Assembly (NCBI GenBank): GCA_963704655.1
Contig: OY969927.1
Span: 1,056,001 to 1,120,000 of the forward strand
DNA from: an uncultured Candidatus Babeliaceae bacterium
GTDB lineage: Bacteria; Babelota; Babeliae; Babelales; Babelaceae
Length of the DNA stretch: 64,000 nucleotides
Reading direction: 5' to 3'
Shown piece after piece: positions 1 to 64,000 of this stretch. A program made the position numbers and the translations under genes. The notes beneath the pieces are model-generated. The model did not search any database, was not told the DNA's origin, and saw only the letters and a list, made by a program, of their open reading frames with translations. Positions within the stretch are counted from its first letter, which is position 1, and every line of letters begins with the position of its first letter.

Positions 1-123
1 AATATTGAAATAGTCCACTACTGCTACAGTATGATAGAAGTATACGTAAAACTTTTAAAATGGGGAATCATTGTGGCCTTACGTATTATAAAAAATTTGG
101 ATGTTATTGTAATAAGCCTTTGT
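1..123 (+). repeat. Degenerate copy of the tspO upstream region and first codons (paralogous to 4908-5034)
   Basis: AATATTGAAATAGTC...GTATACGTAA...GGGGAATCATT.TGG..T.ACGTATTAT.AAAAATTT.GATGT...TAATAAGCCTTTGT is shared and collinear between the two sites. Confidence 0.85.
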
Positions 124-231
124 AAAAACATTTATTTTATTTGATGGCTGTGTGGGAAACAGTAGCAAAGCTTTTCAGTTCATGACTATTATTGTAATAA
201 AGGGTCACAACTTATTTACAAGAGAAATGAT

Positions 232-1215
232 ATGAATAAAATTACTTTAAAAGTTCTTATAATTTCAATGTCTTTAACAATCTTTAATGATTTAAAAAGT
301 CCTGTTGGCTTGGCAAACGAAGGCGCAACGTGTTATATAAATTCAACACTACAAGCTCTTTTTGCATGTAATCCTTTTGTGTCTCTTATTGAAAGGCTCC
401 ATGATCAGAAGAAATTTTTAGATAAATCTGTTGGTGATGAGCTTTATCAGTTAATTATTAATCATAAGTTCTCTGAAGCTAGTATTAAGCCAACAGAATT
501 TATTCAATGCATTTCAAAAGTAAGTTTGATGGGTAGTTTGGCTATAAATAGTCAGCAAGATGCTGGTGAATTTTTTATTCAGCTTATAGCCAAATTAGAT
601 GAAAAGGGCACAGGCGTAAGCAACGTATTTAATATTAATATTCTTGCACGCGGCATACCTAGCGTGCTTATAACTGTCAACGCGCCTATAGCTAATGATG
701 GTATGCGTTTAATAGATATGGTGAATAATTATTTTGATAAAAGCACTCCTCTAGTAAATACCGGAGATATTTTTGTGATCCAACCCATAAGGGCGCTTTT
801 TGGGCAAAAGGATATGAAAACTATTCATTATGATTTACTACCCCTAACATTAGATATTCAAAAAAAGAAGGTCGCGTATAAACCAATAGCTGTTGTCCTT
901 CATGCTGGTGAAACAGTTAGATCTGGACATTATATAGCGGTAGTATGTTATGATAATACCTGGTACATATGTGATGATAGCTTTGTTTCTCCAATTTCAT
1001 TTGAACTTGCAACACAAATAATTAATGGTGAAAAATTTATTATAAATCAGATACATTATAGTAGTTTTCAATCATTTCTTTTCTTTTTTGAGCGCTCACC
1101 CGAAGCACACGTAGTAATACCCGAAGCAAAAAAACAGACAAAATTGAATCAGCTATTTTCTGAATGTATTAAAAGTCTTAATGCACTTTATTTGGGCACC
1201 AGGCTTTTATCTTGA
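232..1215 (+). CDS. Eukaryote-like ubiquitin-specific protease (USP/C19 family deubiquitinase), probable signal peptide
   Basis: Cys box GLANEGATCYINSTLQAL, QQDAGEF, His box VVLHAG..SGHYIAV, WYICDDS. Confidence 0.9.
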   Translation: MNKITLKVLIISMSLTIFNDLKSPVGLANEGATCYINSTLQALFACNPFVSLIERLHDQKKFLDKSVGDELYQLIINHKFSEASIKPTEFIQCISKVSLMGSLAINSQQDAGEFFIQLIAKLDEKGTGVSNVFNINILARGIPSVLITVNAPIANDGMRLIDMVNNYFDKSTPLVNTGDIFVIQPIRALFGQKDMKTIHYDLLPLTLDIQKKKVAYKPIAVVLHAGETVRSGHYIAVVCYDNTWYICDDSFVSPISFELATQIINGEKFIINQIHYSSFQSFLFFFERSPEAHVVIPEAKKQTKLNQLFSECIKSLNALYLGTRLLS

Positions 1216-1278
1216 ATTATTAAAACAGTACATAGTACCATTAAAAAAATACTTATCTATATATTAGGGGCATGAGTT

Positions 1279-3450
1279 ATGGAATGGAAAAATTTTGAAA
1301 ATTTTATTATTAAATATGTTCTTCAAATAGGCGGATCTTGCATAGCACTTACAGGACTTATTTATTTGATTATATACAGTATCCAACAAGGTTACATAAC
1401 CCCGGCTTTTCGCGTTGGCGCCTTGACAACAGTCTCAGCGGCTTTACTTGTAGCCGGCGAGTATATACACAATAAATCAAAAATATGGGCAATTGGGGTT
1501 AGTGCGCTTGGCATTGCAGGCCTTTCAACAAGTCTGGTTCTTTCTATAAGGGTATATAATTTTTTTACTGAACCTTATGGTCTCAGTTTTTTTGCAGTTG
1601 CGCTTTTAGGAACCTTTTTTGCCCAGCGTTATTCGTCACAGACACTTGGCGTTATAACTTTTCTGGCGGCTTTTTTAATGCCACTTGGTTTTAACTGTAT
1701 TATGCATGAGGCGCCTGTAAGTGTACCACTTTTTTTAGCTCTTTTTGTGATTGTGTCACTTTTAAAGCAGTGGTATATTTTATTTTCTTTGGCATTTATC
1801 ACCGGCATTTCTGAATATGTTATGGGTTATAGAAGATTTGAAAAAATAGCCAGATTTTTGCATGCGAGCATCTATGTTAGTATTTTTCTAATACTAACAA
1901 CAGCATGTGAACTTTTCCATAAGCGCTTTAAAGACTATTTTTTACCTGCAGCTATTTTTGTTGCGTGTTTTTTATGGCGACCTTCATTTATTATTTCATC
2001 ACTTGAGATTATTAAACTTTCTGTAAGTCAATCGTATGCTCTAGATGCCCTGGCTTATATATTAGCTGTTGTCTTGATATATTTTTATGATGCTCGTGCA
2101 CGCAACCTCATGGTCGCATATTCCCTTTCATCACTTCTTCTTTCTTATGTATTTGTTATAAGCTTTTTACAGAGCTCGTATGTGATATTTATCGTTTTTG
2201 TTGTTTATGGAATAGTGCTTTATTTAGCAGGCTTTTTTGCACAACAAATTGTTTTGAGAGGCTATGGTTTTTTTACTCTCTTTTTAAGTCTGTTATATCA
2301 TTATTTGTTACAAGGGGGTTTTGAAGTACAACTTAGAACGATGTCAGAAGATTTCTTCCTTTATACGCCCATCGCCATGGGCTTACTCTTTATCACAGCG
2401 TTATTGGTAAGATTTGTTTTTAAAGATCAAAAAGCAATAAATTCAAAATTTGAAGCATTTATCTTTGAGACCTTTGGCATACTACTCGGGTTAATGTTGC
2501 TTTATAAACTTGATCTTGAAGCTATGCAGGCTATTGGTATAGCAACAGGAGTTGCATTTTGCATATTATTGTATGGAATTTTTGCACGATACGCACCATT
2601 GCGTGATCTTTCTTATATAATTTTTGTTCTAATTTCTGGCATTTTGCATGTAATGATAATGGGAAAAAGTATTCTTATGCAGGAATTTTTGTCACCATTA
2701 AGCATAGACGCTTTGCCGCACATTTTGATTATTTTAATTATTCTTTTAAGTGCCTACGTATCGTATTATTTTAAAGATAGGTTCGATGAAGATGATAATG
2801 TTGCATGGAAATATTTAGAGCTTGGTGCATTACTAGTAACATCTGTAACACTATGTATGTTCGCGCAAGATTTTATTCTCGGGGCGGTGATTTCGCTTTT
2901 TGGGCTTCTTGTTGTAGCTCTTGGTTTATATCAAAGGAGCTTTGAAATAAGAATATGGGGGTACTTTAATCTTCTTGGTGCAAGCTTTATGTACCTTGCT
3001 TTTTATCTACAAAATAACGAATTAAGCTTGCCGGCTGATATGCTTGCAGCTGTATTAACGCTTGCGTATGAAACAATGGCTGTTTATATAATTATTCGAT
3101 ATAACAAGCTCTTGGAGAACATCGAGCATAATGCTGGAATGTTAGTCTCTTTATATACTGGCGTTGTTCTTTCATCTGGACTTTTGATTTCAACGGTTAT
3201 TGGTTTCCCTTATAACACGGTTCTTCTTGCTTTAATTGCGGTAGGATTGTTAGGCATGGGCGTTGCGTATAAGCAAAATAGTTTTAAAGTGGTATCTTTT
3301 GTTGCGTTAGCATTTGTGCTTATAGATATTAGTCATCGCATATTAAAAATAGAAGATCTTTTTTATCGCTTTGTTGCGCTCATTGCAATTGGTGCTCTTT
3401 TTATTGTTGCGTCACTTGTATACCAATATCTTTCAAGAAAAGAGCGTTAA
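1279..3450 (+). CDS. Polytopic membrane protein, DUF2339-like
   Basis: Many hydrophobic segments; N-terminal ENFI..IGG..YSIQQGYITP.FRV and C-terminal RFVALIAIGAL patterns. Confidence 0.7.
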   Translation: MEWKNFENFIIKYVLQIGGSCIALTGLIYLIIYSIQQGYITPAFRVGALTTVSAALLVAGEYIHNKSKIWAIGVSALGIAGLSTSLVLSIRVYNFFTEPYGLSFFAVALLGTFFAQRYSSQTLGVITFLAAFLMPLGFNCIMHEAPVSVPLFLALFVIVSLLKQWYILFSLAFITGISEYVMGYRRFEKIARFLHASIYVSIFLILTTACELFHKRFKDYFLPAAIFVACFLWRPSFIISSLEIIKLSVSQSYALDALAYILAVVLIYFYDARARNLMVAYSLSSLLLSYVFVISFLQSSYVIFIVFVVYGIVLYLAGFFAQQIVLRGYGFFTLFLSLLYHYLLQGGFEVQLRTMSEDFFLYTPIAMGLLFITALLVRFVFKDQKAINSKFEAFIFETFGILLGLMLLYKLDLEAMQAIGIATGVAFCILLYGIFARYAPLRDLSYIIFVLISGILHVMIMGKSILMQEFLSPLSIDALPHILIILIILLSAYVSYYFKDRFDEDDNVAWKYLELGALLVTSVTLCMFAQDFILGAVISLFGLLVVALGLYQRSFEIRIWGYFNLLGASFMYLAFYLQNNELSLPADMLAAVLTLAYETMAVYIIIRYNKLLENIEHNAGMLVSLYTGVVLSSGLLISTVIGFPYNTVLLALIAVGLLGMGVAYKQNSFKVVSFVALAFVLIDISHRILKIEDLFYRFVALIAIGALFIVASLVYQYLSRKER

Positions 3451-3492
3451 AATTTTACTTTATTTCATAGAATTCATCTAGAAGACGGTTTT

Positions 3493-4863
3493 TTACTGCT
3501 TACGCATCTGTTGCTTTGTATAGGCACTTTGCTTTGCATGATCAACTATAGGCTTTGGGTAGTTAGGAATATCGATTTTTTGGCTCGCAAGAGCATGAAT
3601 TGTTTTTGGCGATATTTCTGCAAGCTCGGGCACCCAACGTTTAATATAGGTGCATTCTGGATCAAATTTTTGCTGTTGCAACCACGGGTTGAATATTCTA
3701 AAATAGGGTTGTGGGTCGCAGCCTGTTGATGCTGCCCATTGCCAGCTGCCATTATTAACAGCGGGGTCATAATCAACTAATTTTTGAGCAAAATATTTTT
3801 CGCCCAAGCGCCAGTCTATATGTAGATCTTTTGTTAAAAATGACGCGACGATCATGCGTACGCGGTTATGCATCCAGCCGGTGGTGTTAAGCTGGCGCAT
3901 GCCCGCATCGACAATAGGAAATCCTGTTTTGCCCTGGCACCAAAGTTTGAATAAATGAGGATCGTTTTTCCAGTGAAGATTTTCATATTTTTCTAAATAA
4001 CTGTGTCCAAATACGCGCGGAAAATGTGCAGCGATTTGTGTATAAAAATCGCGCCAATAAAGTTGCCGAACCAGCATATGCATGGGCCCAAGATGTTTTA
4101 CCATGGTGTGAAATTCTTCACGAATCGAGATGGTGCCAAATTTATTATGTGCAGAAAGGCCGGTAGTTTTTAATTCTGGTAAATCTCGAGTATTTTCGTA
4201 CTCTTGAAAACTATCTATATGCTTTAAAATTTTTAAACCATTTTCGCGGCCTCCATGCACAAAAATTTCTTTATTAAAATCATTAAGAATTTCGCGTGGA
4301 TCTTTTTCGGCGAGTATCTTATGGGCGTAGTAATTTTTATGATTATTCCCACGCGGTTCTGTAACCGGCATTTTTAGTGCGGCGCGATAAAAGGGTGTAA
4401 AAACAGTATAAGGCTTACCAGCTTGTGTTAAAACGCTATCTGGAGCATGTAATAAAAGATCATGATATGAATTGAAATCGATTTTTAATTGTTTGCATGC
4501 TTTTTCTATATGTGCATCACGCTCTAGAGAGTAGGGTGTATAGTCTTGGTTTACAAAAACTGCATCAAATCGGGCTGTTTCAAAGAGCTGTTTAATTACT
4601 TCATGCGGCGTGCCATAAAAAAGATAGAGATGGCCGTTATGTTCTTTAAGTTGTTCTTTTAAATCAGCAAGTGACTCAAGCATAAACTGCAAAGCATTGG
4701 TGCTTCTGTAATGATTTTTTTCTGTTACTTGGTGTGGATCAAAGATAAAGCAGGGAATAACATGCTCAGAATCTTCAAGAGCTTGTAATAAAGCTGTATT
4801 GTCATAAAGGCGCAGGTCTCGACGGAAAATAAATAGTGAACAGGAATATCTTTTTTTATTCAT
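3493..4863 (-). CDS. phrB: Deoxyribodipyrimidine photolyase (class I CPD/cryptochrome family)
   Basis: FRRDLRLYDN, WCQGKTGFPIVDAGMRQL, GWMHNRVRM, DYDPAVNNGSWQW, YFRIFNP. Confidence 0.95.
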   Translation of the reverse strand: MNKKRYSCSLFIFRRDLRLYDNTALLQALEDSEHVIPCFIFDPHQVTEKNHYRSTNALQFMLESLADLKEQLKEHNGHLYLFYGTPHEVIKQLFETARFDAVFVNQDYTPYSLERDAHIEKACKQLKIDFNSYHDLLLHAPDSVLTQAGKPYTVFTPFYRAALKMPVTEPRGNNHKNYYAHKILAEKDPREILNDFNKEIFVHGGRENGLKILKHIDSFQEYENTRDLPELKTTGLSAHNKFGTISIREEFHTMVKHLGPMHMLVRQLYWRDFYTQIAAHFPRVFGHSYLEKYENLHWKNDPHLFKLWCQGKTGFPIVDAGMRQLNTTGWMHNRVRMIVASFLTKDLHIDWRLGEKYFAQKLVDYDPAVNNGSWQWAASTGCDPQPYFRIFNPWLQQQKFDPECTYIKRWVPELAEISPKTIHALASQKIDIPNYPKPIVDHAKQSAYTKQQMRKQ

Positions 4864-4983
4864 TTTTACTCTTGATTATCTTACTTTATTTTACAATTTG
4901 AACAATCAATATTGAAATAGTCTGCTGCTTATTGTTAGAGTATGGTAAGAGTATACGTAATTTTGGTAAAAGGGGGAATCATT

Positions 4984-5466
4984 ATGGTCTCACGTATTAT
5001 GAAAAATTTAGATGTCCTGTTAATAAGCCTTTGTGTAGTGGTATTATCCACAGTGGGCAAAATTTTAACCGATATGGGTATGGTCTGGTATAACACCTTG
5101 GTTCTTCCAAGTTTAACGCCGCCAAATTGGGTTTTTGGAGTTGTTTGGCCAATATTATATATTTTAGTGGCATGCGCAGCGGTTATTTTAGTCCGCGCGT
5201 TTAAACATGTTGGTTATTATCAAACTGTTTTAGGATTTTTCTGTCTTCTTGTGATATTGAACCCACTTTGGTCATATCTATTTTTTATTGAATATAGTAT
5301 CGCAGCTGCTTTATTAGATGCTATTGTTATGGAATTTACCATTATTACTATTATTGTGTATACCTGGCAAGATGCTCGAAATATAGCATTATTAATGGCG
5401 CCTGCAGCACTTTGGGTTGCTTTTGCAATTTATTTAAACTATCAAATTTTACTTTTAAATTATTAG
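4984..5466 (+). CDS. tspO: TspO/MBR tryptophan-rich sensory protein
   Basis: WYNTLVLPSLTPPNWVFGVVWPILY, WSYLFF, WVAFAIYLN; GGGGA SD before ATG 4984. Confidence 0.92.
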   Translation: MVSRIMKNLDVLLISLCVVVLSTVGKILTDMGMVWYNTLVLPSLTPPNWVFGVVWPILYILVACAAVILVRAFKHVGYYQTVLGFFCLLVILNPLWSYLFFIEYSIAAALLDAIVMEFTIITIIVYTWQDARNIALLMAPAALWVAFAIYLNYQILLLNY

Positions 5467-5473
5467 GAGCGCG

Positions 5474-6721
5474 ATGAATATAGCTTCAATTGTAGGTCAT
5501 GAAATATACGACTCTCGTGGCTGGCCAACTCTTTTGTGCGCAATCCAATTAGAAGATGGTTTTACAGCTTATGCTTCTGTTCCAACAGGCCTTTCGCGTA
5601 GCAAACACGAAGCGCGTGAACTGCGTGATGGTGATAAAAGGTTATGGGGAAAAGGTGTTTTAAAAGCTATTGAAATGATCGAGCAAGTAATTGCGCCAGA
5701 ATTTGTTGGACAGGAACCAAATGCCATCACTATGGATTTTAAGATGATAGAAATGGATGGCTCTATTGATAAGTCATATTTAGGTGCAAATACTATGCTT
5801 GCCGTAAGTATGGCGCTCTACCGTGCTCAAGCGCATGTAGAAGGTATAGAACTTTATGAATTGATAGGATATCTTTTTGGTGCAGAAAGTATTACTATCC
5901 CTTTTCCATTTTTTAATGTGATAAATGGTGGCGCGCATGCGCAGAACAATTTACGCATACAAGAGTTTATGGTTGTCCCTGTTGGCGTGCCGACGTTTAG
6001 AGAGTCTATGGAGATAGGCGTTGTTGTCTATCAAGAACTTAAAAACGCTTTAACAAAACGTGGTTACTCAACGGCAGTTGGCGACGAAGGCGGCTTCAGC
6101 CCAGAAGTTAAATCTGATGAAGAGGCTCTTGATATTTTAACTGAGGTTTTAGAAAAAGTGGGTGATTCTGAAGGCAACCGTTGTGTAATCGCCTTGGATT
6201 TTGCGGCAACTCAATTTTATGACAAACTCACGCATACTTATAACTGGCAGAAAAAACATTTAACTTCAAAAGACATGATAGAAGTTTATGAAGAGCTTGT
6301 TTCTACATACCCTATATATTCTATAGAAGATGGCTTAAGTGAAGATGATTGGTCAGGCTGGCAGGCTATGAAAGCAGCTTTGCAGACAAAAGTACAGCTT
6401 GTTGCAGATGATCTTGTAGCAACCAATATTGACCGCATTGCGCGAAGCATAGAAGAAGACTGTGCAACATCAGTAATTATTAAACCAAATCAAATTGGTA
6501 CTATTACTGAAACGTTGCAAGCAATAAAATTATGCAAAGAAAATAACCTCAATACCATAGTTTCGCACCGATCTGGTGAGACAGAAGATTCTTTTATTGC
6601 TGACATCGCAATTGGTTCAAGCGCTGGTCAACTCAAAGCCGGCGGCCCTTCGCGCAGTGAAAGACTAGCAAAATATAATAGAATTTTACTTATTGAAGAT
6701 ATGCTTGTCGGTAGCATGTAA
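5474..6721 (+). CDS. eno: Enolase
   Basis: EIYDSRGWPT, ELRDG, VGDEGGF, IKPNQIG, SHRSGETED, RSERLAKYN. Confidence 0.97.
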   Translation: MNIASIVGHEIYDSRGWPTLLCAIQLEDGFTAYASVPTGLSRSKHEARELRDGDKRLWGKGVLKAIEMIEQVIAPEFVGQEPNAITMDFKMIEMDGSIDKSYLGANTMLAVSMALYRAQAHVEGIELYELIGYLFGAESITIPFPFFNVINGGAHAQNNLRIQEFMVVPVGVPTFRESMEIGVVVYQELKNALTKRGYSTAVGDEGGFSPEVKSDEEALDILTEVLEKVGDSEGNRCVIALDFAATQFYDKLTHTYNWQKKHLTSKDMIEVYEELVSTYPIYSIEDGLSEDDWSGWQAMKAALQTKVQLVADDLVATNIDRIARSIEEDCATSVIIKPNQIGTITETLQAIKLCKENNLNTIVSHRSGETEDSFIADIAIGSSAGQLKAGGPSRSERLAKYNRILLIEDMLVGSM

Positions 6722-6791
6722 AGAAAATTATATTTTTATATGAGTTGATGCTATATTTTCATAAGTTTTTTTAATAACGGCAGGGTGAAAA

Positions 6792-7553
6792 ATGAAAAAT
6801 ATAGTTACATTGTGCGTACTTTTAATAAGCATATTTGGAGACCAATTAAATGCATCTGAATTTCGGATGATGATGGCGGCAATTAATAGTCCACCACTTT
6901 GCATTTATACTTCTCGTTTCCCACCGGTAACTTATGGTCCAATTCCATATTTACCTGATTGTGATCCGGGTGCTGTTTTATTAAATAATAGTTGTTCAAC
7001 CTCTGGACCTTCCATGTGCGATTTGAATGAAGATTTGTTGAGAGAAATCTTAATGCATCCAAACCCTTTGGATGAGGTATTTGACAAAAAAAAGGGGGCA
7101 AGAGATAGACTTGCATTGACTGCTGAACTTTTTAAAGATGGGAGAATTTCTCCTCAAAATGTTCGCCATATTGCATGGAAGATTGCTCTCGATCAAAGAA
7201 CTGAATTGACATTATGGCAATCCCTAAAGAGATTGGTGTTTCCCGATCCGGAGTCCGATAAAACTCTTATTAATTATCACAAAACTTGTCTTACTGCATA
7301 TATATTAGCCTTTAAAGCTGCCCAGCAACACACTGATTTATCATCACGTCGTCAGGAACTTTATCTTGAATGTGATAGATCTCTTATACTTGAGCAAATA
7401 TCTCATTTAGTTAAACTTGGCTGGGTTTCTGAAAATATAAAAATCAAGCCTATTATGAGAAGGATTAAAAAATCGTTTACTGAAGAAAGAGTTTTTTATC
7501 GTAATGATACGGATAAACTAATTAAGAAATGGAACTTTGTAGGGGATATGTGA
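6792..7553 (+). CDS. Secreted hypothetical protein with a possible F-box-like helix
   Basis: N-terminal signal peptide; internal MCDLNEDLLREIL. Confidence 0.6.
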   Translation: MKNIVTLCVLLISIFGDQLNASEFRMMMAAINSPPLCIYTSRFPPVTYGPIPYLPDCDPGAVLLNNSCSTSGPSMCDLNEDLLREILMHPNPLDEVFDKKKGARDRLALTAELFKDGRISPQNVRHIAWKIALDQRTELTLWQSLKRLVFPDPESDKTLINYHKTCLTAYILAFKAAQQHTDLSSRRQELYLECDRSLILEQISHLVKLGWVSENIKIKPIMRRIKKSFTEERVFYRNDTDKLIKKWNFVGDM

Positions 7554-9193
7554 TTATTTTACTCTTATTTGCATTTTTGTCTGGCGTAGTTACGGTGCTT
7601 TCGCCCTGTATTTTACCAGTTCTACCCATTTTACTTTCTGTAAGTGTTGGTCAGGGCCGTTATAGGCCCTATGGCATAATTTCTGGGCTTGTTATAAGTT
7701 TTGCTTTTTTCACATTAAGTTTAACTGCTTTAGTGCATACAACAGGAATTTCGCCAAATATTTTACGCTATATAGCAATACTACTAATAATCTTTTTTGG
7801 CCTAACAATGCTGTTTCCAGAATTGGGAAATTTTTTTGCTGTAAAAACTTCTGTATTTGCGCGCTTAGGGAATATTGTTCAAACGGAATCTCAATTTCTT
7901 GGTAACGGTTTTTTAAGTGGATTTGTTATTGGTGCTGCTCTTGGTTTGATTTGGACGCCATGTGCCGGGCCGATTTTGGCAACTGTTACCACACTTGTTG
8001 CAACACATGCGGTTACCGCGGGAGCTGTTATATTAACAATTGCCTATAGTTTAGGAACCGCATTGCCGATGTTTTTGATTATGTATGGTGGAAATAGAAT
8101 TATTTATTCTACACAGTTTCTTGCACAATATACTGAGCTTATTCGTAGATTTTTTGGAGCATTAATGATTATGGGCGCACTTTCTATTGCGCTGCATGCA
8201 GACAGGGTTTTATTGCAGTTTACTGCCAAATATTTTCCAGCGGTTAGTATAGAAAATAATAAATTTGTTAAAAAAGAATTGGGAGTTTTTATGCCAACTA
8301 AAATAATTACTAACCAAGATACCGCGCCAGAAATTGTCGGTATAGAATCATGGATAAATTCCGATCCACTTACTTTAGAAAAATTGCGCGGCAAAGTGGT
8401 GCTGATAGATTTTTGGACCTACAGCTGCATTAACTGTATACGTACGCTGCCTTATATAAAAGAGTGGTATAAAGAATATAAAGATGCGGGCCTGGTAATA
8501 ATTGGTGTTCATACGCCGGAGTTTGAATTTGAAAAAAAGCTCAGCAATGTGCAAGATGCTGTAAAGAGTTTTGACATAACTTACCCGGTTGCACTTGATA
8601 ACACCTATAGCACTTGGCAAAATTATAGTAACCATTACTGGCCAGCACATTATGTAATTGATCAGGATGGCTTTATTAAAGAGACCCATTTTGGAGAGGG
8701 CGGTTACTTAGAAACAGAAAATGCAATTCGTAATCTTTTAAATCTTCCTGCTTTATCAAAAGAGCCAGAAAAAATAGCAGTTAGGGCTGCCATAACGCCA
8801 GAGACGTATCTTGGTTATGCTCGCGCCCAAGCCTATACGCCTGAAATTAAAATTCAAGAAGATCAAGTAGCTTTGTATACCTATAAAAATAAGTTAGCTG
8901 ACAATACTGTTGGGCTAAAAGGGGCGTGGCGCATCACGCGTGAGTATATTCAGGCCGAAGATGATAATGCGCTTTTAGAATTGAATTTTATTGCGCAAAA
9001 TGTCTATCTTGTTATGCAGTCCCCTGAACCAAAAGACATAAAAGTGCTTTTAGATGGCAAACAGATTAATCAGGTTACTGTTGCGCAAGCACGCATGTAT
9101 ACACTGTGTGAGTTAAAAGACAATTCAACACGCTATATTATGGTATTAGAAGTTCCTAAAGGCGTTTTATTATATGTATTCACTTTTGGGTGA
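7529..9193 (+). CDS. dipZ: DipZ-type CcdA/thioredoxin fusion (cytochrome c biogenesis/redoxin); the true start may be slightly downstream
   Basis: SPCILPVLP, WTPCAGPIL, DFWTYSCINC, GVHTPEF, TPETYLG, C-terminal FTFG. Confidence 0.9.
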   Translation: MELCRGYVIILLLFAFLSGVVTVLSPCILPVLPILLSVSVGQGRYRPYGIISGLVISFAFFTLSLTALVHTTGISPNILRYIAILLIIFFGLTMLFPELGNFFAVKTSVFARLGNIVQTESQFLGNGFLSGFVIGAALGLIWTPCAGPILATVTTLVATHAVTAGAVILTIAYSLGTALPMFLIMYGGNRIIYSTQFLAQYTELIRRFFGALMIMGALSIALHADRVLLQFTAKYFPAVSIENNKFVKKELGVFMPTKIITNQDTAPEIVGIESWINSDPLTLEKLRGKVVLIDFWTYSCINCIRTLPYIKEWYKEYKDAGLVIIGVHTPEFEFEKKLSNVQDAVKSFDITYPVALDNTYSTWQNYSNHYWPAHYVIDQDGFIKETHFGEGGYLETENAIRNLLNLPALSKEPEKIAVRAAITPETYLGYARAQAYTPEIKIQEDQVALYTYKNKLADNTVGLKGAWRITREYIQAEDDNALLELNFIAQNVYLVMQSPEPKDIKVLLDGKQINQVTVAQARMYTLCELKDNSTRYIMVLEVPKGVLLYVFTFG

Positions 9194-9214
9194 GTTTGTT
9201 TATAAGGAGAAGTT

Positions 9215-9883
9215 ATGATTATTAGTTGGACGTTAGTCTTTTTTATTATATTTTTTGGAGTATTGTTTGCAGGAGTTATTGAAATTATTCGGTTTCATGT
9301 GCCTGCTGTAAAAAGATTCGATTTAATTTTTACTTTTCTTGCCGGCATAGCAACTTTTTTGATATCAGGCGATCTGTATTTGACCATTACATCAGATGCG
9401 CGCAGTGAAGAAAATAAAATTATTTATAATTCTCTTGACAATGTTCAGAAAAATTTTCTTGATCCGCAACGCGAGTTACTTTCATATTATCCAGAAGGCT
9501 TTTTCTTGTATGCAAGTATGAACCCTGATGTTGATTTTACGCATGAAAAACCGCATGCATTTGATGCTGTAAAAAGAAAGCAGGTTGAGCTATATATTTC
9601 AATGAGAATATTTCAATCTATTGAAGATTTTGTAGTAACGGCACGTTATAATGTTGTTGATCAATATGTTTGGACCAACGGATTTTTGATGTGGTTGCAG
9701 TCACCGATATTGCAAAGTTATTGGCCACTTTTGTCATTTAATTATTCTACCAATACACGTGAATTCATCGAAAAACTTATAAAAAATGCCCAAGATTTGA
9801 ATGCGTTACGTAAACAAAAAGGTGCATTAGAATCTGCTGATTACGATGCTGCGTCAAAGAAAGTTGAGATCTTTGCAGATTAA
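9215..9883 (+). CDS. Hypothetical membrane-anchored protein
   Basis: Two N-terminal hydrophobic segments; AGGAG SD. Confidence 0.7.
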   Translation: MIISWTLVFFIIFFGVLFAGVIEIIRFHVPAVKRFDLIFTFLAGIATFLISGDLYLTITSDARSEENKIIYNSLDNVQKNFLDPQRELLSYYPEGFFLYASMNPDVDFTHEKPHAFDAVKRKQVELYISMRIFQSIEDFVVTARYNVVDQYVWTNGFLMWLQSPILQSYWPLLSFNYSTNTREFIEKLIKNAQDLNALRKQKGALESADYDAASKKVEIFAD

Positions 9884-9889
9884 ACATGA

Positions 9890-10471
9890 TTATATTTCTT
9901 TTATGAGATGTATGCTTTCAGAGAGTGATTTTTTAATAATAGGGTTTCCCTGATACATTATGCGACCGCTGCCTGCGCCTTGAGCATCTATCGAATTGCT
10001 TAATAATGATGTTGCATCGATTTGAATTGATCCAGAAACAGAGATATTAAGATGGTCTGTAGCACCTGAAAGTGCCACATCAATACTGCCACTACCCATG
10101 AGGGTGAAAGTAGGTGTTTTAATGTTATCTATCTGGCCTTTAATTGCGCCACTGGCACCAATAGACTGTAATTCTGGGATTGCTAATGTAACAATAACTG
10201 GGTCATGAACTGGCTTATATTTATCTTTGATTTCTAATTTCGAGCCCTGAGCTTCTACACTGAGCTGCGCAAGAACTGTATCTGATGCTTTTATTTCAAG
10301 CTTTGACTCAGCAGTCTGGGTAATATTTAGAATAATGTTTCCTGAAACGTGTACATCGGTAACACCATGCACATCAACTGAATGGATATCGACTAAAGGT
10401 TGTTTTGCTGCATTAAAAAAGCAGCAGGATGAAAATGCCAATATGGGCAGTAATAAAAAAAATTGTTTCAT
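9890..10471 (-). CDS. DUF2807/GIN-domain (adhesin head-like) putative lipoprotein
   Basis: Signal ending FSSC; repeated SG.. beta-solenoid turns; GSGRIMYQGNP. Confidence 0.75.
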   Translation of the reverse strand: MKQFFLLLPILAFSSCCFFNAAKQPLVDIHSVDVHGVTDVHVSGNIILNITQTAESKLEIKASDTVLAQLSVEAQGSKLEIKDKYKPVHDPVIVTLAIPELQSIGASGAIKGQIDNIKTPTFTLMGSGSIDVALSGATDHLNISVSGSIQIDATSLLSNSIDAQGAGSGRIMYQGNPIIKKSLSESIHLIKEI

Positions 10472-10569
10472 TTAGAATTCCTTTTAATCATCTTAAGATG
10501 TATTTCTATTAGTATATAGGGTTTGGTCGAAAAAACAAAATAGCGCAAGTAAAGCACAAATAATTCTAC

Positions 10570-10598
10570 TTGAAATTCGTATAATTGTATGGTAGAGT
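10570..10598 (+). promoter_or_regulatory. Sigma70-type promoter for the leader peptide/symporter
   Basis: TTGAAA-17 bp-TAGAGT with an extended -10 TG. Confidence 0.55.
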
Positions 10599-10642
10599 AA
10601 TAAATGTTATATATTTTTTTAATCTATTGGGAAGGAACTCAT

Positions 10643-10759
10643 ATGACACGTTTTGTTTCATATACGCAGCCTGCGACAGCCGCTTGTCAGGTTATTGTAC
10701 TCTCTAATACTCTTTCTTCTGCTTCCCATCTCCACCATCCACATCATCATTGCCTTTAA
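10643..10759 (+). CDS. His-rich leader peptide (38 aa), putative histidine attenuator leader
   Basis: GAAGGA SD; MTRFVSYTQPATAACQVIVLSNTLSSASHLHHPHHHCL*; followed by hairpins and the symporter gene. Confidence 0.75.
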   Translation: MTRFVSYTQPATAACQVIVLSNTLSSASHLHHPHHHCL

Positions 10760-10845
10760 TGGCTTTATCGGCTTTTTAGCCACTTTGTATAAATAACTGT
10801 TTTTTGTAGGTAACAAGGGACCATTGTGTCGTTTGTTACGCTTTG
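10760..10845 (+). promoter_or_regulatory. Putative attenuator hairpins
   Basis: TGGCT..AGCCA stem immediately after the leader stop; GTAACAA.GAC..GTC.TTGTTAC stem at about 10810-10839. Confidence 0.45.
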
Positions 10846-10930
10846 TGAGAATTATTATGAAAAATAATATTCTGAATATTTTATCTATGCATATAACAAA
10901 AATAAGATATCAATTAACTAAGGATCAATT

Positions 10931-12283
10931 ATGAATACTTTTATATTTTTAACACTTTTTACATTATTAGGTGCATTATATTTCTTTTTAGGACTCCGCG
11001 CATCAAAAAATGTAAAAACGGCTCGTGACTATTTTGTTGCAAACAAGCAGCTTGGCGTATGGCAGATTACCTGCAATTTAATTGCCACACAATTAGGTGG
11101 CGGAATGCTCTTAGGGACTGCGGCTGCTGCATACGCCACCGGTTTATACGGCATGTTTTATAATGTCGGCATGGCGTTAGGTTTTCTTTTACTTGGGTGC
11201 GGCATAGCTGCAAGATTACAGCAATTTAATATAACCACGACCGCAGAACTTTTTGAGCTTCGCTATAAATCTTCAAACCTAAAAATGATCGCATCTTTGC
11301 TTTCTATAGCAACGCTTTTTGGGATCTTAATCGCGCAGGTTGTTGGCTTTAAAAGCTTGATGGCCACTATCGGTTTCAGCGCATGGTACATTGTGCTCCC
11401 ATTTTGGCTGTCTGTGGTTGTCTACACTATGGTCGGTGGCTTACGCGCAATTACTATTAATGATATGGTACAACTGGCGCTTATCTGTTGCACGTTTGTT
11501 GGAATATTTGTCTACTGTATTATGCAACCAGGCATGGGGATTGGTATATTGATTGAACAACAAAATATATTTACTGCGCAAAGTCTTGCCACCGTTTCTG
11601 TTGTTGGCACTATACTCATGCCGGCCCTTTTTTCATTAATTGAGCAAGATTTAGCACAACGGTTTTTTGCAAGTAAAACACAAGCAGTTGCGACACAATC
11701 AGCGTTCAATGCAGCTTTATTTACCGTGTTATTTTCAATAATTCCTGTCTATATGGGCATACAGACAAAACTTCTTGGAATAAGCTTTCCTGATGGTGCC
11801 AACCCATTATTAGTATTTTTACAAACTATAGTGCCAACAGCTATTTTTGCGCTTGCATTATGCGCAATTATTGCTGCCATTGTCTCAACGGCCGACGCTC
11901 TTATGAATGGCATAAGTGCTAATATAACGCAAGATTTTAAGCTTGCAGAAAAGCTGGGATACAATACTCTTACTGTCTCTAAGGTTACTACATTTGGTAT
12001 TGGCCTATGCGCACTTGTCGCATCATACTGTGTTAATCAGAGCGTTATAGATATCTTGATTCAAAGTTATGAACTTTCAGTAGTATGTTTATTGGTGCCA
12101 CTATTGTTTTGTTATTTCAAAAAAGATATATCATATAAAGCCGCATATGCTGCGATAATATTTGGGTTTATAGGCTTTATTATGGGTAGATTATACATAA
12201 CTCCATTTCCACGCGAGATTATTGCTTTAGCGCTGTCGTATATAGCGTATATCTGTGTAGAAAAGATTATAATGCGAAATTGA
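10931..12283 (+). CDS. Sodium:solute symporter (SSS family), candidate histidine/amino-acid transporter
   Basis: DYFVANK, ATQLGGG, YTMVGGLRAI.INDMVQ, QDLAQRFFA, AAIVSTAD. Confidence 0.9.
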   Translation: MNTFIFLTLFTLLGALYFFLGLRASKNVKTARDYFVANKQLGVWQITCNLIATQLGGGMLLGTAAAAYATGLYGMFYNVGMALGFLLLGCGIAARLQQFNITTTAELFELRYKSSNLKMIASLLSIATLFGILIAQVVGFKSLMATIGFSAWYIVLPFWLSVVVYTMVGGLRAITINDMVQLALICCTFVGIFVYCIMQPGMGIGILIEQQNIFTAQSLATVSVVGTILMPALFSLIEQDLAQRFFASKTQAVATQSAFNAALFTVLFSIIPVYMGIQTKLLGISFPDGANPLLVFLQTIVPTAIFALALCAIIAAIVSTADALMNGISANITQDFKLAEKLGYNTLTVSKVTTFGIGLCALVASYCVNQSVIDILIQSYELSVVCLLVPLLFCYFKKDISYKAAYAAIIFGFIGFIMGRLYITPFPREIIALALSYIAYICVEKIIMRN

Positions 12284-12327
12284 ATGAGTCGGTAGGGCGC
12301 ATGTTTTTTGAGATGTGCCCTACTTTT

Positions 12328-14733
12328 TTAAATACCGAATTTAGTTTCAGTGATATATTGTTTATCGTTTGTTCGAGAAACAGGTTGTGCGGCCACAGAT
12401 TTCTGACTTTTTCTTCTGCCTTTGTTGCGTCGTGGTTTGGTGTTGTCACGCTTGCGGTCTGCACCTTTTTCAAATTCACGAACAAAGTCGCCTTGTGCTT
12501 GAGACAGGAACACATTAGTAGTTTCTTGGGCATCTTCAAGTCTGCTTTTAAAGAACCAACGAGTTACCGGGTCGCGTGGACTGCCAATAACACTTTGTGT
12601 TTCAAATACTTCAAAGCCAGTAGAAATTTTGTCACGCGTATAAATTTCTACGCCGCCTCTAATTTTGGGTTCGATAATGGTTGGTGTAATAAGAATCAGA
12701 AGATTTGCTCGCTCTGTCGAACGTGAGCTGTATTGAAAGAACGGCCCTATAAGAGGAATGTCAGCTAAAATAGGGACTTTATAGGTGCTTTCCGTCTCAG
12801 TTAATGTTCCAAGACCACCAAGTGCTAATATTTGTCCGCTACTGATATTTGAGTTCGTGTTAACTGTTCGTGTATTACGCGTATAGTTAGTCTGTGTTGT
12901 GGTGGTAAATTCTTGCACATCGACTGCTATTTGCATATTAACACGGTCTAAAGATGCCACACGAGCAACAATACCAACACGTAGTCGAGCTTCAATATCT
13001 TCAACTTTTTGTGAAACAACCGCAGCCTGACCAGCAAATGCTTGACCTTGGTCACGTCTGATGGTACTGATAATTGTTTCTGCTTCTCTGTTGTTGCGTG
13101 CAACTAAAAATGGATGCGAAAGTACTTTTAAATCTGTATATGAATCGAGTACTTGTAATACGCCCCAAATTCCAGTACCATTTGGATCGTTAAATGACAT
13201 AATAAGCGAACCAGGGTTTGCAGCTGAAAGGCTTGAAGCAAGACTTGAAGCAGGGACTGATCCTACAGCTGGATTTATAAGACTTAAAAGATCCGCTGCC
13301 AATTTAGCAGGTTCAGGCACTAACGTTGTTGGAGCAGATGCGCCAGCAGTGTTTAAAATTGCCCCACCTGAATTTGCAAGTGCGGCTTGCGCTGTAACGC
13401 CGTTAGATTGAATAGTGGTTGGCACATTTGCGGTAAGGTTGCGGATCTGTGCGCCCAAGATTTTACTTTCATCAATAGTAACATCAATAACCATAACTTC
13501 GATAATAACAATAGGCTGGGGAATATCGAGCGATTTGACAAGATCTCTTATCTTTATCCAATCATCTTGACGTGCGGTTATAATAAGTCTATTGCCGCCT
13601 TTAAATACTGTTGAGCCTTGAAGTAATGATTTTTGATCGCCAGTTGTTTGAATAGCTTCTGCTTTTTCTTCGACTTTTTCTTCTGCGACAACAATAACGC
13701 CTTCAAATGTTTTACGAACACCACCCTGGAGATCTTTAGTTGCCTGAGCTGTTTCTGTTCCAGATTTTACTATTTTTTGTAAAATTGGTGCAAAAGTTGG
13801 AGCATCAAGATATTGAAGTTCATAAACATGTAATATGGATCTACCCGAATCAGCAGGTTGATCAAGTTCGGCAATAAGATCTTTTATGCGTTCAACACTT
13901 GAGGAAGAGCCAGATAAAATAATGGCATTTAAGCGATTGTCTGCAACTAAATGTGCTTGACTGGCACCAAAATAAAGACCGGCTTCTGATTTAACGTCAG
14001 CTTTAAGCGTGCCTTTTTCAGTACCAGTAAGAGCTAAAATTTGTGTTTTAATCAAATCAGCTACAATATTTGCATCGACATTATACAATCGCACCACTTC
14101 AAGAACATTTGGGTCCCCCGAGCGATCTAAAAGCATAATGATATTTAATGCTGTCGCCAGTTTATTTGCAGAGTCAGCGGCAATAATAGCATTTGTTTTT
14201 GTATCAAAAGTAACGGATTTGTTTGCTGATAAAACATCGGTTAAGATCTGGTTGATAGGATCTTTATCATCACTTGCGTTATATTTTTCTGGAACTTTTA
14301 AATTTGTTAAGTAAACGATTGCACGTATTTTATTTTCGGTTTGAGGAAAATCTTGCGGATTAAATCCGACATAAATAGGCAGTGTGTCGCGATTGCTATT
14401 AGGATCATTTTTAATGATCATATGCATGCCATTGTGCGGAATCATGGTATAGCCAGCAAGATTAAGCAACAGGGCGATATATTCCCATGCTTTTTCCAAT
14501 GTAACTTTTTTGGGTAATTGGATGTTTACTTTTTGTTTAATGGCATTTGCTCCTTGAGGAAGCAAAATATTCATACCGGCTCTTTCAGCAAGCTCAGTAA
14601 CGATTTCTGATAGTTCTTTATCGGTAAAATTAAAGTCGATAAGATTGCCTGAAGGAATATTAACCTTGCTTATAAGATGATTTGTGGTAGCAAGTATGAG
14701 TGTTATAAGTAATAATATTTTTTTCATGTTCAT
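12328..14733 (-). CDS. gspD: Type II secretion secretin (GspD-like), copy 2
   Basis: N0 DFNFTDKEL, N-domain repeats, LDIPQPIVIIEVMV, LALGGL, KVPILADIPLIGPFF, LLILITPTII. Confidence 0.92.
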   Translation of the reverse strand: MNMKKILLLITLILATTNHLISKVNIPSGNLIDFNFTDKELSEIVTELAERAGMNILLPQGANAIKQKVNIQLPKKVTLEKAWEYIALLLNLAGYTMIPHNGMHMIIKNDPNSNRDTLPIYVGFNPQDFPQTENKIRAIVYLTNLKVPEKYNASDDKDPINQILTDVLSANKSVTFDTKTNAIIAADSANKLATALNIIMLLDRSGDPNVLEVVRLYNVDANIVADLIKTQILALTGTEKGTLKADVKSEAGLYFGASQAHLVADNRLNAIILSGSSSSVERIKDLIAELDQPADSGRSILHVYELQYLDAPTFAPILQKIVKSGTETAQATKDLQGGVRKTFEGVIVVAEEKVEEKAEAIQTTGDQKSLLQGSTVFKGGNRLIITARQDDWIKIRDLVKSLDIPQPIVIIEVMVIDVTIDESKILGAQIRNLTANVPTTIQSNGVTAQAALANSGGAILNTAGASAPTTLVPEPAKLAADLLSLINPAVGSVPASSLASSLSAANPGSLIMSFNDPNGTGIWGVLQVLDSYTDLKVLSHPFLVARNNREAETIISTIRRDQGQAFAGQAAVVSQKVEDIEARLRVGIVARVASLDRVNMQIAVDVQEFTTTTQTNYTRNTRTVNTNSNISSGQILALGGLGTLTETESTYKVPILADIPLIGPFFQYSSRSTERANLLILITPTIIEPKIRGGVEIYTRDKISTGFEVFETQSVIGSPRDPVTRWFFKSRLEDAQETTNVFLSQAQGDFVREFEKGADRKRDNTKPRRNKGRRKSQKSVAAQPVSRTNDKQYITETKFGI

Positions 14734-14740
14734 ACTTCAA

Positions 14741-15298
14741 TTAGGCTGAGGTTTGTTGTGGTTCTAACGTAGCTATAATTAATGTTACATCAAGAAGGCC
14801 ATCTTTAATATTTTTTATAATTTTGAGCTCTTTGGTATACACGCGTTGATTCTGTTCTATTTTAAAAAGAAGCTCGGTAAGGAGTTTCATATTGAGTTTA
14901 GAAAATGTGACGGCCAATTTATGTTCTGTAAATCCATTGCCGATGTCGCTTTCAGAGCGTTCTGACTCTTTGGTAAGATTACTTTGTAAATTTTGTGATT
15001 TAATAAGATCAGTAAAATATTGCCCTATATAAAAATTAGGCTCTTCGGCAAGTATAGCCTTTACTGCTTCTTGCTGTGTAAGAACTTCTTTGTTTTTTAC
15101 CAATATTTCTTGGGTAACAGCTCTTTGTTTATTAACTTTTTTTAATTCGGTAGTGAGTTTTGATACTGTTCTAAAATGGGTATAGACAATAACTCCTGAA
15201 ATTAGAATAAGTGCGCCAAGAAAAACTCCGTAATAGATATATAGATCGCGTTTACTTTTAGTAGAAAAAAAATTACGTATAGAATCGGTGAAACTCAT
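14741..15298 (-). CDS. gspM: GspM/PilO-like T2SS inner-membrane platform protein
   Basis: Single TM, coiled coil, LTELLFKIE ferredoxin-like C-domain; directly follows gspL-like gene. Confidence 0.65.
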   Translation of the reverse strand: MSFTDSIRNFFSTKSKRDLYIYYGVFLGALILISGVIVYTHFRTVSKLTTELKKVNKQRAVTQEILVKNKEVLTQQEAVKAILAEEPNFYIGQYFTDLIKSQNLQSNLTKESERSESDIGNGFTEHKLAVTFSKLNMKLLTELLFKIEQNQRVYTKELKIIKNIKDGLLDVTLIIATLEPQQTSA

Positions 15299-16837
15299 TT
15301 AATCCTCCTTATAATTTTTATCAAGGGTAATTTTAATGGAGAATTTTGGTTCTTGTGGATGTGTTACTTCCTTGAACATACCATTTGGTCTACTGAGTTC
15401 TTGGTCAAGAAGTTGCAGCGCCGCATAATCTTTAACTTCGCCTTCAAGCACCATAGTGCCATTGGTGTCGTTAATTGATAACATAGTTAGCGTTAGTCCA
15501 AGTGCTTTTGCATCTAATCGTCTAAAAAGCTCCTGCAAATAATTTAAAAATGAATATCGGTTTTGGCTAGAAAGAGCAAACCAGATCTCTTCCTGTTTTT
15601 TGACCGATGCTTTTGCCGCATCAATAACCCGTTCAAGATTTTTTCCTGTAACTTGTTGCTTAGGTAAATTAAGTTCACGCGCAAGCTTCTGTTTTGCATC
15701 TTCTTGTGAAGCATAAATCTCTTTTTTTATTTTTCGTTGAGTTAATTGTGTATGAATTATAAGTGATCCAATAACAATTATAAAAAGTGTTAGTGCTGTC
15801 ACAAGTTGTCTAAACAATAATGCATTGTTATGGGGTGCAAATTCATCCTGAAGAAAATTAATTGAACGGGTATAGGATAAATCAAGAGCCGATCCAACAC
15901 TAGCTATAAAGGGTGTTGTTAGAAGAACGCCATTTACTGCTTTTATAGTATTATTATGTACCACTTTATAGAGTAAAAATTCTTCTGTTTTTAGACCGGT
16001 TGCTTCCTGGATCTCATTAATAAGTGTTTTATTTTCTGTTGAAGATAGTGCAACTAAAACACGTTGAATCTTTTTTTCTTCGGGTAACGAGCTATTGAAA
16101 GTATCAAGTGTGAATTGTATATCTTGCATAAAACGTGCATCATGATAGCCACGTGAAATGATACGAATGTTGCGTAGCTGACCATCTACAATTGCTATAA
16201 ATTGGCGCGAGTCATTTGTTATTTCAATGCATAATGTCGATGTTGTATCATCGTTATATTCTGGAATTTCTTTAAAGATCGAATAAAATTCAAAAAGATG
16301 AACTGAAAATTTTGTTGGCTTAAGCCCAGCGTTATGAAAGAGCGCAACAGTTTGTGTAACCGTATAACGTTTAACTGCAGCAACTTGTACTGTTGTTTTA
16401 TTATTATTCCTATCTTGGTTTATAACTAAAGCATCGATAAATGCTTCATTAAGTGAAAAAGGCAGCATAGGCTCTATTTCAAAAGGAATTACCATTTTAA
16501 TGGTATCGATATCGGTAAAAGGAATAGTTATCTCTTTAAAGATGGCCAGATTGTTTGATAGCGATATAATAAGTCCATCATAATTACCGATACTTATCGC
16601 AATTTTCTTTAATGCCTCTACTATACGCTCTTCTAGGGGTATAAGTTCATCTTGTGCTATCTCTTGCTGAAAGCAACCAGTGATGGTTTTTTTATATCCT
16701 TGTGCCTGGACAACCGTTGCAAGAATAAGATTATTTTGTATCTCAAGGCCAACTAATTTTTGAGCTGTGACATAGTAACCATTAAGAGCGTCGGGCAAAA
16801 AAAGCGAACGAACTTGATTGAAGTAAGATGTTATCAT
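15299..16837 (-). CDS. gspL: GspL (PilM/PilN-like) T2SS protein
   Basis: Actin-like N-domain (VGLEI, IPFEIEPMLPFS, VAAV), SINFL, TM, periplasmic domain. Confidence 0.75.
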   Translation of the reverse strand: MITSYFNQVRSLFLPDALNGYYVTAQKLVGLEIQNNLILATVVQAQGYKKTITGCFQQEIAQDELIPLEERIVEALKKIAISIGNYDGLIISLSNNLAIFKEITIPFTDIDTIKMVIPFEIEPMLPFSLNEAFIDALVINQDRNNNKTTVQVAAVKRYTVTQTVALFHNAGLKPTKFSVHLFEFYSIFKEIPEYNDDTTSTLCIEITNDSRQFIAIVDGQLRNIRIISRGYHDARFMQDIQFTLDTFNSSLPEEKKIQRVLVALSSTENKTLINEIQEATGLKTEEFLLYKVVHNNTIKAVNGVLLTTPFIASVGSALDLSYTRSINFLQDEFAPHNNALLFRQLVTALTLFIIVIGSLIIHTQLTQRKIKKEIYASQEDAKQKLARELNLPKQQVTGKNLERVIDAAKASVKKQEEIWFALSSQNRYSFLNYLQELFRRLDAKALGLTLTMLSINDTNGTMVLEGEVKDYAALQLLDQELSRPNGMFKEVTHPQEPKFSIKITLDKNYKED

Positions 16838-19281
16838 GTTCCCTCCGGCTTGTTTTTTGGAGTATCATCTTTAGAGCCAAAACGGGCTCTTACCATTTGC
16901 TCAACTTGAGCAGTTGGAACCTGTTCAGGTAGCCGTTCTTTTCTTGGTTCAGGTTTAGGATTTTCATGCTCTTGATCTTGCATATGATTCATCAAAGAGC
17001 TCTTTGAACTCTTCGTAAGACGTTTTGGTTTTTCTAATCGTGCATATTGGCTCTCGTCGATATATTTATCTTTGAGTCCAACAAAATCGTCAATAACAGC
17101 TTCACCGTGTTGAACATTGTCTTTAAAGAACCAACGTAATAATGGGTCACGCTGTTTTGTGTCGCCATAAAAGACAGCTTTTGTATCAAGAATCTTATCT
17201 TCGGTGAAGTTGTCAGCGACCTCATCATTTTCAGTAGGAATAATTTCTGGAACTATAAGTACCAAAATACTTGATCGTTCTGATGTTTTTACGATATTTT
17301 TAAATAAATTTCCTAGAATCGGGATATCGCCTAAAATAGGAACTTTAGTAATGGTATCAGTAACGGTATCTTGAATTAACCCGCCTAAAGCAAGTACTTC
17401 GTTGTTTGACATTATAACACTGGTGTTAACGGTCTTTTTGGTTCTATTACCGGCAGGTATATAATTTTGATCCGTATCTGGGCTTGTAAATTGCTCATAG
17501 TTTACTACAACATCTAATGTGATAAGGCCATCAACGCTTATTTGAGGTGTAACACTCACCGTTAAATTTGCGGCCAAATCTTTATAGGCGTTCGTACTTA
17601 CTGCGCTACCGTTTTGGATCACTGCATCAACAACCCGACGAATGGAACCGACAGATATCTGAGCAGGGTACTTATTAGTGGTTACCAAAAACGGGTTAGC
17701 AACCACAGATGTTTTTGTATATTGTTCAAGAATTTTAAAGAGTCCCCATACACCGTCAATATCGGCTCCAAGGGTTAATAATGTAGAGCCAACATTTCCA
17801 GAAAGTGATGCAAGTGAGATAAGATCGCCAAGTAATCGTGTAGCACCGGTGCCGCTAGGGTTTTCAACAACAGATGAACCGGTTCCTGCAAGGCCAGAAG
17901 TTTGAAAATTAACGTTATTACCTAAAAAGCCATTTACGCCAGGAACTTTATTTCGCAACTGTGTTCCTATTTCTTTGTTTTCCGTTAAGTCGATATTAAG
18001 TAAAAGTACCTTGATTGCAACTTGCGGCTGCTCGACATCTATTCTTTTTATAAGGTTAAAGATCTTCGTATAGTCATCATAATCGGCATAAATAATAAGA
18101 CGGTTGCCAGTTTTTTCTGCTTCGACATATACCGGCTTTAAATACTTGTCGCCATCGCGCACACCACCGTTTTTAGCAGCATCAGTATCCCTTTGAAACT
18201 GTGTTGCAGCGTTTAAAATCTTAGCGAGAGACTCAGCGTTAGTATGTTTAAGTGCATAGGTAAAAATCGGCGTATAGCTTGCATCGGCACGTTTATCTAA
18301 TGTTTTTTCTATAAAGTCATATACACGCTGAACAGAATCTTTTGTTCCAACCATCACAATAGCGTTCAAGTGGGGAATTGGTGTCAAACGAATATTTTCA
18401 GAAAAATAGCTGGTGCTTGGTTTTTTTCGTTGGCCCAGAAGACGTGCCGTTAAAGATGGTTCATCAGTTTTGATTAATTCTTTATACAAATTTACTGCTC
18501 GGGTAGCGTCTATGCGTTCAAGTTTTAAAATCTTTAAAATCTCTGTTGGATTTGCTTGATCAAGTTCATTAATAATAGCCAACATATTTTTAATATTAGA
18601 TGACTTGTCGGTAAGGATAATTGCGCGCATGTCAGGTATTATAATTGCCCGCGGTGATGCGGCGCTTTTTACTTCATTGATAAGGTTGATAATAGTATCT
18701 AACGATGTATTTTTTATGAACGTAATATAACGAATAACTGTATCATCAGAAGGTAGTTCTTCGAGTTTAGTGTCTATGTAAAGTGGCAGCGGATTTTTGC
18801 CAGGGCTTAATGGAGATTTTGGATCTGTAGGTGAAATTCTAAATACACGGGGTGATGGACCAGGGATTACGGTTAGGCCAGAAAGATCTAAAAATTGGGT
18901 GAATATCGCCCATGCGTCTTTTTTAGAGAATGGTTTATTGGTACTAAATGAAACAGTAATTCCTGAAATAGACTTGCTGCCTGCTGGTGCAGGGTTTAAA
19001 GAATCATCTAAAAGAAAAGTAATATTAAAGTGCTCTGCAAAATAATCTATTACCGCTTTTAGTGTGGTGCTTTCAAATTTAAACTCTATCGTTTCATTAG
19101 GGTCGCCATATTCCCACGGGTTGGTAAATTCGGTAAGATAGTTTTCTTTCAAGTAGGTTGGCTTTTTACTTTCCTGCAACTCTTCTTCTTTTGTTTTTAT
19201 ATGATCAATTAAAGGAGTAGCAGTGATGGCATTCCATATAGTTATTGTTACAAGCAAAAGTAAAAATAATTTTATTTTCAT
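16834..19281 (-). CDS. gspD: Type II secretion secretin (GspD-like), copy 1
   Basis: IDVEQPQVAIKV, VTPQIS, LALGGLI, KVPILGDIPILGNLFK. Confidence 0.92.
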   Translation of the reverse strand: MKIKLFLLLLVTITIWNAITATPLIDHIKTKEEELQESKKPTYLKENYLTEFTNPWEYGDPNETIEFKFESTTLKAVIDYFAEHFNITFLLDDSLNPAPAGSKSISGITVSFSTNKPFSKKDAWAIFTQFLDLSGLTVIPGPSPRVFRISPTDPKSPLSPGKNPLPLYIDTKLEELPSDDTVIRYITFIKNTSLDTIINLINEVKSAASPRAIIIPDMRAIILTDKSSNIKNMLAIINELDQANPTEILKILKLERIDATRAVNLYKELIKTDEPSLTARLLGQRKKPSTSYFSENIRLTPIPHLNAIVMVGTKDSVQRVYDFIEKTLDKRADASYTPIFTYALKHTNAESLAKILNAATQFQRDTDAAKNGGVRDGDKYLKPVYVEAEKTGNRLIIYADYDDYTKIFNLIKRIDVEQPQVAIKVLLLNIDLTENKEIGTQLRNKVPGVNGFLGNNVNFQTSGLAGTGSSVVENPSGTGATRLLGDLISLASLSGNVGSTLLTLGADIDGVWGLFKILEQYTKTSVVANPFLVTTNKYPAQISVGSIRRVVDAVIQNGSAVSTNAYKDLAANLTVSVTPQISVDGLITLDVVVNYEQFTSPDTDQNYIPAGNRTKKTVNTSVIMSNNEVLALGGLIQDTVTDTITKVPILGDIPILGNLFKNIVKTSERSSILVLIVPEIIPTENDEVADNFTEDKILDTKAVFYGDTKQRDPLLRWFFKDNVQHGEAVIDDFVGLKDKYIDESQYARLEKPKRLTKSSKSSLMNHMQDQEHENPKPEPRKERLPEQVPTAQVEQMVRARFGSKDDTPKNKPEGT

Positions 19282-19296
19282 AGTATTTTTTTATCC

Positions 19297-20427
19297 TCAG
19301 GTAGGTACTTGCTGTAACAGTGATGAACTTGAAGGCGCGTTAGTCATTGCAGAAAGATTATTTTTTTGTGTACGCTCGAGCATTGGGTTTTTTGTTGCAT
19401 GAGATTCCATTACCAATTTATTACTCATCTCATGCATCTGTTGTAATTCTTGCGGTACAGCTTCATTTTCTTGCACAGACAATTGTTCTGGTTGAACTTC
19501 TTGTTCTGGTGATAAACTATAAGTTTGCATAATTTCATTTCCATTACGCAGCAGCTTAACTGCGATTGTTTCTTGCTGTGTCATATTTTTAATTTTTGTA
19601 AATATTTCAACGCGGTCATTTGTTGTTGTTGTTGGGATATCTGCAATAGTCAAAATAATATCGTTAGGTAATAATCCAAGAGCTATTCCAACAGATTGTG
19701 GTTTTAGTACGCCTATTCTGCAGCCTATTGTTTTACCTTTTTTAAATGCGGTAGTTACATCAAGCATATCAATAAACTCTGCAAGATTTTTCACTTCATG
19801 AGTAAATTGATGTTTGTCGACCATAAACTCAGTTGGTGATTTTTGTTGAATAATTGTCTGCCAAACTACTTCATGCTTATATTGAGAATCTTTTTGTGCA
19901 TCTTGTGATGAAACAAATAATGTTTCCTGTTGTCCATTCGAGCGAATAAGCATTACTTTATTATAATAGATTCGTACAATTTCTGAATCTTCTATAGTAT
20001 CGCCTACCTTATAAAGTTTTTCATTTTTAGATTTAGTCTCTTCGATAACTGCTCGGTTAGAACGTTCGTCTGACGAGAACATGATACCTTTCAGCGTTAC
20101 TTGCAGCGGCTCTAGAAACTGAACTGGACGTGGTTGAACTGGCGCGGGCGCTTGTGGCGCTGGCGGTGTTGGAAGTACCAGTTTCTTTTCTTCTGGCTTT
20201 ACTTCTTGCTCTTGAGATTCTTTATAAGTGTTAAAAAGATCATTGCGATATATGCGTGAAATATCGATCTTTGAAACATCTTTTAATGGAGCACTCTGCA
20301 TATAATTTGCAATCAAGCTGGCGCGTGCTGGAAGCCTATAACGCGTGAGCCCAACAAAAATAAGCATGCAAATGAATAATATAAAAAGGGTGCTATTTAT
20401 TATCCAGATAGGGGGTTGTTTATACAT
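19297..20427 (-). CDS. gspC: T2SS protein GspC with HR and PDZ domains
   Basis: TM, Pro-rich linker, LKGIMFS..RAVIE..YKVGD, PDZ LGLLPNDIILTI..LLRNG. Confidence 0.88.
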   Translation of the reverse strand: MYKQPPIWIINSTLFILFICMLIFVGLTRYRLPARASLIANYMQSAPLKDVSKIDISRIYRNDLFNTYKESQEQEVKPEEKKLVLPTPPAPQAPAPVQPRPVQFLEPLQVTLKGIMFSSDERSNRAVIEETKSKNEKLYKVGDTIEDSEIVRIYYNKVMLIRSNGQQETLFVSSQDAQKDSQYKHEVVWQTIIQQKSPTEFMVDKHQFTHEVKNLAEFIDMLDVTTAFKKGKTIGCRIGVLKPQSVGIALGLLPNDIILTIADIPTTTTNDRVEIFTKIKNMTQQETIAVKLLRNGNEIMQTYSLSPEQEVQPEQLSVQENEAVPQELQQMHEMSNKLVMESHATKNPMLERTQKNNLSAMTNAPSSSSLLQQVPT

Positions 20428-20569
20428 CCCTGCATTCCTTTATACCGTGCACATAAGCTCTAACAATTGTATGATACAATATTTGCCGTCAACGAGGTAT
20501 TTGTCAAGTATATCAGAAAAACTTCAGTAAAATTTCGACCCTTTGCGCGGTTTGCGCTATGAAAATTAT

Positions 20570-20983
20570 TTATCGTTCAACCAAGTGATTTGTCTTATTT
20601 GAACTTGTTTTTGTTGGATCACGATGTTCACTAGAACTATTTTGTCTTGTTTGTTGAGTTTGTCCAATTCTTTCAATTAATGCAAAACTTAAGGCGACTA
20701 GAGAATCAACAGTAGGCTGTTCTTGTCTATTTTCTGCAGGCACAACCTGATCTTCGGTAAAAATATTTTCTCTATTTTGTTGAGTTGGAAAAGGCGACTG
20801 TTCATCGAACGCTCTTCTGAGCGCGGCTGCTTGTTCATCGTTTAGAATAAATGCGTCATGCCGACGAGTTAGTCTTTGTCGTGTATTATTATGTGCATGT
20901 GGTTGAGGGCCGTATGCGGCTAAATTACTCACAGTCGCTGCACATAGAACAGCTAGTAAATTTTTTTTGAAAGTATTCTTCAT
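20570..20983 (-). CDS. Secreted low-complexity hypothetical protein
   Basis: Signal peptide ending NLAA; Q/R/N-rich. Confidence 0.6.
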   Translation of the reverse strand: MKNTFKKNLLAVLCAATVSNLAAYGPQPHAHNNTRQRLTRRHDAFILNDEQAAALRRAFDEQSPFPTQQNRENIFTEDQVVPAENRQEQPTVDSLVALSFALIERIGQTQQTRQNSSSEHRDPTKTSSNKTNHLVER

Positions 20984-21044
20984 ATTTATTAAATTTGTTT
21001 TGTGTTTACTTAAGTAAGAATAATAATAAGGTATCTGTTAAAAG

Positions 21045-21087
21045 AAATTAAGAAGATCCTATTTAATATAGAATCTTCTTTAATTTT
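21045..21087. terminator. AT-rich inverted repeat, probable terminator
   Basis: AATTAAGAAGAT.CTAT / ATAG.ATCTTCTTTAATT. Confidence 0.5.
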
Positions 21088-21175
21088 ATCAGTAATGTTT
21101 AAATTTTCAAACTATGATTATATTGCGTTACAAATTAGGCAATGTGCCGTAAGTAGATGTTGTTTGCGCCGGTGC

Positions 21176-23017
21176 TTATTCTTCTTCAAATTCTTCTTCT
21201 TCTGTTGGGAATGTTCTAATTTCAGGTTCCTGAGCAAAAGTTACTTTAGTTACTTTTTTCTTCATGGCAGATTTTAATGGTACTACTGCCGGCGGCGGTG
21301 GAGTTGTTGAAGGTTTAGTGCGTATTCCTACCGGAAGGGGAAGTAATGGGACTCTACTAGTGCGTGTAGTAGGAATTATTGTAGTTGTTGGGGTACCTAG
21401 TTCTTGTATTTTAAACGATTCATTTTGGTTGCTGACGTAATCTCTTACGATATTCCATTTTTGTTGATCATCCAAGGCAGCAGATATAAGAAGATAGCAG
21501 CATTTTTGTGCTACTTTAACAATTTTTTGGAAGTCAGCTTCTTGTGTTATATTAGGACCCATAATGAACTCAAGTGTTACAGATTCTAAAAGGTAATCAT
21601 ACAGTTTTTCAAATTCCGCTCTTTCAAGCTTTTCTTGTTCCGTGAATCTAAAGCCAGGGATATAGGTGATTGCTTTAGTGTATAGATCTTCATAAAGACC
21701 TAATTTTGCTAGAGTTTCTATTTTTTCATTTTTGATTATTTGTTGTATATTCTGTATATCTTGTGTCGTAGCGTCTTCTTGAAGAACATAAGCTTTTGGT
21801 TCATTTATTATACCTATTAATTTTTCATATATATCATAAGCATTAAACTTTGCATTAGATCTTTGATGAATAAGTAATTTTGGATTAGTCAATTTCTGTT
21901 TAAGTTCTGTATATGATAGATTTCTTGCTATAAATCCCTTTGGTTCGAATAAAATTTTGGGGATTTGATAACCATTATTTTCGCATATTTTAGATAGTAT
22001 ATTCGGAAGAGTTTTTGGTTCATAACCATTTTTTGCCTGGAGCAGCGACACGTAAATTTGATTTACGGTAGTATCAATGCCCGAAATATTTTCTTTAGGT
22101 ATACTAGTTGGTGATGCTTGTTTGTAATTAAAATTTATTGTTTTAAACAGTTCTTCTATGTCAGAACTTTCTTTTTGGGCAAGGTCATTTAAATATCTAT
22201 TGGCGCTTGGATTTAGGTAAGATTTTAATCCCAAGGCTCTTAATATATCTGATTTTTTTTGATCGAGATTCTTGAATAATTCAGCTACGTCACTTTTGCC
22301 TTGTTCATAATAATTTCTCATTGGCGCGTAGTTGTCTTCTTTTAATTCTTCAATAAATTTAATCGATTCATTAATCAACTCTTTTGTTGGGGATAGGTAT
22401 GCTTGATGATATCTATATGCTCCATAACTTGCCAATGCGCCTGCTGCTGCTAATGATGCTAGAACATAAGGATTTTTTAAATTTTCAGATATTTTTTCAA
22501 ATGTACTTTGTGCAGCTCCTGTTTGCATTATTTCGTGATGACCTTCATAGTATGATTCCCAATCTTGAGCGCTTAACTTTTGAGCTGCAGCTGTAAGGGG
22601 ACTAATTGATTCTTGAGCTATATTGATAGCCGATATTGTTGCTTCTGTAGGAGCAGTAGTTGTAATCGGCATAATAGACTTTTTAGCTATATTTATAACT
22701 GGAGCTGCTGGTGCCAATGTTTCTGTAGTTGAAGCGGCAATAGGTGCTATAGATTCTGCTGCTGAAGTTGCAAGAGGCGCAATAACTTCTGTAACAGGAG
22801 TAATAGTTGCTGGAATTTCAGCTGTGATAGTTATAGGAGCTATGTTAGGGGTAGTTGCTGCTGGAACTGTTGGAGCTGCGCTTGGAATTTCCATTCCTTC
22901 AGCCAAAAGAGGAGTTCTAAGTAAATCTTGTTCAGGTGCTTTAATTTCGTATATAGAGAAAGATGCTGATAGTGCAAAGATCACCACAAGTATCTTGGTA
23001 AAAAGATTAAGATTCAT
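21176..23017 (-). CDS. Secreted/membrane hypothetical protein with Ala/Thr/Pro-rich region and C-terminal PP1-docking-like motif
   Basis: GGGGAG SD, signal peptide, mucin-like stretch, internal TM (VLASLAAAGALASYGAY), tail KSAMKKKVTKVTFAQEPEIRTF plus acidic end. Confidence 0.75.
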   Translation of the reverse strand: MNLNLFTKILVVIFALSASFSIYEIKAPEQDLLRTPLLAEGMEIPSAAPTVPAATTPNIAPITITAEIPATITPVTEVIAPLATSAAESIAPIAASTTETLAPAAPVINIAKKSIMPITTTAPTEATISAINIAQESISPLTAAAQKLSAQDWESYYEGHHEIMQTGAAQSTFEKISENLKNPYVLASLAAAGALASYGAYRYHQAYLSPTKELINESIKFIEELKEDNYAPMRNYYEQGKSDVAELFKNLDQKKSDILRALGLKSYLNPSANRYLNDLAQKESSDIEELFKTINFNYKQASPTSIPKENISGIDTTVNQIYVSLLQAKNGYEPKTLPNILSKICENNGYQIPKILFEPKGFIARNLSYTELKQKLTNPKLLIHQRSNAKFNAYDIYEKLIGIINEPKAYVLQEDATTQDIQNIQQIIKNEKIETLAKLGLYEDLYTKAITYIPGFRFTEQEKLERAEFEKLYDYLLESVTLEFIMGPNITQEADFQKIVKVAQKCCYLLISAALDDQQKWNIVRDYVSNQNESFKIQELGTPTTTIIPTTRTSRVPLLPLPVGIRTKPSTTPPPPAVVPLKSAMKKKVTKVTFAQEPEIRTFPTEEEEFEEE

Positions 23018-23147
23018 TACTACTCCCTTTAAATTTAACATTTAATATAAATCTATTTACCTTAAGCGTACTTAAATTAATTTATATTTGTCAATAATTA
23101 GGGAGATTTAATCGAAAATCAGGGTTTTTTTGAATAAAAAAAATGGT

Positions 23148-23900
23148 TTATTGTTGTTTTTCAGTCTGAATAGGGCCCTCAGGTAGGCCGCGGATAAATT
23201 GGTAAATATATGGATTTGTCGATTCCCAAATCGTTTTGGCATCGCCAAAGTAGCGGATTTGCCCCTCATGAAGCAGGGCAATATAATCAACATATTTAAA
23301 GATCTCAAGGTCATGCGAGACAACAATACTGGTCAATTTAAACCGTTCTTGCATGGAGGCCATAAGTTCATGCACCACGCGGGAAGTAATAGGGTCAAGG
23401 CCAGTTGTAGGTTCGTCATAGAGAATAATTTTAGGGTTGCGAATCAATGTTCGCGCAAGACCAACTCGTTTACGCATGCCGCCAGAAAGCTCAGAAGGGT
23501 ACTTATCAAGAATATCTTGGTTTAAATTTACCTCAGCAAGCTTTTTTATGACAATCGGTCTGACTTCTTCTTCTGGTTTGCCATTTTCAAGTAATGATAT
23601 GCCCACATTTTCAAAGATGGTAAGCGAGTCTAAAAGTGCGGCAAACTGGAACACATAGCCACATTTTTCGTAAACTTTTTCATGCTCGCTGGCTGAAAGT
23701 TGAGTAATTTCAACGCCATCGATGTAAATACGGCCACTGGTAGGCTTTATAAGACCAATAATCTGCTTAAGAAGAACAGATTTGCCTTCGCCTGAACGGC
23801 CAATAATACAAGTGATTTTACCTTCTGGTATTTCAAGATTAAGGCCATTGGTAACAACCTGTTTATTAAATACTTTAATTAAGTTTTCTATTTTTATCAT
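23148..23900 (-). CDS. mlaF: Mla/Mce ABC transporter ATP-binding subunit
   Basis: GRSGEGKS, ELSGGMRKRVGLAR, YDEPTTGLDP. Confidence 0.92.
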   Translation of the reverse strand: MIKIENLIKVFNKQVVTNGLNLEIPEGKITCIIGRSGEGKSVLLKQIIGLIKPTSGRIYIDGVEITQLSASEHEKVYEKCGYVFQFAALLDSLTIFENVGISLLENGKPEEEVRPIVIKKLAEVNLNQDILDKYPSELSGGMRKRVGLARTLIRNPKIILYDEPTTGLDPITSRVVHELMASMQERFKLTSIVVSHDLEIFKYVDYIALLHEGQIRYFGDAKTIWESTNPYIYQFIRGLPEGPIQTEKQQ

Positions 23901-24718
23901 GAAATTCCCGTTTGAAAGAGAATTGAACTTAAAAAGTAGTTTGCTATTAAAATGGTTATAGAACCTATAACAACGCTTCGTGTAGTGGTTATTCCAACAC
24001 CGCGTGCGCCGCCTGTTGTATAATAACCATTATAGGTGCTGACCGAAGACAATATAAAACCAAAGAAACTTGATTTAATAAGTCCGCCTGTAATATCAGA
24101 AAATTCTACAAACTCTTTTATACCAGACATGTATGATTCAGGGTTAATATCAAGACTATAGACACATAAAAGATATCCACCAAATGTTCCTAGGGCCATA
24201 GAAAAAATAGCCAAAAAGGGCAAAATAATAGTGCTTGCTAATATGCGGGGTACGATAAGATACTGAAACGGGTGAATACTCAAGGTCTTAAGTGCATCAA
24301 TTTGTTCGGTGATTTCCATGGTGCCAAGTTCTGCTGCCATTGCTGATCCGCATCTGCCAGTAACCATAAGTCCTGTTAAAACCGGTCCTAGTTCGCGTGT
24401 CATACCCAAGGCGACAACTGTTCCAATAAATTCTTCTATGCCAAAACGGTGAAAACCAATATAGGTTTGTAATGCAAGGGCAAGTCCCGTAGAAAAGCCT
24501 GTTAAGAATATGATGCTTGATGATTCTACGCCGACGCGCATAAGTTGATCAAGAAGTCTACGGAATTTTAAGCGTGTGGTAAAAAGAACCCTAAAAGTTG
24601 TAATAAGAAAAAATATAAAATCACCGCAAATGGTACATAACTGAAGAATCTCTTGCACGAGCCATTCGGCTGCGCTGATAGTTTTTCTTCCCAGGTAATT
24701 CAATGCGGTGATAAGCAT
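23897..24718 (-). CDS. mlaE: Mla/Mce ABC transporter permease
   Basis: RELGPVLTGLMVTGRCGSAMAAELGTM.ITEQIDAL, GGARGVG. Confidence 0.95.
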   Translation of the reverse strand: MLITALNYLGRKTISAAEWLVQEILQLCTICGDFIFFLITTFRVLFTTRLKFRRLLDQLMRVGVESSSIIFLTGFSTGLALALQTYIGFHRFGIEEFIGTVVALGMTRELGPVLTGLMVTGRCGSAMAAELGTMEITEQIDALKTLSIHPFQYLIVPRILASTIILPFLAIFSMALGTFGGYLLCVYSLDINPESYMSGIKEFVEFSDITGGLIKSSFFGFILSSVSTYNGYYTTGGARGVGITTTRSVVIGSITILIANYFLSSILFQTGIS

Positions 24719-24727
24719 ATTTTTATA

Positions 24728-25051
24728 CTATTCTTGTGGCTCTACTGGAGCTGGTTCGGTCTGTATTGGCATTTCTACTTGTTCATCTAAAATGCGGGAT
24801 GTTTGCATGGTGCCTGAATTACGCATTAATGCAAGCACGAGTGAACCTGCAAGAAAGAGAAAGCCAAGAACCCAAGTAGCTTTTTGGAATATATCCTGGC
24901 CGCCTGAACCGCCAAAGAGTTTAACATTTGCATTTCCCATATTACTGAAAAGGCCCGTACCGCCCTTACCTTTTTGTAACAAGATAATAAAGATGAGCAT
25001 GAGGCAGAGGATAACAAAAAGTGTGGTTAGTAAGCTTTGTAGTAATGCCAT
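24728..25051 (-). CDS. secG: Preprotein translocase subunit SecG
   Basis: IILLQKGKGG, LFGGSGG, KATWVLG. Confidence 0.93.
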   Translation of the reverse strand: MALLQSLLTTLFVILCLMLIFIILLQKGKGGTGLFSNMGNANVKLFGGSGGQDIFQKATWVLGFLFLAGSLVLALMRNSGTMQTSRILDEQVEMPIQTEPAPVEPQE

Positions 25052-25383
25052 AATAATTCCTTATAAAATCAAAAGCTTTTGAATAACAGATATGTTCTAT
25101 TTGTTAGTTTATCGATACTAGCATTTTTTTAAAGAGTCAATCTATAATTTTTATACATAGCACAGCTCTAACATAATAATTTAATTCTATTATTTATATT
25201 TTGGAGGCGTGATGGCCAGTAATATGTATCTTCCGTTTTTACTATCGGGCGTATTTGGGTTTACAGAAAATCTGCTTACCCAGCTTGCCCTTTCAAAAAG
25301 ATAATACTTTGTGAATTATTTACAATCTGTATTTGAAGCTGCTAGTATCGGATATAGAGTAGGTGGGCACAAAGGGATTTCTT

Positions 25384-27240
25384 ATGAAAAAATTGGTAAC
25401 TGTTCTTGTTGGGGTTATTTTGCTAGGTGAACTTGCTGGTCAGCAGCAGCCGCCTAAAGGATTTAATAATAAATCTATAGATGCATGGCATGAAAAAGTA
25501 AAAGAAGCATCATACGCCCCAATTGTTTCATATGAAGTTTTTGAAGGCAAGCTCGAAGAATATTTAGGGCGCCAAAGAGATTTTTTGGCCGGTTCTTCAT
25601 GGTTAGGTGAAAAAATAGATATCGAAAATGGTGATTTAAGTAATGACTCAAGGGACGAACTTGAGCAGCCTTTTGCACTTAAGGTTGCAATAAAATCTGG
25701 CGGAAGTGGTTATTTCTGGGGCGATATCCATGGTGATGTTAAAGCTCTAGTTGCTAGTTTTAAAAAGCTTAAAGATAAAGGAGTTATTAATGATGCTTTT
25801 GAAATTATACAACCTGATACCTATTTTTTCTTTTTGGGCGATATGGTTGATCGAGGAATGTATCAAATTGATGCGCTCTGGCTTATTATTAATTTTGCAT
25901 TTAAAAATTTAGGAAAAGTATTTTTAATCCGTGGAAATCATGAAGATCTTCGTTTAAGCAATGACTACGGATTCAATGATCAATTAAAGGAATTATATCG
26001 AAAAGCATATGGACCAAGAAAGTTTTCTGAAAAAACCGCTATTTATAGTCTTATTGGTCTTTTTTATAATCTTATGCCCGATGTTGCTTTTGTCGGGTGT
26101 AATAATAATTATTTACAATGTTGTCATGGGGGAATAGAGATACGCTACAATCCTAAAGAGCTTTTAGGGCAACCAGGCGCATTACGCTATCAATTAATAG
26201 AAAGAACAGAAGAAAATAACTCTCTTTTAAATACTATTGTGCGAGATATTAGTGTTGTTAATAGGCTTTCTATTGATAGTTCAGGATATGGCTTTTTGAT
26301 GAAAAATTTTATTAAGCCACGGGATCCATTTTTAAAATATGATTTTGGGTTTTTGTGGGGAGACTTTAACCCTGATCCCCAAGAGAATTATAAAACTTTT
26401 TATAATAAAAATAGAGGTCTCTTTGCAGGGAAAAATTTTACACAAGATGTTTTAAAATATTATAGCTCAGATATTGTTCGTGTCCGTGCTATTATGCGTG
26501 CTCACCAGCACAATGAAACACTTCCAGGTATTTTAAATGGTGAAAATAGTGGCGTTTATCCTATATGGCAAAATTCTGTTATTACCAATTTATCTACAAG
26601 CATTTTTAATGGCGTTATCGCCTTTAATCAAATAACGTTTGATGATAACTATGATAATTGGCGACTAACAAACTATTCAGGCAAGGGCAATGTGATAGAT
26701 GCAGAAAAAACGAATCTTTTAAAAGATTGGAAAAATAATTATGAGCCTTCTGTAAAAGAAAAGCCCATTGAAAGTGCGATATCAACTATGACGATTTCAC
26801 AAGAAAATGAAAAGATTCTTGCAAGGGTTGATAATGAAATTGAAAGAGAATATCCAAATTATAAACTTATAGAAAAAATGCTTAAAAGTGTAACGGCAGA
26901 TCCTCAAGATAAGCCCAGTGAGGGGCATTATGTACGGGCACAAAAGTTATTAAAAATATTTTATCGCCTTATATATGCGATAGCGCTCTTTGAGGCAGAT
27001 GACTATGCAACGGCAAAAAAAAGCCTTTCGCAATCGCTTGAATGGGACATTTTTAAATTTAAAGCATGTGAATATTATACTAAAGCGATTATTGCCGCCA
27101 AGATGAAAGATGAATATGATGTTGCTATGGCCGGCCTTATGGAAATACTGTCTGACAAATCGATCTCATTGCAAGATCAGCTAATAGCAGTTGGTTTAGT
27201 TCAGCAACTTGGACGCTTAAAGACATCTAAGGAGAAATAG
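25384..27240 (+). CDS. Secreted PPP-family Ser/Thr protein phosphatase with C-terminal helical domain
   Basis: Signal peptide; GDIHGD, GDMVDRG, RGNHE, HGG, LWGD, RAHQ. Confidence 0.88.
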   Translation: MKKLVTVLVGVILLGELAGQQQPPKGFNNKSIDAWHEKVKEASYAPIVSYEVFEGKLEEYLGRQRDFLAGSSWLGEKIDIENGDLSNDSRDELEQPFALKVAIKSGGSGYFWGDIHGDVKALVASFKKLKDKGVINDAFEIIQPDTYFFFLGDMVDRGMYQIDALWLIINFAFKNLGKVFLIRGNHEDLRLSNDYGFNDQLKELYRKAYGPRKFSEKTAIYSLIGLFYNLMPDVAFVGCNNNYLQCCHGGIEIRYNPKELLGQPGALRYQLIERTEENNSLLNTIVRDISVVNRLSIDSSGYGFLMKNFIKPRDPFLKYDFGFLWGDFNPDPQENYKTFYNKNRGLFAGKNFTQDVLKYYSSDIVRVRAIMRAHQHNETLPGILNGENSGVYPIWQNSVITNLSTSIFNGVIAFNQITFDDNYDNWRLTNYSGKGNVIDAEKTNLLKDWKNNYEPSVKEKPIESAISTMTISQENEKILARVDNEIEREYPNYKLIEKMLKSVTADPQDKPSEGHYVRAQKLLKIFYRLIYAIALFEADDYATAKKSLSQSLEWDIFKFKACEYYTKAIIAAKMKDEYDVAMAGLMEILSDKSISLQDQLIAVGLVQQLGRLKTSKEK

Positions 27241-27241
27241 A

Positions 27242-27769
27242 ATGAAAAAACTTTTATTAATAGGGATTTTAACTATGACAGCGCTTGGTGCAAAAAACAG
27301 TTCTTTTACTTTAAGCTCACCAGATTTTGGTAGTGACGAAACAATGCCAAAAAATTTAACTGGTGAAGGCACTAATAAGCCGCCGCGTTTAAGTTGGTCC
27401 GGTGCACCGGCTGACACTGTGGCTTTTGTGTTAATTTGTGACGATCCTGATGCGCTTGGCGAGCAGCCATTTGTGCATTGGGTGGTGTATAATATTCCTT
27501 CAAAAGCAACAAACTTAGATTTTCTTGGACAACGTGAAGATAAAAATGCCAATGGAACTATACAAGGAAGCAATGATTTCCCAAGGCTTGGCTACGATGG
27601 TCCCATGCCGCCTAAGGGTCACGGTATACATCATTATCATTTTAAGCTTTATGCTCTTGATACAATATTGTCACTGCGTTCTGGCATGAGTAAGAGCGAT
27701 GTTGTAAGTGCTATGCAAGGGCATATTCTTGCGCAGACTGAGCTTATTGGTGTTTATGAAAGAAAGTAG
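27242..27769 (+). CDS. YbhB/YbcL (PEBP/Raf kinase inhibitor-like) protein with signal peptide
   Basis: DDPDA..FVHWVVYNIP, GYDGPMPPKGHGIHHYHFKLYALD. Confidence 0.93.
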   Translation: MKKLLLIGILTMTALGAKNSSFTLSSPDFGSDETMPKNLTGEGTNKPPRLSWSGAPADTVAFVLICDDPDALGEQPFVHWVVYNIPSKATNLDFLGQREDKNANGTIQGSNDFPRLGYDGPMPPKGHGIHHYHFKLYALDTILSLRSGMSKSDVVSAMQGHILAQTELIGVYERK

Positions 27770-27783
27770 CTTGTAGTAATAAT

Positions 27784-28701
27784 TTAAAAGTTATAAATAA
27801 GACGAGCAATAGCGCTAATGCCTTGAGTTCTGTTTTTTGCGGCCATTTCAAAATAAAGATAGGCAAAGCAGTATAACTTTTCTTTACGTTCGTAAACGGC
27901 GCCCGGGCCAATGGCAACAATATGTTCTTTTCTGCCAGGTGTTAAAACACCGGCAACTTTACTATCGGTTATTTGTTGCAAAAAATATCCTACCGCTCCT
28001 ACCCAAAAATGTGGAATAATTTCATACTCTAAATCGTAGTTCATAAAAATCGCTTGTCCTGGTTGTATTGTTGTATTTTTATTAATTGATGACCAGACGT
28101 ATTGCAAGCGCCATGATGCAGCACATTTTTTAGTGAAGTAAAAAGTACCCGCCCAATAAGGGTTTATAAAGAAAAGACCATTGCCTGGGTTAAAAATCGC
28201 ATAGGCTTTATTTTTTCCTGTGGGAAAACTGACATCGAGTTCTAAGCGCGTAACAAGAAGCCCCCGATTTTTATACATTAACGGCGGCCATTGTAAAAAT
28301 GTTCCTACCAATAAATCTCCAAAACCTTTACCACTATCAAGAAGATCTAATGTATTTTTTGAGATAACTGAAGAGAATACATAAGGAATCCCCACGCTTA
28401 AACCTGTTTGTGCGCCCAAAATTGGGCTACTCTCTGTTTGGTAGGTTATTGAAGTTACGGCATCCCACACGGTGGTTTTTGGTGAAGGAACGCAGTCTAT
28501 TGGTGCGCCTTGCGCGTTAAGGAATTTGTGTGCGCCGTAATATTGTTCTATTTGATAGATATACCAACCATATGTTGGACGCACTGGCCCGCCATCAAGC
28601 ATATTTGAAAAGCCTAGGTTAATAAAAGGCTGATCATATGCAATCAGCGGATGAGTTAATGCTGCTGAGTAGATAAAAATTAATTTACAATATTTTTGCA
28701 T
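27784..28701 (-). CDS. Outer-membrane beta-barrel, SphA/'MetA-pathway of phenol degradation' transporter-like
   Basis: INLGFSNMLDGGP, GFGDLLVG, FPTGK, QQITD, IGPG, C-terminal F. Confidence 0.75.
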   Translation of the reverse strand: MQKYCKLIFIYSAALTHPLIAYDQPFINLGFSNMLDGGPVRPTYGWYIYQIEQYYGAHKFLNAQGAPIDCVPSPKTTVWDAVTSITYQTESSPILGAQTGLSVGIPYVFSSVISKNTLDLLDSGKGFGDLLVGTFLQWPPLMYKNRGLLVTRLELDVSFPTGKNKAYAIFNPGNGLFFINPYWAGTFYFTKKCAASWRLQYVWSSINKNTTIQPGQAIFMNYDLEYEIIPHFWVGAVGYFLQQITDSKVAGVLTPGRKEHIVAIGPGAVYERKEKLYCFAYLYFEMAAKNRTQGISAIARLIYNF

Positions 28702-28827
28702 CACGGTCCTCATTAACGATTTTTTATCGCTATTATGTGCTTTAATGTAATACGTTGAGGTTATAATGGTCAATGCATTGCTGTCGATTTAGATTTTATG
28801 ATACTTTTTTGTATGAGGTGCAGTACT

Positions 28828-29694
28828 ATGAAGAAATTAATTTTTTTATTTTTTATCATTAATACTATGTATGGGACGATTATACGAAAAGAAACGGTCT
28901 ATGTACATGAAGGGAATCTGGCCCTGCGTCCATCACAGCAACCATCACCCCTTTTTAGTTTTGGGCAGTTTATTATTGAAAAAGGTATTATTCAAGGTTT
29001 TGTAAATCCACTTTTTATTACGGGTTCGCAAACATATTATTCGTCATTAATTCCTGCTTTTGTCTATGGAATTGAAGATTATATTGCATTATTAGCTGGT
29101 TTGCCCTTAATAACAAAAAGCAAGCAAGGCACAGCAAGTTCTTCAGGCATAGGCGATATATTTGCACAAACTGAAATTTTCTTTTTTAGGAAAGATTATG
29201 AAACATATATACGTAGAATGAGCCTTGTGTGCGGCTTAACATTACCTTCAGGATCATTTTCAAAAAACCCATCTCTTGGTATTGGTGCGCCCAGTGTATT
29301 TCTAGGCCTTACAGCATTCCAAAGAGGAACAAAATGGTATTTTTGGACGTCTGAAGGTTTTACGTATAATTTTCCTCATAATAGTACACATTTGGGAACA
29401 AATTTTGTTTATCAAGCTGGAATAGGTAGAAATGTAAGTTATAGAGCAGATGAAAGAATTATAACTTTTATGCTTGAGTTTTTGGGTTCTTATACTTCAG
29501 CTAAGACGCTGAATGGTATCAAGGATAAAGCATCAAGTAGCAACATTATTTCTATTTCGCCGGAAATCTGGATTTCAACATATCATGTAGTTTTTAAAGC
29601 CGGTGGAATAATTCCATTGTTACAACAAACAAAAGGTGGACCAAAAAAAAATAATTTCACATTCCTTGCAGTTATTGGTTATACATTTAACTAA
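28828..29694 (+). CDS. Outer-membrane beta-barrel transporter-like protein
   Basis: Signal peptide, SSGIGDI, LTLPSG, terminal GYTFN. Confidence 0.6.
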   Translation: MKKLIFLFFIINTMYGTIIRKETVYVHEGNLALRPSQQPSPLFSFGQFIIEKGIIQGFVNPLFITGSQTYYSSLIPAFVYGIEDYIALLAGLPLITKSKQGTASSSGIGDIFAQTEIFFFRKDYETYIRRMSLVCGLTLPSGSFSKNPSLGIGAPSVFLGLTAFQRGTKWYFWTSEGFTYNFPHNSTHLGTNFVYQAGIGRNVSYRADERIITFMLEFLGSYTSAKTLNGIKDKASSSNIISISPEIWISTYHVVFKAGGIIPLLQQTKGGPKKNNFTFLAVIGYTFN

Positions 29695-30602
29695 AAATGC
29701 ACTACCCAGCGTAGAAAAAAGTTTATGCCCTGGGATCGGTTTTTTACTTTCTGTTCAAAATAGATGTATGAAAAAAAATTAATATCATCGCCTAGAGTAT
29801 ATAATGCTCCTGGCCCGATAGAAAAGACCTGCTCGCGACTATTCGGCACCGTCATTCCATAGAGTTTATTGTTGGTAAATTGTCCTAAATAATACCCACA
29901 AACCGAGAGCCAGAAATTTTTTAAGCATTCATATTCCATACTGTAGTTTAGAAAAATTGCTTGCCCCGGTTGTACGCCCGTATATTTTTTCTGTGAGGAC
30001 CAAACATAGTTCAATGTCGTTGATAGCGCCCAGTGTGGAGTAATGTACAGCGTTGCGGCCCAGTTGGGGTTAATATAGTAACAGCCGTTTCCGGGGTTAA
30101 AGAAATAGCCCCTTTTAAATTTTCCTGCAGGGAATGATGCTGCAAGTTCAAGCTTATGAACAAATAGTGGATCTTCGCCTTTCATGATAGGGTCCCATTG
30201 TAAAAATAACCCGATATATGGGTCACTGAACCCATTACCACTATCAGAAAGCCCCAAAGAATTCTTTTCAATTTTTGAATAAAGCGCATAATAAATCTGA
30301 ATATCGATGCCTGCTTTTGCATTTAAAAAAGGTTTGCTTTCTGATTGGTATATAAATTCAGTAAGGCCAAAGATGGTATTTAAATTAGGGCCACGAACGC
30401 ATCCTAGAGGCTTGCCATTATAATCGAGAAAGTCGTGAGCGTGGTAATAATCAAAATATTGAAACCAGTACCAACCTGAAGTTGGGCGTATTGGCCCACC
30501 TTCAAGTATATTGGTAAATCCCAAGTTTAAAGTAACTGGCTGATCGTAACTTGCAAGCTGAGTTATAGAAAAAATTAAAATTACCGCCCAGATTTTTTTC
30601 AC
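29691..30602 (-). CDS. SphA-like outer-membrane beta-barrel, paralog of 27784-28701
   Basis: YDQP..NLGFTNILEGGPIRPT.GWY, FNPGNG..INP.WA, QPGQAIF.NY shared with the paralog. Confidence 0.75.
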   Translation of the reverse strand: MKKIWAVILIFSITQLASYDQPVTLNLGFTNILEGGPIRPTSGWYWFQYFDYYHAHDFLDYNGKPLGCVRGPNLNTIFGLTEFIYQSESKPFLNAKAGIDIQIYYALYSKIEKNSLGLSDSGNGFSDPYIGLFLQWDPIMKGEDPLFVHKLELAASFPAGKFKRGYFFNPGNGCYYINPNWAATLYITPHWALSTTLNYVWSSQKKYTGVQPGQAIFLNYSMEYECLKNFWLSVCGYYLGQFTNNKLYGMTVPNSREQVFSIGPGALYTLGDDINFFSYIYFEQKVKNRSQGINFFLRWVVHF

Positions 30603-30609
30603 GAAAATC

Positions 30610-32743
30610 CTATTCAGCTTTTACCGTAAATTTATTGTCTTTATAATCAACATGTACGGTTTTTGCCAAGCTATTTTTCAAGAGTTCTTGTGCTATAGGA
30701 GTTGCAATATAGTGCTGAATTGCGCGTTTAAGCGGTCGTGCACCAAACTCTGGTTCATAGCCTAATTGTGCAATCTCATTAATGGCAGCATCGGTAAATG
30801 CGCAGCTAATTTCACGTTCGGAGAGTCTTTTTTCAAGTTCTTTCAGTTGCAGCAGTGCTATTTTTTTAACATCTTCCTGTGAGAGTTTTTTGAAAAATAC
30901 TGTTGCATCGATGCGGTTTAAAAACTCAGGTCTAAATGTTGCATGCAATATCTTTTCAATTTCAGTTTTTACCGTATCAGTAACTGTTTGTGCCTGCAAA
31001 ATAATCGGCGAGCCGATATTGCTGGTCATAATGATAATGCAATTTTTGAATGATACCGTGCGTCCTTGGCTGTCGGTAAGTCTGCCTTCATCTAAAATTT
31101 GCAAGAAGATATTAAAGACATCCGGATGTGCTTTTTCAATTTCATCAAAAAGCAGCACGCTATACGGGTGCTTACGTACACTTTCTGTAAGTTGTCCGCC
31201 TTCTTCATAGCCGACATATCCTGGAGGTGCGCCAATAAGCCGTGCAACTGCATGTTTTTCCATATATTCAGACATATCAATGCGGATCATGCGTTTTGGG
31301 TCATCAAAAAGAAAATCTGCCAATGTGCGTGCAACTTCGGTTTTGCCAACACCGGTTGGCCCTAAAAATAGAAATGAACCGATCGGTTTATTCGGGTCGG
31401 TAAGTCCGGCGCGGTGCATCTGAATTGCGTGTGTTATTTCATCAATGGCTTCATCTTGGCCGATAACACGTTTTTTCAAGATATCTTCCATTGCAAGTAA
31501 GCGTTGTCCTTCACTTTGCTGCAATTTCGTGGTCGGTATACTCGTCCAGCGTGAAAGAACTTTTGCTATATCATGATTCATCAACTTCTTGTTTGATAAG
31601 TCCCGTAGAAAGAGTTTTAAATGCTTCTTGCTGCTGTTCTAAATCTTTTGCAAGTTTAGCAAGCGTTCCATATTTAATTTCAGATGCTTTTGCAAAATCG
31701 CCTTCGCGTTCAGCACGTTTATATTCAAACTCTGCACGTTCAATCGCTTCCTTGAGTTTATTGATCTTTTCAAGGGTGCTTTTTCTGCTTTCCACTGCTT
31801 TAAAAGCTGTGCGTGATTTTCTTTTATCTCAGCAAGCTCTTTTTCTAAATCTTTTAAGCGTGCTTTAGCTTGTTCATTTTTTTCTTTTGCTAAGCGCAAC
31901 TTTTTCAATCTCGAGTTGTCTGATTTTGCGTTCAAGTTTATCAAGATTTTCTGGCTGAGAATCGATCGACATTTTGACCATCGATGCTGCTTCATCAACT
32001 AAATCAATTGCTTTATCGGGCAAGAATCTATCAGGAATATTTTTTGCTGATAATTTTACTGCATCAACAAGGGCTTGGTCCTTAATGTGAATACCATGAT
32101 GAAGTTCATAGCGTTCTTTTAACCCACGCAAGATAGAAATAGCATCTTCAACGCTTGGCTCTTCTACAAGAACTTTTTGAAACCGTCGTTCAAGTGCGGC
32201 ATCTTTTTCAATATATTTTTTATATTCTTTCAATGTTGTTGCGCCAATGCAATGCAGCTGTCCGCGCGCAAGCGCAGGTTTTAAAAGATTTGAAGCGTCC
32301 ATGCCGCCGCCGGCTGAACCTGCGCCGACGAGCATATGCAGTTCATCGATAAACAAGATAATATGATCTTGCTTTTCTTCGATTTCTTTTAAAATACCTT
32401 TTAAGCGCTCTTCAAATTCGCCCTGATATTTAGCACCTGCAATAAGCAAGCCTAAATCTAAGGCGTAAATAGTACTGTTTTTTAAACTTTCTGGAACATC
32501 GTTATTAATAATACGTTGAGCAATACCTTCAACTATTGCAGTTTTTCCAACGCCTGGTTCACCAATTAAAACGGGGTTATTTTTTGTTCGTCGTGATAAA
32601 ATTTGTATAACGCGTCTAATTTCTTCATGTCTGCCGATTACTGGATCTAATAGACCACGCTGGGCCTGATCGGTAACATTTTGGCAAAAACGTTCTAAGA
32701 AACTTTGTTGTTCTTGTTGTGGATTGACTTTGGCGCCATTCAT
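30610..32743 (-). pseudogene. clpB: ClpB chaperone lacking the N-domain, interrupted by three single-base frameshifts (probably assembly errors)
   Basis: [26 protein letters not shown]-domain, GPTGVGKTE, GARPLKRAIQ; frame breaks at about 31885, 31775 and 31578. Confidence 0.9.
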
Positions 32744-32756
32744 AAATCACCTGAAG

Positions 32757-33176
32757 TTAAATTTTAATTCGATCTAATATTTTTTTCATAACTTGATAAT
32801 GCGCGGGAATTCTATCAGCAATTTCTATAGCTAATAATTCTCTATAAGAATGTGATGTTCGGTTTCTGTCTGCAACTAGTTCGGTTAATGTTTGGAACTC
32901 TGCTGTTAATATTATTCCAATGCGTGCTGCCTGTCTAAAAGTTTGATATGACGATATTGATTCAAACGTGATGCCATGCTGATCTCTTAAAAGGGTATGT
33001 AATAATTTCCAAAAAATTTCTATTGTGAACTCGTATGTATGGATTAATGAATTGCGGGTTCGTTTTTTTATAATTAATTCATCTTTGTCTGAAAGATCGT
33101 TATAAGCTTCGATTTCTTCATTTAATCGTGCCATCGCGTTATGTGCATCGTGATAGAGATATATCAACTTTTCCAT
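32757..33176 (-). CDS. HEPN toxin (HI0074/nucleotidyltransferase substrate-binding family)
   Basis: LIHTYEFTIEIFWK; RNase motif R-X4-H in DRNRTSHSY. Confidence 0.85.
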   Translation of the reverse strand: MEKLIYLYHDAHNAMARLNEEIEAYNDLSDKDELIIKKRTRNSLIHTYEFTIEIFWKLLHTLLRDQHGITFESISSYQTFRQAARIGIILTAEFQTLTELVADRNRTSHSYRELLAIEIADRIPAHYQVMKKILDRIKI

Positions 33177-33478
33177 TCGATCCTGTAGGTAGCAATATCA
33201 TTACGATATTCTTCTGGCAACTCATAAAAGTCAGCGACTTCAATTTGTAGTGGGGTGCGTAAAGACTGCATGATAAGCTGCGCTTCATAAATTGCGCCGA
33301 TATCTGCCAATCTTTTTCCACAATCGATTGCAATATCTAAATCAGAGCCTTGAGAAAATCTACCTCGGGCGCGCGATCCATAAAGGTAGATTTTACATCC
33401 AGGGAAAAGAGTTTTTAAAATGCTAATAATTTTTGTTTTTAGTTCTTCTGGTATGCCGGTATCGATAGCTTTGGTCAT
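33164..33478 (-). CDS. Minimal nucleotidyltransferase (MNT) antitoxin
   Basis: LYGSRARG..SDLDIAI (GS-X10-DXD). Confidence 0.9.
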   Translation of the reverse strand: MTKAIDTGIPEELKTKIISILKTLFPGCKIYLYGSRARGRFSQGSDLDIAIDCGKRLADIGAIYEAQLIMQSLRTPLQIEVADFYELPEEYRNDIATYRIEWKS

Positions 33479-33486
33479 GATGCCTC

Positions 33487-33942
33487 TTAAGGTTTAATCT
33501 CGCTTATTATAGTTTGCATCGTTTCTATATATGTTTCAAGATTGTGAATAAGAGGGATTTCGGCTAAAGATGGTGAGATATTTAATAAATGTGGTTTAAC
33601 TGGATGTGTTGTTGGCGGAACTTCATGATGTGATGTAAGAGTAGACTCTTTCTCTTTTGCCGCCTGAAGTAAAATTTTAGTGTCATGTTCATCTAGAAAG
33701 CCAGCTTTATGGGCATTGGTAATTATTTCATGTGGGTTTTTGCCACTTGCAAAATTTTTGTGGTTTTTTGCAAGATATTCTGCAATTAAATCGCAAAATG
33801 CTTGGAATGTTTTTGAAAATGCTTGCACTAATGCTTGAGCATGTTCAGGTGTTTGTTCATGCTGCTCATAGTCATTTGCAGCTTTTTCTAGGTTTAATAA
33901 CAATAATTGAACTTCAGCATATTTTTTTGACAAATTTTCCAT
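33487..33942 (-). CDS. Degenerate HEPN-like protein
   Basis: ALVQAF..TF.AF..LIAEYL, NPHEIITNAHKAGFL resemble HI0074; no R-X4-6-H motif. Confidence 0.55.
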   Translation of the reverse strand: MENLSKKYAEVQLLLLNLEKAANDYEQHEQTPEHAQALVQAFSKTFQAFCDLIAEYLAKNHKNFASGKNPHEIITNAHKAGFLDEHDTKILLQAAKEKESTLTSHHEVPPTTHPVKPHLLNISPSLAEIPLIHNLETYIETMQTIISEIKP

Positions 33943-34010
33943 AATTAGCCCTTTTTACGTACAAGCTTTTTGTAGAAAGTATTGCTTTACTCTAGAGCAC
34001 GCGTCAAGGA

Positions 34011-35303
34011 TTATTCAGAATCTATTTTTGGGTGTGAGCTATCAAATGTCTTTTTTGACCGCTTAAGGGTATGGTAGCTTACGGCAAAATGGTGCGCATA
34101 ATCACGCATGGCGATTAATAATTTACCAAGTTCAGTATGTAAATCTAATACTATGCCTTCAGGGTGTAATGGGGTATAAAGCCGCTCTTCACGCTTTGCA
34201 AGTGATATAAAAATTTTATCAGGAAAGATATCTTTTACGGCGTTTAGTTGTCCCTTGCCGCCGTCGATAAGAATAACATCAGGAAAATCGTCTACTTTAT
34301 AACGTCGAGAAACTACCTCGTGCAATGCCGCGTAATCGTTCTGTTGGGTAATGGTTTTAATAGCAAAGCGTCTAAACTTGTTTTTATCCGGTTTGCCGTC
34401 GGTAAATCTAATGCAAGAACCCACTAAAGCAACACTTTGAAAATGCGAAATATCAAAGCAGTCCATCGAGTGAGGCAGTTCTTTTAAGCGCAAAAGATCT
34501 TTAAGTTCATAAAAGCCTTTTGTATAATCCGCCTGATTAAATTTTGGCAATAATGCTTGGGTAATTTCTGGGGTGTATTTACGTTCAGTAAAACGGGTTT
34601 TGAGCGTATCAAAGATAATATTAATATGGGTAATATAGTCGGCAATATTGCGTGCTTTTTCAAACTCGTAATGTTTATTGTATTCTTGTAAAAGATCTTG
34701 CAGCGAGGCTATAGTTTTCTGGTAATCGCCTTCTAAAAAAAGCTTTGCAAGTTCTAGGCGCGCATCATAATCTTTTTGCTGAAAGTTCGGCGCACAGTTT
34801 CCTGCACATTTATTCAGGTGATAGTTCAGGCACCCGCCTTTAATTTTTGCAGTACAGAGCTGTAGTTTAAAAGTTCGTGTTAAATATTCAAAGCACCTGC
34901 GGGCATCATTTTTATGGATAAATGGGCCGAAATAGCTGCCTTTTTCTTTTTTTATCCGCACAATTTTAAGTAATTTTGGTTCGGTATCAGTAAACAGAAG
35001 ATAGACAAACGGGTTGCCAGATTTGAGCAGAACATTATATTTTGGCTGATATTTTTTAATCAGTTGAGCTTCTAGTAAAAGAGCTTCAAGTTCATTTTGG
35101 GTAACAATATGTTCAATGAGGGCATGCTCTTTTATCAGCGCATCGATTTTCCAATCACTTAGCTGTTTTCTGAAATATGAACCCACGCGCCGCTTAATAT
35201 CTTTGGCTTTGCCGACATACAAAATATCATTATTGATATTTTTAAAAATATATACGCCCGGCAAATGGGGCAAATGCGCATGTGGCGAATCTGAAGATTT
35301 CAT
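34011..35303 (-). CDS. uvrC: Excinuclease ABC subunit C, short form
   Basis: GIY-YIG PGVY..YVGKAK..RV.SYF, FDISH, LIDGGKGQL, RDYAHHFA. Confidence 0.93.
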   Translation of the reverse strand: MKSSDSPHAHLPHLPGVYIFKNINNDILYVGKAKDIKRRVGSYFRKQLSDWKIDALIKEHALIEHIVTQNELEALLLEAQLIKKYQPKYNVLLKSGNPFVYLLFTDTEPKLLKIVRIKKEKGSYFGPFIHKNDARRCFEYLTRTFKLQLCTAKIKGGCLNYHLNKCAGNCAPNFQQKDYDARLELAKLFLEGDYQKTIASLQDLLQEYNKHYEFEKARNIADYITHINIIFDTLKTRFTERKYTPEITQALLPKFNQADYTKGFYELKDLLRLKELPHSMDCFDISHFQSVALVGSCIRFTDGKPDKNKFRRFAIKTITQQNDYAALHEVVSRRYKVDDFPDVILIDGGKGQLNAVKDIFPDKIFISLAKREERLYTPLHPEGIVLDLHTELGKLLIAMRDYAHHFAVSYHTLKRSKKTFDSSHPKIDSE

Positions 35304-35374
35304 AAACTTTCACTCCCTGATTATATTTTCTAGTATAACATATAATTTTCAGGGGAGATATTGTAATAATTTTT

Positions 35375-37171
35375 TTAAACTTTGCGCTTAAACGTTTTTT
35401 CAAGTTCATACTGCGAAATTACCCAGGTTGTTGGGCGGCCGTGTGGACACGTAAGCCGGTGTTCAGTTTTATACAGTGAGTTTAAAAGTTCTTCAATTTG
35501 TAAGGTTGAAAGTTCATCTCCTGCTTTAACTGCTGCCTTGCAAGCCATCATAGCATAAAGCTTTTTAGTGATTTTTGTGTTCCACGTTTCTGTATTTACC
35601 GTAGAATTTTCATGTATCCACGAAAGTATGTCGTGCACTAAATCTTTTAGGGGATAATTTTTTATATGCAGGGGTGTCTCTGTTACCGCGATAGCCGTGT
35701 CACTTGCCGACTCGATATGAATTCCGATTTTATTTAATTCAGAAATTAACGATAAAAGAATTTTTTGATCTTCGGCAACTACTGGTATTATTTCTGGAAA
35801 TAAAAGTTGCATACGGGCAACCTCGTTTGTTTTTGAACTAAATTGTTCATAGAGTACAGACTCATGCGCGGCATGTTGGTCGACAATCAAAAGACCTTCT
35901 GCGGTTTCGAGCAGCAAGTAAGTTTTTAATAATTGCCCAATTACCGTGTAGTTCTGCTCTTTTTTTATTTCTGTTTTTGCAAAATGCGCAATTGGTTGCT
36001 GAACTTCTGGAATAAATACAGGCGTTGGTGTCCAGATATTTTCTGGCCGTGGTTCAAAAGTAAGCGGCTTTGCCGGCTGGTGCATTTCTGCGTAAGCAGC
36101 ATATGTGGGATAACGTACTGTCTCTGGTGCTGAATAAGCTTGAGTTGAAGACTGAGCCGTTTGAACACGGTTAGCAGTTTCTGCCTCAAGTCTTTTTTGT
36201 ACCATTTTTTCAACCGTAAGCTCAACAAGGCGCGGGTGCAAAAAGACAACTTCTTCTTTGCGCGGGTGCACATTAATATCAACTTCGTTTTGCGGAAGTT
36301 CGATAAAAATTATTCCAGCAGGGTGTCTGTTTGGTGGCATAACATTTTGAAAGCCCTTGTTAAAGGCTTGCCCTAATTTATAATTTTTAACCCACCGTTT
36401 GTTAACAAAGAAAAATTGTTGGTTTCTGTCATAACGCTGATATTGGTAATGCGTAATGCCTCCAGAAATAGTAATATTATTTTTTGGGTCGTTATTCGCG
36501 CATTCAAGAAATTGCTCAGAAAAGTTGCGGTCAAAGATCTGTGCAACACGTTCGGGCAAAGAATCGGTAGCATAGGTGGTCAGAACTTGTTGATTGTCAT
36601 GATACAGCGTAAAAGCCACATGTTTGTGCGCCAGGGCAATTGCTTGAACAAGGGTAAAGATCGCGCGCCATTCTGTTTCACGTGTTTTGAGAAATTTTTT
36701 TCTTACCGGCACGTTATCAAAGATATTATTAATCGCTATATCAGTTCCGGGCTGTCGTGAAATAATCTCAGTGTTTTTTAATGTGCCATAATGAAACGTT
36801 AGTTTTACCCCATGCTCTTGATTATGCATTTGCGTTTCTAGGGTCATATTACTTACCGCGCAAATGCTTGAAAGCGCTTCGCCACGAAAACCAAATGTTT
36901 TAATAGTTTCTAAATCTTCTATGGTAGTAAGTTTGCTGGTTGCATGGTGTTCAACACTCATGAGCGCATCTTCTTGCGTCATGCCGCAGCCATTATCTAC
37001 GCAACGGATAGATTGCCTGCCTCCATCTTGCGCATACAGAGTTATCTGTGTGGCGCCAGCATCTAAAGAGTTTTCTAGCAGCTCTTTTACGATATTATAA
37101 GGCCGTTCGACAACTTCGCCGGCAGCAATTTTTTGAGCCTCAAAAGAGGACAATTTGTGTATAATTCCCAT
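35375..37171 (-). CDS. mutL: DNA mismatch repair protein MutL with endonuclease motif
   Basis: IAAGEVVERP, GFRGEAL, DQHAAHE, ACK, CPHGRP. Confidence 0.97.
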   Translation of the reverse strand: MGIIHKLSSFEAQKIAAGEVVERPYNIVKELLENSLDAGATQITLYAQDGGRQSIRCVDNGCGMTQEDALMSVEHHATSKLTTIEDLETIKTFGFRGEALSSICAVSNMTLETQMHNQEHGVKLTFHYGTLKNTEIISRQPGTDIAINNIFDNVPVRKKFLKTRETEWRAIFTLVQAIALAHKHVAFTLYHDNQQVLTTYATDSLPERVAQIFDRNFSEQFLECANNDPKNNITISGGITHYQYQRYDRNQQFFFVNKRWVKNYKLGQAFNKGFQNVMPPNRHPAGIIFIELPQNEVDINVHPRKEEVVFLHPRLVELTVEKMVQKRLEAETANRVQTAQSSTQAYSAPETVRYPTYAAYAEMHQPAKPLTFEPRPENIWTPTPVFIPEVQQPIAHFAKTEIKKEQNYTVIGQLLKTYLLLETAEGLLIVDQHAAHESVLYEQFSSKTNEVARMQLLFPEIIPVVAEDQKILLSLISELNKIGIHIESASDTAIAVTETPLHIKNYPLKDLVHDILSWIHENSTVNTETWNTKITKKLYAMMACKAAVKAGDELSTLQIEELLNSLYKTEHRLTCPHGRPTTWVISQYELEKTFKRKV

Positions 37172-37203
37172 GGTTTTTAGTATACGGGGAATTTAACTTT
37201 GCG

Positions 37204-37644
37204 CTATCCAAGCGTAAACAATAGTTCTTTGTTTTCTTGAGTGCTTTTCTTAAGGGTAAACTTTTTCAGTGCGTTATTTTTTGAACACGCTTCTAGCATG
37301 CTCACCATAGCAGTATTATTTTGTGCCCGGCAGGTAATAGTTGAGCCTGTTTTAGTGTATTCAAGCTTTTCGATTTTTACACTCGGGGGCATAATCTCTA
37401 ATAATGCATTAAAAATGGCATAAAGTTCTTGTTTGTCGATTTCTTGAATAACAGAAAGCAGTTGCGCACTAGCTTTTGTTTCTTGATGTTCTTGTGCGCA
37501 TGTAGCTTTAACTTTTTGCTGCGTTACCCAGAGTTTATAGTAATAAAACGCATGTGTTGCCGTGAGGGCCACAAGTAAACTCGCGATTAAAAAATAGCTT
37601 GTTTGCTTCCAGTTGTTGTAGCGTATAAAGTGAATGTTTGTCAT
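37204..37644 (-). CDS. PilN-like membrane protein
   Basis: N-terminal TM; EIMPPSVKIEKLEY..ITCRA pattern. Confidence 0.5.
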   Translation of the reverse strand: MTNIHFIRYNNWKQTSYFLIASLLVALTATHAFYYYKLWVTQQKVKATCAQEHQETKASAQLLSVIQEIDKQELYAIFNALLEIMPPSVKIEKLEYTKTGSTITCRAQNNTAMVSMLEACSKNNALKKFTLKKSTQENKELLFTLG

Positions 37645-38522
37645 AAGCTTCCTGTAATTACACGGTTTTTTCCATAAAGATCTTTATGGGTAACTATGTC
37701 TTTGTATCCAAATTTTTTAAAAATGGCCGTTACGTGCTCTGCTTGTGATTCACCTATCTCTATCCACAGCTGTGGCACATTACTAAGCTGCGTATCTAAA
37801 TAGTTTGGCGCAGTTGAGATTATCCGTTCTATAATTTCTAGGCCATTATTATGTGCAACAAGTGCTTGGGGGGATTCCCAATTTTTTACGCGCGGTTCAA
37901 GTTCGTGCCATTCTTGTTGGGTTATATAGGGCGGATTTGCGGTTATCACGCAATATTTTTTATCTTTTGGTAATTTTGCAAAAAGATCAGATTCTATAAT
38001 TTCGCAGTTTTTGATACCGTTACTGTTTTTATTTTCTGTAATAAGTTCACATGCTTGTGGGTTAATATCAAGCGCGGTAACATCTGCCGCTGGAAATGCA
38101 TGCGCGATGCTTAATGCTATGCAGCCGGTGCCGCTGCATAAGTCTAGAAGATTAAAATTTTTTATAGCTTGTGCTTTAATGTGCGAAATAAGTTCTTGGC
38201 ACCACTGTTCTGTTTCAGGGCGCGGGATTAAAATGGGTGCTTGCACCGTGATTTCGATATCAAGAAATGGCACTGAGCCAAGTATATATTGCACGGGCAT
38301 ATGCTCATCAACAATTTGGATTATCCAATGTTCAATTTTTTGTTGAGCTTCTTCGGAAATGTTTTTTGTTAGTAGGAGTTCTGTGCGTGTTTTTTGTGTC
38401 GCTTTTTGAATGAGCCACCAGGCTACTTGCGTCGCTGTTTGCTGGTCATCGTAGGCAGAGAGTAACTTTTTTACGTAGAGTGTAAGGGCTGTTGAAATGT
38501 TCATAGTTGCAAGTATGCACAT
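37641..38522 (-). CDS. prmC: Release factor glutamine methyltransferase
   Basis: LIPRPETE, LDLCSGTGCIA, NPPYI. Confidence 0.95.
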   Translation of the reverse strand: MCILATMNISTALTLYVKKLLSAYDDQQTATQVAWWLIQKATQKTRTELLLTKNISEEAQQKIEHWIIQIVDEHMPVQYILGSVPFLDIEITVQAPILIPRPETEQWCQELISHIKAQAIKNFNLLDLCSGTGCIALSIAHAFPAADVTALDINPQACELITENKNSNGIKNCEIIESDLFAKLPKDKKYCVITANPPYITQQEWHELEPRVKNWESPQALVAHNNGLEIIERIISTAPNYLDTQLSNVPQLWIEIGESQAEHVTAIFKKFGYKDIVTHKDLYGKNRVITGSL

Positions 38523-38601
38523 ATTTGCTTCTTTTTTCTATAGTTTATTGTAAGCTAGGCTGATTTGTTTTCTGTTATTTTTGCAGATAAAGGGTTAGAT
38601 C

Positions 38602-38871
38602 ATGAAATATGTAGTTTACGTAGTTAATGTGAGTTTATTGCTTTTTCCATATATTTCTCTTGCAAATAGGCCTGAAGATGTTAATGTGCGCATTGAAATG
38701 AATAAGCTTCAAGCAGTTAAGAAGCCAGTTGTTAAGAAACTAGATATAGCTTTTAGGGATCTTACTTTGTCAGAAATGTTTGAGTATTTAAGAAAGATAG
38801 AGCATCCAGAGATGTTTGAGAGCAGTCCCGTAGAAAAAAGATGCTGGCTGTTACGAATATTTGGTCATTAA
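38602..38871 (+). CDS. Small secreted hypothetical protein
   Basis: Signal-peptide-like N-terminus ending SLA. Confidence 0.55.
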   Translation: MKYVVYVVNVSLLLFPYISLANRPEDVNVRIEMNKLQAVKKPVVKKLDIAFRDLTLSEMFEYLRKIEHPEMFESSPVEKRCWLLRIFGH

Positions 38872-39737
38872 GAGTTTAGTATTTTTGAAACAAATTCTTT
38901 GTGGTCAAATCTGTTTATTTGATCAACTTGTTCACCAAAAGTTACATAAGCGATCGGTATTTTAAGCGTATCGACAATGCTAAAAACGATGCCACCTTTT
39001 CCGGTTCCGTCAGTTTTGGTAAGAATAATACCATCAAGCTTGGTTGATTCGTTAAAGAGTTTAGCCTGTTCAAGCGAATTTTGCCCGAGCATGCTATCTA
39101 TAACCAAAAGAGTAGTTATCGGTGTTTCAGGAAGTTGTTTACTGATAGTGCGATGGATTTTTTCGAGCTCTTTCATAAGATGCGTTTTAGTTTGCAGACG
39201 TCCTGCGGTGTCGATAATTAGTCTATAGTAGCCGCCTTTCTTATATTCAGCGCATGCTTGAAAAACTACTGAACTTGGGTCCTGATTAGTTATTCCCGTA
39301 ATAAGGGGAACATCTAAACGCTCGGCCCAGAGTTTGAGCTGTTCAACTGCCGCTGCACGAAACGTGTCTGCTGCTGCCAAAAGTACCGATTGTTTTTTTT
39401 GTTTAAAAAAGTTGGCCAGTTTGGCGGCACTGGTGGTTTTGCCCCCGCCGTTTATGCCCACTAAAACAATAACGCTATTGTCTTGTTGATAAACTGCTTG
39501 TTCTAAAAGTTCATTGAGCGTATCGGTGAGTGCATCTTGGGCGTTAGTTTTTTGAGACTGTTTTAGTTTTTGAATAATTTTTTGGGTGGTGGCAACGCCG
39601 GTGTCTGATTCTAGAAGAATTTTTTCAAGTTTTTGTAAGCTTTGTTCATCAAATTTTCCTGAGGAAAAGAGTGAACTGATGCTTGTAGAAAAGGTGTTGT
39701 AAAGTGAGCTAAATGCTGAAGATATTCTTTTAAACAT
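38868..39737 (-). CDS. ftsY: SRP receptor FtsY (NG domain only)
   Basis: GINGGGKTT, DTFRAAA, DTAGR, TKTDGTGKGG. Confidence 0.96.
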   Translation of the reverse strand: MFKRISSAFSSLYNTFSTSISSLFSSGKFDEQSLQKLEKILLESDTGVATTQKIIQKLKQSQKTNAQDALTDTLNELLEQAVYQQDNSVIVLVGINGGGKTTSAAKLANFFKQKKQSVLLAAADTFRAAAVEQLKLWAERLDVPLITGITNQDPSSVVFQACAEYKKGGYYRLIIDTAGRLQTKTHLMKELEKIHRTISKQLPETPITTLLVIDSMLGQNSLEQAKLFNESTKLDGIILTKTDGTGKGGIVFSIVDTLKIPIAYVTFGEQVDQINRFDHKEFVSKILNS

Positions 39738-39750
39738 AGAGACTAATTTC

Positions 39751-39875
39751 GCCGCTCAAATGGATTCGACTACGCTCACCACGAGCGGCCGCTCACCCTG
39801 ATACTTCGACTACCTCAGTACCGGGGGCCCGCCTGCCCGCCGGAGCCTTGGCGCAGTCCGGGTCGAAGGGTTGGG
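39751..39875. repeat. GC-rich composite REP-like palindromic element, copy 1
   Basis: TTCGACTACGCTCA units, CCGCTCACCCTGA...GTCGAAGGG, inner CCTGCCCGCCGGAGCCTTGGCGCAG. Confidence 0.85.
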
Positions 39876-39890
39876 TATTAACTTATACTT

Positions 39891-40487
39891 TTAGTATATA
39901 AAGGCTTCGATTCTTTGTAAAAAAATCTTTAATTTTCGATAATCATCATGGGTCAGTAAACAAAAAATATCAATAATCTCTTGGATAGTTTCTTTATCGA
40001 GTGCTTGATGCTCATGCCCATTGCGCAAAAGCGCAATTAAAAGTTCATCAAAAAGTGGGTTTTGTTGCGCAAGATTAAAAAATGTTACTACCCATTGTGA
40101 GTGAGCAAAGAATGCTTTCAACTCTTGCGCGGTGCATGATTGTGCAAAGGCATGAATAGGGGCCGGCCGTTTGGGAATTTCGTATACAAAATGCTGGTTG
40201 TTTGAATAACTTAACGGTATTGCTGTAATGGTTGTTTGTAATAGTTGAAAGATATGCGGCTGTTCCTGCTTGAGCGCTTCAATAGTTTTTCCAAAAGCAA
40301 ATGGCGCGCGCCCGGTGTCTTTTGGGCCTGTTTTTATGTCGCAAATAACCCCAAAATGCTGATTATTGTCATAGTTTGTTTGGATAATCGCCCCAAATGG
40401 TGGATAGTCTTCAAGTTGCCATGATTGAATGGTCCAGCTGGTTAAGCTGCTTTCGATTATTTCTCCAAAGACTAATTGGCTGTTCAT
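39891..40487 (-). CDS. HAS-barrel-domain hypothetical protein
   Basis: GEIIESS, PPFGAII, P.RPAPIHAF, DDYRKL. Confidence 0.6.
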   Translation of the reverse strand: MNSQLVFGEIIESSLTSWTIQSWQLEDYPPFGAIIQTNYDNNQHFGVICDIKTGPKDTGRAPFAFGKTIEALKQEQPHIFQLLQTTITAIPLSYSNNQHFVYEIPKRPAPIHAFAQSCTAQELKAFFAHSQWVVTFFNLAQQNPLFDELLIALLRNGHEHQALDKETIQEIIDIFCLLTHDDYRKLKIFLQRIEAFIY

Positions 40488-41143
40488 AGTTCAAAAAGCT
40501 CAAGTTGGGCGTCTTGCTGGGCTAAAAGCGCCTGTTGGTAGTTCTTCAAAAATGAAACACGGTGAATAGGTGAGCTGCCCTGAGCATAAAGAGCATCGTA
40601 ATGGATTTTTGTTGCGTATCCTTTGTGTTCTTCTAGATGATAACCTGGAAAGCTTACTGCAAGGCGCCTCATGATGCGGTCCCGGGTGACTTTAGCAATA
40701 ATCGAAGCTGCGGCAATAGAGATAGACTCTTTTTCTCCTTTAACCATGCTGATAACAGTACAGTTTATTGAAGGAAGTTTCATGGCATCCACAAGAACAA
40801 CTGTTGGGGCAATAGGCGCTACGGCACATAATTGATAATAGGCTCTACACATACTGATCTGTGTTGCTTTGTAGATATTGTGCTGATCTATGCTTCGATG
40901 ATCGATAATACTAACTGAAAAGATGCTATTTTTCATGAGCCAACTATAGGCTTTTTCAAGTTGTTTTTCATTTAAAAGCTTAGAATCTTTTATAAGTGAA
41001 TTTTTTTTAGTTGACTTTAAGATGGCCGCCGCGGTCACAACAGGTCCTGCCAGGCACCCCCTGCCGACCTCGTCAATGCCGCACAGGATCTTATTATCCA
41101 GAGAATTTTGCTTCTCGAAATGGTTTTTTGAGATATTTTTCAT
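40484..41143 (-). CDS. rnhB: Ribonuclease HII
   Basis: GIDEVGRGCLAGPV, DSK, IAAASIIAKVTRD, HKGY, IHRVSF. Confidence 0.96.
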   Translation of the reverse strand: MKNISKNHFEKQNSLDNKILCGIDEVGRGCLAGPVVTAAAILKSTKKNSLIKDSKLLNEKQLEKAYSWLMKNSIFSVSIIDHRSIDQHNIYKATQISMCRAYYQLCAVAPIAPTVVLVDAMKLPSINCTVISMVKGEKESISIAAASIIAKVTRDRIMRRLAVSFPGYHLEEHKGYATKIHYDALYAQGSSPIHRVSFLKNYQQALLAQQDAQLELFEL

Positions 41144-41171
41144 TTGACAAATATTTTTATTTCAGTACTAT
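41144..41171 (+). promoter_or_regulatory. Sigma70-type promoter for the XRE regulator
   Basis: TTGACA-16 bp-TACTAT. Confidence 0.45.
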
Positions 41172-41240
41172 TAGAATAAATTAGATTATTATATTTACAG
41201 TAGCACGTTTTTTAAAAAAAGACGATAGAAGGAGTTCGCT

Positions 41241-60058: not shown

Positions 60059-60919
60059 ATGAAAAATAATTTCTTTGTTTTATTGATGCTTTTGTTTGTT
60101 GCAGATGTTTTCTGTATGCAAAATGGTAAAGGCCATAAATCACTTACTCAATATTTACATGAGCGTGAGTATGGAAGTAGATTTACTCCGGATGATTGCA
60201 AAGAGACATTTGGAAAAATCCCTGAAGAAGAAAATGTTCGTATAGCTAGATTTTTTGAGACAAAATGTTCATTTGAAAAGTCGTTGAAGAATTATAATGA
60301 TAAGCGCGTTGAAGTTGATGCACACAGTTTGTTTGAGTTAAAGCGGATTTGCTGTTTTCAATTATTAGAGCATGCTAAGGCTCATTACCCTTATACTGCA
60401 AATCTAGATTATTTAACTAAGCGAGAATCGATGATACATGAGTTTTTGGATGAGCGCTGTGTAGATGATGCTGAATGGTTAAAGGTATTTGCTGTAATGT
60501 ATATTCAAACTCTTTACTATCCAGTAACAGATGTAAATGATGGAAATAGGACTTCTTTGTTTAAAGCAATTGCAATTAAGCGGAATCTAGATGTTAACTT
60601 TCTGTATTCGAAGCAGTATTTCTATCCACAATTGCGTAATGAAGAAACAACGCTCTTGCACCAGGCTGTTAAAGGTAGGGATAAATCTGTTGTTGAATTT
60701 CTTTTAAGTTTGGGAGCAAATCCAAAATTTCTTGATGGAAATTATCAATCTCCGGCTGAGATAGTTAGTGGTTATATTATGATGTTAAGTGATAAAAATC
60801 ATCACCGGACAACTTTGAAAAGCATTCTAAAATTGTTGCAAGAGGCTAAAAGAAAACAAAGTGCGGGTTTGTTTGCTGCAGGAAAAAGAAGAAAGATAGA
60901 GAATAATACAAAGTGGTAA
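60059..60919 (+). CDS. Secreted ankyrin protein, paralog 3
   Basis: TTLLHQAV..FLLSLGANP; SLTQYLHEREYGS; GKRRKIE. Confidence 0.88.
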   Translation: MKNNFFVLLMLLFVADVFCMQNGKGHKSLTQYLHEREYGSRFTPDDCKETFGKIPEEENVRIARFFETKCSFEKSLKNYNDKRVEVDAHSLFELKRICCFQLLEHAKAHYPYTANLDYLTKRESMIHEFLDERCVDDAEWLKVFAVMYIQTLYYPVTDVNDGNRTSLFKAIAIKRNLDVNFLYSKQYFYPQLRNEETTLLHQAVKGRDKSVVEFLLSLGANPKFLDGNYQSPAEIVSGYIMMLSDKNHHRTTLKSILKLLQEAKRKQSAGLFAAGKRRKIENNTKW

Positions 60920-61020
60920 AGCGCATAAATCGCATACCCAGTTTTGGCTTACTCAAAAAAATTCTTCGTGCTACATTACGTAAGTAGTGGATTAGATTAA
61001 ATAACTATAAAGGAGTAGTT

Positions 61021-61596
61021 ATGAATAAGTTTTTTAAATTAGTTGCTTTGCTGGGGGTTACACAGATTTTGAGTATGCAAGAAGGGTGGCAATTAGAAAG
61101 TCGCACCTTGCAAAAGCTTAATGAAATTTTTGAAGATCCGTGTACGCAAACCAGGTTGGAAAAGTTGTTACCTCTTATTAAGAGTAATCCAGGTTACATA
61201 GATATATTTTGGGGTGAATTAAGCAAAAGTTCAAGACGTAAAAATTTCCGAAAAACGCTTTTTGTGTCGTTAATGCTTGATTCAGCATTGCAGGGCCGGT
61301 TTGAGATTTTAGAAAAATTTACCAAGAAGGCTGGATTTAACGTGAATTTTTCATGTTTTAAGGCAGAGCAATTTAATGTGTTAACAACTCCAATTCATCT
61401 GGCAGTAGAGGAATTGGATGTTCCATTAATAGAGTTTTTACTCAAGCATAAAGCTGATATATCTAAACGTGCAGAGGGAAGCAATATAACACCATTAGAG
61501 TCATATGAGCGTTATGTTGGTTATTTAGAGCAATTGGGTCATCAGAAACCTAAAAATTATAAAGATATGATTAAACTTTTAACGCCAGGGCAATAA
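61021..61596 (+). CDS. Secreted ankyrin protein (family B)
   Basis: AGGAG SD; TPIHLAVEELD..FLLKHKAD..TPL. Confidence 0.85.
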   Translation: MNKFFKLVALLGVTQILSMQEGWQLESRTLQKLNEIFEDPCTQTRLEKLLPLIKSNPGYIDIFWGELSKSSRRKNFRKTLFVSLMLDSALQGRFEILEKFTKKAGFNVNFSCFKAEQFNVLTTPIHLAVEELDVPLIEFLLKHKADISKRAEGSNITPLESYERYVGYLEQLGHQKPKNYKDMIKLLTPGQ

Positions 61597-61631
61597 TAAC
61601 ATTTTGTATCATGATGATAGTAGGGGGATTC

Positions 61632-62147
61632 ATGAGTTATTCTTCAGTGCATCAACACAATAATTTTTGGAGCAGCGAATTAATGCGTGAAAAGTATCAC
61701 GTATTAAAAGTTTCTTACGATATTTTTATTGAAGTAGTTCAAAAAATTGATGATCTTGGGGATCAGGAAATGCCGCTATCCTTAAAACGCGAGCTTTGTA
61801 AAAAATGGGAAAACTTATATAGTTCGATAAATAATATTTTAGATTTTTATATGCAGTATAAACTGCGTAAAGGATTGTCCTGCTTTTCAAATGGAAGGTA
61901 TGTACCTCAAATATTAAAGGCGTATGAGGTTAAGATAATACGTAAAAACGATTATCGATTATTAAAATGTAGCATAGACGAATTGCACAACTCATTTTTT
62001 AGAGATACACGATATATGTTTTTTAATTACAATGAAAAATATGTAAACTATCTGTTAGAAAATAAAGGTGATCTTGCCATATTTGGCCAAAAAATGCTCA
62101 ATAAATTTAGTCAATTTAAAGAATATAGTAGGTTTAAAAATATATAA
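61632..62147 (+). CDS. Hypothetical protein, weak HEPN/HI0074-like helical pattern
   Basis: GGGGGA SD; LKRELCKKWE.., QILKAYEVKII; no catalytic R-X4-6-H. Confidence 0.4.
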   Translation: MSYSSVHQHNNFWSSELMREKYHVLKVSYDIFIEVVQKIDDLGDQEMPLSLKRELCKKWENLYSSINNILDFYMQYKLRKGLSCFSNGRYVPQILKAYEVKIIRKNDYRLLKCSIDELHNSFFRDTRYMFFNYNEKYVNYLLENKGDLAIFGQKMLNKFSQFKEYSRFKNI

Positions 62148-62749
62148 TGATTATGAAAAATAGTTACTTTATTTTACTCATGTTTTTTTTGTATACAAAA
62201 ATTTTTGGTATGCAGAGTGTCTCGAAATTAGAGCCTAGTGACGTAATTAAGCTTAATAAACGTTATAATCGAATATATAGAGACACTCATCAGCCTGAGC
62301 AGGTAAAGCTTACAAGTTTAATGACTCTTATTGAAGAATCTCCATTATACATAGATGAACTTTTGCATAAATTAAATAATGTTCAAAAACAAAAAGATCT
62401 ACAAAAAAAACTTTTTGTGATGGTAATGCTGAATACAAGGTTAACGCAACAAGACAAACTGCAAGTTTTAGAAAGATTTACCAAACAAAGAGACTTTACC
62501 GTAAATTTTTCATGCAAAAAGTCACAAAATTTTGAATTTTTAATAACACCAGTTCATCTTGCAGTGGAAGAATTAGATGGCCCATTAATAACATTTTTAC
62601 GTGATCATAATGCTGATTTAACTGTGCAAATAGACGGCAATACCCCATTAGCGGCATATGAACAATATGTTGTTTATTTAAATAGACTTGGTCATAAAAA
62701 ACCTGAAAATTATGAAGATATGATTAACCTTTTAACGCCAGGGAAATAA
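62147..62749 (+). CDS. Secreted ankyrin protein (family B), paralog of 61021-61596
   Basis: TPVHLAVEELD, GNTPL, shared tail KPENY.DMI.LLTPG. Confidence 0.85.
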   Translation: MIMKNSYFILLMFFLYTKIFGMQSVSKLEPSDVIKLNKRYNRIYRDTHQPEQVKLTSLMTLIEESPLYIDELLHKLNNVQKQKDLQKKLFVMVMLNTRLTQQDKLQVLERFTKQRDFTVNFSCKKSQNFEFLITPVHLAVEELDGPLITFLRDHNADLTVQIDGNTPLAAYEQYVVYLNRLGHKKPENYEDMINLLTPGK

Positions 62750-62855
62750 TAACATTTGGCATCATGATAGTAGCAGGGGGATTCATGTCGCATACAACGG
62801 TTACGATTATCATGGGTGGCAGAAAAGTATTTGAATAAAAACTTAGGGACAAAGC

Positions 62856-63557
62856 ATGAAAAAAAATTATTTTATTTTGTTAATATTTTTATACTTGAGC
62901 GACATTTTAGGTATGCAAAGAGAGAAAAATTTATTTAATATGTTGCGGAAATTTCAAGAGGGTGATTATTCCTATCACTCTGAAATTAAAGGTATTGGGA
63001 GAAATGCTCGGTCACTTTCAACTTTGAATTTCTGGCTTACTGAGGAAGATGAGCACGTTGAAGGCTTAACTGAAGAATATCGATGTAGACTTGATGGAAG
63101 ATGTGGTCAATTAGCTGATTCTATTGTTTCAAATCCAGCTTGTTTGGGAAGTTTTTTCAATAAATTGCATTCTTTTAAAAATGAAAAAATTATTTGGGGA
63201 ATGATATTTATAAAATTATCACAGGACTATCGTTACCAACGTAATAAAGAAATATTAGACATGATGGTTAAGAAATACCAGTTCGATGTAAATTTTATTG
63301 ATCAGTCTTGGTCTCTTGTCAATTATAGAAACACGCCTTTACATAAATCTGTATCTAATTACGATACTACTTTTACCAAAATGTTATTGGATTGGGGTGC
63401 GGATGTTACCATGGTAGATACAAAAGGCCGTACACCAAGGGAGGCTTTTATAAGCAGCTGTTCATTTAGGCGCGAGCATGCAAAAGGAGTTTTAGATCTA
63501 TTAGATATCGCTGATCAAGAAAAAATAATTGAGGATATTAGATTTGTATTACTATAA
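62856..63557 (+). CDS. Secreted ankyrin protein with H-box-like N-terminus
   Basis: NTPLHKSV..LLDWGADV..KGRTP; NLFNMLRKFQEG. Confidence 0.85.
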   Translation: MKKNYFILLIFLYLSDILGMQREKNLFNMLRKFQEGDYSYHSEIKGIGRNARSLSTLNFWLTEEDEHVEGLTEEYRCRLDGRCGQLADSIVSNPACLGSFFNKLHSFKNEKIIWGMIFIKLSQDYRYQRNKEILDMMVKKYQFDVNFIDQSWSLVNYRNTPLHKSVSNYDTTFTKMLLDWGADVTMVDTKGRTPREAFISSCSFRREHAKGVLDLLDIADQEKIIEDIRFVLL

Positions 63558-64000
63558 AATTCTTATTGCATATGACGGTTACGATTATCATGGGTGGCAG
63601 TGGCAGCCGACACAAAAGGCTGTTGCCAACAAGCTCGAGCATGCTTTTAAAAAGGCTTTTCATCAAGAAGTAATTTCTCTTGTGGGTGCTTCGCGCACAG
63701 ACACGGGTGTGCATGCGTGGGGACAAGTCGCTCGCCTTAAATCAGCTTTTTATCTTGAGCCAGATGTCCTTAAGCGTGCATGGCAGGGTACATTGCCCCA
63801 TACGATTTTATTGCGCAGTGTGCAGGAGATGCCGGGTGATTTTGATCTGCATGAAGGCGTTGAACATAAAACCTATGATTATTATATTAGCAGGGTACGC
63901 GTATTGCCATTTTTTGCACGCTATTGCATAGCATATTATGATCATTTTGATATCGATATATTACAAAAAAATTTACAGGTATTTTTAGGTACGCATGATT
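63544..64000 (+). CDS. truA: tRNA pseudouridine(38-40) synthase, partial (runs off the window; absent from the ORF track)
   Basis: GAGGA SD, TTG start; YKILIAYDGYDYHGWQWQP...GASRTDTGVHAWGQVA. Confidence 0.93.
   Translation, partial: MYYYKILIAYDGYDYHGWQWQPTQKAVANKLEHAFKKAFHQEVISLVGASRTDTGVHAWGQVARLKSAFYLEPDVLKRAWQGTLPHTILLRSVQEMPGDFDLHEGVEHKTYDYYISRVRVLPFFARYCIAYYDHFDIDILQKNLQVFLGTHD

Follow-up and report, generated by a model that had tools for sequence, protein, structure and literature searches.

A histidine-codon leader before a histidine-free solute:sodium symporter: a probable ribosome-controlled histidine importer in Babeliales

Does a run of histidine codons before a solute:sodium symporter gene of an uncultured Candidatus Babeliaceae bacterium gauge the supply of histidine, and is histidine the solute that the symporter imports? 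The locus lies on the forward strand of contig OY969927.1 (GCA_963704655.1), in a window of 64,000 nucleotides to which all coordinates below refer. An initial annotation of this DNA proposed an unannotated leader peptide and, behind it, a histidine-uptake transporter under ribosome-mediated attenuation in a likely auxotrophic parasite. Since the leader is conserved before a nearly histidine-free symporter in many auxotrophic Babeliales, the locus very probably encodes a ribosome-controlled histidine importer. The observations behind this answer are the anatomy of the locus, the missing histidine synthesis genes, the presence of Rho, the lack of a hairpin switch, and the conservation and histidine depletion described below; the recurrence of the leader in two sets of loci, the absence of HisD and the depletion support the earlier reading of a histidine-codon leader on a symporter gene of an auxotroph.

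Anatomy of the leader and its recurrence in Babelota

The leader ORF comprises 38 codons, from ATG 10643 to TAA 10759 (10643..10759), and its Shine-Dalgarno sequence AAGGA (10632..10636) stands 6 nt before the start codon; SD-like words also precede the leaders of relatives. Six of eight codons in the cluster 10727..10750, which begins 10 and ends 3 codons before the stop and is the proposed sensor, specify histidine (10727, 10733, 10736, 10742, 10745 and 10748), and none occurs elsewhere in the ORF. The ending HLHHPHHHCL and the ribosome-binding sequence described at first were confirmed. An alternative in-frame ATG at 10604 would give a 51-codon ORF with one extra histidine; an SD is found only for the start at 10643. 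When the 400 nt upstream of the symporter were shuffled 2000 times, no shuffle gave five or more histidines (six observed). The genome has 90 intergenic small ORFs with an SD; among them the leader ranks first for a cluster of any amino acid and no convincing leader for another amino acid was found, so that histidine is singled out. The ORF is presumably translated. An exact look-up in a collection of 15 billion proteins found the transporter and not the leader peptide, which fits its description as unannotated.

A sigma-70-like promoter with a -35 box at 10570-10575 and an extended TG -10 box at 10593-10598 (10570..10598) matches 9 of 12 positions and presumably starts the transcript of leader and symporter. 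The match proposed earlier is real and its position recurs in relatives; taken alone, such a match is no more than chance would give, with 6 sites against 9.5 expected. Upstream of the leader lies a divergent DUF2807 gene. Downstream, a spacer of 171 nt separates the leader from the symporter gene (10931..12283), which has its own Shine-Dalgarno sequence at 10920..10924.

The transporter was matched in 131 of 261 genomes of the phylum, and the orphan clade to which it belongs occurs in about 40% of Babelota genomes. The first set of loci comprised 141 (this one included) of 150 listed, the other nine being 3' fragments or second halves of split genes; 24 further weak matches lay outside the 150 listed places. 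It splits into a main clade of 117 loci and a distant clade of 24. A search of genome contigs with the single protein found four loci, with a Babeliales relative 64% identical. Among the best 120 of 510 homologues, the four names that give a taxon are TM6/Dependentiae (one says only 'bacterium') and include a Vermiphilus pyriformis protein.

A small upstream ORF with at least four histidines in its last 12 codons was found at 18 of the 116 other main-clade loci and at none of 116 on the reverse strand. The same criterion selected none of the 24 distant genes, and over 30 shuffles it gave a mean of 0.17 and a maximum of 3. No other residue showed as strong a strand contrast in upstream small ORFs, and leaders for other amino acids were not enriched before SSS paralogues or the distant clade. 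A wider leader rule, set after the first set had been seen, picked 38 of 117 main-clade loci (32 with an SD-like word) and 4 of 24 distant ones (one with SD); two of the 38 resemble out-of-frame pieces of an upstream gene. The 32 with an SD-like word come from 21 genera and 8 families. The second set consisted of 80 metagenome loci, of which 68 were usable after 12 had been dropped for a short flank, truncation, a missing start or identity with the first set. The unchanged rule found SD-bearing leaders at 22 of these 68, and 15 of 68 carried at least four histidines in the last 16 codons together with an SD; the reverse strand gave 0 of 68. The search for histidine-codon leaders before orthologous symporter genes, named at the outset as a check, was therefore positive in both sets.

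In the 53 leaders compared, a set that leaves out one likely false pick (L207), the ORFs have 18-56 codons with 2-10 histidines near the stop, and the spacers measure 50-319 nt (median 88 nt). The peptides share no motif except histidine, which is more frequent than any other residue at positions -3 to -10 of the 32 SD-bearing leaders. In 24 of the 53 cases the 80 nt before the leader contain a 9/12 promoter match, compared with 3 of 53 before the symporter start and 0 of 53 in coding sequence; leader and gene therefore most likely share one transcript. The leader went undetected at 79 of the 117 main-clade loci, both same-genus orthologues included, and 35 of 75 full-length leaderless genes stand less than 100 nt behind a long ORF.

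The symporter, its lack of histidine and the host genome

The SSS transporter named in the initial annotation was confirmed as a PF00474 (SSF) protein of 450 residues with the SSS fold (E 6e-27, over the Pfam cut-off), and it is the only SSF gene of the genome. It scores below every NCBIfam equivalog cut-off (PutP 60 of 515 bits, PanF 62 of 328 bits), and identity with PutP, PanF or ActP was rejected on these curated thresholds. The predicted structure (pLDDT 92) shows an ordinary SSS fold; its nearest structures are CHT1 (TM 0.86, 22% identity) and SiaT, with TM values of 0.81-0.86 to the two and 16-22% identity to characterised SSS members. That the closest solved fold is a choline transporter at about 22% identity says nothing for histidine, and PDB sequence and fold, NCBIfam and Atlas searches returned only generic SSS matches with no substrate named. 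More than 90% of the leader-bearing proteins conserve the polar columns Q54, Y77, Q136, W159, E238, Q239, D240, S379 and Y380; the distant clade, which we take to be PutP-like from its motif, has other residues there. Conservation analysis also found S319/T320 kept, presumably the Na2 site.

None of the 450 residues of the protein is histidine, against a mean of 1.5% over 39 membrane proteins of the genome (P ~0.001), and only two of its 464 proteins of at least 300 residues are histidine-free, the symporter being one. In the first set, leader-bearing symporters contain 0.10% histidine (21 of 30 without any) and leaderless ones 0.94% (10 of 81), most of the histidine-free 'leaderless' genes having weak leaders with 1-3 histidines or no SD word. 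The distant clade contains 1.49% (0 of 24 histidine-free), one histidine being a conserved column there. As related proteins are not independent, the depletion was tested on the tree. Phylogenetic regression (PGLS) over 111 proteins gave t -3.5 and p 7e-4 for histidine, the sole residue of 20 that passed Bonferroni correction. An independent-pairs test pointed in the same direction (4.6 against 0.5 of 11 pairs) without reaching significance (median p 0.125). The difference was smaller among the proteins of the second set, with means of 1.05 histidines in leader-bearing and 2.09 in leaderless ones (p 0.08), both far under the 6-7 expected. Proteins needed during starvation for an amino acid tend to use little of that amino acid; a literature search, mostly of open papers, found no paper for this principle of cognate bias. 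The depletion is an independent signature that points, from the protein sequences, to histidine sensing and import.

The genome measures 1.30 Mb at 96% completeness. No HisD was detected in any of 261 genomes of the phylum, 189 of them near-complete (control 14 of 14), nor was HisG found in this genome, which supports the proposal of a likely auxotrophic parasite. Babelota are described as host-dependent and without complete amino-acid pathways in passages of PMC4776705 and PMC6561590; the word 'histidine' does not appear in the main texts of these two papers. Other amino-acid importers of the genome are one SBP_bac_3 protein and two APC permeases, so the symporter is not the only possible route for histidine. 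A YuiF-type domain (PF13726) was not found in the genome.

The symporter likely imports L-histidine, a cargo to which the leader, the depletion and the missing synthesis genes point indirectly. By analogy, the SSS fold can carry histidine: the SSS domain of the Pseudomonas sensor kinase CbrA takes it up specifically, and in the section consulted of the SSS review histidine transport is named solely for this domain (PMC7918813). HisXYZ (an ABC system) and YuiF are listed as histidine transporters in PMC9413887, in whose available text 'SSS' and 'symporter' do not occur.

Routes of control and competing explanations

The initial annotation reported hairpins between leader and gene and doubted a classical terminator. 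Hairpins are present: one of 3 bp spans the leader stop codon (10752..10763), one of 4 bp with a weak U tail follows (10770..10781), and a distal one of -9.4 kcal/mol (10810..10839) has the weak U tract that had been noted. The leader region as a whole folds no better than shuffles (z -0.47), no terminator was called in it, and an Rfam scan of 10400-11000 gave only a chance match (E 4.9). The T-box model (RF00230) matched neither the genome nor the leader region. In equilibrium folding with a ribosome on the first, third or last histidine codon, the hairpins 10770-10781 and 10810-10839 both form with P 1.0; as both U-tailed hairpins persist in the stalled models, no antiterminator appears. The 10770-10781 hairpin was accordingly rejected as a switch, being present in the free and histidine-stalled states alike. 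A classical terminator/antiterminator switch was not found by this folding with ribosome footprints. The distal hairpin, which forms in all modelled ribosome states, is possibly a pause site or a weak terminator.

The initial annotation had suggested that the mechanism may be Rho-dependent or translational, and the Rho-dependent half fits this locus better. Rho is encoded in this genome, and of 261 genomes in the phylum 245 have a match above cut-off. A stretch rich in pyrimidines and C and poor in G (10681..10758), chosen after the data had been seen, contains 26 C, 7 G and 57 pyrimidines in 78 nt, overlaps the histidine codons and is a candidate Rho loading (rut) site. Its C excess was reached by 8 and its pyrimidine content by 1 of 11544 coding windows; among upstream regions, 5 of 754 came as high. 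Rho targets in B. subtilis are marked by excess C and by T richness according to the relevant part of PMC13323073. First-set leaders have a C/G ratio of 2.18 (1.86 without the histidine codons) against 0.96 in SSS coding sequence. At fourfold sites the pyrimidine bias was replicated (odds ratio 1.75 in the first set, 1.40 in the second) and the C-over-G bias was not (1.9 and 0.92); the C content of the distal spacer is no higher than at leaderless loci. Coding sequences are 51.4% purine, and 16 of 88 terminators have a stop-to-stem distance of at most 12 nt. These values, set against a known threshold for runaway transcription, are compatible with coupled transcription and translation and do not suggest runaway transcription. 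In B. subtilis the coding purine content is 54%, as given in a passage of PMC13323073.

The route proposed from these sequence features would run as follows. A single transcript would start before the leader and run into the symporter gene, and the leader would serve as a gauge of His-tRNA. When histidine is plentiful, the ribosome would pass through and be released, leaving bare about 80 nt of unstructured C/U-rich RNA formed by the histidine codons and their neighbours. Rho would load on this tract and terminate the transcript within the spacer or the first part of the symporter gene, and pausing at the small hairpins might assist it. When histidine of the host is scarce, the ribosome would dwell on the histidine codons and cover the tract, and the symporter would be made. 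The symporter would have shed its own histidine codons and so be translatable under histidine starvation. That the leader responds to histidine starvation is, on the strength of the sequence comparisons, very likely; that a histidine-starved ribosome shields a rut site at this locus has about an even chance, and lineages may differ in route.

A translational output is an unlikely alternative. It supposes that the C/U-rich histidine region pairs with the Shine-Dalgarno sequence and start codon of the symporter, which a stalled ribosome would free. Across 51 loci, opening of the ribosome-binding site costs 7.64 kcal/mol with the real leader and 6.57 with codon-shuffled ones (p 0.006), at 23 of 51 loci blocking the histidine region saves over 1 kcal/mol of this cost (blocking the leader start, at 4 of 51), and the short spacers, with their median of 88 nt, also count for it. 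The cross-locus effect is confounded, however, because the histidine region is nearer to the binding site than the control region, and 21 of 51 loci have no pairing excess. At the present locus, with its longer spacer, opening requires 2.7 kcal/mol in the free state, 2.7 with shuffled leaders and 3.4 in the stalled state. Sequestration was accordingly rejected here: the site is predicted to be open and is unchanged by leader shuffling.

Unlikely too is the alternative that the stalled ribosome would simply cover a pause hairpin or weak intrinsic terminator at the leader stop, with no antiterminator involved. Hairpins of -3 kcal/mol or stronger with a U tract are enriched at the leader stop (18 of 53) over upstream windows (3 of 53), SSS stops (2 of 51) and ordinary gene ends (41 of 755). 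The folding z is below -1.5 in 17 of 32 leaders, and the 5' arm is built from different codons in different lineages. However, such hairpins occur in only a third of the leaders, one coding control window gave 12 of 53, only 3 of 53 reach -8 kcal/mol, and without the U condition the counts are 16 and 12 of 53. At this locus the persistence of the U-tailed hairpins in every histidine-stalled model also stands against it.

Improbable, in turn, is a symporter that is induced by histidine starvation and carries a histidine source or related solute (a histidine dipeptide, basic or several amino acids) and not only free histidine. Regulation shows need and not cargo, no PDB, NCBIfam or Atlas match names a substrate, and an oligopeptide-binding protein (PF00496) was not found in the genome. 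A precursor of the histidinol type would be useless, however, because HisD is absent, and the only SSS domain with known histidine transport is highly specific in the description given by PMC7918813.

Characterised SSS members carry small single solutes, which again counts against a cargo other than free histidine. Histidine clusters bind metals, and the leader could be an arrest peptide that senses metal or pH, or a small metal-binding protein, before a symporter with another cargo. Cysteine occurs within the last three residues of 11 of 53 leaders, and CruR, as presented in part of PMC12360218, is a precedent for an upstream ORF that senses a metal. This explanation is nevertheless highly improbable: a RAPP-like motif was found in 0 and CxxC in 1 of 53 leaders, and the 2-10 histidines have no fixed spacing. 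A metal-sensing leader would not predict the histidine-specific loss in the transporter and leaves it unexplained, so the depletion speaks against it.

A chance ORF or CAT-repeat slippage is close to excluded: CAT makes up 87% of leader histidine codons (131 of 151) against 74% genome-wide and most orthologues lack a leader, but the CAT repeat is not enriched in its other frames (Ile 16 forward and 12 reverse, Ser 9 and 13, of 116), and promoter, SD and position recur and were replicated in the second set.

Relation to known systems and meaning for Babelota

The histidine leader resembles the enterobacterial hisL (Rfam His_leader) in being a short ORF at the 5' end of the transcript with its own SD and with histidine codons clustered before the stop, and its expression is likewise predicted to switch on as His-tRNA runs short. 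It differs in that a transporter of an auxotroph is controlled instead of a biosynthetic operon, the leader sequence is not conserved, and an intrinsic terminator, an antiterminator and a match to an Rfam leader model are all missing. As judged from its sequence, it acts like a histidine attenuator and yet lies outside the hisL type. Attenuation at hisL itself may combine intrinsic and Rho-dependent termination, as a passage of PMC12360218 states. Candidate histidine attenuators in the B. cereus group and Peptostreptococcaceae precede biosynthetic operons (PMC9413887, in the part concerned).

The upstream ORFs tnaC, speFL, cruR and mgtL treated in the corresponding parts of PMC12360218 also combine an ORF with a pyrimidine-rich tract and proposed ribosome shielding, and have a transporter among their targets; at tnaC, speFL and cruR the stalled ribosome shields the rut site. 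These three are ligand-controlled stalling peptides, and mgtL acts through refolding of the leader. In the Babelota leader, likewise in a genome that encodes Rho, no arrest-peptide motif is conserved, only histidine, and starvation at the cognate codons would be what stalls the ribosome. Codon-based sensing of tryptophan in Chlamydia follows a different, Rho-independent route, by the account in part of PMC7755916.

Among transporters, HisXYZ and YuiF share the predicted cargo (PMC9413887, passages on transport), and CbrA shares the SSS fold, which here forms a stand-alone protein with no kinase domains (PMC7918813, section on CbrA). PutP, PanF, CHT1 and SiaT have the fold in common at low identity and far under equivalog cut-offs, and Q54, E238, Q239, D240 and Y380 separate the clade of this symporter from the PutP-like distant clade. 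A histidine leader may precede the YuiF-like HI0325 in Vibrio and Haemophilus. In a literature search of mostly open main texts, neither the leader studied here nor attenuation in Babelota was the subject of any paper listed, and the Babelota papers found contain neither 'attenuation' nor 'leader peptide'.

A histidine-starvation leader on a histidine importer, by whichever route it acts, is probable from the sequence comparisons taken jointly. A more specific model can be offered tentatively, with somewhat less than an even chance of being right. It would be an attenuator that has no terminator, in which the starved cognate codons themselves are the Rho loading site, controlling a new stand-alone, histidine-specific SSS subfamily whose protein was purged of histidine in step with the leader. 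With one stretch of RNA as both sensor and target, no conserved structure or arrest peptide would be needed, and as the textbook hairpin switch is absent, such an architecture would be missed by searches based on terminators or Rfam models.

If true, this would be the first description of a regulatory circuit in Babelota, as far as the literature search found, and it would mean that these parasites are kept short of histidine by their protist hosts. Nutrient sensing would then have been kept in highly reduced intracellular parasites that are described as lacking biosynthetic pathways. The orphan transporter clade would gain a specific, testable substrate and a candidate stand-alone histidine importer of the SSS family. 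The pairing of a cognate-codon leader with depletion of the cognate amino acid in the protein could be reused for assigning substrates to other orphan transporters.

Possible leader loss and variant gene arrangements in relatives

The L005 orthologue lacks the His-codon leader ORF, yet its transporter is free of histidine, and the leader is present in L006, its closest relative. About 250-600 nt upstream of the L005 symporter gene lies DNA on the opposite strand that, judged by eye, resembles an insertion-sequence transposase. This transposase-like DNA, together with a leaderless, His-free protein, suggests that the leader of L005 was lost recently. The same-genus orthologue P0003 (locus L003), also leaderless, is a 785-aa fusion of the SSS transporter with a PF01435 peptidase domain. 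At L016, L113 and L117, the SSS gene is split into two frames, which could reflect assembly errors; the His leader of L016 is intact despite the split. Many leaderless orthologues are located directly 3' of a putative HAD-family hydrolase or RuvB gene, as recognized by eye from the C-termini (one or the other precedes L020, L026, L058, L062, L068, L077-L087; L070, L085, L088, L091 and L098).

His-poor and short leaders

Leaders with only one or two histidines precede the SSS gene at L015, L028, L054, L030 and L055. Their position is retained, their SD is mostly retained, and the transporters downstream are His-free or His-poor. A single His codon may be enough for function in these leaders; alternatively, they may be in the process of decay. 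In the shortest leaders (L015, L151, L205 and L217), the start of the peptide resembles the N-terminus of the symporter itself. These may derive from a duplicated 5' end of the symporter gene, or the likeness may reflect nothing more than the U-rich composition common to both.

Other genes of this genome and a second paralogue in relatives

A type II secretion-like cluster occupies 12328-19281 (minus strand) of the window, with a GspD-type secretin at 12328-14733 (-) and, by its look, a second one at 16834-19281 (-). Among the proteins of at least 300 aa in this genome, the sole other His-free one, encoded at G000:C1:890941-892164 (-), looks by eye like a PilC/GspF-type membrane protein.

Several genomes carry a second SSS paralogue (L090, L094, L095, L107, L109 and L114), about 35% identical, near the main-clade gene. 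These paralogues contain 2-10 histidines and have no leader; their cargo possibly differs from that of the main-clade gene.
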